From a virus (taxonomy: Duplodnaviria > Heunggongvirae > Uroviricota > Caudoviricetes): a stretch of DNA of 41,928 nt. The stretch lies in IMG/VR virus record IMGVR_UViG_2648501336_000002; one strand, written 5' to 3'. Position 1 is the stretch's first letter. Each line of letters opens with the position of its first letter. The position numbers and the translations under genes are program-made. The notes beneath the pieces are model-generated. The model was not told the DNA's origin, made no database searches, and worked only from the letters and a program-made list of their open reading frames with translations. Below, piece after piece: positions 1 through 41,928 of this stretch.

Positions 1-819
1 ATGCTTGTTAAATTCAGAATAGATCGAAATACAATTACAAATAACAGCACAATTTTAAACGCTAATGACAATCATTTAATTTACTCAAACCTAAATGACA
101 CAGATATAAACTCAAAAATATTTGACGCTGTAAATGGTGAAATATCAGCAAAGAAACTAGCCGACGAACTATTTCCTGAAAACGAACCACACATTTTTAT
201 ATCTCATAGTAGCAAAGACGTAAATGTAGCAATAAGTCTAGCAAACACTCTTTATGCAAAATATAAGATAACATCTTTCATTGACTCCCAACTTTGGGGA
301 CATATTGACCACGCACTAAAGGAAATGCATAATCGATACTGCAAGATCCCCGGCTCATCTTATTACCACTATGATAAATCTAATAACCTACTATCTCATA
401 TGCACGCCATACTAAGTATGGCTTTAATGAGAGTAATGGATAACGCTGACAGCGTTATATTTATCGAATCCGGCAACTCAATTTACCAATATATGGGAGA
501 TACTACCATTGCTCCCCAAGAAGCAATTGAAAAAACATCTGAAACATTATCTCCATGGATATCCTCTGAGGTGAATTTTGCAAATACCTTAAGATTGAAA
601 GGCCATAAAGATAGAGAACAACCATTAATGGAAAGCACAGATTCATACTCTTTAAACAAGAGTAATATTAAAGCAGACTCCTTACCCAAAATAATACATG
701 AAGTCAACTTAAGTAAATTCATAGAGATAGACAACAAAAAATTCAAAGAGTCTTTATCATTAAATGAAACAAATCCAATAAAAACTTTAGATATGATTTA
801 CCAAATATATGCTCAATAG
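1..819 (+). CDS. TIR-like domain protein (bacterial TIR / ThsB-like); accessory gene, 5' end possibly cut by window edge
   Basis: 272-aa ORF, visibly AT-rich; motif HIFISHSSKD resembles the FISH-type beta-A motif of bacterial TIR domains, with conserved Glu candidates downstream (FIESGN, WISSE). No search run. Confidence 0.45.
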   Translation: MLVKFRIDRNTITNNSTILNANDNHLIYSNLNDTDINSKIFDAVNGEISAKKLADELFPENEPHIFISHSSKDVNVAISLANTLYAKYKITSFIDSQLWGHIDHALKEMHNRYCKIPGSSYYHYDKSNNLLSHMHAILSMALMRVMDNADSVIFIESGNSIYQYMGDTTIAPQEAIEKTSETLSPWISSEVNFANTLRLKGHKDREQPLMESTDSYSLNKSNIKADSLPKIIHEVNLSKFIEIDNKKFKESLSLNETNPIKTLDMIYQIYAQ

Positions 820-847
820 GTAGTTTTTATTTTTAGCATCTAATAAA

Positions 848-879
848 CCGTTGGCACATCATATACAACGTGCCAACGG
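848..879. terminator. 10-bp perfect inverted repeat hairpin after the TIR-like gene (possible bidirectional terminator)
   Basis: CCGTTGGCAC-12 nt-GTGCCAACGG; T-rich flank on the minus strand, weaker on the plus strand. Confidence 0.4.
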
Positions 880-1026
880 AACGAGTCAATTACAATTATT
901 TTATGGCAGGAAAAACTGACGAATCAATATCTGGTTCGGTTGCTGTATCAATACGGTTCAGCAACACCTAATATTTCTTCCATGCCGCCAGCAATGAGGT
1001 CTCCTCTGCCGCCACAATACCCAAAT

Positions 1027-1167
1027 CTACGGCATCCTGAAGCGGTGCAATATGCTCACCCTGATTTTATCTTCAAAAATCCGGTCGCATCCTGCACAGT
1101 TCAACGCATTACGTTGTAGATCGGTATTCTGGTCATTTGTTGATACGCGTACATAGCCAATAAGCAT
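1027..1167 (-). pseudogene. Serine DNA invertase (Gin/Pin/Cin/Hin family) N-terminal remnant, truncated after about 34 conserved codons
   Basis: Minus-strand ATG at 1167 translates to [34 protein letters not shown], a near-exact match to the conserved invertase N-terminus including the catalytic Ser; it then diverges and stops at codon 47 (TAG, 1029..1027). Confidence 0.7.
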
Positions 1168-1193
1168 GGTAGATCTCCCTGACAAAAGCAGGA

Positions 1194-1586
1194 ATGATGC
1201 CATTTGCTCGTTATTTCTGCATTTTCATAAACGTTGGTTTGGGAGAAGCGGCTAAAAGGAATGTAGGGACAGGGGCGAATCAGATACCTGATATGGGTAG
1301 CTTCACGCTTTCTGTTTCAGGTACTGGATATCAAAAATTACCATCAGGTTTTATTCTTCAGTGGGGTTCAATCGGCGCACCAGGCATTGCACAGGATGTG
1401 GTAACCCATTTTCCGATTGCATTTCCAAACCGATGTCTGCGTGTTTTGGTCTCACAAGACTACACACCAGATAGCGGGGCTGTTGGTTATATTGCCTGCG
1501 CAGGTTTTAGTTCCGACCCGGTTAAATTTATATCCAGAGCCGGTACTCCAGGTCTCGGCGCTTCATTTTTAGCGTTAGGCTGTTAA
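1194..1586 (+). CDS. Alternative tail-fibre C-terminal cassette (Sv'-like), promoterless, expressed only after inversion
   Basis: Tail-fibre-tip-like sequence; encodes NVGLGE at the crossover site, matching NLGLGE in the expressed tail-fibre gene. Confidence 0.55.
1222..1247. repeat. hix/gix-like recombination site (right boundary of invertible segment)
   Basis: TTTTCATAAACGTTGGTTTGGGAGAA; 20/26 identical to the reverse complement of the site at 3090..3115, with the AAACnnnGGTTT core typical of Hin/Gin-type crossover sites. Confidence 0.55.
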
Positions 1587-1607
1587 TTTAGCTATATGGA
1601 GTGAAAA

Positions 1608-2048
1608 ATGAATTACATATATTCCGCGACTACAAACTCTTTCTATCCACTGGAAATGAAAGAGGATTACACTCAAGCTGACTCATGGCCAGATGATGCT
1701 GTTGAAGTTGATGAGCAGGTGTATATTGAGTTTTCCGGATTACCGCCGGAAGGAAAAATCCGTATCGCTGGAGAAAATGGTTTTCCTGCATGGTCTGAAA
1801 TTCCACCACCAACACCTGAGGAACAGATTGCTGCAGCCGAACTGGAAAAGCAGCAACTGATTAATCAGGCCAACGATTATATGAACAGTAAACAATGGCC
1901 TGGTAAAGCGGCTATTGGTCGTCTGAAAGGTGAGGAACTGGCGCAATATAATCTGTGGCTGGATTATCTGGACGCACTGGAGCTGGTCGATACTTCCAGT
2001 GCGCCAGATATTGAATGGCCTACGCCTCCGGCAGTTCAGGCCAGATGA
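1608..2048 (+). CDS. Tail fibre assembly protein (alternative copy, U'-like)
   Basis: 146 aa, C-terminal region typical of tail-fibre assembly proteins (DYLDALELVDTSSAPDIEWPTPP); convergent with and overlapping the minus-strand copy. Confidence 0.65.
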   Translation: MNYIYSATTNSFYPLEMKEDYTQADSWPDDAVEVDEQVYIEFSGLPPEGKIRIAGENGFPAWSEIPPPTPEEQIAAAELEKQQLINQANDYMNSKQWPGKAAIGRLKGEELAQYNLWLDYLDALELVDTSSAPDIEWPTPPAVQAR

Positions 2049-2622
2049 CATCCGGCGCGGTGCTGGTATCTGTTGCCGTCACCGCGTCAATGTAATCCAG
2101 CACAGCGTTAAGCCGGGTTGTTTCTGCCTGCGTCAGTTTCCGCCCGGCCTGTAATTTCAGCTGAATCAGACTAATGGAAGCCATTGCTGCATCAATCAGT
2201 GACTGGCGCTGTGCTTCTGCCGCTTCTACTGCGGCACCGTGTTGTGCCTCAGAATCTGTCACCCATTTCTCACCATCCCATTTATCATATGTCGTTAACG
2301 GGACGATAGTGGTTGTATTTTCAGGGTAATCACCCGGAGCTGTGATTTCTTTTGCTTCTCCTGTTTCGGTGCTATAGATAATTTCACCGCGATGGTCTGG
2401 CATATATTCCCATGAGTTTAAATCTACTGAACGGCAGATTGCATAACCAGCCTTATATGTGCCAGGAGCATCTAAACAGGAATATGCCGGGATACCGACA
2501 CCAACGGCAAGATATTCATTTGAAGTGGAAATATATTCCCGTGTTTCACCATCATAGTTATAGACGGTAATATTCCCCGCCTTCGTGGCAATAAGTTCGC
2601 TATTTAATACGGCTTTATCCAT
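2020..2622 (-). CDS. Tail fibre assembly protein (U-like, currently expressed orientation)
   Basis: 200 aa immediately downstream of the tail-fibre gene; C-terminus LDYIDAVTATDTSTAPDVIWPELP parallels the plus-strand copy. Confidence 0.7.
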   Translation of the reverse strand: MDKAVLNSELIATKAGNITVYNYDGETREYISTSNEYLAVGVGIPAYSCLDAPGTYKAGYAICRSVDLNSWEYMPDHRGEIIYSTETGEAKEITAPGDYPENTTTIVPLTTYDKWDGEKWVTDSEAQHGAAVEAAEAQRQSLIDAAMASISLIQLKLQAGRKLTQAETTRLNAVLDYIDAVTATDTSTAPDVIWPELPEA

Positions 2623-3458
2623 TATGCAGCTCTCACGATATAGTTAAATGCAATATTTCGTGGACGGGTTTCGCTCCCACCTGTGTTACCAATACTCCCT
2701 CGTGTATGTAGCGTTGGTGATGGAATCAGAGTTCCTCCGGCATCGGCAGCATCAAGCCCCCGGCCTTGCGTATATGCTCTTCTGAAGATTGTCGCCAGTT
2801 CCCATTCCTCTTTTGAATCATACCCATCGTTGGCAACAACAATATGGCGGTGTTTTTCCAGCATCCCAGTCTGAATGCTCAATAAAGCACGTCCTGCATC
2901 AATACCACGCCCGTCATCCCATCCACGAATAAACTCACCACGGAGATCAGGTAGTTTCCCTGATGGATATGCTGTAGCAAGATGGGGATATTTCACCTTA
3001 TCAAAGGCAGCGCCGTTGCATTTCAGCCAGCCCGTTGGCGGGGTTGCGGAGGGCCACGGAACAGGCACACCAACAGGTAATGCAGAGCCTTCTCCCAAAC
3101 CAAGGTTTTCGAGAGCCGTTTTCACCGTGCCATCCGATTTGATATCACCAAACGGATTCTTGCGGCTCAGGTATTCAACAGCAAACCCCGATCCCAGCAA
3201 TTCAACAAAACCGGGCAGATCACCATTATCAAGCACATCCCGTTGCGTTTTATCACTTACAAACTGGGCCAGAGCTGCAGCAATAAAGCTGGCCTGCCGA
3301 ATAACCTTATTGACTTGCGCACTGGAGGCTTTCCCTGCTGTAAATCCGGATAAAAGCGCGGGCAACGCTTCCCATTCCTCCTGCGATATAACATTGGCAT
3401 TTCGATCCGTTGCAAACGCTTTAAAGTCATTTTTCGCCATCAGAGTAATACTCCCCAT
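2622..3458 (-). CDS. Tail fibre protein (constant N-terminal part plus variable C-terminus)
   Basis: 278 aa following the baseplate genes; contains the crossover site inside the codons for ALENLGLGE. Confidence 0.65.
3090..3115. repeat. hix/gix-like recombination site (left boundary, inside tail-fibre gene)
   Basis: TTCTCCCAAACCAAGGTTTTCGAGAG, an imperfect dyad with the AAACC-nn-GGTTT core. Confidence 0.55.
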
Positions 3459-4120
3459 GCTCCTACATCAAAACCACTGATGAATTCGTTATCCATATCA
3501 AAACCAAAAAATTTTGAGCCTTCCGATGGGGTTTCCACCGAAGGTGTTTCAATGCCACCCGCCCATACCCCGGCGGCTTTTACTGTGAGATACCCCTGTT
3601 TAATTGCCGCAATTAACTCACGCGATACATCTGAAATATCAGTATCAGGAAAGACCCAGACCGATATCGTCATGTCCTGGTTATCGACTATCTGCATTCG
3701 CAGCCCGGATCCTGCTGTTGCAGCGTCAAGAATTGCCGGAAGCGAATCATTCCGTCCATCCCAGTTATTAATCGCAATCTTCGCTTTAAGAATGACACGA
3801 TAAGTTTCATCGCTGAGGTACATGTATCCGGAATCAGGATCGTATGGTCCCTGCCATACCCCCTGATCATATCCAAGCCCGTCGGTATCCCAGCTGAAAT
3901 AGACACCTGAGATAGGCTGGCTGACAACACGGCTACGTCCGATCCACAATCCCAGAATGTCAAGTTGCACACCAACCGCAGAGTCAATATCAAATGCAGT
4001 AATCAGCCCTCTGGTGGCAGCCGCAACATCAATAAGCGGCCGGGTCATCAGATCAACATGCGCAAGAAATTTAGGTTTGGTGGCGTGGTAGTTCGTGATT
4101 AGTTCGGTGTATTTGCTCAT
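3440..4120 (-). CDS. Baseplate/tail protein (Mu gp48-like)
   Basis: 226 aa between the baseplate J-like gene and the tail fibre; synteny with Mu-type baseplate modules. Confidence 0.45.
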
Positions 4121-5316
4121 GACTCCACCGTTATAACGATATTTTCCGGGGTACAGGACGCAGATTCGTTGTATCTGATATCAATGTTTGATGACGACAA
4201 AACCCCCGGGGATTTCCCAATCGTCAGTTCCTGAATATCGTAATAGCGTGCATTCCCGCCACTCACCACGCCAAGATTCGCCGGTGAGTAAATGCGACTT
4301 AAAAGGACCGAATCACCAATCGTCAGACTATTGATATAGTCGGAAATAGCCTGCTGGATCTGCTGCCCTATCTGTGAGGTATAACCCGTAAAAACTTTTA
4401 ATTTAATCAGGGCATAAACAGGCACATCACTGGAACGCGAGAATTTGATTACATGGGGATTGCCGTATTTATCCGGAACCGTAACGGATGTTGTACCGTG
4501 AGTGGCTGTCCCCTGGCCTTTATTCCCTCTGATAGCCTGAGCAATATCCGTTACATCACCGCCATCCACAATTACAGCAACAGAGTGTGGCGGTAACCCG
4601 TTACCGTCCTCCGAACCAGTATCGTTTTCATAGAGTTTGTGGCGGGTTACACCGGTAACATTAGAAACAGCACCATCCAGTGCTTCAAATGGGGTTATTG
4701 ATGGCAACGCAACACTTTGCGACTGGCGGATACGTAACTCAGCGTCAGTTTCTGCCGGAGTGCCCACAGTAGCCGCAGCAGGATTAGTTACCGAAACCCA
4801 GCCACGGGTTGGCGTATTAATTTCAGTGATAGTTCCAGCCAGCGCCGCCACTGCACCACTGACGGAACATGTTGCGGTCACCATCACTGTACCATCCACG
4901 CCGACCACCACTGAAGCAGGCAAACGCCATATCACATTATTACTGTCTTTCACGCTGCCATTAATGATGGTTGTTCCGGCAGTTCCTGTAAGAAGCAAAT
5001 CAACCGTAGAATTCGTCGCGCCTTTACGTGAAATACCATTTATTTTCACGTTACTGGTCAGTGCGGCTCCATAGCCGGTTGCTGGTGAAAAACAGTTGTA
5101 GACAGTTATCGCCATATTATTGGCATCATGAATCGCCAGCGCCATCAGAGCCACCATCTGGCCGTCTTTGCTGTCCGGTTCGAGGTAGGCATCACTGCCA
5201 TAAATCTGCTGAAAATAGCTAATCAGGGTGCTGAGTATCGTCTGATAATCAGGCGCACTGATCCCCTCTGCGGTTACCTTTGCAGATAAACCGAGAGAAT
5301 CAAGGTTCAGAGCCAT
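4117..5316 (-). CDS. Baseplate J-like protein (Mu gp47-like)
   Basis: 399 aa; size and position in a gp45-gp46-gp47-gp48 order. Confidence 0.6.
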   Translation of the reverse strand: MALNLDSLGLSAKVTAEGISAPDYQTILSTLISYFQQIYGSDAYLEPDSKDGQMVALMALAIHDANNMAITVYNCFSPATGYGAALTSNVKINGISRKGATNSTVDLLLTGTAGTTIINGSVKDSNNVIWRLPASVVVGVDGTVMVTATCSVSGAVAALAGTITEINTPTRGWVSVTNPAAATVGTPAETDAELRIRQSQSVALPSITPFEALDGAVSNVTGVTRHKLYENDTGSEDGNGLPPHSVAVIVDGGDVTDIAQAIRGNKGQGTATHGTTSVTVPDKYGNPHVIKFSRSSDVPVYALIKLKVFTGYTSQIGQQIQQAISDYINSLTIGDSVLLSRIYSPANLGVVSGGNARYYDIQELTIGKSPGVLSSSNIDIRYNESASCTPENIVITVES

Positions 5317-5669
5317 TACGCCTCCGATGTAACAGTCGTTATTCCATAGAGAGTGTCGATTTCAGTGGAAAACCTGACACGTCGGGTCGTGGTATCCACC
5401 GTAGTATTGAAAGAGAGGATTGATTTAACGCCCCGCGTTTCGAGGATGCGCTTACGGATCGCCAGGTTGTAGGTTTCCGGCTTCTGCTTACCGAGTACGG
5501 ACTGGATCCACGGAGTCCCCTCGGTGGTGTCGAGAAACCATTGCCCATACCACAATTCGAATCGCGTTTTTACCGCCTGCGCCACGGCCTCCGGTGAGTT
5601 AATCAGCCAGGTGTCATCACCGCTGCCAAAGGTGTAATCGCCATCGGCGTCTTCACGTCTGTATCGCAT
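5316..5669 (-). CDS. Baseplate protein (Mu gp46 / W-like)
   Basis: 117 aa, translationally coupled to neighbours; synteny. Confidence 0.45.
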   Translation of the reverse strand: MRYRREDADGDYTFGSGDDTWLINSPEAVAQAVKTRFELWYGQWFLDTTEGTPWIQSVLGKQKPETYNLAIRKRILETRGVKSILSFNTTVDTTTRRVRFSTEIDTLYGITTVTSEA

Positions 5670-6442
5670 CAGTTTACCCCATCGGTATTGCTTCCACCGC
5701 GCTGAACACCGCCATGAGTGTGCGTATCATCGATTGGCTTGCCGTTAGCCTTAACGCTCCCCAAGAACTCAACAGCACCAGTGATTTTTGAAGCCACACC
5801 AGAAACAACAGACCCCACCATGCCCCCCATCCAGGTTAACAGGCCATGAATGGTTACTTTCTCAGAAAAATCAGCCAGAGGGGCAACCACATCAAGACCA
5901 CCCGGAGCGACAATTTTAATTTTCCTGGTGTCAGGATTAAGCTCAAAATAGGTGCTGCCGTCGTCACTACGCAACTGTGTGGCACTGGTATTAATACCGC
6001 TAATCTTCCTCGCCTGCGACTGGGGACCGACAATACAAAACGCATCCGATAAATCATGCATTCTGTCATCGACCGGCTCCTGTATCCCGCCACTCTGCCA
6101 CCAGAAATCAATACAACGATCGGCAAAAACGACAAGACACTCATCCCCGGCTTTTACCGGAAAAGTCAACGTACAGCCTCCGCCGCGCGGGAATACCACT
6201 GGTACATCCACCAGCAGCGGGTAATTTTTGGTTACGCGGTTGCCGTCGTTGTCGGTTTCAACCGAACGAATAGCAGGCTGCACAACCGCCGTCACCGCGT
6301 CAGGATCGAATGACTGAACGATGCCAGGCAAAGCGACGCGGATCTGGTTCTTTGTGGTTTCCCGCTCGGATTTGAATGTTTCGGCAAGGTCGCCGCTGCG
6401 GGTCTGGTCAGATACTGCCATTTTGTAGGCTCCAGAAAGCAA
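5669..6442 (-). CDS. Baseplate assembly / spike protein (Mu gp45 / V-like)
   Basis: 257 aa in the track, using a TTG at 6442; a more likely start is ATG at 6421 (MAVSDQT) with a GGAG Shine-Dalgarno upstream. Confidence 0.55.
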   Translation of the reverse strand: MLSGAYKMAVSDQTRSGDLAETFKSERETTKNQIRVALPGIVQSFDPDAVTAVVQPAIRSVETDNDGNRVTKNYPLLVDVPVVFPRGGGCTLTFPVKAGDECLVVFADRCIDFWWQSGGIQEPVDDRMHDLSDAFCIVGPQSQARKISGINTSATQLRSDDGSTYFELNPDTRKIKIVAPGGLDVVAPLADFSEKVTIHGLLTWMGGMVGSVVSGVASKITGAVEFLGSVKANGKPIDDTHTHGGVQRGGSNTDGVN

Positions 6443-6465
6443 AAAACCCGCCGGGTGGCGGGTTT
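6438..6465 (-). terminator. Rho-independent terminator after the accessory cassette
   Basis: Minus strand: AAACCCGCC-ACCC-GGCGGGTTT followed by a T-run; sits between the stop of the 131-aa gene (6483) and the baseplate V-like start. Confidence 0.6.
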
Positions 6466-6482
6466 GATAACGTTAATTTTAT

Positions 6483-6878
6483 TCATGAAGCCCTAGCAGA
6501 CTTTAGCTGTTCCCAGCGCTCAAAATAGAGTTCAGCAGCCTCGATTGCATCCTGTCCCATCTCTTTCGAAACAGTCACATTCGTCAGATCATAGTCAGCT
6601 TCGTTTCTAGCATCCCGCCACTGGCGAAGTACGAAAGCCAGGGATTTCAGTGTATTTGTCGGGTATGGCTCTGATTTGCACTCTGATGGCGTTGACATAT
6701 AACCCACAGTATTTTTGTGATGCTCATGGGTAAAATGCGGTATGGCAGTAAGTGAGCTAATAGACTCATGTAACATACTGTAATACGCCCTTGAAATAGC
6801 GCTTCGAAATCCACTCTCAATATTTTCAGACAGACATAATCGAGCGGTATCGAGAATCTGATTGCTAGTTACCGACAT
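6483..6878 (-). CDS. Small hypothetical protein, possibly HEPN-like helical fold
   Basis: 131 aa, mostly helical; RAYYSMLH and a C-terminal RDARNEADY segment loosely resemble HEPN helices and an Rx4-6H-type motif with Tyr in place of His. Overlaps the upstream gene by 14 nt. Confidence 0.4.
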   Translation of the reverse strand: MSVTSNQILDTARLCLSENIESGFRSAISRAYYSMLHESISSLTAIPHFTHEHHKNTVGYMSTPSECKSEPYPTNTLKSLAFVLRQWRDARNEADYDLTNVTVSKEMGQDAIEAAELYFERWEQLKSARAS

Positions 6879-7638
6879 GGTAGCTCACCCCCGTATGCAA
6901 CTGACGCGGAGAGGTAAATCTAGCTAACAGGGAACAATCATCCAGTTTAGATTCAGCACAGACTCTATCAGCCAAATCGAAATTCATTTTGGCAATAGTT
7001 TTAGGCTCAAGATTTTTAATATCAACAACATAGCAACCGCTTCCACTAAGCTGAACGAAACCTGTCGTAGCCTTGTATTCACTTAGCAAGCCCCAGATTA
7101 TGGATGCTAAGGTCTGAAACTGTTCCTTCGAGCACTGTGTGGCGCTATAAAAATTATCCATTTCTGCAAGGAGTTCTTCTTTGTGCTTCATAGCATTACT
7201 CCTGCCTTCTGATTCAGAAAGAAGCTTAATGTGCTCTTCCATATAAAATTCTAACTGTTCACGCTCACCGCAACGGTACGCCCAACTGTATGCGTTGTGA
7301 CTAAAAAGTTTTGTCCGATACTTCTTTGCCAGCGGGACATAGACATCCTTGAGTTCATTATAGCTAAATGTATTAATTAAAATGTGATGATAGTGCATTG
7401 CCAACGTTACATCGTTTACTTCCAGGCTTATCCTGAGATAACGTAACGCGCTTTCGATCTTTCCGGTTATTGCATCCAGATAAGATAGTGCAATGTTGGT
7501 AGCAGGCGTTGGAGAGACAGAAAGTTCCTCTCGAATTTTCTTTTCAGTGAAGGGATCTAATCTTTCCCTATCCAATAGAAGCGCATTGAATTGTTCAACA
7601 TATTTTTGCGCTTTTTCTAGTGGGATGCCTGCCGCCAT
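6865..7638 (-). CDS. Hypothetical protein, first gene of the accessory two-gene cassette
   Basis: 257 aa, no motif recognised; lower GC than flanking tail genes; preceded by a promoter-like element. Confidence 0.5.
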   Translation of the reverse strand: MAAGIPLEKAQKYVEQFNALLLDRERLDPFTEKKIREELSVSPTPATNIALSYLDAITGKIESALRYLRISLEVNDVTLAMHYHHILINTFSYNELKDVYVPLAKKYRTKLFSHNAYSWAYRCGEREQLEFYMEEHIKLLSESEGRSNAMKHKEELLAEMDNFYSATQCSKEQFQTLASIIWGLLSEYKATTGFVQLSGSGCYVVDIKNLEPKTIAKMNFDLADRVCAESKLDDCSLLARFTSPRQLHTGVSYHVGN

Positions 7639-7667
7639 GGATTATTTCTCTTACTAAAGGGATTGTG

Positions 7668-7696
7668 ATTGTGAACTTTGAACAATATCTCGTCAA
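7668..7696 (-). promoter_or_regulatory. Candidate sigma70 promoter for the two-gene cassette
   Basis: Minus strand: -35 TTGACG (7696..7691), 17-nt spacer, -10 CACAAT (7673..7668), about 30 nt upstream of the ATG at 7638. Confidence 0.25.
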
Positions 7697-7733
7697 CCTT
7701 AAAGCGCTCATCTCGGAAGATTGACATCAAACT

Positions 7734-8081
7734 TTAGCGTAACGCCTTTTTACAAGGGAATGATCCGATGATTCTAGGCGCATCCATGCTGTTCTGCAGA
7801 AGCTGGACGTTCAGAAAAGCTTTTCCGTTACGCTTCACAAACTCAAAGCCGTAATTGTTGCCATCGCGGGAAGGCATCAGGCCCATGTCGGTTTTAACGT
7901 TGTCCCAGTCATCTTTCTGGCCAAGAAACTTAATTTTCTGAGATGTTACCTGTTCGCCGTTGATTTTCGTCCACCCGTTATCAGATGCATGAAGTCGGTA
8001 TCCTCCGCATTGCAAATCAGCGAAAGCCGATGAGCAGGAAAACAGTAACGAAATTGTCAGAACTAACTTCATACGCTTCAT
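7734..8081 (-). CDS. Small secreted protein (signal peptide), moron-like
   Basis: Likely start at 8081 (MKRMKLVLTISLLFSCSSAFA signal peptide); ATGA start/stop overlap with the upstream baseplate hub gene indicates translational coupling. Confidence 0.5.
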   Translation of the reverse strand: MKRMKLVLTISLLFSCSSAFADLQCGGYRLHASDNGWTKINGEQVTSQKIKFLGQKDDWDNVKTDMGLMPSRDGNNYGFEFVKRNGKAFLNVQLLQNSMDAPRIIGSFPCKKALR

Positions 8082-9145
8082 GAATAAAACCTTTGCTGCG
8101 CTGAGGACGAAAGTAAATCCGCCGCACCACGCGCTTCGCACATCATGTCCATGTACCACGCCTGGCCCCTTGTGTCACCAGTGTACATAATCCCGCGCAC
8201 AATATAAACGCCATCCGTTGCGATGCTGGCAGGCTGCGATGTGGTGCCGCTGAGCGTGATATTTCCGTCCGTGTTCTGGTCGGTGATCTGCCCACCGGCC
8301 ATCGCGATATCGTTGCTCGACAGTGCGGTGCGATATACGGAAGCCTGATCAAGCTGAATGAGCCCGTTAACCCGGATGTTCGGATTAATCAGCGCGCGGA
8401 CGTTTACGCCGTTACCGATAGTCTGCTGCGGCATGCCAATAAGCCCGGTAGCGCTGTTGAGCACAATCGCTTCGTGAACATATTCGTTATTCGCCACCAT
8501 CTGGCGCTGACCGTCCACGAATTGCCATGTTGCGCCACATTGCCCGGCTACGTTATCCATAAGATGCCGCGTCATGCCAAAGAGTACCCGCCCCCGGGGG
8601 AATACAGTAGCAGGCATTTCAGGCGTCAGACCTTCAGTCGCGCCTTTGGCCTCGAAGTCTTTCATCAGCGCGCGATTCACGTCTGCGACCGTATAACCGG
8701 CCGCCAGCGTCTGCGAAGTTATGCTGGTGGCAAAAGCCAGATCCGTATCGGCTGCCTGAATCAGAACGTAAGAATCAATGGGGCTGTCTTTTCCTGTTAC
8801 CGAGTAACGAATTTCGCCGCTGAAAATCATCCCATAGTTGCGGCCATCACTCTGGCCCACATCCGCCGCATCGACTTCCCGCACGGTCCCGACGTCGCTG
8901 GCCGATACCTCCGGCGCGATACCGTCGTAACCCGCAATCAGGCGCACTTTCGAAAACTCCTGCCCGGTGATTCGGTTCACAGTATCTGCCGAGAGGTTAT
9001 AAATTTTGATAGTCCCTACCCGGGACGCGCTGCTGATGTTGAACCAGTCGATCGTAAAGGTGACTTTGAAATCACTTAGCTCAATTCCCTGACCGTTCCC
9101 GTCCACAAGCTGCAGCTCGAAATGTCTCATCCAGTTCTGTGACAT
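8078..9145 (-). CDS. Baseplate hub protein (Mu gp44 / P2 D-like)
   Basis: 355 aa; position between the tape-measure region and the baseplate genes. Confidence 0.5.
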   Translation of the reverse strand: MSQNWMRHFELQLVDGNGQGIELSDFKVTFTIDWFNISSASRVGTIKIYNLSADTVNRITGQEFSKVRLIAGYDGIAPEVSASDVGTVREVDAADVGQSDGRNYGMIFSGEIRYSVTGKDSPIDSYVLIQAADTDLAFATSITSQTLAAGYTVADVNRALMKDFEAKGATEGLTPEMPATVFPRGRVLFGMTRHLMDNVAGQCGATWQFVDGQRQMVANNEYVHEAIVLNSATGLIGMPQQTIGNGVNVRALINPNIRVNGLIQLDQASVYRTALSSNDIAMAGGQITDQNTDGNITLSGTTSQPASIATDGVYIVRGIMYTGDTRGQAWYMDMMCEARGAADLLSSSAQQRFYS

Positions 9146-9147
9146 GC

Positions 9148-9450
9148 TTACTCCGTTGATACCAGTAAATGACTGCGACCGCCCAGGTCAGTTTTCGTGG
9201 GATAATCCTGTGTGTTGTCATCGCAGACCACCAACAGCTTAAAACCAAGCCCCATACAGGCGTACTGCGCCAGCAGATCAGCGCCAGTGACGAGAGGAAT
9301 ACCGGAGATTACCGGCTCTCCTCTGTCGTTCTGCAGGTCCATAATCCAGTAAGGATCTCGCCATATGATGCTAATCCGCCAGGTGGCACCACCCAGGACG
9401 ATGCTGAACTGCTGGTTGTCCGCTGTCAGCGGAATTTCCTGAATTGTCAT
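9148..9450 (-). CDS. Tail protein (hypothetical)
   Basis: 100 aa, tightly packed in the tail operon. Confidence 0.35.
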   Translation of the reverse strand: MTIQEIPLTADNQQFSIVLGGATWRISIIWRDPYWIMDLQNDRGEPVISGIPLVTGADLLAQYACMGLGFKLLVVCDDNTQDYPTKTDLGGRSHLLVSTE

Positions 9451-10037
9451 TAGCCGCCCCCCAGTAATGACGCCACGTTACCCGTGATGCTTTTCAGCAG
9501 TGAAGTATCTGGAGGCTTTGTGGTTTTGTTGCCGCTATTCTGTACCGCCGACGTGCTGGCCCCTTCCTTCATGTTGGTTTTATCCGCGACGGTAATCTGC
9601 TGTGTCCGGGAGATAAGGACCTCCCTCAGGGTGAGGACGGCGGACAGGACGTTTTCGGTTGTCTTGTCCGTCGTCACTTCCAGCGCCCGGATCAACATGT
9701 TGCTGTACAGTCGTTTACCGGTTACCACATCGAAGGGGATACGGCTTTCCTGCAGATCCAGTAGCTCCTGATACGTCTGCTGAGGACTCAGGCCGAGCAG
9801 GCTGGTAGCCGTCAGATTACTGGCAAAATCCAGCAATGCGCCGCCACCGGCGAAACCAACCTCCATCACCACTTCTGACGGTTTTTTATAGGCATGATCA
9901 GCGACAGCGGCCCCGACCTCTACCGGATGCTCTGTTATTTCAAGCATATCTGTATGCTTCTCTGAAATAACAACACTGGGAACAATCATTCCTATTTTTC
10001 TGCTCTGCTGATGAAAAAGTGTAGAGAGAATATCCAC
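9450..10037 (-). CDS. Tail protein (hypothetical, possibly Mu gp43-like)
   Basis: 195 aa immediately downstream of the tape measure. Confidence 0.35.
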   Translation of the reverse strand: MDILSTLFHQQSRKIGMIVPSVVISEKHTDMLEITEHPVEVGAAVADHAYKKPSEVVMEVGFAGGGALLDFASNLTATSLLGLSPQQTYQELLDLQESRIPFDVVTGKRLYSNMLIRALEVTTDKTTENVLSAVLTLREVLISRTQQITVADKTNMKEGASTSAVQNSGNKTTKPPDTSLLKSITGNVASLLGGG

Positions 10038-12046
10038 TAACCCACCCTCACCTGATTACTTCGCATGACCTGAGCATTTGCAGACTGTTGCCGACGTGCA
10101 ACCTCATTACCGACAGCGTGCGGATCTCCGCCACCGTAAATGTGGTAAGTATTTTGCTGGTTAACCTCTGTCATTTTGCCACTAATTCCCGCCACGGCAG
10201 CCTTATTAATCAGCTCTCGAGAATAGATATTTCTTCCATTTTCATGCTGGATAATGCTGCTCATCAATGCTGACATGGTTTGCGGATCTCTCATATTCAG
10301 GGCAGCCCGGGGATCCACTCCCAGTCGTTGCGATACAGCCCTGATATACGCAGTTGTGTTGTTATTATCAGACGCAGGTGCCCAGGTAGAGATAATTTTC
10401 TCCACACTGTTTATTCCCCGTCCGGCGTACAGCATTAACTGACGAGCAAGAGCCCGTAATCCATCAAAGGCAGTTTCAAATCTGGCAAATCGCCCGCCCG
10501 GGCGTTCAAGAGAAGCCCCTGCCTGACCAGCAAAATTAAGGTTTCCCGGATTGTTATTCCGTTCTCCTCGTTTCGTAGCCTGTGCATGTTGTTCTGGCTC
10601 ATCATCACCAAACCAGCCGCGTACCGTCCGGCCCACGCTGCGGGGATCGAATCCCCAGTGCTCTTTAATCCAGTCGGCAGTACTGTTAGCGCTGTCTGTA
10701 ACCATCGGCATCGCTGACGGATTTTCGCTGCCCTGATTAAGTATCTGTTTGCCGATGCTGACGGCATCAGCCCAGCGGCCATCTTTGATAGCGTTGAGCA
10801 GGTCGGCGATCATGTTCAGCATTTTGCTGAATTCGCCCATCTGGTCGATGAATTTGCTGAAATCCCACTTCAGGGACCATGATTTGAGGTCAATATTGAG
10901 CAGTTTCGCCAGCGCTTTCACCAGGTCGTTAACGGTTGTTTTAAGGTCACGAACCATCTTCAGCGCGGCATCGACCTCCGGTTTCCACTTGCCCCAGTCA
11001 ATCAGGCTGTCGCCGCCTTCCTTCCAGGTCTGATAGTCCTCCCACAGGAGGGCAATCCCCGCCGCCAGCGCGGTAATGAGGCCAATCGGCGACATCCAGA
11101 ACGTACTGTTCAGAATGCGCAGCGCAATCGTCAGTGCGCCAAACAGCGAGATCAACTCCCGCGTTTGCTTATCCAGCGATTGCCACCAGGTGATAAGGCC
11201 TGATGTCCCCTCAATCAGTCTGAAGAACAGCCGCCCGATTATATCCCCGAGCGCCAGAATGCCTTTTATGGCTTTCGTCAGAGTCTGCTCGATGCGCGGG
11301 AAGTTGTCCAGGATATGGCGGCGCAGGGTGTCCAGCGACCCCGCAAGTCCACCCGCAAGATTAGAGCCGATTTTGTCACGGGCCATGCCTGCCATCGCGC
11401 TAAACTCACGCAGGGAGGTCATAAATTTGTTGGAGCTTCTGGCCGCCTCGTCAGCATTGAAGCCGATCGCTTTCACCATTTCTGAATACTGAGCGCTGAA
11501 CTGCCCCACTCCGCGACGCATAGCCATCAGGGTATTTTCGTCAATGCCCAGCATCTGCGCATACTGGTTAGCCCGGTAATACGGCATGCTGCTGAGTTTC
11601 TGTCCAACGCCCGTAAAGATAGCGGCCATGTCACGCATGTTACCGCTGGCATCACGGGTCTGTACGCCCAGGCGATTCAGAAAGCCTTCTGCACCGGGAT
11701 TGTTACGAATAAACCGGGAGAGGCTTTCCAGAGAAGATCGCGCAGCGTCCACGCTGCCGCCAACCTGCGAAACCGCATAGCCAATAGACTGAATTCCCTG
11801 GACTGTCGCGCCGGTGCGCTGTGACGCCCAGTAAAGATTATCCAGGCCGGAGGCGATCTTAGCCGTGAAGGCCACCACGGACAGCGCAGCTCCTTCAACA
11901 GCCAGCCCCATTTTGATGACATTTGCAGTTGTACCGGCGAGGACAGAACCGAACTTTTTCGCTCCTGCATCATCCACACTGAAGCCAAGCGAGACGAGGA
12001 AATCTTTAATAGTTTCAGCGTTCATTATCCTCTCTCCATTTCTCAA
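10037..12046 (-). CDS. Tail tape measure protein
   Basis: 669 aa, helical and Ala/Gly-rich with hydrophobic central segments. The track start at 12046 is a TTG; an ATG at 12025 (MNAETIK) is more likely. Confidence 0.7.
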   Translation of the reverse strand: MRNGERIMNAETIKDFLVSLGFSVDDAGAKKFGSVLAGTTANVIKMGLAVEGAALSVVAFTAKIASGLDNLYWASQRTGATVQGIQSIGYAVSQVGGSVDAARSSLESLSRFIRNNPGAEGFLNRLGVQTRDASGNMRDMAAIFTGVGQKLSSMPYYRANQYAQMLGIDENTLMAMRRGVGQFSAQYSEMVKAIGFNADEAARSSNKFMTSLREFSAMAGMARDKIGSNLAGGLAGSLDTLRRHILDNFPRIEQTLTKAIKGILALGDIIGRLFFRLIEGTSGLITWWQSLDKQTRELISLFGALTIALRILNSTFWMSPIGLITALAAGIALLWEDYQTWKEGGDSLIDWGKWKPEVDAALKMVRDLKTTVNDLVKALAKLLNIDLKSWSLKWDFSKFIDQMGEFSKMLNMIADLLNAIKDGRWADAVSIGKQILNQGSENPSAMPMVTDSANSTADWIKEHWGFDPRSVGRTVRGWFGDDEPEQHAQATKRGERNNNPGNLNFAGQAGASLERPGGRFARFETAFDGLRALARQLMLYAGRGINSVEKIISTWAPASDNNNTTAYIRAVSQRLGVDPRAALNMRDPQTMSALMSSIIQHENGRNIYSRELINKAAVAGISGKMTEVNQQNTYHIYGGGDPHAVGNEVARRQQSANAQVMRSNQVRVG

Positions 12047-12202
12047 TGCGTCGCTGGTTATCCGCTTTTACCGCCAGATGGTCATTCAAGAGAGCAATGT
12101 CATACAAATCGACAGAGCCATCTTTAAGTGCTGTATAAGGAATTAACCCGGCGTCAACCGGATTGAGAAGGTAGGACAGCCCGTCCGGCAGGCTGTTAAA
12201 CG

Positions 12203-12655
12203 TCAGCCCTGTTGCAGGCTCTGCGTCGTGCTGGTAAGGGGTGTAGGCAAAAAATTTCCCAGCGAATCGGCGACCACCCGCGCCACCAGCTGCAGCATGA
12301 CCAGCAAGTCAATATCATCAAACATCAGTTCGCCCTGGGTAAATACCGGCACCCATCTGTCCATATGACGCCGCGATACCACCGCAAGACAGGGATGAAT
12401 AATTGCATCGGTGTCATCTTCGGTCAGGGAAGACAGTTCCTCAGCGATACGCGGGAGCATGGTTTCAAACACCGGTTTTAACTGTTCGAATTTCACGGTG
12501 TCGATTTTGCCGTCAGCAGGCAAACGGGAGCGAATACTCCCGAAATCTGACATCATTCCTGCCAGCACCGGCAGAAGTTTGCGGGTCACTTTCAGCTGGT
12601 CAAAAACGCTGAGTTTTGCCGTGCGATATTTCACGCCTTTAATTTCGAATTCCAT
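12203..12655 (-). CDS. Tail assembly chaperone (G-like), with a probable -1 frameshift extension to 12015
   Basis: 150 aa directly upstream of the tape measure; slippery heptamer near its 3' end and an open -1 frame across the 156-nt gap. Confidence 0.6.
   Translation of the reverse strand: MEFEIKGVKYRTAKLSVFDQLKVTRKLLPVLAGMMSDFGSIRSRLPADGKIDTVKFEQLKPVFETMLPRIAEELSSLTEDDTDAIIHPCLAVVSRRHMDRWVPVFTQGELMFDDIDLLVMLQLVARVVADSLGNFLPTPLTSTTQSLQQG
12248..12254 (-). promoter_or_regulatory. Programmed -1 ribosomal frameshift slippery site (T_TTT_TTG)
   Basis: Zero-frame codons AAT TTT TTG; the -1 frame then reads AYTPYQHDAEPATGLTFNSL... for 77 codons to a TGA at 12017..12015. Confidence 0.5.
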
Positions 12656-12658
12656 GCA

Positions 12659-13099
12659 TTAAAACTCCCCGAGAACCTGGTCAATCTTGCCGCAGTCAAA
12701 CACCCACGGCATCGTATTACCGGTTTTAGCGTTGGCGTTATCCGGTTGTTTCTGGAACGCAACACTGCGTGCCGTGATGATGTCGCCGCTGACCTTGTTG
12801 CGGATCACGATAACGTTATTCCCCCATGTGGCAGAAGACTGGCTCTGTGCGTTATACGCCAGCGACAATTTTTTATTTGTCGGTGATGTCTTCAGAAGGT
12901 TAACGGTAATCGTCCCGCTTTTATCTGCATGGAGACTGTGCATCACTTCGCCATCAGCACCGATGGTCATGGTGTTTTTAGGACCGCCCATCGCAACCAC
13001 AATCCCCTCTTCAGAACTTGCAGAACCGTACCCGAGGTCAATCGAACCGGTCGGCCCGGTCAGCGTCGCAGTGACATCCATAAAAGAATAGGTAGACAT
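12659..13099 (-). CDS. Tail tube protein
   Basis: 146 aa between the sheath and the chaperone; contractile-tail synteny. Confidence 0.55.
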   Translation of the reverse strand: MSTYSFMDVTATLTGPTGSIDLGYGSASSEEGIVVAMGGPKNTMTIGADGEVMHSLHADKSGTITVNLLKTSPTNKKLSLAYNAQSQSSATWGNNVIVIRNKVSGDIITARSVAFQKQPDNANAKTGNTMPWVFDCGKIDQVLGEF

Positions 13100-13109
13100 T
13101 CACTTCCCC

Positions 13110-14255
13110 TTAGCGAACAACGTTAATCTGTACGTCAGCGTAATGAACCGCGCCTGCAAGTTTTATTGCAGCCTGAATCACCGGAGCCTTACGGGCTTCA
13201 CGTTCTGATTGTGCCTGTTCATCCAGCGGCTGGGCGTATACGTAATAACCTTTGGGCAGCGTGTCACCTGATGACAACTGACCAAGGTCGCCACCGTTCC
13301 ATACGCCCGGAGCAATCAGTCCATTCTGAACGGCCTGATCCAGTGATTTTTCAACATTTGATAACAGTCGGGTAATACCGGCTTCAGTCTGGGGAACTTT
13401 CGTGGTGCTGGTATAAAGCAGGTTATAGAGGTTGGTCTGCACATAATTCTGTAACCAGTCCAGGCCGTGGCGTTCATCAAAGAAATCGCCGTTAGCCATC
13501 ACTCCCTGCTGGAGGATAGCCGTATCATTCTGGTAGTACACGAATACATTGCAGTTTTTTGCATCAAGTACCGATGCCTGGCTGACGGTCAGTGTTTCAT
13601 ACCCGACACCCGGCTCCTGCTTAAACTTGAGCGTAATCGCGGTATTACTGCCATTGAAATTAACCGTGAATGCCCGGCCAAATGCAGATAACGCAGCGTA
13701 TTTATTACCCGATGAATACTGAATAAAACTGCGTGAATATCCGGCGGTTTTCAGTTTTGATGCCAAATCATCGCTGGATGCAGTCTGCAGGCATTTATCA
13801 TCGCTTGTCGTAATCGCCAGAATACGGCTTACAGAAGAGGATTCGATCGCCGCAGCCACTTTCAGCCAGTCTGCATTCGGAATATCTTCATCGTCTGCAA
13901 TCCCCAGCCCATACCATGAAGTATAATCGAGCATGGCATTCACAGCCTGCTCCAGCGTCTCAGGCGTGGCCTGTTCGCTGTCTCCCTTCGTTTTCACCCA
14001 ACGACCAACAAAAACCTCCTGAGTTTTCGGTGATTGAGAGAAAAACACCTGCGCAGCCTTATATTCTGGTGATTCCACGCCAAAATCTTTTCCAATATCT
14101 TCCGCGGCAGAATAACGGCGAATGCGCTCACTTACCGGAATGATTGTGGACGGGCCGAGAATGAGTAATGCACCAAAATTTCGCCCTGATGCTGCACGCG
14201 GCGACATGATCACATCAACATTAACAACGTTTGATACAGGCAAGCCCTGTGCCAT
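13110..14255 (-). CDS. Tail sheath protein
   Basis: 381 aa upstream of the tube gene; synteny. Confidence 0.55.
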
Positions 14256-14258
14256 AGC

Positions 14259-14825
14259 TTAATCTCCGAAAAAGATGACTGGTGCTTCCACCAGCGATTT
14301 AATACCGTACTCGCGCACAACCTTCCGGCGCAGACGCACCGTCATATCGTAGCGGCGGACCCATTGCTGATTAATAAGTTCAGGGAAGGGAGTCAGACCT
14401 GTGTAATCGCCAAGAGACAGCCCCAACGCATTCAGTGCTGCATTGTTCTGCGGTACAGATATACCGTCACGAAACCGGGACGCATACACCATCCCCGCCG
14501 GTCCATAAAACGAAGCCATACACTCAATCGTTTCATGCCGCCAGAGCTGAGAGCCATCATCGGTCTGTCTGGTGAATGCCGGGCTGTCATCACCTGACCA
14601 TTCGATAACCCCAAACGCACACCAGTTCGTTTCAGCCGGTAGCAGTGGCGGCTGCTCTTTCTGCCAGCGCGGACGAACCATCCCGGCAGACAGACCGGAA
14701 ACGTTACGCATCCACTGGCTTAACAGCCTGTCGAGAGCTTCGTCATAATCCGGATCACCACTGGTTGGTATCAGCCATCCGAGCTCTGTACTGGTGTTAT
14801 TGCTCAACCGGAGTTCCCCCATCAA
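14259..14825 (-). CDS. Head-tail joining / neck protein (hypothetical)
   Basis: 188 aa between head and tail modules. Confidence 0.35.
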   Translation of the reverse strand: MMGELRLSNNTSTELGWLIPTSGDPDYDEALDRLLSQWMRNVSGLSAGMVRPRWQKEQPPLLPAETNWCAFGVIEWSGDDSPAFTRQTDDGSQLWRHETIECMASFYGPAGMVYASRFRDGISVPQNNAALNALGLSLGDYTGLTPFPELINQQWVRRYDMTVRLRRKVVREYGIKSLVEAPVIFFGD

Positions 14826-15186
14826 ACGGCATCAACTCACAATGCGCCTGAACGAATCCGGCCCCATAAGCTGTATACGGGTCGACGAAGGTCACACGAT
14901 AATCACGGCCCTGATACGTCACGATATCGGCATCACGCCCAGTCTGTCCCTGCGTCAGTCGCTCAGTCGTCACAATCAGAATTGCACCGCTGATTACCTG
15001 CCCTGCCTGCATACGGCGGTTTTCCAGAGAGCGATCAACAGTTACGACTCCGGCAAACTGCTTTTTAACTTCACTGTCGCTGCCGATTCCGTCCTCATCC
15101 ACCGTTTGCACACGGCGTGTTACCCACAAATTGAAGTCGCAAAAATCGGGGTCAAAAAGCACATCTGTTACATCAAGAGTCGGCAT
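14797..15186 (-). CDS. Head-tail connector protein (hypothetical)
   Basis: 129 aa; synteny. Confidence 0.35.
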   Translation of the reverse strand: MPTLDVTDVLFDPDFCDFNLWVTRRVQTVDEDGIGSDSEVKKQFAGVVTVDRSLENRRMQAGQVISGAILIVTTERLTQGQTGRDADIVTYQGRDYRVTFVDPYTAYGAGFVQAHCELMPFDGGTPVEQ

Positions 15187-15727
15187 CTTTATCCCTCACA
15201 ATATGGGTAATAGCTCTGCGATATTGCCCGGTATCAATTAATGGTTTCGCCAGTTCGGTTCCCGGAGATTCGCCAGCAGCACGCCGGGCAAGTTCCAGTG
15301 TTGCTCCCTTGCGCCCCCGACGAGCCCGGGCTTCAACAGTACTGTCAGCAAGCGGCGTAAAGCCGGTAATGGTCATGTAACGCCTGACGCCATTAACGGC
15401 CAGCGTTCCGGCACGGTTGAGTGCACTTTCTGCTCCCGCAGCATTACCATCAAGTGCAGCCTGCGCCGCGGTTTTTAGCTGCGGTACCGTCTGCTCTTCT
15501 GCCGATTTAACACCGGGGACCAGGTGAGGTCGTGGCGGGATGTTCTGCTCTGGTGAACCGTATTCGTTGAGGTAACCGATGCCCGCATTACCAAACGGAA
15601 CATCATCCCGCTCGCTGTCTTCCGAAGGGATGCCGACCAGCACATCTTTTTTGGTTAACGACCTGAGCGCATCCAGAATGGCCTTAGCGTTATCCACCCT
15701 CGTTGTTACACCGCTTTTGAAACTCAT
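15173..15727 (-). CDS. Head completion / virion morphogenesis protein (hypothetical)
   Basis: 184 aa; synteny. Confidence 0.35.
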
Positions 15728-16131
15728 AGCTGGCGACCGCCTGCACCGAACATCGTGATCAACTGATAAAATTCAGCGCCATATCGGGTGTTATTCCAGA
15801 AACCTGCATCAGGATTCAGCGTCGCGCTGGTGTCATAACTGACGCTTACCTTATCCACGGACTTTGAGGCCTGAACACCATTGGTTGAACCGCCCGAACC
15901 ACCAGCCAGCATCGCCCGGCTGTCTGCCGCCCAGAGCGTCATGTAGTGCGCAACGAACAACCCGGCAAAGTACGGAAACAACTTTTTGCCGGTGACGTTT
16001 TCGCTCAGCAGTTCATCGGCCAGATTCAGACGAAACTGGATTTGCGCTTCGGGATATTTGGCAGGGTCAGCAAACTGCGGGAAGTCGCGGCGAAAATCAC
16101 TTACCGCTGGCAGACTTTGATTCTTTGGCAT
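15724..16131 (-). CDS. Head-tail connector protein (hypothetical)
   Basis: 135 aa; position after the capsid genes. Confidence 0.4.
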
Positions 16132-16318
16132 TTTTTACCTCGTTACGCGCGTCTGTGGCTTTGCCAACGGATACTTCCGCGTGCGCACGAGTGAACCAGT
16201 GCGTGGCAACGTCTTCCTCCACAGCATGACGGCCTTTAACAAACTCGCGCCGAGAACCGTCGGGAAGCGTGAGCACAAACGGGGTATGTACGTGTATTAC
16301 TGCATCATTTTTTGCCAT
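16097..16318 (-). CDS. Small phage protein (hypothetical)
   Basis: 73 aa ORF between the capsid and connector genes. Confidence 0.3.
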
Positions 16319-16359
16319 CGGGTCATCCTTAATGGCCCCGCCAGGGGGCCATGTGGCTG

Positions 16360-17301
16360 TTAAATGCCATCAACGTACGAAATGGTTTCTTTGTACACTG
16401 GCTCAACCGCACCCAGCTTGCCGTAGTAAGTGACGATCTGATACAGACCGCGATACTGCACCGGCACGCTCTGAAGCGGAACCAGCGGGTAGCGGACGTA
16501 TTTTTTATCGTTGGTGTACGCAACCATGCGATCCTTTTTCCCCACACCACGGCCTTTCAGCCATTTAACCGCGCGGATATTCAGCGGAACACCGTTCTGG
16601 TGATAGCTGATGGTGTTGGTCTGAAGATACGTCAACAGGGACTGGTTACCCGCAGATGAAACGATGATGCTGGACAACAGAGCAAACTGCTCAGGCGGGA
16701 TCAGCAAATCACGCGGAACCACAGAGTAACCGGAAGCGGCCCACGCATCAGACAGCACCTGGTTAATGCTTGCGCGGATTTCGTCCGGTGTTGAGGTTGC
16801 CCACGTTTTGGCAGCGTTGTTGACAGGCACGCCGTCCAGGGTAACAAGGCCTTTCAGGTTTAATGCAGAATCGCCAACATATACCTGTTCATCGTTATCC
16901 ATCTGCCATTTCAGTTGCATACCGTCATACTTCTGCGTATCAATCGGGCGGCCGACCTGCTGAGCAGCCTGCAATTCTATGACCGTCCAGCCAAGTTCCA
17001 TCCCCCACAGGTTCAGCGGGTTACCGGATTTGCCGATATCCACGTTCACGCCAGCAATAGCGGTTGAGTCTTTGCCTACCCAGTTTTTGCCATTCGGATT
17101 TGCACCAGTACCCGCAGCGGCGAAGCTGGTATTCGTCCAGCTGGAAATGTCATCTGCGATGGAGACATCTTCACGCAGTTGGATATCGCGGGTCCAGGTG
17201 TACCCCACCAGTGGCAGGTTCAGCGTCTGGTCGAGTCGCTCCAGCTCCCCGATGAGAAAGGCACCAGAGCTGTCAACGGTTGCCTGATCAAAAGTAATCA
17301 T
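16360..17301 (-). CDS. Major capsid protein
   Basis: 313 aa following scaffold and decoration-like genes; composition typical of capsid proteins. Confidence 0.65.
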   Translation of the reverse strand: MITFDQATVDSSGAFLIGELERLDQTLNLPLVGYTWTRDIQLREDVSIADDISSWTNTSFAAAGTGANPNGKNWVGKDSTAIAGVNVDIGKSGNPLNLWGMELGWTVIELQAAQQVGRPIDTQKYDGMQLKWQMDNDEQVYVGDSALNLKGLVTLDGVPVNNAAKTWATSTPDEIRASINQVLSDAWAASGYSVVPRDLLIPPEQFALLSSIIVSSAGNQSLLTYLQTNTISYHQNGVPLNIRAVKWLKGRGVGKKDRMVAYTNDKKYVRYPLVPLQSVPVQYRGLYQIVTYYGKLGAVEPVYKETISYVDGI

Positions 17302-17312
17302 TCGTCTGTTCC

Positions 17313-17819
17313 TTAAATCTTCCAGGAAATTTCTGCATTGCCGTCAGCATCACCGGCACCTGTGAATTCAGCGTTGGTCAGCACCACGTTTTTGCCACTG
17401 ACTGACGTGGCCATGAATCCACCCAGCGGCACTTTGATGGATTCATCAGTGGAGACGACAACGTATACCGGGTCGCCTTTTTTGATGGTGCTGACATCAA
17501 AATCAGAACCGAGATTAACGGTCACGTAGCCACGCTTCATGGCGTCGCCCGGGAAGTTCTTGCCACTCCCCACCTGGCGAACCATGTCCGGCTGCGAAGT
17601 GGTCGGATAAGGGCGCACGTAGATCCCCTTCACCTTGTCTGCGGTATCACCATCTGCCAGCGGCACGAAAAAACCGTCATCATCGTATTTACCAGCCAGC
17701 CCATAGGCAGCGAAGGCGTTATCGGATTTAAGGACCACCGGTTCGACGGTTAAGTCCTGCGGGCGAGAGACAGCCCCGGCAATGCCAACAGGCATCCGGT
17801 ACAGAAATACATTATTCAT
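17313..17819 (-). CDS. Head structural / decoration-like protein
   Basis: 168 aa immediately upstream of the major capsid gene. Confidence 0.4.
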   Translation of the reverse strand: MNNVFLYRMPVGIAGAVSRPQDLTVEPVVLKSDNAFAAYGLAGKYDDDGFFVPLADGDTADKVKGIYVRPYPTTSQPDMVRQVGSGKNFPGDAMKRGYVTVNLGSDFDVSTIKKGDPVYVVVSTDESIKVPLGGFMATSVSGKNVVLTNAEFTGAGDADGNAEISWKI

Positions 17820-17822
17820 TTT

Positions 17823-19043
17823 TTACCCTTTACGGTTTGCCCAGAATTCAGCGTTTTGTTTGTTCAGGGAAGCGATACTGGTCATGCCCATGTTTGGGCG
17901 CTGTGCATCGCCGGTGGTGGCGCGGGTGTTTCGCCCTTTGGCAATCTCAGACACGGCATTAAACGCCATGTCGACCGATTGTTTCGGCAATTTGCGGATA
18001 TCCGCATCACCGACTATCTGGCGAACCAGCGTTTTGTCAGCAGAAGACAGAACCTCGCGTTTGAACGCGGTCGGTTTCATCTTACGGCTCAGATCGATAC
18101 CCGGAACGATAACTTCAGCACGCCAGGCTGAGTCACCAGTAATCGTGGTTTCCTCTTCATCGTCCTCGCCGTCACCGGTCGGATTATCGTCAGGCTTATT
18201 GTCGTTATCGCCCGTGGCATTTCCGTCCAGCTTAGCCAGCAGGGCTTTCAGTAATGTTTTGAGGTCATCATCACTGTCGCCGGTTGGACCTCCACCCATC
18301 TCTGGTGCTTTGTCCGGTAGTGGTTGCTGCGGGGACAGGTTGATGTTGAGATTAACGCCCTGCGGCAAATCCCCCTCATCTCCTGTAACCGATGCGGGAG
18401 CCGACTCCACCAGTTCGTTCATGGTGTCAGCGTCACCCGTTTTGATGGCCGTGCGCATGCGGGTCCACCAGCTTTTCTTTTGATTTGCCATTGTGTCTCT
18501 GTCTCCAATTGCACAACGATTTCCGGCTCTGCCTTTAGGGACAAGAGCCACATGGTTTCCAGTAATATCGACCTGCTCGGCTTTACCTGGCTCGGTCTGC
18601 TCATACTCCGCGTCATAGCCGCACGACACTTCGCGCAGGCCATCTTCGATAAGCTGAATGGCGCTTTCGTCTTTGACGATAAGGTCAGCCAGCATCAAAT
18701 CAGACTGCTCACCCGTCCCGCGCCGGACATTCTGGAGGTGCCCGACAGCAAGCTCTTTCCAGTTCTCGGGATTTACCAGCCGCACATTCCCGTTTTCATC
18801 TTCAGGATGCAGGATCGTGATGCTCATCCCTTCGAATGAGGCAAGCGTGGCCGGATGGAATACCTGCTCAGGAGAACGTGTGACGACTATTTCACCGAAC
18901 TTATCGGGTTTCAGTTTTGGCAGGTCATCAGCACCATAGAGCTGCTTACCTGTTCGTCCTATCGGCACGTCTTTGCACAGCAACGAGCCGTCAGCCAGCT
19001 GATAGCGGGTTTCCCCCAGCCGGGTATTGAAAAAATATTTCAT
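17823..19043 (-). CDS. Prohead protease / scaffold-like protein
   Basis: 406 aa with a long acidic low-complexity stretch (DNDNKPDDNPTGDGEDDEEE), upstream of the capsid gene. Confidence 0.5.
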   Translation of the reverse strand: MKYFFNTRLGETRYQLADGSLLCKDVPIGRTGKQLYGADDLPKLKPDKFGEIVVTRSPEQVFHPATLASFEGMSITILHPEDENGNVRLVNPENWKELAVGHLQNVRRGTGEQSDLMLADLIVKDESAIQLIEDGLREVSCGYDAEYEQTEPGKAEQVDITGNHVALVPKGRAGNRCAIGDRDTMANQKKSWWTRMRTAIKTGDADTMNELVESAPASVTGDEGDLPQGVNLNINLSPQQPLPDKAPEMGGGPTGDSDDDLKTLLKALLAKLDGNATGDNDNKPDDNPTGDGEDDEEETTITGDSAWRAEVIVPGIDLSRKMKPTAFKREVLSSADKTLVRQIVGDADIRKLPKQSVDMAFNAVSEIAKGRNTRATTGDAQRPNMGMTSIASLNKQNAEFWANRKG

Positions 19044-19057
19044 GTGTTACCTGCGAT

Positions 19058-19831
19058 TCAGGCGGGATAAGAATGGGAGGAGGGAAAAACGATTTCTTTA
19101 TAACAGCGACAATTCGGGAGCTCGCCAGCGTGACCGGTCATGCCATCAAGCGTTGGAGGTTTGCCCCATTCGACAAATTTACCTTCCATTTCCCGATGAG
19201 AATGCCTGACGTCACCATCTTCGGCTGTACGCCAGATATAACCATTCGAACCAATTGACAGCGCACGTGCCTGATCCAGCGCGCCGGTTGCACGTCCAAG
19301 TTCAGTACGGGCAATCAGGTCAGCTCTGGACTTTGCTATATCACCCGATGCTGCAATTTCTTTAGCAAAATGTTCTGCTCTCCCACCGGTCACAACAGCT
19401 TCTATCGCCCGATTCTGGATGTCGTACACCCTGTCAGCCGCCTCGAGGGGGAGCGATTTGATGTACTTGACCTGTTCGGCGATGATGGATTGCATCACCT
19501 GCCCTGGCGGGGCACTGTTTACCAGATTGCGTAGCTCACGGCTGATGGTTTTGCTGTGTTTACGCCACTGCTCATCATTCTTGCGCACAATATCGGCGGT
19601 AAAGTTTTCCGCGACCTTTGTCGCCCAGGGGGTGATGATTTCACTGTAGCGTTCCAGCGCCTCAATAATTTCCGTGATACTGTCATTTGAACCATCGTAG
19701 TGACCATTTACGATGTCCCCGACCGCCCGCGCTATCCTGCGTAGGCTGGTTCGATACCGGATTTCCGCCTGACGGTTCCTGCGGTTCGTCATCAGGTTCG
19801 CCGATGCCGGGCGGCGCTTCATCTTCGGCAT
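19058..19831 (-). CDS. Head morphogenesis protein (Mu F / SPP1 gp7-like)
   Basis: 257 aa after the portal; the track start overlaps the portal gene by about 150 nt, so the true start is probably internal. Confidence 0.6.
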   Translation of the reverse strand: MPKMKRRPASANLMTNRRNRQAEIRYRTSLRRIARAVGDIVNGHYDGSNDSITEIIEALERYSEIITPWATKVAENFTADIVRKNDEQWRKHSKTISRELRNLVNSAPPGQVMQSIIAEQVKYIKSLPLEAADRVYDIQNRAIEAVVTGGRAEHFAKEIAASGDIAKSRADLIARTELGRATGALDQARALSIGSNGYIWRTAEDGDVRHSHREMEGKFVEWGKPPTLDGMTGHAGELPNCRCYKEIVFPSSHSYPA

Positions 19832-21149
19832 TCTCGATGTCCTCGTCGGTAATGGATGCCCCGATGCCGGTTACGTCAGAATTTTCTCGCAAATCAGTCA
19901 TAGCGGCTTTCAGTGTCATCAGACCATCACCCAGCGCTGTACTGATTGCGTTGGTAGTGTTTAACGCCACCGTTGAGCGATCGACATCAGACATTTGCCA
20001 GAGCGGGTTAAACTCAAACGTGAAATCGTCCGGTAGCGGCTTGCCAAGTTCCGAACGATGCATGATGTCCAGTATCCGCCGCACCGGAAGACGTAAACGT
20101 CTCTCCTGCAGCGAGCTTACCCGATCGTAATAGTTGGCAAGGTCTGCATCGCCGGTAGAAAATCCTTTCGGGGACTGTCCGAACAACCGCACCAGTGGGA
20201 TACCAACAGCGCCACTAATCTGTTCTGCAAACTGCGAAAGGATGTCATCCAGACCACTGAAGCTGTACTGATGGGTTTCAAACTTATCCCGCGAGTCCAT
20301 GAGCGTCATGCCTTCATTGCTCTGGAACTGTCGAATCAGGTCGATATTCTTCAGCAACGCTTCATACGCAGGACCACCAAGTGCGATAAGCTCGCGTAGC
20401 TTCTCCACGCTGTAGGTACGCAAATGCGCCTTGTAGACCAGCTGCGCCGCGCCGACAGTAGCGCTATCGAACGCGGTAAGACGATCCCAGATACGCTCTA
20501 CAACCGACATTCCCCATTCGTTCTCGGTCATCTTCTGCTGGAATGGCAGCGTGACGCCATCAAAGCGAATCAGACGACTGTGATGAATGCGCCAGGCAGG
20601 AATTCCCGTTGCTGTGGTCACCACATCGTAAAACTCAGGTTTACCCAGGTCCGGCCCCATATCTTTAATGCGGCGGGTCAGCACTGGGTTAATCATCCAG
20701 CGGTCGAGCGGGAGAATGCCCTTAAACTTGCCTTCTCCAATGGTTTCGAGCCGCAGCGGGGTCATTGGTGCCTGCCCCTCAATCATGATGAAACCCACCG
20801 CGCCGCCATAGAGGCGCGACCATTTCAGCACGTCATTCAGCGCATCCCAGATTTGCAACTCATCCAGTTGTGATTCGAGAATGCCGCGATCTTTTGCATC
20901 AATTTCCGAAGTGATGCGAATGCCTTTGCGGGTCATATCATCTGGGATAGCATCGACCGCTTCGCCGATGATCCAGGACGAACGATAGGACCATTCCACC
21001 AGCATGCGGTTACGACTGGTGAAATTAGCCCGGTAGGTGGATGCTGAGTGCTGGTTAGGTGTCTGCATCCCTACGCGGGCAATAAAATTCTCATAACCAT
21101 CAGCTGTGGCCTGCGCAGTTCGCCGCAGGGCTTGTTTGTTTCGTGCCAT
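19683..21149 (-). CDS. Portal protein
   Basis: 488 aa directly downstream of the large terminase, with an acidic C-terminus. Confidence 0.7.
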   Translation of the reverse strand: MARNKQALRRTAQATADGYENFIARVGMQTPNQHSASTYRANFTSRNRMLVEWSYRSSWIIGEAVDAIPDDMTRKGIRITSEIDAKDRGILESQLDELQIWDALNDVLKWSRLYGGAVGFIMIEGQAPMTPLRLETIGEGKFKGILPLDRWMINPVLTRRIKDMGPDLGKPEFYDVVTTATGIPAWRIHHSRLIRFDGVTLPFQQKMTENEWGMSVVERIWDRLTAFDSATVGAAQLVYKAHLRTYSVEKLRELIALGGPAYEALLKNIDLIRQFQSNEGMTLMDSRDKFETHQYSFSGLDDILSQFAEQISGAVGIPLVRLFGQSPKGFSTGDADLANYYDRVSSLQERRLRLPVRRILDIMHRSELGKPLPDDFTFEFNPLWQMSDVDRSTVALNTTNAISTALGDGLMTLKAAMTDLRENSDVTGIGASITDEDIENAEDEAPPGIGEPDDEPQEPSGGNPVSNQPTQDSAGGRGHRKWSLRWFK

Positions 21150-22771
21150 CAGGCCTGTCTCCCTAGCAGCTCCCAGATGTTCAGGGCTGAATTCATTGGG
21201 GCATAGCTGATCATCACCGAGTCGGCAAGGTTTGGCGACCGGGTTCCATCAGGCTGTTTATCAATAACGATTTTTCCCACACCATTAATGGAATAGGTCG
21301 GCTGCGAAAGCTCGATGATGAGTTTATCTTTGAGTGCCATGCTACTGCTGATTGAGATGATTTCGTCCGGGTTGTAAGCCATACCTTCAACCACGGCGCG
21401 CCAGGTATTCTGAAAAAGTTTACGTAACCGCCACCAGCTCTGGGCTTTGGCGTTAGCGAAGAAGTCCTTGTTCAGACGTGCGGCTTGCCCGTTGTCCCCG
21501 CGAACAGCTTCATCATCCGGATCAAATACCGCGCCACTACCTCGAAACGGTGTGGCAAGTATTGACGGTCGACGCGCAGCGTTACGCAGTTCGTTGATAG
21601 CGCGTGCATCGCCGCGAACGCCAGCGCCCAGCCCGTCCTCGTCAAAGCGAAACTCTTCGAGGTTGTCCTGTTCGCAAAAGCCGAAAACCTTCTCGACGGA
21701 CTGATAAATGTCGCTGCCCACACCGGACCATTCCCGCACATTTTCCAGGAGGAAGCCATGACGGGTGGAAAAGGCATTTTTGTCCCTGCCTTCGTCGGCG
21801 ACATCCATCGCGCCAAGTCGTTTGCCTGTTGGCTGGATACCCAGTTTGATATGCGCATCAACGGCAGCCTGTACCCATTCGGATGGAATCAGAACGCCTT
21901 CCGCTGATGCGCTGTAGTTCAGATCAAGTTCCTGTGCCACCACCACCGGATTATCGATTTTCTCGCATTCCCTGCGATACCACTCTTCATCCTTGCGAGG
22001 ATCATCCCGCCAGTGGAATGTGAATACCGGTATCTTCCCGCCATGACGCTTCTGAGCGAACGGGTTAGCCATGCCGTTAACTGAACTCAGGTCGATACGG
22101 CAACGCGTCGTTTGTGACAACGCCGCATCAATCAGCAGAGGACGCTGAAGGAATGCAGCCTCATCAACCAGATAAAGCGTGGTACGGTCACCACGACCAA
22201 TATTATCGCCAGCCTCGCCTTTGATAACGGCACCAGTTTCAGGAAACTCAACACGCATATATGGCGCGTGCTTCTTCTCACTCCACGAACCGCGAAACTC
22301 TACAGGTAGCGTTTCCACGAACTTGCGTGCCTTCCAGAACAATGCTTTCGGGTCACCAGTGCTGTCGACGTATTCCTCTTTACGGGAGCCGAAACCGATA
22401 ACCATTTCTTTGTTGAAGAGACAAAGCGAGCAGGCCAGTCCGATCGCGGTCCAACTGAGCCCCATTTCACGGGATTTTTCGGTAATACCATTCTCCCGAT
22501 TGCCCCAGCGTTCCATAATCCAGTGGATCCACTCCTCCTGCTTAGGGAAGAGTAAAAACGGAATGGTCACCGGCAGGCCATAATCAATATTACGCGGGTC
22601 CGTTGTCATGCCCCAGTCGATGATGAACTGAGCCGGATTGGTTCGGTAAAACTGCTTCAATACGGGCAATATTTCAGGATTCTGGCGAATGCGCTGTAGG
22701 CGTTCCATCCGCCATTCAAAAACCATCTGGTAATCAGGATGTTTAAAATCGAAGGGGAATGGTAACGGCAT
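21149..22771 (-). CDS. Terminase large subunit
   Basis: 540 aa; ATPase-plus-nuclease architecture and position after the small subunit. Confidence 0.8.
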
Positions 22772-22773
22772 AC

Positions 22774-23346
22774 TTAGCCCATCATTTTTCTATACGCCTC
22801 TGCAGCCTGCTCCGGCGTTAAGTTGGTAATTTCTGTTCTGACGGGTCCTCCATCAGCGCCAGTCACTTCATTTTTGACGTTGTCTTTAAACGCCTGAACA
22901 GAAACATGACGCCCAAGCAACTCAAGGTTTTTAACCTTATCAGGCCACTTAATCTTTTTAAGGATCCCGACCATTTCTCTGTCATCTCCTCGCCCCTCAA
23001 ACATTTCAGCGAGGTTAAATCCACTCAGGTACCGACGCCACGATTCCGGCCACGCAGACAGAGGCTTAATACTTAAATCGTCCTCCAGGATGTCAGCCAC
23101 ATCGAGCCTGTCGATCTCAACCAGTCGCATCAGCACATAATTCGCATCAATGCCCAGTTGATCAATACGCTCCTGCTTTAGCTCGTTAATACGGGCGCGT
23201 ATCTCAGGTTTACCGTATAGTTCAGCCCCCGTAACATGTGCTCGCCTGGAGACGTAGCCTGCGCGAATAGCTGCTTGTGTAGCATTCAGATCGACAAGAA
23301 ACTCGCGACAAAACACCTCGTGTTTTGCTTTCAGCTTCTTAGTCAT
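22774..23346 (-). CDS. Terminase small subunit
   Basis: 190 aa with an N-terminal HTH-like segment, directly upstream of the large subunit. Confidence 0.65.
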
Positions 23347-23407
23347 TTTATTTTCCAGTTATCAGGTCATTATCGAAGCCCCTCCTGGAAGAGCTTCTGT
23401 AATGCTA

Positions 23408-23932
23408 TTACCGGGACTGTTCTATTTGTCGGACACCAGCCAACTGGTTATTCGCCTTCTCGATGGCCGCCAACAGTGGGTTAATCCACAGAACAGCCTG
23501 GCAATATGTCAACGTTCTGGTGGTAGTGGCACGATCACCGGCTGAGTCAATGTCCCCGGAATCGGCGTGCAATGCGCTGGCGCGTAAACGGTTCGCGTAG
23601 TTGAGCAACCCGACAGCAATATCAACAGGAACAGGGAAATCACAGTTCTTTTCACGGAGCAGAACCTCACGGTATTTGATGACTGTCTTCTCGTGACCGA
23701 TGTCGACCAGAGAATTTAATCGGCTTGCGTTTTCTGCTATCTGGTTAAAACGATTGAAGTTTAATGCCTGATTAGCTATCACTTTCCCTTGATATTCAGC
23801 TTCACCTTCCGCTTTATCAGCCCGCAACTTTTCTGCCTGATACTTGCTGTGGTAATGGTTTGCAGACCAGACGAGCGCCCCAAAGGCAGAGAAGAAAAAT
23901 GCCGCGATGACAATCTTATAAGTCAGCTTCAT
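23408..23932 (-). CDS. Rz-like spanin (inner-membrane subunit); embedded Rz1 not verified
   Basis: 174 aa with an N-terminal TM helix, directly after the endolysin. Confidence 0.55.
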   Translation of the reverse strand: MKLTYKIVIAAFFFSAFGALVWSANHYHSKYQAEKLRADKAEGEAEYQGKVIANQALNFNRFNQIAENASRLNSLVDIGHEKTVIKYREVLLREKNCDFPVPVDIAVGLLNYANRLRASALHADSGDIDSAGDRATTTRTLTYCQAVLWINPLLAAIEKANNQLAGVRQIEQSR

Positions 23933-24392
23933 TTACCACCCCACCAGCATCTTTAAACCTGGAAATCAGGTCACCGATTTTATGTTCATACTGACCGTAA
24001 CCTGCACCAGGTAACGACGCCCAGATATTGCTGCAACGGTCGATTGCCTGACGAATATCGCCACGGTCAATCATCGGTAAAGCGCCACGCTCTTTAATCT
24101 GCTGCAGCGCCACAGCGTCCTGACTTTCTGGCGAAAAATCTTTCAGGCCAAGCTGCTTACGGTAGGCATCCCACCAGCGTGAAAGAAGCTGATACCGTCC
24201 TGCGGCTGTTGATTTAAGCTTCGGGTTTAGCGTGACAAGTTTGCGAGGGTGATCGGAGTAATCAGTGAACAACTCACCTCCGACGATAACGTCATAACCG
24301 TGATTACGTGTCGGTTGTCGCCCGTTATCCGTTCCTTCTGACCATGCCACCATATCCAGGAAAGCTTTACGTTGGGAATTTAGTGTCTGCAT
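23916..24392 (-). CDS. R: Endolysin, lambda R-type lytic transglycosylase
   Basis: 158 aa nearly collinear with lambda R as recalled (QRKAFLDMVAWSEGTDNGRQ...GRYQLLSRWWDAYRKQLGLKDFSP). Confidence 0.85.
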   Translation of the reverse strand: MQTLNSQRKAFLDMVAWSEGTDNGRQPTRNHGYDVIVGGELFTDYSDHPRKLVTLNPKLKSTAAGRYQLLSRWWDAYRKQLGLKDFSPESQDAVALQQIKERGALPMIDRGDIRQAIDRCSNIWASLPGAGYGQYEHKIGDLISRFKDAGGVVNEADL

Positions 24393-24395
24393 GAA

Positions 24396-24755
24396 TTACT
24401 CCTTAGAGCCACCAAACTTGTTACCGATTACTCGCATTGCAGCCCCACGAATAGCATCCACACCGATCAGCCCAACACCACCACCAATGGCAACAGAAAG
24501 CGATTTAGGCCATCCAACATACTCAAGAGCGGATGCAAAGGTCAGCGTCAGAGCACCACAGAGCAAAATCTCAAGCGTTTTTCGTTTCCAGCCGCCGCCA
24601 CCGCCAAAATAGGCAATGCGCAAGCCAGCCATAACAATTGACATAACCACTGCGCCCAACGGCGTATCTCCACGCCACCAACTTTGTAAGAGTTCCAGTA
24701 AGTCAGGCCAGGAATGAGGAGCATTGTGCATTTTCATACTTCCCACCTCCGCCAT
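24396..24755 (-). CDS. Holin (S-like), possible dual-start motif
   Basis: 119 aa with TM segments and a charged C-terminus; MAEVGSMKM start region offers alternative Met codons; immediately upstream of the endolysin. Confidence 0.6.
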   Translation of the reverse strand: MAEVGSMKMHNAPHSWPDLLELLQSWWRGDTPLGAVVMSIVMAGLRIAYFGGGGGWKRKTLEILLCGALTLTFASALEYVGWPKSLSVAIGGGVGLIGVDAIRGAAMRVIGNKFGGSKE

Positions 24756-24837
24756 TACGGGGTGTTGTTGAAAGGCGGGCCCTGCGTATACGCCCGTAGG
24801 ATTGGGTTATGAGCCGTCCTTCGGTGGGCCCTGAATA

Positions 24838-24862
24838 CAAAAAAAGTTCGCCATAGCGAACC
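24838..24862 (-). terminator. Rho-independent terminator upstream of the lysis cassette (tR'-like)
   Basis: Minus strand: GTTCGC-TATG-GCGAAC followed by TTTTTTTG, about 85 nt upstream of the holin start and downstream of Q. Confidence 0.45.
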
Positions 24863-25140
24863 TTGTTAAATTTGTTAAAAAAGGAAGTTATTTAACATAA
24901 TGTATGTTATAGGAACCACACGATCACCGCTCGCAATAGATTTGCGATGAAAGGCCTATTTAATCAACTTAAGTGGTCCAGAATGACGAAATTCGAGTGA
25001 ATAAGAGGTGCATAAAAAAGGGCAAAAACTGCATAGCGTTTTTTCGCGACGAAAACCCTGTTTTATTAACTTTTACTGAGAATAGAGCATTAAAAAAGCC
25101 CCAATGATTTGGAGCTCTTCGTTGAGGTCAGAAATTCAAC

Positions 25141-25575
25141 TCATACCAGCGTAGCGCAGTTTTTGCGTAGCGCACTAATACTTTTTTCATCCCTTTGAAT
25201 TTCGACCTCAGGATCCATCTGAAGGCTCACACCCAGCATGCAGAGACACCCCTCAATGAATCCCTCTGCTACCTGCAACTGCTGGCGGATAAATCCTTCA
25301 GAACAGCGACGCCGCCGCCCTATCTCACGTTTGCTTAACCCGTAGACGTAGTACAGCATAATGACGTCCAGTTCCTCAGGCTTACGGACCTGCTGCAGCC
25401 GACAGACGCAAGCATCGATAATCAGGCCATCGTCGTCACAGCAACTCAGCCTGCCAGGCGAGCTGCTGACTACCAGCCCTTTAAATCCCGCCGCTATTGG
25501 AGCCCAGCTCACTGTGGTGTTGCTATCGGCAGCCCATCCACCCCAGCGCTCTAAAACCTGTTGAATATTACGCAT
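25141..25575 (-). CDS. Q: Late-gene antiterminator Q (phage 82/21-type)
   Basis: 144 aa; MRNIQQVLERWGGWAA...CCDDD...YYV pattern matches 82-type Q proteins; located before the late promoter region and lysis genes. Confidence 0.7.
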   Translation of the reverse strand: MRNIQQVLERWGGWAADSNTTVSWAPIAAGFKGLVVSSSPGRLSCCDDDGLIIDACVCRLQQVRKPEELDVIMLYYVYGLSKREIGRRRRCSEGFIRQQLQVAEGFIEGCLCMLGVSLQMDPEVEIQRDEKSISALRKNCATLV

Positions 25576-25639
25576 AGCTCTGACCTCTACGTTTTGCTAC
25601 GAAAAATTTTTCTGAGAACTACGTCTGTTTATCCGTGGG

Positions 25640-25648
25640 TGTGGATAA
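25640..25648 (-). promoter_or_regulatory. Consensus DnaA box (TTATCCACA)
   Basis: Plus strand reads TGTGGATAA; a degenerate inverted partner TTATCCGTG lies at 25629..25637. Confidence 0.4.
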
Positions 25649-25706
25649 CGCAGTTCCGATCCGCATATTGCATGTATCAACATGCAAAAAGTTGCTAATT
25701 CGGAGT

Positions 25707-25893
25707 GGAACCACCTGCCCCCACCTGGAACCACCTTTTCCTAACCTTTCCCTCAATCGACTTATATATATATGGGGTTTCTAGTAGAAAGGCGGTTCCA
25801 GTGGTTCCAGTAGTTCCGCCCCGCTTGCCACAAGGTCTGCAAGGTGGAACCACCTTCTCTTCTAGGTGGTTCCGCGTGGTTCCAGCGGTTCCC
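25707..25893. repeat. Iteron array (GGAACCACC / GGTGGTTCC) with AT-rich spacer: putative phage replication origin
   Basis: Three direct GGAACCACC copies (25707, 25727, 25846) and six GGTTCC-core copies in the opposite orientation in two triplets at 9-10 bp spacing; TATATATATAT at 25764..25774; overlaps the last codons of the primase-helicase gene. Confidence 0.6.
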
Positions 25894-28048
25894 AAACCTT
25901 GCATTTTTTCCCCCCAATTCGCCTTTGGGCACGCTTATACCCGCAATTTTGCAAAACATTACTAATTCGCATTTCTTCGCGTTTTCCGATGCGGTCAGGA
26001 TTTAGCCCAATCGCATCACGCAAAACATCACTTGCGCGTAAAAATTCGCAATTTCGCGGAAGTTCATTAGTCATCAGGTCGGGCGTGTCGAGCCATTTCT
26101 CTACCGTTTCAAGCCAAGCATCCTTGATGGTGTACTGTTCATGGACACTCGCTGCCAGTTGTTCAGCCTCACGGAACTGGATACCCCCCAGACGCTGAAA
26201 CACCTCACGAGCCTCAGCCCAAAGTAAAAGGAGATCTCTTTTTATCGCTTTCACGTCGACTTTCGACACTTCCACGGGGAGCCAGCGACGGTTACCAGTC
26301 TTGTCCGCAAGGAATTCGTCCTCATTAGTGGTACCAACGAACACCAGGCGACGAGGAAACTGGGTGGCGAACTCCCGGTATTTCGGGATCCAGTTTTCGT
26401 GAGTACGCGTCACAAACGCTTTGATTGACTCCAGCTCTTTGGTATTAAGTCCGCGCAGTTCACCAATCTCTGCCACCAGCCGACCACGCATTTTTCGAGC
26501 GAGATCATCGTCTTTTTCGGCAAAAGAGATTTCAGTAAAAAACGCAGGATCAGGGCTCAGTGCCTCCACTCCGGAAGACTTACCGCAGCCCTGCGGACCA
26601 ACGAGGATCGGCACCATATCCGCTTTGATGCCTGGCTCCAGTACTCGCCCCGCCAACGCGGTCCACATGTACATAGACACCGCACGGGTATAAGGCGTGT
26701 CGGCGGTACCGAAGTGCGTATGGTAGAAACATTCGATGCGCGGCACGCCATCCCACTCCAGTCCGTTCAGCCAGGTGATCGCTGAATCGAATGGTTGTTC
26801 ATCGGCTGCAAGTAACACCACATCGCGAATAAGTTCACGGCCAACAGGTTTAAATCCCCGCTTTTCCATCGTGATGCGCAGGCGCGCATAATCCGCATCG
26901 GTGAATGCCCGCCATTGTCCGGATCCTGCCGGGGCAAACATGATTTCGTCGCGGAACTGGTCAAAGCGAATATCGATGTCCACAAAATCAGAGCGTACTA
27001 CTGCTTTGGCTGCATTGCTGATGGTTGCCTCGATACGCCCCCATTTATCACGCTCGAAAGCAGGCAGCGGTAAAGGTTCCGCCACTTCGATGCTGGTCAG
27101 ATCTTCGAAATCGTCGTTGCGGATCCCGATGGCATTCAGGAAATCTCCGTCATCACGATGCGCGCAACTGGCATGCAGGCATTTAAAATGCCCCTGCTCA
27201 AAGCCTGCGGTTCCCGCAGGAAAATAAACTGTGCTTGTTGGATCGCCTCCGCTACTGTGGCCGTCTTCAAACGGACAGCGGATATATCGTTCACCGTTTG
27301 CGCCATCCAGCAGCGTCCAGCCATTGGCATCAAGATATTCAGCTGTATCATCCGTCGCGCCGGGCGTGAATGCTGAACGGTCGCGCATCTTCGTGTTGCC
27401 CGCTTCGGTGGTTACCGACACAGGGAGTTGTTCAGCCAGGCGCTGCCACAGCGTTTCAAGCTGCTCACCTGTAATAGCCGGAGGTTCATCCGGCAAACCA
27501 CCGTCCCATTCAATACGCGCGCCGCTGCTGTGCGTACCACAGGCAACGAACTGCTGCCCGTTCGCCAGCAACTCGATAATGCCCATATCCCCCGCCAGGC
27601 GATGGATACGCTTACGGAAATCACCATCAACGGCCAGCAGATACAGACACTTATTACTGTTTGCTCGCCAGCGTCGCGGCGGCGACTCACCCAGAAGTTG
27701 CACAAGTGTTTTGCGAATATCTGCCTGAATGTCTTCATCTTCGCTATCGCAGTCCAGCGCCAGCCAGCCATGGCCTGTACGCACGCAGATGCCATAATCC
27801 GGTTCATTCGACCAGCGGGCAAAATCATGCTCAGTAACAACATGCCCGGTCCATTGAGCAATACCTGTGACCTGGCGGTCCCGGTTATAGCGACTCGGCG
27901 TCTTACCCAACGCTTTCAATTTACTATCAGGGGATATGGTCGCACTGGGGTTACATACAACTGGGAGAAGATGAGCAGTCCGCCCCAATACCAGGTCGAA
28001 ATGAAACCACTCATCAGGCGTAGCTCCCCATGGTTTGCTATCGGACAT
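25862..28048 (-). CDS. Replication primase-helicase (PrimPol-like N-terminus plus P-loop helicase)
   Basis: 728 aa; acidic LALDCDSEDED motif in the N-terminal half, Walker A VGPQGCGKSS in the C-terminal half; first gene after cro. Confidence 0.7.
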   Translation of the reverse strand: MSDSKPWGATPDEWFHFDLVLGRTAHLLPVVCNPSATISPDSKLKALGKTPSRYNRDRQVTGIAQWTGHVVTEHDFARWSNEPDYGICVRTGHGWLALDCDSEDEDIQADIRKTLVQLLGESPPRRWRANSNKCLYLLAVDGDFRKRIHRLAGDMGIIELLANGQQFVACGTHSSGARIEWDGGLPDEPPAITGEQLETLWQRLAEQLPVSVTTEAGNTKMRDRSAFTPGATDDTAEYLDANGWTLLDGANGERYIRCPFEDGHSSGGDPTSTVYFPAGTAGFEQGHFKCLHASCAHRDDGDFLNAIGIRNDDFEDLTSIEVAEPLPLPAFERDKWGRIEATISNAAKAVVRSDFVDIDIRFDQFRDEIMFAPAGSGQWRAFTDADYARLRITMEKRGFKPVGRELIRDVVLLAADEQPFDSAITWLNGLEWDGVPRIECFYHTHFGTADTPYTRAVSMYMWTALAGRVLEPGIKADMVPILVGPQGCGKSSGVEALSPDPAFFTEISFAEKDDDLARKMRGRLVAEIGELRGLNTKELESIKAFVTRTHENWIPKYREFATQFPRRLVFVGTTNEDEFLADKTGNRRWLPVEVSKVDVKAIKRDLLLLWAEAREVFQRLGGIQFREAEQLAASVHEQYTIKDAWLETVEKWLDTPDLMTNELPRNCEFLRASDVLRDAIGLNPDRIGKREEMRISNVLQNCGYKRAQRRIGGKKCKVWEPLEPRGTT

Positions 28049-28051
28049 GGG

Positions 28052-28252
28052 TTACACCTTTTGTCTAGCTGTCACTTCCTGAAAAAGTTTTTCTATCGCA
28101 CGTACTGTAGAAAAGCGAGGGTCAGAATGAACCCCGGTAAGAAGCCGACTAATAGAAGACTGCTTCACGCCTGCAATTTCGGCAATTTGGTTTTGGGTAT
28201 ACCCTGAATCAATCAAGCTTTTGACCATCTCTTGTGGTGTTAGTCCGGACAT
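28052..28252 (-). CDS. cro: Cro-like HTH regulator
   Basis: 66 aa with HTH (YTQNQIAEIAGVKQSSISRLLTG), divergent from the CI-like gene. Confidence 0.6.
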   Translation of the reverse strand: MSGLTPQEMVKSLIDSGYTQNQIAEIAGVKQSSISRLLTGVHSDPRFSTVRAIEKLFQEVTARQKV

Positions 28253-28392
28253 ATTTAAGTCTCCACTTTCGTCTATAGCGCAATTTATACGAAAACGGAT
28301 TACTCAGCAATACAGCAATTCTATGTCATCCTAGATTAAAATATCCGATAACGCATAATCACCGTCCCTGTATACAACATGGATGAATCCAA
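28253..28392. promoter_or_regulatory. Immunity-region operator/promoter region (OR-like) between divergent cro and cI
   Basis: 140-bp AT-rich intergenic region; contains ATAACGCATAAT (28348..28359), which recurs at the distal promoter at 29167. Confidence 0.5.
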
Positions 28393-29067
28393 ATGATTGA
28401 TACTACCGATATCCTTTCTCAAAACATCAAGTACCTGATGGACAAAGCCAAGATAAGCTCGATAACTGAGCTGGCACGTCGGTTACAGCTGAACCAACCA
28501 ACGCTACACAGGCTGGTATCAGGAGAGGTGAAAGATCCGAAATACGCAACGTTAAAGCAGATCGCCGACTACTTCCACGTGTCACCAATAGACTTGGCAG
28601 AAAGGAGCCTTCAAGAAATGGAGAAAGAGGACGCGACAGGTATAAAAACGTATATTTCTCTTAGGTTTAATAAAGTACCTGTTTTGGGAAACACTCAGCT
28701 AGGCGTTGGAGGACTTTGGAGCGACACCCAATATTCAGTAGGTAGCAGTGATGGTTTCATATACTGGCCGACAAAGGATGAAGATGCATACGCCCTGAAA
28801 TGTGTTGGTGATTCAATGATGCCTAGAATCAAAGAGGGGGAGTTCGTAATCGTCGAACCCAACCACGACTACACTCCTGGTGATGAAGTACTTGTGGTTA
28901 CCCGGGAAGGTGAGGTCATGGTTAAAACCTTCTTGTTCGAACGCGATGGCCTGTTCCATCTAATGTCTGTAAATGAAGATCATCCACCAGTCAGAGTACC
29001 ACGCGAAAACATTGAAAAAATCCATTACGTGGCGGGGATCGCCAAATCCGCGCTACGTATGTACTAA
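28393..29067 (+). CDS. cI: CI-like repressor (HTH plus S24 LexA-type autopeptidase domain)
   Basis: 224 aa; N-terminal HTH and C-terminal GDSM Ser with a downstream Lys (VMVKTF). Confidence 0.8.
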   Translation: MIDTTDILSQNIKYLMDKAKISSITELARRLQLNQPTLHRLVSGEVKDPKYATLKQIADYFHVSPIDLAERSLQEMEKEDATGIKTYISLRFNKVPVLGNTQLGVGGLWSDTQYSVGSSDGFIYWPTKDEDAYALKCVGDSMMPRIKEGEFVIVEPNHDYTPGDEVLVVTREGEVMVKTFLFERDGLFHLMSVNEDHPPVRVPRENIEKIHYVAGIAKSALRMY

Positions 29068-29097
29068 CCTTTACAGTCTGATAACTTACTTCTGATC

Positions 29098-29130
29098 AAA
29101 CCGCTCTCCACAAGGGCGGTTTTCTTATTT
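29098..29130 (+). terminator. Rho-independent terminator after cI
   Basis: AAACCGC-11 nt-GCGGTTT followed by TTTCTTATTT. Confidence 0.55.
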
Positions 29131-29151
29131 GCAAAATAATTCATTTTCGTA

Positions 29152-29180
29152 TTGACACAAAATCCCATAACGCATATAAA
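29152..29180 (+). promoter_or_regulatory. Near-consensus sigma70 promoter overlapped by operator-like motifs (OL/pL-like)
   Basis: TTGACA (29152..29157), 17-nt spacer, TATAAA (29175..29180); the spacer and -10 contain ATAACGCATAT, matching the OR-region motif. Confidence 0.45.
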
Positions 29181-29485
29181 TACGATATCGCATAATTAAT
29201 GCGTTTTTTAATACTGGCTCTTTAACAAACTGAACCGCGTGACAGGTAAGCCGCAGTACTCCTGGCAAAACGAAATAGCACCCGATGGGATCGAGGTAAG
29301 CGCCGAGTCCGTATGCGTACGGTAAGCGTAGAGGACAACACCGCGACAAACTGATAAGTCACGCAAGTTGAAACGCCCCGACGATGGGGCGCTTAGTTCC
29401 TTTTGGGGTGGGGTGAAGATCAGTCCATTGAGTCAATCCGAAGTTCAGCATCTACCACTACACCACCACCAAAGAGAACTGCTAA

Positions 29486-30010
29486 TCATCTGGCAGGTTG
29501 TAACGGTGCAGGAGTTTTGCCACTGACTTCTATATTTCGGGGAAATTTATATTCAGCGGAGCATTTATGACACTTGAGAATTTTATAAGCGGCATTAGAA
29601 GTATGGTATTGAAGTATAGACTTCATACCCGACTCATAGCATGTAGTACAAAGATAATGAGGCTTGAACTCAGGATCGTCAGTAGGCTTCAGTACATAGA
29701 CCACCGTATTGGTAATCGGGTGGTACATTTCATAGTTCATTTTCTCACTATCCCAATCCTGTTTCTTTTCCAGAAGGGATTCGAGTTCAACAATGCGCTG
29801 TTTAGCTTCGTTCAAAAGCTCCGTTAGTGCGAATTGTCCAGTACGCGCATCAATTAGTTTATCAAGTAGATCGATAGTTTTACTTTTAACATTGTAATCC
29901 ACCTGCAACGCATTAACTTCTTTTGCTAAATCAACAGCACCTTTCAAAGCACCACCAGCACTAGTGGCCGCCTCAGTTATACGCCGTACAAGTCCTTTTT
30001 CTTCAGACAT
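29486..30010 (-). CDS. Coiled-coil protein with C-terminal C4 zinc ribbon (hypothetical), convergent with cI
   Basis: 174 aa; helical N-terminus then CTTC...CHKC (CxxC-x22-CxxC); AGAGAGAAT Shine-Dalgarno-like upstream. Confidence 0.5.
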   Translation of the reverse strand: MSEEKGLVRRITEAATSAGGALKGAVDLAKEVNALQVDYNVKSKTIDLLDKLIDARTGQFALTELLNEAKQRIVELESLLEKKQDWDSEKMNYEMYHPITNTVVYVLKPTDDPEFKPHYLCTTCYESGMKSILQYHTSNAAYKILKCHKCSAEYKFPRNIEVSGKTPAPLQPAR

Positions 30011-30030
30011 CTTAATTCTCTCTAAAACTA

Positions 30031-30080
30031 TAGGGGTAAAGAGATATTAGCCGAATTCTCGCTGTAGGGGTACAGAGAGA
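30031..30080. repeat. Direct repeats TAGGGGTA(A/C)AGAGA x2 (candidate regulator-binding sites)
   Basis: Copies at 30031..30044 and 30065..30078, 34 bp centre to centre, in the 5' region of the 174-aa gene. Confidence 0.3.
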
Positions 30081-30149
30081 GCCATCTCGTCTGACGTGGT
30101 TAAAAGCAGGCATTCGCTGACATCCAAGTAATTGCTGTGTGTAGCCTTT

Positions 30150-30176
30150 GCCCGCCTCAAGTGACGGGCTTTTTTA
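30150..30176 (+). terminator. Rho-independent terminator immediately upstream of the early-left genes
   Basis: GCCCG-10 nt-CGGGC followed by TTTTTT. Confidence 0.5.
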
Positions 30177-30234
30177 TGTCTGAAAGCGCACTCGCAACAG
30201 CGTGCTCCCCGATATGAAAAAAGGAATACAACCG

Positions 30235-30384
30235 ATGAAACCTGAATACCTCCATCGACTGACGGGGCGCGATGTTCTCCGTTATCGCCGTAAAAACTTC
30301 GATTTGATGACCGGTCTGGCCGTTGCCACTGCGCTCGGTCTGATCATCACTTTCATTCTCCTTGTAGCGAGGACCACAGTATGA
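30235..30384 (+). CDS. Small membrane protein (49 aa), first gene of the early-left operon
   Basis: ATG at 30235 is preceded by AAGGAA (the track start at 30202 is a GTG); C-terminal TM helix LAVATALGLIITFILLV. Confidence 0.4.
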   Translation: MKPEYLHRLTGRDVLRYRRKNFDLMTGLAVATALGLIITFILLVARTTV

Positions 30385-31283
30385 GTTTAGAAACCAGTCT
30401 CGAACTTAATAATCAACTTCTGGCACAACATAATGCGCTGCTTGAACGTCTTATCCGCACAATGGCATCAGGCATTGTTATGCATCCTGACACGATTTCA
30501 CGAGTGCAGGAATGTCGGGATACAGCAACTGAAACTGAAAATATGTCAGCGGCAATGACACTGGATGATCTGGAGTTCAGCGACGTTATCGCACTGGCTG
30601 GTTTCTACCCGGTAGCCACCCCTATCACAGAAGACATGCTGCAACGTGCTGTTGCCTACCGTGATGCTGAAGGCGATAAACGAGTAGTTCAGATTGATGC
30701 TCTCGACAGCGCATTGCAGGGCGTCAAACGAGCCAGGGCGCTGCTTAAACCTGCTCTCCTGGACCTGTCCCGTAACATCCTTAAGTTCTGGGACGACCTG
30801 CCAACCATCGGCGAGCGACGTGTTTTTGCCGAGCAGCTACTTGATGCACCTGCGGATGGGCGTGATGAAGTTAAGCCGAAAAAGGCCAGTAACAAAGATG
30901 GAGAACGCACGGGGCCGTTTTACGTCAAAAATGTATCCGGCACAGCAGCCAGTGAACTCCACACCTTACGCAAGTTGAACGAGATGCTGAAAAAAGGCCA
31001 TATCGAGATCAACCGTGTTGAGTACCTTCAGCTGCAAGAAGAATTTGCACGCAGAGACGCAGCAAATTCCAGCCAGAATCATGACGCCAAAGATGACCAT
31101 ACAATTGATTTCGCGGCACTACGCAAACAAGCTGAAGGGTTGATCCTCCAGTTAGCAAAAGGGGGTTACCGGGCAGAAGCTATTGCAATTCTGGAAAAAC
31201 AGGGAGCCAGGAAACTTGGTGAAGTAACGGATGAAAATCTCGCTGAAGTAATCACCCTGGCTGAAAAAGCACTGGAGGGTTAA
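30381..31283 (+). CDS. Hypothetical early protein
   Basis: 300 aa, acidic and helical, translationally coupled to neighbours. Confidence 0.45.
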
Positions 31284-31285
31284 TC

Positions 31286-32587
31286 ATGCCAGACGTTCAT
31301 GCACAACTTTCTCCATCATCAGCGCATCGATGGATGCGCTGCCCAGGAAGTCTGGCGCTGGAGGCCACACAACCGGATAAAGAAACAACTTTTGCAATCG
31401 AGGGCACTGCAGCGCACGCGCTTGCTGAAAAAGTTCTACGAAACAGGCAAAGCTACCCGGAACACTACGCCGGATGCAATGTTTCTATGTTTCTCGGCTC
31501 ATACCCCCTTCGCGAAAATCCTGATGATACATCTGGCCCACAGGTGGATGATGAAATGGTCGAAGCCGTTGGCCGGTATGTTGATACGGTCTGGACTCTT
31601 GCACAGAATAATGAACTATTGGTTGAACAACGTGTTGATTTCTCACATATAACGGGTGTGGAAGAATCTTTCGGAACTGCCGACGGCATAATCATTGCTG
31701 GTAGCGAATTACAAATCCACGACCTGAAATATGGCAAAGGCGTCCGCATTGATGCAGAACAAAATGAGCAACTACAACTGTATGCTCTGGGTGCGCTCGA
31801 ACAATTCAGCATGCTGTATGACTTTGAGACTGTAAGATTATTTATTCACCAGCCAAGGCTCAACCACGTTTCAGAATGGTCGTTAACCGTACAGGAACTT
31901 CAGTCTTTCGGTGAACGGGCACTGGAGGCCGCAACCAGTGCGATCCTTGTTCTCAATATTGCTGAATGCGAAGGCATTGAGACACTACCGCTGGAAAACT
32001 TCATACCTGGAGAAAAACAGTGCCGCTTCTGTAAAGCAAAAGCTATTTGCACTGCCCAGAAAATGCAGCATTTACAAACAGCGGCCAGCGATTTTGAAGA
32101 TCTGACAAAGCCTGTCAGCGAAATAATCTCCAATGCCAGCGCACGTGTACCTCTGTTAACCATTGAGCAGCTTGCGGAGATCTATAGCCAGGCCGACTTT
32201 ATTGAATCCTGGCTAAAGGCAGTACGAGACCGGGTTCACAATGAACTCAATGCCGGACATCCGGTACCGGGGTTTAAACTGGTAACAGGAAAACAAGGTA
32301 ACCGGGCCTGGAGTGATGAAGAGGCAGCTCGCGCACTTCTGAAGGACCAGTTCAGGTACAAAACTGAAGAAGTATTCGACTTTAAACTTATTAGCCCCAC
32401 AAAAGCCGAAAAACTTATCAAAAAGGCCAGTCCGCGCCGTTGGTCAAAAGTCGAGGCACTGATAACACGAGCTGATGGTAAACCCACCATCGTTCCCGAG
32501 TCAGACCCACGCCCCGCACTCAATATCAACCCTGTAAATGATTTCGACGACGTATCCGACGATACGCTAACCGCAGACCTCATCTGA
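31286..32587 (+). CDS. PD-(D/E)XK Cas4-like exonuclease (DUF2800-type)
   Basis: 433 aa; IHDLKYGKG nuclease-like motif and a [10 protein letters not shown] cysteine cluster. Confidence 0.55.
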
Positions 32588-32602
32588 TTTAAGGAAATAC
32601 CC

Positions 32603-33151
32603 ATGAAACTGAAGCTGAACAATGTTCGTCTGGCCTTCCCGTCTCTGTTTGAAGCTAAAACTGTAAACGGCGAAGGCGATCCACGTTTCTCCGCAGTATT
32701 TTTAATGTCACCCAAACACCCACAACTGGAAGAAATCCGTAAAGCTATGAAGCAGGTAGCGAAGGAAAAATGGGGAGAGAAGTGGGAGCCCATTTATAAC
32801 CAACTGGAGAAAAAACTCAATCTGTGCCTGCATGATGGTGATGAAAAAGCAGAGTATGAAGGCTTCCCCGGCAATTTCTTCCTGAATGCTGCTAACAAAG
32901 CGCGCCCAGCTGTTCTTGATCGCGATCGTTCGCCACTTATTCAGGCTGATGGACGTCCCTATGCAGGGTGCTATGTAAACGCCGTTATCGATATCTGGGC
33001 ACAGGACAATAATTTCGGTAAACGCATTAATGCCTCACTCGGCGGAGTCCAGTTCCTGCGAGACGGCGATGCATTCGCTGGCGGCGGAGTGGCAAGCGCT
33101 GACGATTTCGACGATATCAGCGAAGGTGCTGATGCTGAAGCACTGATTTAA
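32603..33151 (+). CDS. Phage ssDNA-binding-like protein (DUF2815-type)
   Basis: 182 aa with an acidic C-terminal tail (DDFDDISEGADAEALI); lies between the nuclease and the polymerase. Confidence 0.5.
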   Translation: MKLKLNNVRLAFPSLFEAKTVNGEGDPRFSAVFLMSPKHPQLEEIRKAMKQVAKEKWGEKWEPIYNQLEKKLNLCLHDGDEKAEYEGFPGNFFLNAANKARPAVLDRDRSPLIQADGRPYAGCYVNAVIDIWAQDNNFGKRINASLGGVQFLRDGDAFAGGGVASADDFDDISEGADAEALI

Positions 33152-33166
33152 CCCTACTTCATAGAC

Positions 33167-33185
33167 GCCCGGTTAAATACCGGGC
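33167..33185. terminator. Stem-loop between convergent genes (weak terminator)
   Basis: GCCCGG-TTAAATA-CCGGGC; no strong U-tract on either strand. Confidence 0.3.
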
Positions 33186-33203
33186 TGCTGATTAGGCGTA
33201 TAA

Positions 33204-33833
33204 TCACTCAGGAATCTTAATCTTCCTCAATTCTTTATTTAGTTCACAGATCTTCTTCTTAGACGGGAAAGTATCATACATCCAAAAACCAACAGTCTCT
33301 AAAACTATTGTCATAACCATATACACAAGATAATTTAAAAGGCCTTCATTTTGCCCTATGGAAATAATGCAGATAATAGAAAAAAGGATAAACAGCACAA
33401 AACACAGAAAGGAAAACAGACGACTAATAATAAATAAAAAACCTGAAAAATTAACATTGATGAAAAACACTCCGTTATCTTTCTCTATATAATTCTGAAG
33501 CTTAATCACCTGATTTATATACTGTCTTTTTTCTAATCTATTGCAAATGTAAATAACATCACTTCGGTTATAAGAAGATTGCAATTTCAGCGCATCACGA
33601 ATAATTTTATCATTTATTCTTTTTTCTATGGCACTCTTATCCTCCTTATCCAGATAACGTTCATACTTAACTAAATATAAAATTAACTTCTTGACATATT
33701 TAGGCTCTTTATACTTATAATTAAAAATGATCTTTCTTATCCAGACTCCCATAACAATCAAACATGAAAAAATATATCCAGCTATTTTCTCCAGATGCTC
33801 TGTATGGTCAATCAAGTATTGGATCATATGCAT
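33204..33833 (-). CDS. AT-rich membrane protein (about 3 TM), antisense moron; candidate exclusion / abortive-infection protein
   Basis: 209 aa, strongly AT-rich, Lys/Ile/Tyr-rich; hydrophobic segments near the N-terminus and at about residues 125-170; opposite strand to the flanking replication genes. Confidence 0.5.
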   Translation of the reverse strand: MHMIQYLIDHTEHLEKIAGYIFSCLIVMGVWIRKIIFNYKYKEPKYVKKLILYLVKYERYLDKEDKSAIEKRINDKIIRDALKLQSSYNRSDVIYICNRLEKRQYINQVIKLQNYIEKDNGVFFINVNFSGFLFIISRLFSFLCFVLFILFSIICIISIGQNEGLLNYLVYMVMTIVLETVGFWMYDTFPSKKKICELNKELRKIKIPE

Positions 33834-33879
33834 AATTAATCTTTTAATCAGTTAATAGAATAAAAACCAAGGTAAACAC

Positions 33880-35943
33880 ATGTCCAATATACTATGGGGC
33901 GACCTGGAAACCTATTGCGAAATCCCTATTACGAACGGTACCCATGCGTATGCCGAAGGCGTTGAAGTGATGCTGTTCGCATGGGCTATCAACGACGGGC
34001 CAGTAAACGTATGGGATATCACTGCCGGTGGTGGTATTCCACACGGCTTATACGAAGCAATCGCAGCCCCTGAAACCCTGCTTTATTTTCATAACTCTCA
34101 CTTCGACCGCACCGTCCTGCGTTATGCAATGCCGCGACTGGCACCGCCAGTCGAACGTTGGCGCGACACGATGGTGCAGGCGCTGGCGCACGGTCTCCCG
34201 GGGTCTCTGGGGGAACTCTGCGAAGTACTAGGCGTCCCGCAAGACAAAGCGAAGGACAAAGAAGGTAAAGCGCTGATCCAGCTGTTCTGTAAGCCACGCC
34301 CGAAAAACAGCAAACTGCGCCGGGCCACCAGCAAAACCCACCCGGAAGAATGGCGGCGCTTTGTTGCTTACGCCGGACTGGATATCGAGGCAATGCGCGA
34401 AGTCTATAAACGTCTGCCGAAGTGGAATTATCAGGGGACAGAACTGGCGCTCTGGCATCGTGATCAGCAGATCAATGACCGGGGCGTCTGCATGGACGTG
34501 GAACTCGCACGCGCTGCGATCGACGCGGTAGACCAGGAACAAAAGCGCCTGGCAAAGCGTACACAGGAAATGACTGATGGCGAAGTGCAGGCAGCCACAC
34601 AACGAGACGCGTTGATTAAGCACATTGTTGAATCCTACGGTGTGGAGCTACCAGACATGCAACGCAGTACTCTGGAACGTCGTATTGCCGACCCCGATTT
34701 ACCATCTGCCGTGAAAGAACTGCTGGCTATCCGCCTGCAGGCCAGTACTACCAGCACCAGTAAATACAAGGCACTGATGAAAGGCGTAAGCCACGACGGG
34801 CGCTTACGCGGTACGCTACAGTTCTGCGGGGCGTCACGTACCGGTCGTTGGGCCGGACGGCTATTCCAGCCCCAGAACCTTCCCCGCCCTTCACTAAAAC
34901 AGGAACAAATAGACGAAGGCATCGAAGCACTGAAAGCCGGATGTGCAGACCTGCTGTTTGACAATATCATGGAACTAACCAGTTCAGCGTTACGTGGCTG
35001 CATTATCGCGCCAACAGGCAAAAAGCTGGTGGTAAGTGACTTGTCGAACATTGAAGGCCGTATGCTGGCATGGCTGGCGGGAGAAGAATGGAAACTGAAT
35101 GCATTCAGAGAGTACGACGCCGGAACGGGTCCGGACTTATATAAACTGGCGTATGCAAAAGCTTTCGATATTGCACCAGATGATGTTGATAAACACATGC
35201 GTCAGATCGGTAAAGTCATGGAACTCGGTCTGGGTTATGGAGGAGGTGTATCGGCTTTCATCACTTTTGCTCTGGTTTACGGTCTCGATCTCGACGGGCT
35301 GGCGAACGCCGCACTGCCAAACATTCCCCGCGATGTTATCCGCGAGGCGAAAAGCTGGTACGACGAATCGGTTAAACGTAAATCGACCTACGGGCTTTCT
35401 GAACGGGTATTTATCGCCTGCGACTCACTTAAACGTCTCTGGCGCCGGGCGCATCCCGCGACCTGTGATTTCTGGTACGAACTGGAGTGCACCGTCCGCA
35501 CAGCAATCGCCACACCGCAAAAAACATTGTATTGCGGTTATCTTAAAATCCGCCGCGATGGCGCGTGGCTGCGCATACAGCTACCATCCGGACGCGCTGT
35601 ATGCTACCCGTCTCCGGTTATCGAACAAGGGAATATCACCTACATGGGTGTTAACTCTTATTCGCGTAAATGGCAACGACTCAAAACCTACGGCGGAAAG
35701 CTGGTGGAGAACGTCACCCAGGCGGCCGCCCGCGACGTTCTGGCCGGAAACATGCCGCTTATCGAAGATGCCGGTTACAGCATTGTGCTGACGGTACACG
35801 ACGAGGTGATCACCGAATCACCTGACACAGAAGATTTCAACGATAAAGCGCTTTCCGCGCTTCTCTCCACTAACCCCGAATGGGCGCCAGATATCCCACT
35901 GAACGCTGGCGGTTTTGAGGCGTACCACTACCGTAAGGATTAA
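33880..35943 (+). CDS. DNA polymerase, family A (T7/Pol I-like) with 3'-5' exonuclease domain
   Basis: 687 aa; Exo I-like DLETY; motif A-like SDLSNIEGR; motif B-like [12 protein letters not shown]; motif C VHDEV. Confidence 0.85.
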
Positions 35944-35948
35944 CTCCT

Positions 35949-36164
35949 ATGTCATTTAAATACCGGGACAATCCACTTTATTACAGGGCTGCAAGGGAGG
36001 CTTTGCGACTTGAACAATCCGGCGAATATGACCGGGCAGCGAAGGTCTGGGCAAAAGCCAACCGCGAATCACATCACGAACTGAATCAGGAATGGAGTGA
36101 ACGCAGATCTGATTTTTGCCTGATGCAGAATATGCGTGAAAAGCGTAAGGCGGTCGAAGAATGA
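35949..36164 (+). CDS. Small regulatory protein, possibly PerC-like
   Basis: 71 aa; AREALRLEQSGEYDRAAKVWAKA resembles PerC-family proteins (recollection only). Confidence 0.35.
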   Translation: MSFKYRDNPLYYRAAREALRLEQSGEYDRAAKVWAKANRESHHELNQEWSERRSDFCLMQNMREKRKAVEE

Positions 36165-36460
36165 TCGTTTACGTTGCCGGGCCGATGAGCGGTTACGAGC
36201 AATTTAACCGCCCGGCTTTTCATTCCGCAGCAAAGAGGCTAACGGACAAGGGATATGTTGTGCTTAACCCCGCAACTTTACCCAATGGTTTGACACAGGC
36301 TCAGTATATGGACATCTGCCTCGCAATGCTTCGCTGTGCCGATACGATTTATATGCTCAAAGAGTGGGAGTACTCTGCTGGCGCACGTGCAGAAAACGCG
36401 TTGGCAGAGAAACTGGAATTGAATGTGCTTTTTGAAGAGTGGGATTCAGATGGCCTATGA
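36161..36460 (+). CDS. Nucleoside 2-deoxyribosyltransferase-like protein (DUF4406-type)
   Basis: 99 aa beginning MIVYVAGPMSG. Confidence 0.4.
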   Translation: MIVYVAGPMSGYEQFNRPAFHSAAKRLTDKGYVVLNPATLPNGLTQAQYMDICLAMLRCADTIYMLKEWEYSAGARAENALAEKLELNVLFEEWDSDGL

Positions 36461-36719
36461 ACGTGAAAGCCTTATCGAAAAGCACCTCGTCGCTGAAGTG
36501 AAAAAAGCTGGCGGAGTGGCCTTTAAGTTTGTATCTCCCGGTCACCGCTCGGTACCGGATCGCATTGTCCTGCTACCAGGTGGTCGTATCGTTTTCGTTG
36601 AATGTAAATCTCCCGGCAAGCCACCACGGCCTGACCAATTGCGCGAACATGAACGTCTGCGAAAACTGGGCTTTACCGTAGTGGTGCTGGATAGCAAGAA
36701 CCTAGAGAGGATATTATAA
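36450..36719 (+). CDS. VRR-NUC domain nuclease
   Basis: Likely ATG at 36450 (MAYERESLIEKHL); PD-(D/E)XK-type motif PDRIVLL...VFVECK; precedes the SNF2 helicase as in typical VRR-NUC/SNF2 pairs. Confidence 0.6.
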   Translation: MAYERESLIEKHLVAEVKKAGGVAFKFVSPGHRSVPDRIVLLPGGRIVFVECKSPGKPPRPDQLREHERLRKLGFTVVVLDSKNLERIL

Positions 36720-36723
36720 AAAT

Positions 36724-37293
36724 TTAGTCAATGCCTTTTTGATTGAACTTCTGATTCTCCAGTATGCTTTGCAGCTCAATATTATCATTTGCAGCGGTTT
36801 GTTTATGCTCATGATATTTTTCTTGCGTATAATTTCTTTCTCTTAGTTTCTGTGCGTAATTATTAGAAATAATATCATGACGATCTTGTAATACTTGTTC
36901 AAGTTGACTTTTAAAGTCCTCTATCTTTTCATTAGAAATAACATTTTTGTACTTTTCAATATCACGGCGAAGTTCTTTTTCTTTCTTCTTATTAATGCTT
37001 AATAACTGTCGATTAACGCTACCTAAGGACCATTTAAACCCAATCGACTTTATCCAATGCGCCAGAAACATAGCGCAACTGGGAAGCATTAATAAAAGAA
37101 ATGGCTTTATTGTATTTAAATCAGAACCAATATACGGAAAACGACCGTCCCACGAGGACACCAGTAATGTTAAAAAACCAGTGATGCCACCAGCAGCAAC
37201 ATTAGAAATCAGAGGGACTTTTTCGTAGCTATCAGGTTTAGAAGCGCTACTCAAACGTCCCTCCTTTGACTGATCTTCCAGCACGAATGGCAT
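36724..37293 (-). CDS. Membrane protein with charged coiled-coil C-terminus (third gene of the antisense cassette)
   Basis: 189 aa, AT-rich; two hydrophobic helices (about residues 30-48 and 63-85) then a Lys/Glu-rich helical tail. Confidence 0.45.
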   Translation of the reverse strand: MPFVLEDQSKEGRLSSASKPDSYEKVPLISNVAAGGITGFLTLLVSSWDGRFPYIGSDLNTIKPFLLLMLPSCAMFLAHWIKSIGFKWSLGSVNRQLLSINKKKEKELRRDIEKYKNVISNEKIEDFKSQLEQVLQDRHDIISNNYAQKLRERNYTQEKYHEHKQTAANDNIELQSILENQKFNQKGID

Positions 37294-37495
37294 TCATTGC
37301 AATTTTGTAAAATTCATCATCAGAAGAGACATCAACGACATCGCGACGGACAACTCCTTCTGAGTCAACACATTCAAGAACAAGATGATGTTTAGGCATA
37401 AGCGCAAAGCGTAACCGGTCAAACCCCATCTTAAGAACCCAATATAGTACGGGAAGCAGGCTAAAAAAAGCCAGCCAAAAAGCAAAAGCAATCAT
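37247..37495 (-). CDS. Small membrane protein (second gene of the antisense cassette)
   Basis: 82 aa; N-terminal TM helix IAFAFWLAFFSLLPVLYWVL; overlaps the downstream gene by 47 nt. Confidence 0.4.
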   Translation of the reverse strand: MIAFAFWLAFFSLLPVLYWVLKMGFDRLRFALMPKHHLVLECVDSEGVVRRDVVDVSSDDEFYKIAMNAIRAGRSVKGGTFE

Positions 37496-37518
37496 AGCCC
37501 CCTCCCCATGTGAATCTA

Positions 37519-38397
37519 CTATAAGATGCCGTGTACTTTAACAACTATGTACGTTTTGTCCAGCGAATTCAAGTTCTCACGGACGAGCAAATCAACGCAG
37601 TAAGCATCACTAAAAACACCAGGTTCTCTTCCCGTACTAACACGTTGTAAGAACTCAGTATCTTCTATAGACACGCTGATTGTGTCATCGCCATAGTTGA
37701 CTCGCCAGCCTGTGTTTTTATCCTTATGAATAGTCAAAAATGTGATTAGAGCCTCTTCAATCACCCTTTCAGACAAGGACTGCACTACAGGAACGCGCCT
37801 ATATCTGAACGGTTCAATATTATCTTCGTGCACCTTAATCAGCTCAACCCCCTGTTGAGTTGAAATTTTAAGCGATTCGTATCCTTCCTTTTGCAAAGGA
37901 TTATGAATTAACTTCGATAAGGATTTGCGTATGCTTGGTGAGGCAAGTAAAGGCCGGAAATATGACGGGGCTATAATTTCCTCACCATCATCCATAACTA
38001 TTTTACAGTCTCCTTCCGCTGTTAAAGTCAACCGTTTTATTTGCCTACCATTGATCTGACGAATTAAGTCAATGAGAGTATTTCCTGCTGCGAGTGCAGT
38101 TGTACCTCCAAGCCCAATAATGCTTAATATATTCAAATGGTCAAGTGGATTTTGAATAACATCAATCAAATACTCAAATGAGCCTTCCTTAAAAGGCTCA
38201 ACCTCAACATTAATACACTCACTAGTGCCATTGACAACCAAATTAACTTCTTTAAGCAAGTTGTTTAGTCCATTCAATGACTCAGTTAAAACATCCAAAT
38301 CTATTTTATGATCTGCTAGTGCGGGACCATCATATTTAACAACTAATTTATCAGTAATATTTTCTTCTTGCTGGACATCTGTATAAGCTGAGGTCAT
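37519..38397 (-). CDS. Hypothetical soluble protein (first gene of the antisense cassette)
   Basis: 292 aa, AT-rich, no recognisable catalytic motif; AAGGAA Shine-Dalgarno 7 nt upstream of the ATG at 38397. Confidence 0.5.
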   Translation of the reverse strand: MTSAYTDVQQEENITDKLVVKYDGPALADHKIDLDVLTESLNGLNNLLKEVNLVVNGTSECINVEVEPFKEGSFEYLIDVIQNPLDHLNILSIIGLGGTTALAAGNTLIDLIRQINGRQIKRLTLTAEGDCKIVMDDGEEIIAPSYFRPLLASPSIRKSLSKLIHNPLQKEGYESLKISTQQGVELIKVHEDNIEPFRYRRVPVVQSLSERVIEEALITFLTIHKDKNTGWRVNYGDDTISVSIEDTEFLQRVSTGREPGVFSDAYCVDLLVRENLNSLDKTYIVVKVHGIL

Positions 38398-38464
38398 AAC
38401 TGTTCCTTTCGAAATAAATAATTAAGCTATTACTACATAAGTTCATTCATGGAGATACAATACC

Positions 38465-39862
38465 ATGGACTATGCTATATTTTCACCTCACCCCTACCAA
38501 GATCTCATCATCAATCATCAAATCGACATTATGCGCTGCAACATCTGGGCAGGTATGGGAATGGGTAAAACCGTGGCAACGCTCACTGCGCTGGAAGATC
38601 TTTTTATGGCAGGGGCAGAAACACGCCCCGCACTGGTCCTCGCGCCGCTACGTGTTGCAGCAAACACCTGGCCGGATGAAGCAGTGAAGTGGGGGCATTT
38701 GCGCAATATCGAGGTGCAGCCGATTGTTGGTAATGCCAAAGCGCGCTCTACGGCGCTGGCGAACAGCAACGCAAGCGTGTTCACCATCAACTACGATAAC
38801 CTTGTCTGGCTGGTTGAAGAATTGGGAGAACGATGGCCGTTCGGTATTGTCATTCCAGATGAAAGCACCCGGCTAAAATCCTTCCGGCTGCGAGGTGGTG
38901 GTAAGCGCGCGGCGGCACTGGGCAAAGTGGCGCATAAGTATGTCCGGCGCTGGATAAATCTCACCGGTACGCCAGCACCGAACGGCCTGGTAGATTTGTG
39001 GGGACAATCGTGGTTTGTGGACCAAGGGCAACGTCTCGGGCGCACTTACGGTGCGTTTACCTCACGCTGGTTCAACTCGATACAGTTTCCGGGACAGAGC
39101 TGGACTAAACTGGAGCCTTTTGCTCACTCACAGGGTGAAATACAGCGAGCATTAGCCGATGTGACCCTCTCGCTAGATGCGGCCGACTGGTTCGATATCA
39201 AAGACCCCATCCATAACGTAATCCGCGTGGATATGCCGCCGAAGGCCCGTCAGCAGTATCGTGAAATGGAAAAGGAAATGTTCCTCGAGCTGAATGGCGA
39301 AGGCATCGAAGCACCGAACGCCGCGGCAAAGACACTGAAGTGTCTTCAAATCGCCAGTGGCGCAGTATACACAGACGACACCGGAAGTTGGTCAGAACTG
39401 CATGACACCAAACTACAGGCGCTGGACAGCATACTGACCGAAGCAGCTGGCGCACCTGTGCTGGTTGCTTATCACTGGAAACACGATCTTGAACGCTTGC
39501 TTAAAGCATTCCCTCGCGGTCGTCACCTCGACCAGGATCCACAGACACTGCGCGACTGGAATTCCGGAAAGATTCCTGTTCTCTTTGCACACCCAGCCAG
39601 CGCGGGCCACGGCCTGAACATGCAGGACGGCGGAAATATACTGGTATTTTTCTCACACTGGTGGGACCTGGAGCAATATCAGCAAATTATTGAACGTATC
39701 GGCCCCACCAGGCAGATACAGGCCGGACACAATCGTCCGGTATTTATTCACCACATTATTGCTGCCGACACTATGGACGAAATGGTGATGGAGCGGCGCA
39801 ACTCAAAACGAACAGTGCAGGACATCCTGCTCGATGCCATGAAAAAGAGAGGTATAGCATGA
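38465..39862 (+). CDS. SNF2-family helicase
   Basis: 465 aa; motif I GMGKT, motif II IPDESTR. Confidence 0.8.
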   Translation: MDYAIFSPHPYQDLIINHQIDIMRCNIWAGMGMGKTVATLTALEDLFMAGAETRPALVLAPLRVAANTWPDEAVKWGHLRNIEVQPIVGNAKARSTALANSNASVFTINYDNLVWLVEELGERWPFGIVIPDESTRLKSFRLRGGGKRAAALGKVAHKYVRRWINLTGTPAPNGLVDLWGQSWFVDQGQRLGRTYGAFTSRWFNSIQFPGQSWTKLEPFAHSQGEIQRALADVTLSLDAADWFDIKDPIHNVIRVDMPPKARQQYREMEKEMFLELNGEGIEAPNAAAKTLKCLQIASGAVYTDDTGSWSELHDTKLQALDSILTEAAGAPVLVAYHWKHDLERLLKAFPRGRHLDQDPQTLRDWNSGKIPVLFAHPASAGHGLNMQDGGNILVFFSHWWDLEQYQQIIERIGPTRQIQAGHNRPVFIHHIIAADTMDEMVMERRNSKRTVQDILLDAMKKRGIA

Positions 39863-40059
39863 GCGAGAAACCCGACGATTTACTCACCCCGGATGAAGTA
39901 TGCCAAAAGTTAGGTATTACACAGAAAACGCTATGTGAGTGGAATATTAAGCATCGTCATCGGGCTATCCTGGCACCAATTCGTTTCAGTGCAAAAGTAG
40001 TTCGTTATGAGCGCCGCAATGTCGACGCTTTTATTCAAAAGTGTCGCAGCCGGTATTAA
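39859..40059 (+). CDS. AlpA/excisionase-like small DNA-binding protein
   Basis: 66 aa; LTPDEVCQKLGITQKTLCEW HTH typical of AlpA-type regulators, adjacent to the integrase. Confidence 0.55.
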   Translation: MSEKPDDLLTPDEVCQKLGITQKTLCEWNIKHRHRAILAPIRFSAKVVRYERRNVDAFIQKCRSRY

Positions 40060-41459
40060 CCTCGCCGCCGTAGCAATGCCACCTGCGCAAGTATGCTCCG
40101 CTCGTGAGCCTCGAAAGCTTCGCGCTTTAACGCAATCTCTTCCTGCAAAATCTCATCAGAAAAGTCGTAATGTTCTGCCATCGGGTCATCTGACTTGCTG
40201 GAGTGGTGAAGGCAAAGGAGGCTGATTTCCCTTCGGTCTGATCGGGAATAGCCTCTTTCCTTCATCAAGGCAATAACATTGCTCTTAAGGAATTTACGGC
40301 ACATCGTATTAAATGCACCGTCTTTCCCTTTAACAGTCCCATCATGTTTTATTCCTTTTACAGCCCCATCCGGGCTGTATGTTTTCACTAGCTTATCCAG
40401 TGATCGTTTTGAAAATGGCTGCATTGGATCACGCGGCTGCAAAAATACATAATCCCTGTTGCACTCAGGAACTGAATCACGCCATGCTTTCTGCTCGTCG
40501 ATAATCCGCCGGATCTCCGGCGTTATTGGCAGGCGGAAAGCCTTTTGTGTTTTCATAGCCCCTCGCATGCCGATAACCCCTTCAGGATAAACAATTTCGC
40601 CAGTCTCCTCGTGAACGTAGTCCCAGCGCAGGTTATGGACATTAATCGGACGAACGCCGGTGATGATCATGAAGCGAACAGCATTCTTCTGGTGTACAGA
40701 GGTGCAGGCGGCAACATTGAGCCAGAGCCGGGCGATTGACTCAATATCGGTAAAAAGCCGTGTGGGGGTGGGTTTCTGTACGCGGGAGGAAACATAATCA
40801 TCTGGCAGACTGGCAGCAACATTGCGACCGTTACAAAGAGTAGGTGCGCAGAACTTCCAGAACCGACGGAGCTCGGCAAACAACTCCAGGGCGTTATTGT
40901 TCGAGCGAGTGGCGATCCACTCGTCCAGCACTTCCACCAGCCGATTGTATGTTACGTCGCTGAACACCTCACGCTCGCCGAACGTTGCTTTAATCCGGTC
41001 GATACGCACCCCGTAGGTTGTGAAACTGTCCGGGCTCAGCTTCTGCCGGGCGACTTTGGCTTTGAGGTCATCCCGGTACATTTCCAGCGCTGCATGTACG
41101 GACTCTGCCCGCAAGCCACCGTCAGCCATACCTAGCGCTTTTTCGCGCGCCAGCTGGATAGCGAGCTCCGGCCACTCGCCGAGCTTTTTACCCTTGAGGC
41201 CCATCTTTTTTGGAAACTCGGCGTAAAATGTAACCTTACCGGCTTTGCTGAAATCGATACGGAGATAGTTCTCTTTTTCGTATTTGGAACGGCGAGCCAC
41301 GCCGGAAGCAGCGAGGATGATTTTGGCGGCAGCAACACAGATTTTCATGTGTGCGCTGGTATAGGGGGGTTTACAGGCGTCCCATTTTTCAGATGCGGCT
41401 AAAACATCGTCATTATTGGGGCTATCCGGATTATGTGTTACAGTGCGCGGCATTCTCAA
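40056..41459 (-). CDS. int: Tyrosine integrase (P4-type); true start probably internal
   Basis: 467 aa in the track; N-terminal arm-binding-like region and C-terminal catalytic region with a conserved His/Arg/Tyr context; prophage end next to yfhL. Confidence 0.8.
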   Translation of the reverse strand: MRMPRTVTHNPDSPNNDDVLAASEKWDACKPPYTSAHMKICVAAAKIILAASGVARRSKYEKENYLRIDFSKAGKVTFYAEFPKKMGLKGKKLGEWPELAIQLAREKALGMADGGLRAESVHAALEMYRDDLKAKVARQKLSPDSFTTYGVRIDRIKATFGEREVFSDVTYNRLVEVLDEWIATRSNNNALELFAELRRFWKFCAPTLCNGRNVAASLPDDYVSSRVQKPTPTRLFTDIESIARLWLNVAACTSVHQKNAVRFMIITGVRPINVHNLRWDYVHEETGEIVYPEGVIGMRGAMKTQKAFRLPITPEIRRIIDEQKAWRDSVPECNRDYVFLQPRDPMQPFSKRSLDKLVKTYSPDGAVKGIKHDGTVKGKDGAFNTMCRKFLKSNVIALMKERGYSRSDRREISLLCLHHSSKSDDPMAEHYDFSDEILQEEIALKREAFEAHERSILAQVALLRRRG

Positions 41460-41658
41460 TCCTTATCTGCGTAGGCGCAGAAAACAAGCTCACACATACA
41501 AGTCTTTTCTACGGGACAAAATGCAATGTGTTGCGGTTTTGTGTTGCTGGACTGAGTTTATCAAGGTTAAATACACTGGATCAACATACAGTAAGTTAAT
41601 GACAGTAAAGCATACAAACTCGATACAACTTACTGATTTTAAAATGATTTAACGGTAA

Positions 41659-41928
<270 letters not shown>

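What the first reader, a model, noticed from the sequence alone, without database searches (positions are those of the whole stretch)
33204..33833. Lone, strongly AT-rich membrane protein inserted antisense between the SSB-like and DNA polymerase genes
A single 209-aa ORF with about three hydrophobic helices and Lys/Tyr/Ile-rich soluble parts interrupts the plus-strand replication operon on the opposite strand. Its composition is very different from its neighbours, and a stem-loop separates it from the upstream convergent gene. Single membrane proteins in this context often act in superinfection exclusion or abortive infection.
Basis: partly seen in the sequence, partly recalled or inferred. 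Interest (0 to 1): 0.6.

Follow-up and report, generated by a model that had tools for sequence, protein, structure and literature searches.

The report
Swappable prophage membrane gene, likely anti-phage
A real, conserved gene for a small inner-membrane protein of unknown function occupies an always-filled, swappable slot between two replication genes of an E. coli prophage; it is most likely a one-gene defence against other phages, which a published machine-learning screen also predicts but nobody has tested.

Summary
Window 33204-33833(-) is an intact 209-aa ORF with GC 0.295 against about 0.50 in its neighbours. It has three hydrophobic helices and lies antisense between a DUF2815/Enc34 ssDNA-binding gene and a family-A DNA polymerase gene, and a stem-loop sits at 33167-33185.

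The window is an E. coli prophage integrated next to yfhL. The interval from the SSB stop codon to the polymerase ATG is replaced wholesale among 159 related prophages and is never empty. Its cargo is this gene (67 genomes), a 199-aa distant homologue (20 genomes; hhalign 97.6%), a SIR2 defence candidate, Nmad5 cassettes, or Ant/BRO-N.

The protein belongs to a rare Enterobacterales family, phrog_10579, of unknown function. It has no Pfam, PADLOC or PDB hit and no informative fold match. Members share one topology and an invariant C-terminal motif.

Homologues occur as lone genes in other accessory slots: the P2 orf30 slot, next to a dGTPase defence gene, next to Septu-like genes, on a conjugative element, and as chromosomal islets.

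DefensePredictor (Science 2026) lists this exact protein as a predicted novel defence gene with log-odds 6.1. It was not among the candidates tested.

Verdict: a probable single-gene inner-membrane anti-phage protein. The function is inferred, not shown, and the mechanism is open.

The parts
33204..33833 (-). 209-aa ORF (RefSeq WP_000551021.1), a member of phrog_10579. The stop codon is at 33204-33206.
   Evidence: The ORF is intact in 67 complete E. coli genomes. dN/dS is about 0.3.
33786..33833 (-). N-terminal 16 residues: short, net acidic, with a conserved (D/E)H-x-E motif. Predicted to face the periplasm.
   Evidence: Charge tally in 10 family members; alignment. The topology is inferred from the positive-inside rule.
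33723..33785 (-). Transmembrane helix 1 (about aa 17-37).
   Evidence: Hydropathy; AF2 helix 11-37. It is conserved in remote homologues that align from residues 1-4. This supports the 209-aa start over the Met28 start implied by the PHROG profile.
33456..33722 (-). Basic, mostly helical soluble domain (about aa 38-126) with a beta-hairpin at 116-125. Predicted to be cytoplasmic.
   Evidence: K+R is 19-24 against D+E 9-14 across the family. AF2 with an MSA gave pLDDT 76.6. Eight of the 11 non-synonymous differences among alleles fall here or at its C-terminal edge.
33270..33455 (-). TM2-TM3 hairpin (about aa 127-188) with a 4-5 residue outer loop. It carries a conserved Arg138 at the cytoplasmic end of TM2 and a conserved Glu179 inside TM3.
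33207..33269 (-). Cytoplasmic C-terminal tail with the most conserved motif of the family: P-x4-I-x2-(I/L)-N-x-E-L-x-K. N199 and L202 are invariant.
   Evidence: The motif is also present in the 199-aa allele.
33152..33879 (.). The exchangeable cassette: everything between the SSB stop codon and the polymerase ATG. It is replaced as a unit among related prophages.
   Evidence: Alignment A1 shows identity ending at the SSB TAA and resuming at the pol ATG. No slot is empty in 159 genomes.
33167..33185 (.). GC-rich stem-loop (6-7 bp stem, 5-7 nt loop) just after the SSB gene. It has no U-run on either strand.
   Evidence: It is shared with the SIR2 cassette, while a different hairpin follows SSB in the Nmad5 cassettes.
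33857..33886 (-). Sigma-70-like match (TGGACA-18-TATTCT) upstream of the ORF. Its -35 element overlaps the polymerase start codon.
   Evidence: The match is 9 of 12, and such matches are not more frequent here than in shuffles, so this is a candidate only.
33525..33628 (.). Pair of 11-nt direct repeats (TCTTTTTTCTA) 93 nt apart. They bound the 93-bp in-frame deletion (aa 73-103) seen in the allele of strain F1022.
32603..33151 (+). Conserved left flank: the DUF2815/Enc34-type ssDNA-binding protein gene.
   Evidence: 7.6e-44.
33880..35943 (+). Conserved right flank: the family-A DNA polymerase gene.
   Evidence: dN/dS is 0.05-0.2.

Best explanation
The ORF is a self-contained accessory gene (a moron) carried in a recombinational hotspot of an E. 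coli temperate phage. It encodes a three-pass inner-membrane protein whose soluble parts face the cytoplasm. Its most likely job is single-gene defence of the lysogen against other phages. Shown: it is a real gene under purifying selection. It belongs to a small family with one conserved topology and a conserved C-terminal motif. It travels alone, without a partner gene. It occupies slots that elsewhere hold defence genes. Inferred: the topology is N-terminus out and C-terminus in, with a 90-aa basic domain and the conserved tail in the cytoplasm. The protein acts at the inner membrane from the cytoplasmic side. My preferred mechanism, at about 0.3 of the total, is abortive-infection-like. In this model the cytoplasmic domain and tail sense an infection cue, and the TM2-TM3 hairpin, with its conserved buried Glu179, oligomerises into a leak that depolarises the cell. 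The alternative inside the same explanation, at about 0.25, is a SieA/Imm-like block of phage DNA translocation across the inner membrane. The antisense position inside the lytic replication operon would let lytic read-through transcription dampen the gene during the phage's own growth; this is also inference.
For: It is a real gene. 0 of 5000 simulations reach its length. It is intact in 67 of 5426 complete E. coli genomes and in 3 induced phages. dN/dS is about 0.3. Full-length homologues at 22-44% identity exist in Rahnella, Serratia, Xenorhabdus and metagenomes.

The slot behaves like a defence hotspot. It is exchanged exactly at gene boundaries and is never empty. One alternative cargo is a SIR2 protein matching PADLOC PDC-S25 (3.9e-157) and ThsA (4.9e-18). 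The next slot, after the polymerase gene, carries a TIR protein (PDC-S35) in relatives. A 199-aa protein at the same slot is a distant homologue: about 19% identity, hhalign probability 97.6%, E 3.7e-12. It is present in 20 more E. coli genomes and in a Klebsiella aerogenes prophage. Flanks 97-98% identical carrying alleles about 19% identical is the pattern expected of arms-race genes.

The contexts of homologues agree. They lie in the P2 orf30 moron slot between gpS and gpV, two genes from a PADLOC dGTPase (5.5e-144) in a lambdoid prophage, and next to PtuA/PtuB-like genes and a type I R-M S subunit beside an integrase in Serratia. Others are on a conjugative element, at the end of a CbtA/CbeA island, and in lone chromosomal islets. 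No neighbour is shared across these contexts.

The topology is consistent in 10 members.

There is independent published support. DefensePredictor Table S10 lists WP_000551021.1 with mean log-odds 6.106 (min 2.92, max 9.54) against a strict cut-off of 4, as a 'Predicted novel defense gene' with no HHblits or Foldseek hit. Overall, 45% of that study's cloned predictions validated (PMC13092281). A 2026 study found that 6 of 8 randomly chosen unknown-function loci from P4 satellite defence hotspots protected against phages (PMC13586616).
Confidence: 0.55

Rival explanations
1. It is a lysogenic-conversion or mobile-element-competition factor that is not anti-phage. Examples would be a membrane protein that alters host envelope physiology, transport or stress tolerance, or one that excludes conjugative DNA in the manner of the inner-membrane entry-exclusion proteins TraS and Eex.
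For: Family members survive as lone islets between housekeeping genes in Xenorhabdus and Pluralibacter, so the gene is kept outside phages. One homologue lies on an element with TraG_N. One family member gives a very weak Pfam TraS hit (E = 0.1). Known exclusion proteins of SXT/R391 elements act through cytoplasmic residues (my own knowledge, not tested here).
Against: The TraS hit is not significant. The homologue on the conjugative element is not in the position downstream of traG. Most contexts are phage or defence-island slots. The ML defence score is above the strict threshold.
Confidence: 0.2
2. It is a phage lytic-cycle accessory protein. It could be a membrane anchor or organiser for the replisome encoded around it (as for phi29 p16.7), or a lysis-timing protein of the holin or antiholin type.
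For: 87 of 159 related E. coli prophages, and a Klebsiella aerogenes relative, carry a family member at exactly this place in the replication module. There is a weak holin PHROG hit (E = 0.066).
Against: The gene is antisense to the replication operon. It is replaced by unrelated genes (SIR2, Nmad5, BRO-N) in 72 of 159 prophages that keep near-identical SSB and polymerase genes. Homologues sit among P2 tail genes, in nin-type regions, on conjugative elements and in chromosomal islets with no replication genes nearby. The prophage already has a lambda-family holin, a GH24 endolysin and an antiterminator Q. The holin hit is not significant and covers only a TM segment.
Confidence: 0.1
3. It is a selfish or decaying passenger: a toxic small membrane protein kept by addiction, or a gene under relaxed selection with no current role.
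For: dN/dS of about 0.3 is relaxed compared with 0.05-0.2 for the polymerase. One allele carries a 31-aa in-frame deletion made by slippage between 11-nt repeats. Truncated copies exist (P0002, P0003, P0021). The extreme AT content would attract H-NS silencing (my own knowledge).
Against: All 67 complete-genome copies cover at least 80% of the query, and 66 are full length. The topology and a specific C-terminal motif are conserved down to about 20% identity across genera. No antitoxin-like partner or antisense RNA family is detectable.
Confidence: 0.1

Closest known systems
Prophage superinfection-exclusion inner-membrane proteins (P22 SieA, T4 Imm, HK97 gp15 moron)
   Same: It is a small, prophage-borne, single-gene predicted inner-membrane protein. 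It has moron-like anatomy, with foreign composition and its own orientation. Like HK97 gp15 and P2 orf30, family members sit in accessory slots among conserved genes.
   Different: There is no detectable sequence or fold relationship. Almost all of the non-membrane mass is predicted to be cytoplasmic, with only about 16 plus 5 residues outside. Exclusion activity is untested.
Abortive-infection membrane proteins (lambda RexB, P22/lambda SieB)
   Same: It is prophage-encoded and membrane-embedded, with cytoplasm-facing parts that could couple an intracellular cue to membrane failure. It has a conserved charged residue inside a TM helix.
   Different: There is no homology: no Pfam hit, including to the SieB family. 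It has no partner sensor gene such as RexA, because no neighbour is conserved. It has 3 TM helices rather than 4.
Defence hotspots of temperate phages and satellites (P2 old/tin and Z/fun loci, P4 hotspot; Rousset et al. 2022, PMC9122126; PMC13586616)
   Same: Conserved core genes flank a locus whose content is swapped wholesale. The cargo includes recognised defence candidates and many unknowns. The cargo is AT-rich.
   Different: This is a different phage lineage (a myovirus-like prophage with a DUF2800-DUF2815-PolA replication module, integrated at yfhL) and a different locus, inside the replication operon with breakpoints at the stop and start codons. I found no paper describing this hotspot.
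DefensePredictor 'predicted novel defense gene' clusters (Science 2026, PMC13092281)
   Same: This exact RefSeq protein is in that paper's Table S10, with mean log-odds 6.1.
   Different: It is a prediction only. The protein is not among the tables of cloned or validated systems that I could search. No mechanism or family description is given.

Membership tests
phrog_10579 (PHROG family of unknown function) | Significant full-length match to the family HMM | tested here: met
   E = 2e-109, with aa 28-209 matching profile positions 1-182. 16 of 17 aligned relatives, including 199-aa alleles, also match.
phrog_10579 (PHROG family of unknown function) | Shared architecture: TM1, a basic domain of about 100 aa, a TM2-TM3 hairpin, and a basic tail with the N-x-E-L-x-K motif | tested here: met
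Moron (independently acquired accessory gene in a phage genome) | Present in some and absent from other closely related phages at the same position | tested here: met
   67 of 159 prophages carry it and the others carry different cargo.
Moron (independently acquired accessory gene in a phage genome) | Base composition deviating from the surrounding genome | tested here: met
   GC is 0.295 against 0.494 for the window. The Rahnella homologue is 0.29 against 0.55.
Moron (independently acquired accessory gene in a phage genome) | Own promoter and terminator allowing expression from the repressed prophage | tested here: inconclusive
   One 9-of-12 sigma-70-like match lies upstream, but such matches are at chance frequency. 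No canonical terminator was found, only a U-less hairpin.
Phage defence hotspot | Variable cargo bounded by conserved core genes, with recognised defence genes among the cargo | tested here: met
   Breakpoints lie at the SSB stop codon and the pol ATG. The SIR2 cargo matches PDC-S25 and is ThsA-like. However, PDC-S25 is itself a candidate system, and Nmad5 and Ant/BRO-N cargos are not known defences.
Known anti-phage defence systems (PADLOC-DB 2.0) | HMM match to a component of a described or candidate system | tested here: not met
   0 hits at E <= 1 for this protein and at E <= 0.01 for the 199-aa allele, P0005 and P0007.
Superinfection exclusion proteins (SieA, Imm, gp15 type) | Blocks genome entry of superinfecting phage while adsorption is normal | not testable with these tools
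   This needs plaque, adsorption and DNA-entry assays.
Superinfection exclusion proteins (SieA, Imm, gp15 type) | Sequence or fold homology to a characterised member | tested here: not met
RexAB / SieB-type abortive infection | Homology to RexB or SieB, or a conserved sensor partner gene | tested here: not met
   There is no Pfam hit and no conserved neighbour in more than 12 independent contexts.
Holins | Small TM protein encoded in a lysis cassette next to an endolysin, with a match to a holin family | tested here: not met
   The only hit is phrog_2508 at E = 0.066 over 40 residues. The prophage's holin, endolysin and spanin cassette lies about 20 kb away.

The most novel reading that the evidence does not exclude
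The family is a new kind of one-protein immune module: a roughly 200-aa inner-membrane protein that both senses infection from the cytoplasmic side, through its basic helical domain and invariant C-terminal helix, and executes the response through its own TM hairpin. Its extremely diverged alleles (209 aa and 199 aa, about 19% identical) at one always-occupied replication-module hotspot would set different phage specificities.
Probability: 0.25. Interest if true: 0.65.

Novelty: new member of a known kind. Interest (0 to 1): 0.45.

Why it matters
If the protein is defensive, it adds an uncharacterised, very compact membrane immunity family with no homology to known systems. It would also define a previously undescribed, never-empty defence hotspot inside the replication operon of a common E. 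coli, Klebsiella and related prophage lineage. That hotspot is a natural place to mine further genes, such as the 229-aa and 89-aa antisense ORFs and the Nmad5 cassettes. The allelic series, near-identical flanks around proteins about 19% identical, offers a ready-made system for mapping specificity determinants. If the protein is not defensive, the always-occupied slot still asks why this junction must carry a spacer gene.

Tried and rejected
Homology and structure searches:
- Pfam, NCBIfam and PADLOC gave nothing. NCBIfam returned only sub-threshold TM-bias hits such as RbsU and Rex.
- The PDB sequence profile search gave 0 hits.
- The afdb50 fold library was unavailable.
- P2 Orf30, which occupies the slot used by the Rahnella homologue, is not related (hhalign probability 0.5%).

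Sequence features of the cassette:
- I looked for transposon-like terminal repeats, an sRNA or a small partner ORF inside the cassette and found none.
- The Met28 start suggested by the PHROG profile is rejected, because remote homologues align from residues 1-4 and keep TM1.

Wider searches:
- The genome-contig scan with the wide alignment failed because no block was conserved enough. The narrow alignment found only 2 extra loci.
- Literature searches found nothing for the RefSeq accessions in full text, for the phage names, or for a DUF2815/pol hotspot.
- The paper 'E. coli prophages encode an arsenal of defense systems' is not in the library.

A marginal observation:
- The first 34 codons are nucleotide-invariant in six alleles. 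By my own estimate this is only marginally unexpected (about 3 of the 20 variable codons expected there; P about 0.04), and one change does occur in strain F1022. I did not build on it.

Full report
OBSERVATION

The ORF at 33204..33833(-) is present as described: 209 aa with an ATG start. In 5000 Markov-1 simulations of the 728-bp interval between the flanking genes, the longest stop-free run averaged 64 codons and never exceeded 163. The observed run is 215 codons, so the ORF is not a chance product of AT-rich sequence.

GC is 0.295 for the ORF, against 0.48-0.58 in the neighbouring genes and 0.494 for the window. This is the lowest-GC stretch of the window. Ile, Leu, Lys and Tyr make up 43% of residues.

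The neighbours are a DUF2800/PD-(D/E)XK nuclease, a DUF2815/Enc34-type SSB (32603-33151, +) and a family-A DNA polymerase (33880-35943, +). Downstream lie ANR, DUF4406 and VRR-NUC genes.

The stem-loop exists, as GCCCGG-N7-CCGGGC at 33167-33185. The 52-nt spacer folds at -18.2 kcal/mol on the plus strand and -19.4 on the minus strand, with z-scores of -2.5 and -3.4. It has no U-run, and the terminator scan finds nothing.

WHAT THE WINDOW IS

The region is 100% identical to a prophage of E. coli KOr019 integrated beside yfhL. That prophage has a tyrosine integrase, a cI/cro-like switch, an antiterminator Q, a lambda-type holin with a GH24 endolysin, and myovirus-type structural genes. It is 97% identical to three induced phages (vB_EcoM-606R2, -689R2, -611R5), in which the ORF is annotated as hypothetical. 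RefSeq calls the product WP_000551021.1, a hypothetical protein.

THE SLOT IS A HOTSPOT

Across 5426 complete E. coli genomes, 159 carry this SSB-polymerase pair, all on chromosomes. In 67 of them the ORF is present, always single-copy and always in this context, at 97-100% identity. The other 92 carry different cargo between near-identical flanks:
- a 199-aa antisense ORF, in 20 genomes and two allele groups about 80% identical to each other in DNA;
- Nmad5 plus a 229-aa soluble antisense ORF;
- Nmad5 plus an 89-aa two-TM antisense ORF;
- Ant or BRO-N genes;
- a 493-aa SIR2 protein.

A multiple alignment shows identity ending at the SSB stop codon and resuming at the polymerase ATG, so the whole intergenic unit is exchanged, including the polymerase ribosome-binding site. 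The hairpin after SSB is shared by this cassette and the SIR2 cassette. It is therefore junction sequence and not part of the gene.

A synthetic 'empty-site' query (SSB 3' end joined to pol 5' end) found no contiguous match in any of the 159 genomes. The slot is never empty. No terminal repeats, sRNA family or partner ORF lie in the cassette.

THE PROTEIN AND ITS FAMILY

Pfam, PADLOC and NCBIfam give nothing significant. PHROGs places the protein in phrog_10579, of unknown function, at 2e-109.

The word-indexed search found only the E. coli cluster. The exhaustive phmmer search of 1.84 billion representatives found full-length relatives at 25-43% identity. Profile searches then added Xenorhabdus members and the 199-aa subfamily in E. 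coli, Enterobacter, Klebsiella aerogenes and Pluralibacter. Every one is named 'hypothetical', apart from one loose DUF2207 label.

The 199-aa protein that occupies the same slot in other prophages is a true but very distant homologue. hhalign gives probability 97.6% and E 3.7e-12 over 185 columns at about 19% identity. So 87 of the 159 E. coli prophages, and a K. aerogenes prophage with the same DUF2800-SSB-[gene]-pol order, carry some member of this family here.

Relatives align from residues 1-4 and keep the first hydrophobic helix. This supports the 209-aa start rather than the Met28 start implied by the PHROG profile.

Hydropathy and charge tallies in ten members give one architecture:
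- a short acidic N-terminus;
- TM1;
- a 101-109-aa basic segment (K+R 19-24 against D+E 9-14);
- a TM2-TM3 hairpin with a 3-16-residue loop;
- a basic tail.

By the positive-inside rule the bulk of the protein faces the cytoplasm. This topology is inferred.

AlphaFold2 with a 15-sequence alignment gave pLDDT 76.6 and pTM 0.59. The model has helices at 11-37, 132-160 and 165-188, a helical soluble domain with a small beta-hairpin, and a terminal helix at 192-202.

The strongest conservation is in the tail (I195, L198, N199, E201, L202, K204; N199 and L202 are invariant). There is also a Glu inside TM3 (E179) and an Arg at the cytoplasmic end of TM2 (R138).

Fold searches returned only generic helical bundles, and the PDB sequence search returned nothing.

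SELECTION

Six alleles are all intact. Pairwise dN/dS is about 0.3 where there are enough changes, against 0.05-0.2 for the polymerase. This indicates purifying but relaxed selection. One allele, in strain F1022, has a 93-bp in-frame deletion removing aa 73-103. The deletion is bounded by 11-nt direct repeats 93 nt apart, which points to a slippage event.

CONTEXT OF HOMOLOGUES

- Rahnella, and an Enterobacterales MAG: between gpS and gpV of P2-like prophages. This is the position of the non-essential antisense orf30 in P2 itself. Orf30 is not homologous. The Rahnella copy is also AT-rich, at 0.29 against 0.55.
- A lambdoid prophage: just upstream of Q, two genes from a protein matching the PADLOC dGTPase model at 5.5e-144, and near a methylase and an HNH gene.
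- A phage contig: antisense between PAPS-reductase and RecT genes.
- A conjugative element with TraG_N.
- Serratia sp. Ag1: beside an integrase, followed by PtuB-like and PtuA-like (Septu-type) genes and a type I S subunit.
- Enterobacter: the end of a CbtA/CbeA island.
- Xenorhabdus and Pluralibacter: lone islets between housekeeping genes.
- A prophage remnant near an integrase.

No neighbour recurs across these contexts, so the gene is a one-gene module.

PUBLISHED PREDICTION

DefensePredictor (Science 2026, PMC13092281) lists WP_000551021.1, which is this protein, in Table S10 (sheet 'uncharacterized_clusters'). The entry gives mean log-odds 6.106, sd 2.37, min 2.92 and max 9.54. It is marked predicted_defensive TRUE and 'Predicted novel defense gene', with no HHblits or Foldseek hit.

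The paper's strict cut-off is 4. Of its 94 cloned predictions, 45% protected against phage, and the validation rate rose with the score. I did not find this protein or the other slot cargos in the tables of tested systems. The model uses neighbouring genes as features, so it is not fully independent of my context argument.

A 2026 study of P2 and P4 hotspots found that 6 of 8 randomly chosen unknown-function loci from P4 satellite hotspots were protective (PMC13586616).

INTERPRETATION

The gene is a moron in a recombinational hotspot. The most economical reading is a single-gene anti-phage protein acting at the inner membrane (confidence 0.55).

Because nearly all non-membrane mass and the invariant motif are predicted to be cytoplasmic, I lean towards an abortive-infection-type sensor and effector. 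In that model the TM2-TM3 hairpin, with its buried Glu, forms a leak (about 0.3). The alternative is a SieA/Imm-type block of DNA translocation (about 0.25). Both are inferences.

The antisense placement inside the lytic replication operon could silence the gene by read-through during the phage's own lytic growth. This too is inference, and the orientation is not conserved in other contexts.

The rivals are:
- a non-phage lysogenic-conversion or entry-exclusion role (0.2);
- a lytic-cycle role in replication anchoring or lysis timing (0.1). This is disfavoured because 72 of 159 prophages with near-identical replication genes do without the family, and homologues occur far from replication genes;
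- a selfish or decaying passenger (0.1).

NOVELTY AND SCORE

The kind of thing, an accessory membrane gene in a prophage hotspot that is probably defensive, is well known. The protein has also already been flagged computationally. New here are:
- the description of the family (topology, motif, range);
- the demonstration that the 209-aa and 199-aa proteins are alleles of one family at one locus;
- the definition of the SSB-pol junction as an always-occupied exchange site shared across genera.

I rate it a new member of a known kind, with interest 0.45.

Noticed in passing
window 1-819 (+): An AT-rich (GC about 0.33) 272-aa ORF at the very start of the window matches the PADLOC ThsB (Thoeris TIR-like) model at 7.7e-43. 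It lies just upstream of tail-fibre-like genes. No ThsA partner was looked for, and the sequence upstream is outside the window.
   Followed up: partly
window 36724-38397 (-): A second antisense, lower-GC island of three genes sits between the VRR-NUC and DEAD-helicase genes. The 292-aa product (37519-38397) matches PADLOC candidate PDC-S42 (6e-40) and weakly DUF7946. The 189-aa product (36724-37293; phrog_15878) has an N-terminal hydrophobic segment and a long charged coiled-coil-like tail. The third ORF is 82 aa (37247-37495).
   Followed up: partly
window 29486-30010 (-): A third antisense ORF (174 aa, phrog_1244, unknown function) lies between the repressor gene and the replication genes. 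It has a coiled-coil-like N-terminal half and a Cys-rich C-terminus (CxxC...CxxC). In the related phage 606R2 the gene at this position is a different length (570 bp against 525 bp).
   Followed up: no
window 35944-36164, compared with L001 9406-10167 and L011 5857-6618: The position just after the polymerase gene is another variable slot. Phage 606R2 and strain IAI1 carry a TIR-domain protein there (PF10137; PADLOC PDC-S35 at 1.2e-108) and a frameshifted ANR gene. Strain 48 carries a hypothetical gene plus YfbU. The window has ANR directly after the polymerase gene.
   Followed up: partly
L005 1536-2225 (-) and L008 1607-1876 (-): Two other cargos of the same SSB-pol slot also contain an antisense ORF next to a plus-strand Nmad5 gene. 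One is a 229-aa soluble protein and the other an 89-aa two-TM protein. Neither has a Pfam or PADLOC hit, and neither is related to the 209-aa family.
   Followed up: partly
L007 1-270 and 2093-4927: In strain RMDEC465 an HNH endonuclease gene sits immediately upstream of the SSB gene. The annotated polymerase is 2835 nt instead of 2064 nt, which suggests an N-terminal extension or a fusion at the slot boundary.
   Followed up: no
window 33734-33879: The first 34 codons of the ORF show no nucleotide substitution among six alleles that differ at 20 codons elsewhere. By my own estimate, about 3 of the 20 variable codons would be expected in this stretch (P about 0.04). It could reflect an overlapping regulatory element for the ORF or for the polymerase gene.
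   Followed up: partly
L022 3404-4150: Near the Xenorhabdus homologue P0010 lies a gene with a Tad2-like domain (Tad2 is an anti-Thoeris family), together with HicA, a Tn3-type resolvase and tail-fibre-assembly remnants. This looks like a mosaic of mobile-element debris.
   Followed up: no

Follow-up and report, generated by a model that had tools for sequence, protein, structure and literature searches.

What is the role of three antisense genes lodged within the replication operon of a prophage? The stretch of DNA that we analysed, referred to here as the window, comprises 41,928 nucleotides (IMG/VR record IMGVR_UViG_2648501336_000002) and comes from an E. coli prophage in which such a trio, A-B-C, runs against the direction of its neighbours. 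An earlier reading made without database searches (the sequence-only reading) had ranked the trio as a candidate for an undescribed prophage-encoded anti-phage system. The features of the locus, in window coordinates, are the following.

36450 to 36719, plus strand: VRR-NUC / PDDEXK nuclease gene of the replication module, left flank; context, outside the cassette (RefSeq annotation).
36720 to 38485, no strand: variable cargo slot of the prophage (blastn breakpoints; counts of flanks versus cassette).
36724 to 37254, minus strand: gene C, a 176-aa inner-membrane protein, most likely with a TTG start (Shine-Dalgarno sequence, RefSeq call, AF2 model).
37247 to 37495, minus strand: gene B, an 82-aa single-pass inner-membrane protein (open reading frame, strong Shine-Dalgarno sequence, hydropathy, ortholog alignment).
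37519 to 38397, minus strand: gene A, a 292-aa soluble protein of the gp29 / PDC-S42 / 'LAPAL' family.
38398 to 38464, minus strand: AT-rich gap of 67 bp between gene A and the divergent helicase gene, the presumed promoter region of the cassette.
38465 to 39862, plus strand: SNF2-type helicase gene of the replication module, right flank; context, outside the cassette (Pfam SNF2-rel_dom, DEAD and Helicase_C; RefSeq).

The AT-rich island that had been noticed between the VRR-NUC and helicase genes is real, the GC content of the cassette being 38.4% (A 38.8, B 42.6, C 34.8) and that of the replication genes on either side 53.0% and 52.5%. Values of dN/dS of 0.056 for A, 0.12 for B and 0.057 for C, obtained from an ortholog set 85-92% identical, indicate that all three are genuine genes under purifying selection. 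The three minus-strand reading frames stood at the coordinates first given for them, except for the start of C, which had been placed at ATG 37293 (189 aa) but is most likely TTG 37254 (176 aa). AGGAGG lies ~5 nt upstream of this TTG, and the overlap with the gene B stop is 8 nt. RefSeq also calls the 176-aa product, orthologs begin at the equivalent position, and the profile of phrog_15878 (function unknown) begins to align at residue 14 of the 189-aa form.

Signals for expression were less clear than had been supposed. The strong Shine-Dalgarno sequence ascribed to the first gene proved only moderate (AAAGGA); strong ones precede B (GGAGG) and C (AGGAGG). The 67-bp space to the divergent helicase start was correctly delimited, and a promoter had been assigned to it; no sigma-70-like match of at least 9/12 was found in this gap. 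No promoter was found to move along with the cassette, and the region upstream of A is not conserved from one insertion context to the next.

To which part of the phage programme does the cassette belong? Both flanks were present in 153 complete E. coli genomes, only 17 of which carried the cassette. When aligned by blastn with sister prophages bearing other cargo, the window showed breakpoints at 36715-36722 and 38479-38492 between flanks that are 95-98% identical; homology ended at the VRR-NUC stop codon and restarted 14-27 nt into the helicase open reading frame. Unrelated cargo filled the same slot in related prophages (L002-L005), and TIR-type candidates occupied the corresponding region in one sister phage. 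Since 136 of 153 prophages otherwise 95-98% identical lack the cassette, it is dispensable. Accessory slots of phages house anti-defence and other genes too, an observation that counts against a role in defence.

The trio travels together, a point that the sequence-only reading had proposed to check. The order A-B-C was kept in all 28 fetched loci whose A was at least 48% identical, and in a PM2-like Vibrio virus with an A of 43% identity. These loci included the E. coli prophage slot, integrase-adjacent positions in lambdoid prophages, and an Aeromonas island by type I R-M or T6SS genes; in the Vibrio virus, which is non-tailed, the cassette is likewise integrase-adjacent. Judged by this distribution, the three genes form a separate accessory module that is horizontally mobile and passes as one block between viruses and islands that are not related. 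A peptide-pattern scan of genome contigs recovered close relatives only, the derived patterns being too specific.

More distant members of the A family were found downstream of a CI-type repressor, beside BrxR, and, in a Mu-like phage, at the G/I position, which in such phages is an accessory anti-CRISPR locus and not a core structural slot. The homolog of a Mu-like prophage lay within the head module, between a G-like gene and a protease/scaffold gene. Another distant homolog adjoined a RelB/YafQ pair, and its partner had a weak AbiEi-like wHTH. Downstream of the distant A homologs we found no B- or C-like transmembrane open reading frames.

The soluble protein and two small membrane proteins that had been described were confirmed by hydropathy, which gave no transmembrane segment in A, one at the N-terminus of B, and two in C followed by a long charged helical tail. 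Protein A begins with a beta-alpha-beta-beta domain, continues through a Gly-rich hydrophobic segment (about residues 88-115) and an alpha/beta domain, and ends in an OB-like barrel (about residues 205-292) that contains an invariant Trp-Arg pair, W231 and R232. No recognisable catalytic domain was found in A, the OB-like barrel at its C-terminus being the only domain recognised. We considered the central hydrophobic segment as a transmembrane helix and rejected it as borderline, the median Kyte-Doolittle maximum being 1.62 family-wide and 1.52 in the A-B-C branch.

Protein A belongs to a large family that has been flagged under several names. In a PADLOC scan of the trio, A matched the PDC-S42 model PDLC05015 (E = 6.1e-40; residues 17-288 on profile positions 5-286 of 302). 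The absence of sequence similarity claimed for the trio thus holds for Rex, in Pfam and PADLOC, but not for defence families. The PDC-S42 family comprises 4,423 clusters at 50% identity, nearly always of about 300 aa. A RefSeq protein identical to A, WP_000199789.1, is a 'predicted novel defense gene' in DefensePredictor, with a mean log-odds of 6.25 (strict cutoff 4); it is absent from Tables S6-S8 of that study, which hold the tested and validated proteins. NCBIfam NF053583 ('LAPAL motif-containing putative phage structural protein') gave 193.7 bits for A against a curated cutoff of 60, and where distant family members read DLAPALLA, A of the window has DVLTESL instead. Pfam DUF7946 (PF25678) scored 22.3 bits, below its gathering threshold of 27 and over the N-terminal 60 residues only, and several close A homologs bear a precomputed PF25678 tag.

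Structural databases gave little further guidance. Single sequences and profiles of A, B and C retrieved no PDB relatives, Foldseek returned nothing from the PDB at E < 1e-3, and BFVD matches were uncharacterised proteins in every case. None of the PHROG families of the three proteins is labelled structural or lysis. In the main texts of the literature searched we found no mention of PDC-S42, DUF7946, PF25678, NF053583, 'LAPAL motif' or the RefSeq accessions of the trio.

A further comparison was with gp29 of mycobacteriophage MichelleMyBell, a defence protein that has been studied experimentally. The gp29/gp30 pair was reportedly described by Dedrick and colleagues in 2017 as a prophage-mediated defence, and corresponds to the DefenseFinder model 'MMB_gp29_gp30'. 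By hmmsearch, gp29 matched a broad A family profile at E = 9.2e-16 and, aligned end to end, the profile containing A of the window at E = 7.9e-11. BLASTP of A against gp29 gave 26% identity over 307 columns (E = 6e-12). Among 500 shuffled sequences the best score was 5.6 bits, compared with 47.5 and 63.6 bits for the real sequence. On these alignments, A is a full-length, remote homolog of gp29. Together with the PDC-S42 membership and the DefensePredictor prediction, this removes the label 'undescribed' that the trio had been given. The remoteness of the gp29 homology (26%) counts against reading the cassette as a defence system.

Proteins B and C are far more restricted. B has a transmembrane helix at about residues 1-23 and a remaining C-terminal domain of ~55 aa that is predicted to be cytoplasmic, with the motif VDVS-DDEFY-x-AM-x-AIR conserved in the ortholog alignment. 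It matched phrog_15510 (function unknown), and no relatives in Pfam, PADLOC, NCBIfam or PDB. The AF2 model of C is all-helical (H13-33, H45-100, H107-151, H158-172; pLDDT 66), which would correspond to two transmembrane helices followed by a long, charged, coiled-coil-like cytoplasmic tail. A profile search with C returned 27 homologs, all within the narrow A-B-C branch, and no Pfam domain; wider Pfam relatives of C were dismissed, the matches of its orthologs being scattered noise. For neither B nor C were relatives detectable outside the A-B-C branch. MichelleMyBell gp30, a protein of 67 aa with two transmembrane segments whose start overlaps the end of gp29, had no detectable similarity to the B and C profiles (E > 1e4), and the membrane partners may therefore act differently in the two systems.

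The distant kinship of A with gp29 makes it most likely that the cassette serves in phage defence and belongs to a known family. Of the explanations weighed, the best supported is indeed the anti-phage one that the sequence-only reading had put forward: with a probability of roughly 0.6, A-B-C would be a self-contained, exchanged prophage cargo that protects the lysogen against other phages, as a gamma-proteobacterial three-gene variant of the gp29/gp30 type. Two independent computational flags, PDC-S42 and DefensePredictor, both of them predictions, support a defence role, as do the portability of A-B-C, the hotspot behaviour of the slot, and purifying selection on all three genes. The distant family members, too, sit in accessory positions.

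If so, A would be the cytoplasmic core and sensor, and probably the toxic effector as well; we assign it this role since gp29 is reported to be toxic and most members of the family occur on their own. Its OB-like barrel with W231 and R232 would recognise a phage-derived ligand, either nucleic acid or a phage protein, while B and C would use their cytoplasmic domains to hold A at the inner membrane, as an anchor or a restraint. Infection would then release or activate the complex and lead to growth arrest or membrane failure, amounting to abortive infection after DNA entry, as has been reported of MichelleMyBell. Either A itself or the membrane proteins B and C could be the component that finally harms the cell.

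A bolder proposal, which we advance tentatively and consider somewhat against the odds, is that gp29, PDC-S42 and 'LAPAL' constitute one pan-bacterial, enzyme-less OB-fold defence family with a new mechanism, of which the E. coli A-B-C would be the first genetically tractable member and would bring two new membrane components. This family, of more than 4,000 clusters at 50% identity, would extend from the CPR bacteria as far as the Actinobacteria. In this case the OB domain would sense a ligand, and the sensing would be coupled either to a latent hydrophobic segment rich in Gly or to membrane partners dedicated to the task.

Could the proteins instead act at the envelope? Superinfection exclusion of this kind is exemplified by P22 SieA, T4 Imm/Sp and Charlie gp32, and a similar polarity is seen in Kiwa, whose sensor lies in the membrane and whose effector binds DNA in the cytoplasm. 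B and C, two dedicated inner-membrane proteins with cytoplasmic domains, would act with A to stop the entry of an incoming phage genome, and the OB-like barrel of A might bind the entering DNA. The prophage location suits this explanation, and Cluster N mycobacteriophages place the membrane-protein exclusion gene Charlie gp32 in the same slot. We nevertheless think it unlikely, since most members of the A family have no membrane partner and their core activity cannot depend on the envelope. The PADLOC models of Kiwa, Sie and Imm found no match, and defence by the homologous MichelleMyBell system is abortive-infection-like, adsorption and DNA injection proceeding, according to PMC6426606.

An addiction or toxin-antitoxin-like module, in which A is a toxin restrained by B and C that keeps the element in the population, or a lysogenic conversion function that alters host physiology and has no anti-phage role, is a doubtful alternative. 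The toxicity reported for gp29, the tight gene coupling, the mobile-element location, and the distant homolog beside RelB/YafQ with its AbiEi-like partner would all suit it. However, the way in which the PDC set was built means that members of the family lie within R-M, BREX or DISARM loci. Moreover, according to PMC8549241 the MichelleMyBell prophage lowers the plating efficiency of Tweety, a heterotypic phage, by 4-5 logs, and that phage has a dedicated counter-defence. As many TA-like modules are themselves defence systems, this alternative overlaps with our main explanation.

Quite improbable, in our estimate, is a module of counter-defence or inter-phage competition that serves the phage in lytic growth and not the lysogen. 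Phage accessory slots hold defence and anti-defence genes alike, and one A homolog occupies the Mu-like G/I locus; yet in two phage backbones that are not related the cassette opposes the lytic operons beside it, an orientation consistent with genes expressed independently in the lysogen. Members of the family were also found outside phages, in islands and in chromosomal positions embedded among R-M genes, and the homologous gp29/gp30 acts from a prophage according to PMC6426606 and PMC8549241. Hardly credible, finally, is that A is a structural or morphogenesis protein with B and C as holin- or spanin-like assembly or lysis helpers: the NF053583 name and the one distant homolog in a Mu-like head module speak for this, but the cassette is missing from 136 of 153 sister prophages, lies antisense in a replication operon or next to an integrase, and has also been found in a PM2-like virus without a tail and in islands that are not phages, while the prophage has its own lysis genes and the PHROGs of the trio carry no structural or lysis label. 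The lysis function (holin or spanin) that the sequence-only reading had named as the finding that would speak against it was accordingly not borne out, the prophage's own cassette of Q, holin, endolysin and Rz lying at 23408-25575 (holin, endolysin and the Rz-like spanin at 23408-24755). As a product name for the A family, the 'putative phage structural protein' of NCBI is, our data suggest, misleading.

In conclusion, our analysis joins three labels, DefenseFinder MMB_gp29, PADLOC PDC-S42 and NCBIfam 'LAPAL structural protein', into one family of more than 4,000 sequence clusters, and A-B-C is most likely a new proteobacterial variant, with three genes, of a defence family that is already known but whose mechanism is unsolved; it is hence not unprecedented. 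The gp29/gp30 system has been catalogued as defence since 2017 with its mechanism unsolved; its counterpart in an E. coli prophage, with a pair of membrane partners of its own, makes that mechanism directly testable in the best host for phage genetics. Should the cassette prove inactive, it would caution against guilt-by-association and machine-learning predictions of defence.

How, then, does the cassette compare with known systems? It shares with lambda RexA/RexB, Sbash gp30/31 and CarolAnn gp43/44 a prophage-encoded cytoplasmic protein accompanied by one or more membrane proteins, and the Rex-like architecture noticed at the outset was right in this logic. Membership in Rex was rejected, as A, B and C had no RexA (DUF4747) or RexB match at E <= 1 in Pfam or PADLOC. 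Lambda rexAB lies directly downstream of a CI-type repressor, as does one distant A family member. RexB, however, is of a 4-TM type, whereas the membrane partners of the cassette have one and two transmembrane segments; A differs in its OB-like C-terminal domain, and the likeness in an abortive outcome comes through the MichelleMyBell homolog only, as described in secondary sources. A holin or spanin identity for B and C was likewise rejected, given their PHROG matches of unknown function and the lysis genes of the prophage itself.

The PDC set was assembled by 'guilt-by-embedding' (Payne et al. 2024 preprint) and consists of candidate genes that lie within BREX, DISARM or type I R-M loci. A matches the PDC-S42 model along its whole length. 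PDC-S42 was defined as a single-gene candidate, whereas the window has a three-gene operon with B and C confined to a narrow gamma-proteobacterial branch; there A is always followed by B and C, and distant PDC-S42 members lack both.

The closest parallel is MichelleMyBell gp29/gp30. The '(p)ppGpp synthetase' label of DefenseFinder gp29-gp30 was set aside, MichelleMyBell gp29 having no RelA/SpoT domain and the label fitting the unrelated Phrann gp29. The two systems differ in host phylum, the E. coli cassette belonging to Proteobacteria and gp29/gp30 to Actinobacteria, the only group in which DefenseFinder-based surveys place it. They differ also in membrane partners, gp30 being the single one there and the cassette having two, B (one transmembrane segment and a soluble domain) and C (two transmembrane segments and a coiled coil). 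Nevertheless, A and gp29 have GSF, WR and D-x-x-F motifs in common, and in both systems a small membrane-protein gene follows downstream with tight or overlapping coupling. Both, moreover, lie in a temperate phage, in a cargo slot that is variable, associated with lysogeny and close to integrase or immunity genes; in the slot of gp29/gp30, MichelleMyBell, Pipsqueaks and Xeno carry different cargo.

The cassette consists of three minus-strand genes, all of which an ORF scan recovered as the sequence-only reading had described them, except for the start of the third:

37519-38397 (-), gene A, ORF of 292 aa
37247-37495 (-), gene B, ORF of 82 aa
36724-37254 (-), gene C, 176 aa from a probable TTG start

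Judged from the sequence, the ATG at 37293 previously assigned to C (189 aa) is probably not its true start. An AGGAGG Shine-Dalgarno motif lies about 5 nt 5' of the TTG, whose start region overlaps the B stop by 8 nt; the RefSeq product is the 176-aa form, the PHROG profile match begins at residue 14 of the 189-aa form, and C orthologs begin at the position equivalent to the TTG. As claimed, the cassette is more AT-rich than its neighbours, having 38.4% GC where the replication genes on either side have 53.0% and 52.5%. Since dN/dS is 0.056 for A, 0.12 for B and 0.057 for C, all three are real, constrained genes.

The anticipated topology, a soluble protein accompanied by two small membrane proteins, likewise held: A has no hydrophobic transmembrane (TM) segment, B has a single TM helix at its N-terminus, and C has two, followed by a long charged helical tail. 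By the positive-inside rule, the C-terminal domain of B and the tail of C would be cytoplasmic. The model of C (pLDDT 66) is a TM hairpin, with the second helix running on into an extended helical hairpin in the cytoplasm. The AF2 model of A (pLDDT 77.9, pTM 0.60) has four parts. It begins with a beta-alpha-beta-beta unit, continues with a Gly-rich hydrophobic stretch modelled at low confidence (~residues 88-115) and a middle alpha/beta domain, and ends in an OB-like barrel of beta1-beta2-beta3-alpha-beta4-beta5 order. Gly, Leu, Arg, Trp, Phe and Asp account for most of the positions that never vary within the A family, and no catalytic signature stands out; an invariant Trp-Arg pair (W231, R232) starts barrel strand 2 in the model. 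The Gly-rich segment (38056-38136 in the window) keeps its position across the whole family and is followed family-wide by a basic amphipathic motif (…KWLKGRKI…). It may serve as buried core, in oligomerisation or in latent membrane insertion. Hydropathy of this central segment is borderline TM-like (>=1.6) in 53% of distant members versus 9% of the branch carrying all three genes, a weak hint that the membrane partners B and C might replace a membrane-active element intrinsic to A.

We traced A homologs to their own contigs. In 28 of 28 loci with an A at least 48% identical, representing about a dozen distinct variants, B and then C lay directly downstream; an apparent exception, locus L017, reflected a missed gene call, and in locus L015 C is truncated with an IS66 element just downstream. 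The trio was thus found co-conserved in unrelated elements, a point the sequence-only reading had left to be checked. Its backgrounds comprise the window's prophage type (E. coli, Salmonella, Enterobacter), lambdoid prophages in an integrase-adjacent position (E. coli, Klebsiella, Citrobacter), a Pantoea prophage, a Photobacterium locus, an Aeromonas island with Mob_Pre and D5-primase genes, and a 14-kb PM2-like non-tailed Vibrio virus (Vinavirales) in which the trio adjoins the integrase. What lies on the other side of the Aeromonas island differs between genomes, being a type I R-M/Fic/Mrr_N cluster in the first and T6SS genes in the second. In the Vibrio virus A is 43% identical, B is recognized by its profile (E = 6e-17), and C shows weak similarity with the same architecture. 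Conservation falls from A to B to C, the E. coli and Aeromonas proteins being 50% identical for A, 37% for B and 22% for C, and a profile search confined C-family proteins to the three-gene branch.

The prophage sits between yfhH and yfhL of E. coli and encodes a CI-like repressor together with a module of DNA polymerase, DUF4406, VRR-NUC, SNF2 helicase and integrase. The VRR-NUC and helicase flanks occurred in 153 of 5,426 complete E. coli genomes, 17 of them with the cassette; a query of just the cassette returned 19 genomes, those 17 plus two in another context. Homology to sister prophages stops at the VRR-NUC stop codon and restarts 14-27 nt inside the helicase ORF, the slot flanks being 95-98% identical and the content wholly unrelated. 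Instead of the cassette, the slot may hold an unknown protein of 236 aa, two paired unknown proteins, an Arc/Arc/Rha set or, in phage vB_EcoM-606R2, a small TIR-like protein next to PDC-S35, a TIR-type PADLOC candidate. Conserved flanks around unrelated occupants therefore identify the slot as a cargo hotspot.

In vB_EcoM-606R2 (ON470579.1), the small TIR-like protein (1801-2292) occupies the exact slot of the cassette, and a TIR-domain protein (310-1071) lies between polymerase and nuclease genes and matches PADLOC PDC-S35 (E = 1e-108) and Pfam CAP12-PCTIR_TIR. Two further genes were noted in the window:

33204-33833 (-), second AT-rich antisense gene, 209 aa, phrog_10579
1-819 (+), complete AT-rich ORF (33% GC) of 272 aa at the prophage's other end

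The 209-aa gene, inserted between the DUF2815 and DNA polymerase genes, had no Pfam or PADLOC match; like the cassette a minus-strand island in the plus-strand replication operon, it may mark another cargo slot. The 272-aa ORF matched PADLOC ThsB (E = 7.7e-43), which is the TIR-like component of Thoeris; Pfam gave no match. The genes before it in E. coli KOr019 are two hypothetical ones, of 152 aa and 215 aa, and beyond them yfhH; with no ThsA-sized gene adjacent, it may represent an orphan or variant TIR system. In this prophage family, the tail-fibre end (~820-2050 in the window; E. coli prophage ends L048 and L049) encodes a Pin-type invertase along with alternative genes for tail fibre and assembly. 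This end differs between strains with the same cassette and is thus mosaic, with variable cargo beyond the tail fibres.

The view that the cassette resembles no defence family and is undescribed did not survive database searches. When PADLOC was run on the trio, as had been suggested, A matched the phage defence candidate PDC-S42 over its full length (E = 6.1e-40); B and C had no relatives there or in Pfam, NCBIfam or PDB. The PDC set comprises 145 predicted, candidate systems that were found lying inside BREX, DISARM or type I R-M loci. WP_000199789.1, identical to A, is a 'Predicted novel defense gene' in DefensePredictor Table S10 (mean log-odds 6.25; strict cutoff 4) and is absent from that study's tables of cloned and validated units. 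The cassette is thus not categorically new, its core gene being in two defence catalogues and one machine-learning list. A also matched NCBIfam NF053583, 'LAPAL motif-containing putative phage structural protein' (193.7 bits), a label that looks misleading, and, weakly, Pfam DUF7946. A profile search with the A family returned 4,423 clusters at 50% identity, of which 865 fell below 1e-30; almost every one is 280-320 aa long and was matched over its full length. Their sources include Pseudomonas, Desulfovibrio, Anaerolineae and CPR bacteria, and without exception they are named 'hypothetical'.

The depositor note of the Vibrio homolog, 'MMB_gp29_gp30__gp29', and a BFVD fold match to a Mycobacterium phage Pipsqueaks protein link A to gp29 of gp29/gp30, the prophage defence pair of mycobacteriophage MichelleMyBell. 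Pairwise BLASTP aligned A and gp29 over 307 columns with E = 6e-12, while the best of 500 shuffles reached 5.6 bits. The start of gp30 overlaps the gp29 end. In Pipsqueaks (KU935730.1, 4250-4967), gp31 equals the C-terminal 184 residues of gp29, thus lacking the N-terminal domain and hydrophobic segment, and a gp30-like gp32 is kept; as a natural truncation or alternative start, it could show which domains defence needs. A survey's description of DefenseFinder gp29-gp30 as a predicted '(p)ppGpp synthetase' looks misleading and was rejected, for the label belongs to the unrelated Phrann gp29 and MichelleMyBell gp29 has no RelA/SpoT domain. According to secondary sources, Tweety plates 4-5 logs less well on cells with the MichelleMyBell prophage and has in gp54 a tunable counter-defence (PMC8549241), and the defence is abortive-infection-like, with adsorption and injection proceeding (PMC6426606).

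Five distant A-family members were examined. One adjoins BrxR and an SNF2/NOV_C protein in a P. aeruginosa island, another lies directly downstream of the CI-type repressor of a Halopseudomonas prophage, a third has a small S24 peptidase on one side and a DnaE2-like polymerase on the other, and a fourth is an orphan. The fifth lies between the G-like and protease/scaffold genes of a Mu-like prophage, where phages of this kind have their accessory, anti-CRISPR locus; this placement is probably the source of the NCBI 'structural protein' name. Downstream of none of the five was a B- or C-like TM ORF found. Therefore, the core function resides in A, to which B and C have been added in one lineage, as gp30 has in mycobacteriophages. 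Another distant homolog (28% identical to A) is partnered by a Pro-rich protein that contains a winged-HTH domain. Peptidase_S24 (LexA/CI/UmuD-type) genes neighbour three of the five (L038, L039 and L040), and the one-strand Alkalidesulfovibrio order of small S24 peptidase, A homolog and DnaE2-like polymerase resembles an SOS mutagenesis cassette; these neighbours may reflect a link to SOS or prophage induction, or coincidence.

The cassette is best read, with a probability of about 0.6, as a prophage-borne anti-phage module, a proteobacterial form of the gp29/gp30-type system with three genes. The analysis shows its homology and architecture, that it is portable, that it lies in a hotspot and that it is under purifying selection. 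In the mechanism proposed, A would be the toxic core and would sense a phage ligand through its OB-like domain, B and C would tether or regulate it at the inner membrane, and activation would abort infection. That the cassette instead mediates entry exclusion is unlikely, and that it is a pure addiction module with no anti-phage role slightly more so; an anti-defence role appears still less probable. A structural or lysis function is very improbable, given that the cassette is dispensable, is oriented as it is, occurs in non-tailed viruses and islands, and shares its prophage with a separate lysis set (Q-like antiterminator, holin, endolysin and Rz-like spanin).

In conclusion, what is new about this anti-phage candidate is its membrane partners B and C, its three-gene organisation, the joining of MichelleMyBell gp29, PDC-S42 and 'LAPAL' as one family, and the finding that a system which surveys had placed in Actinobacteria alone also takes in E. 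coli and a pan-bacterial family of very large size. In the searchable literature, no family member beyond MichelleMyBell is known to have been tested experimentally. With the MichelleMyBell pair the cassette shares its core, A being a gp29 homolog (26% identity), but whereas gp29 is partnered by one 67-aa protein with two TM helices, A is partnered by both B, with one, and C, with two. To lambda RexA/RexB the family is likened by the distant Halopseudomonas member, which stands in the rexAB position behind a CI-type repressor.
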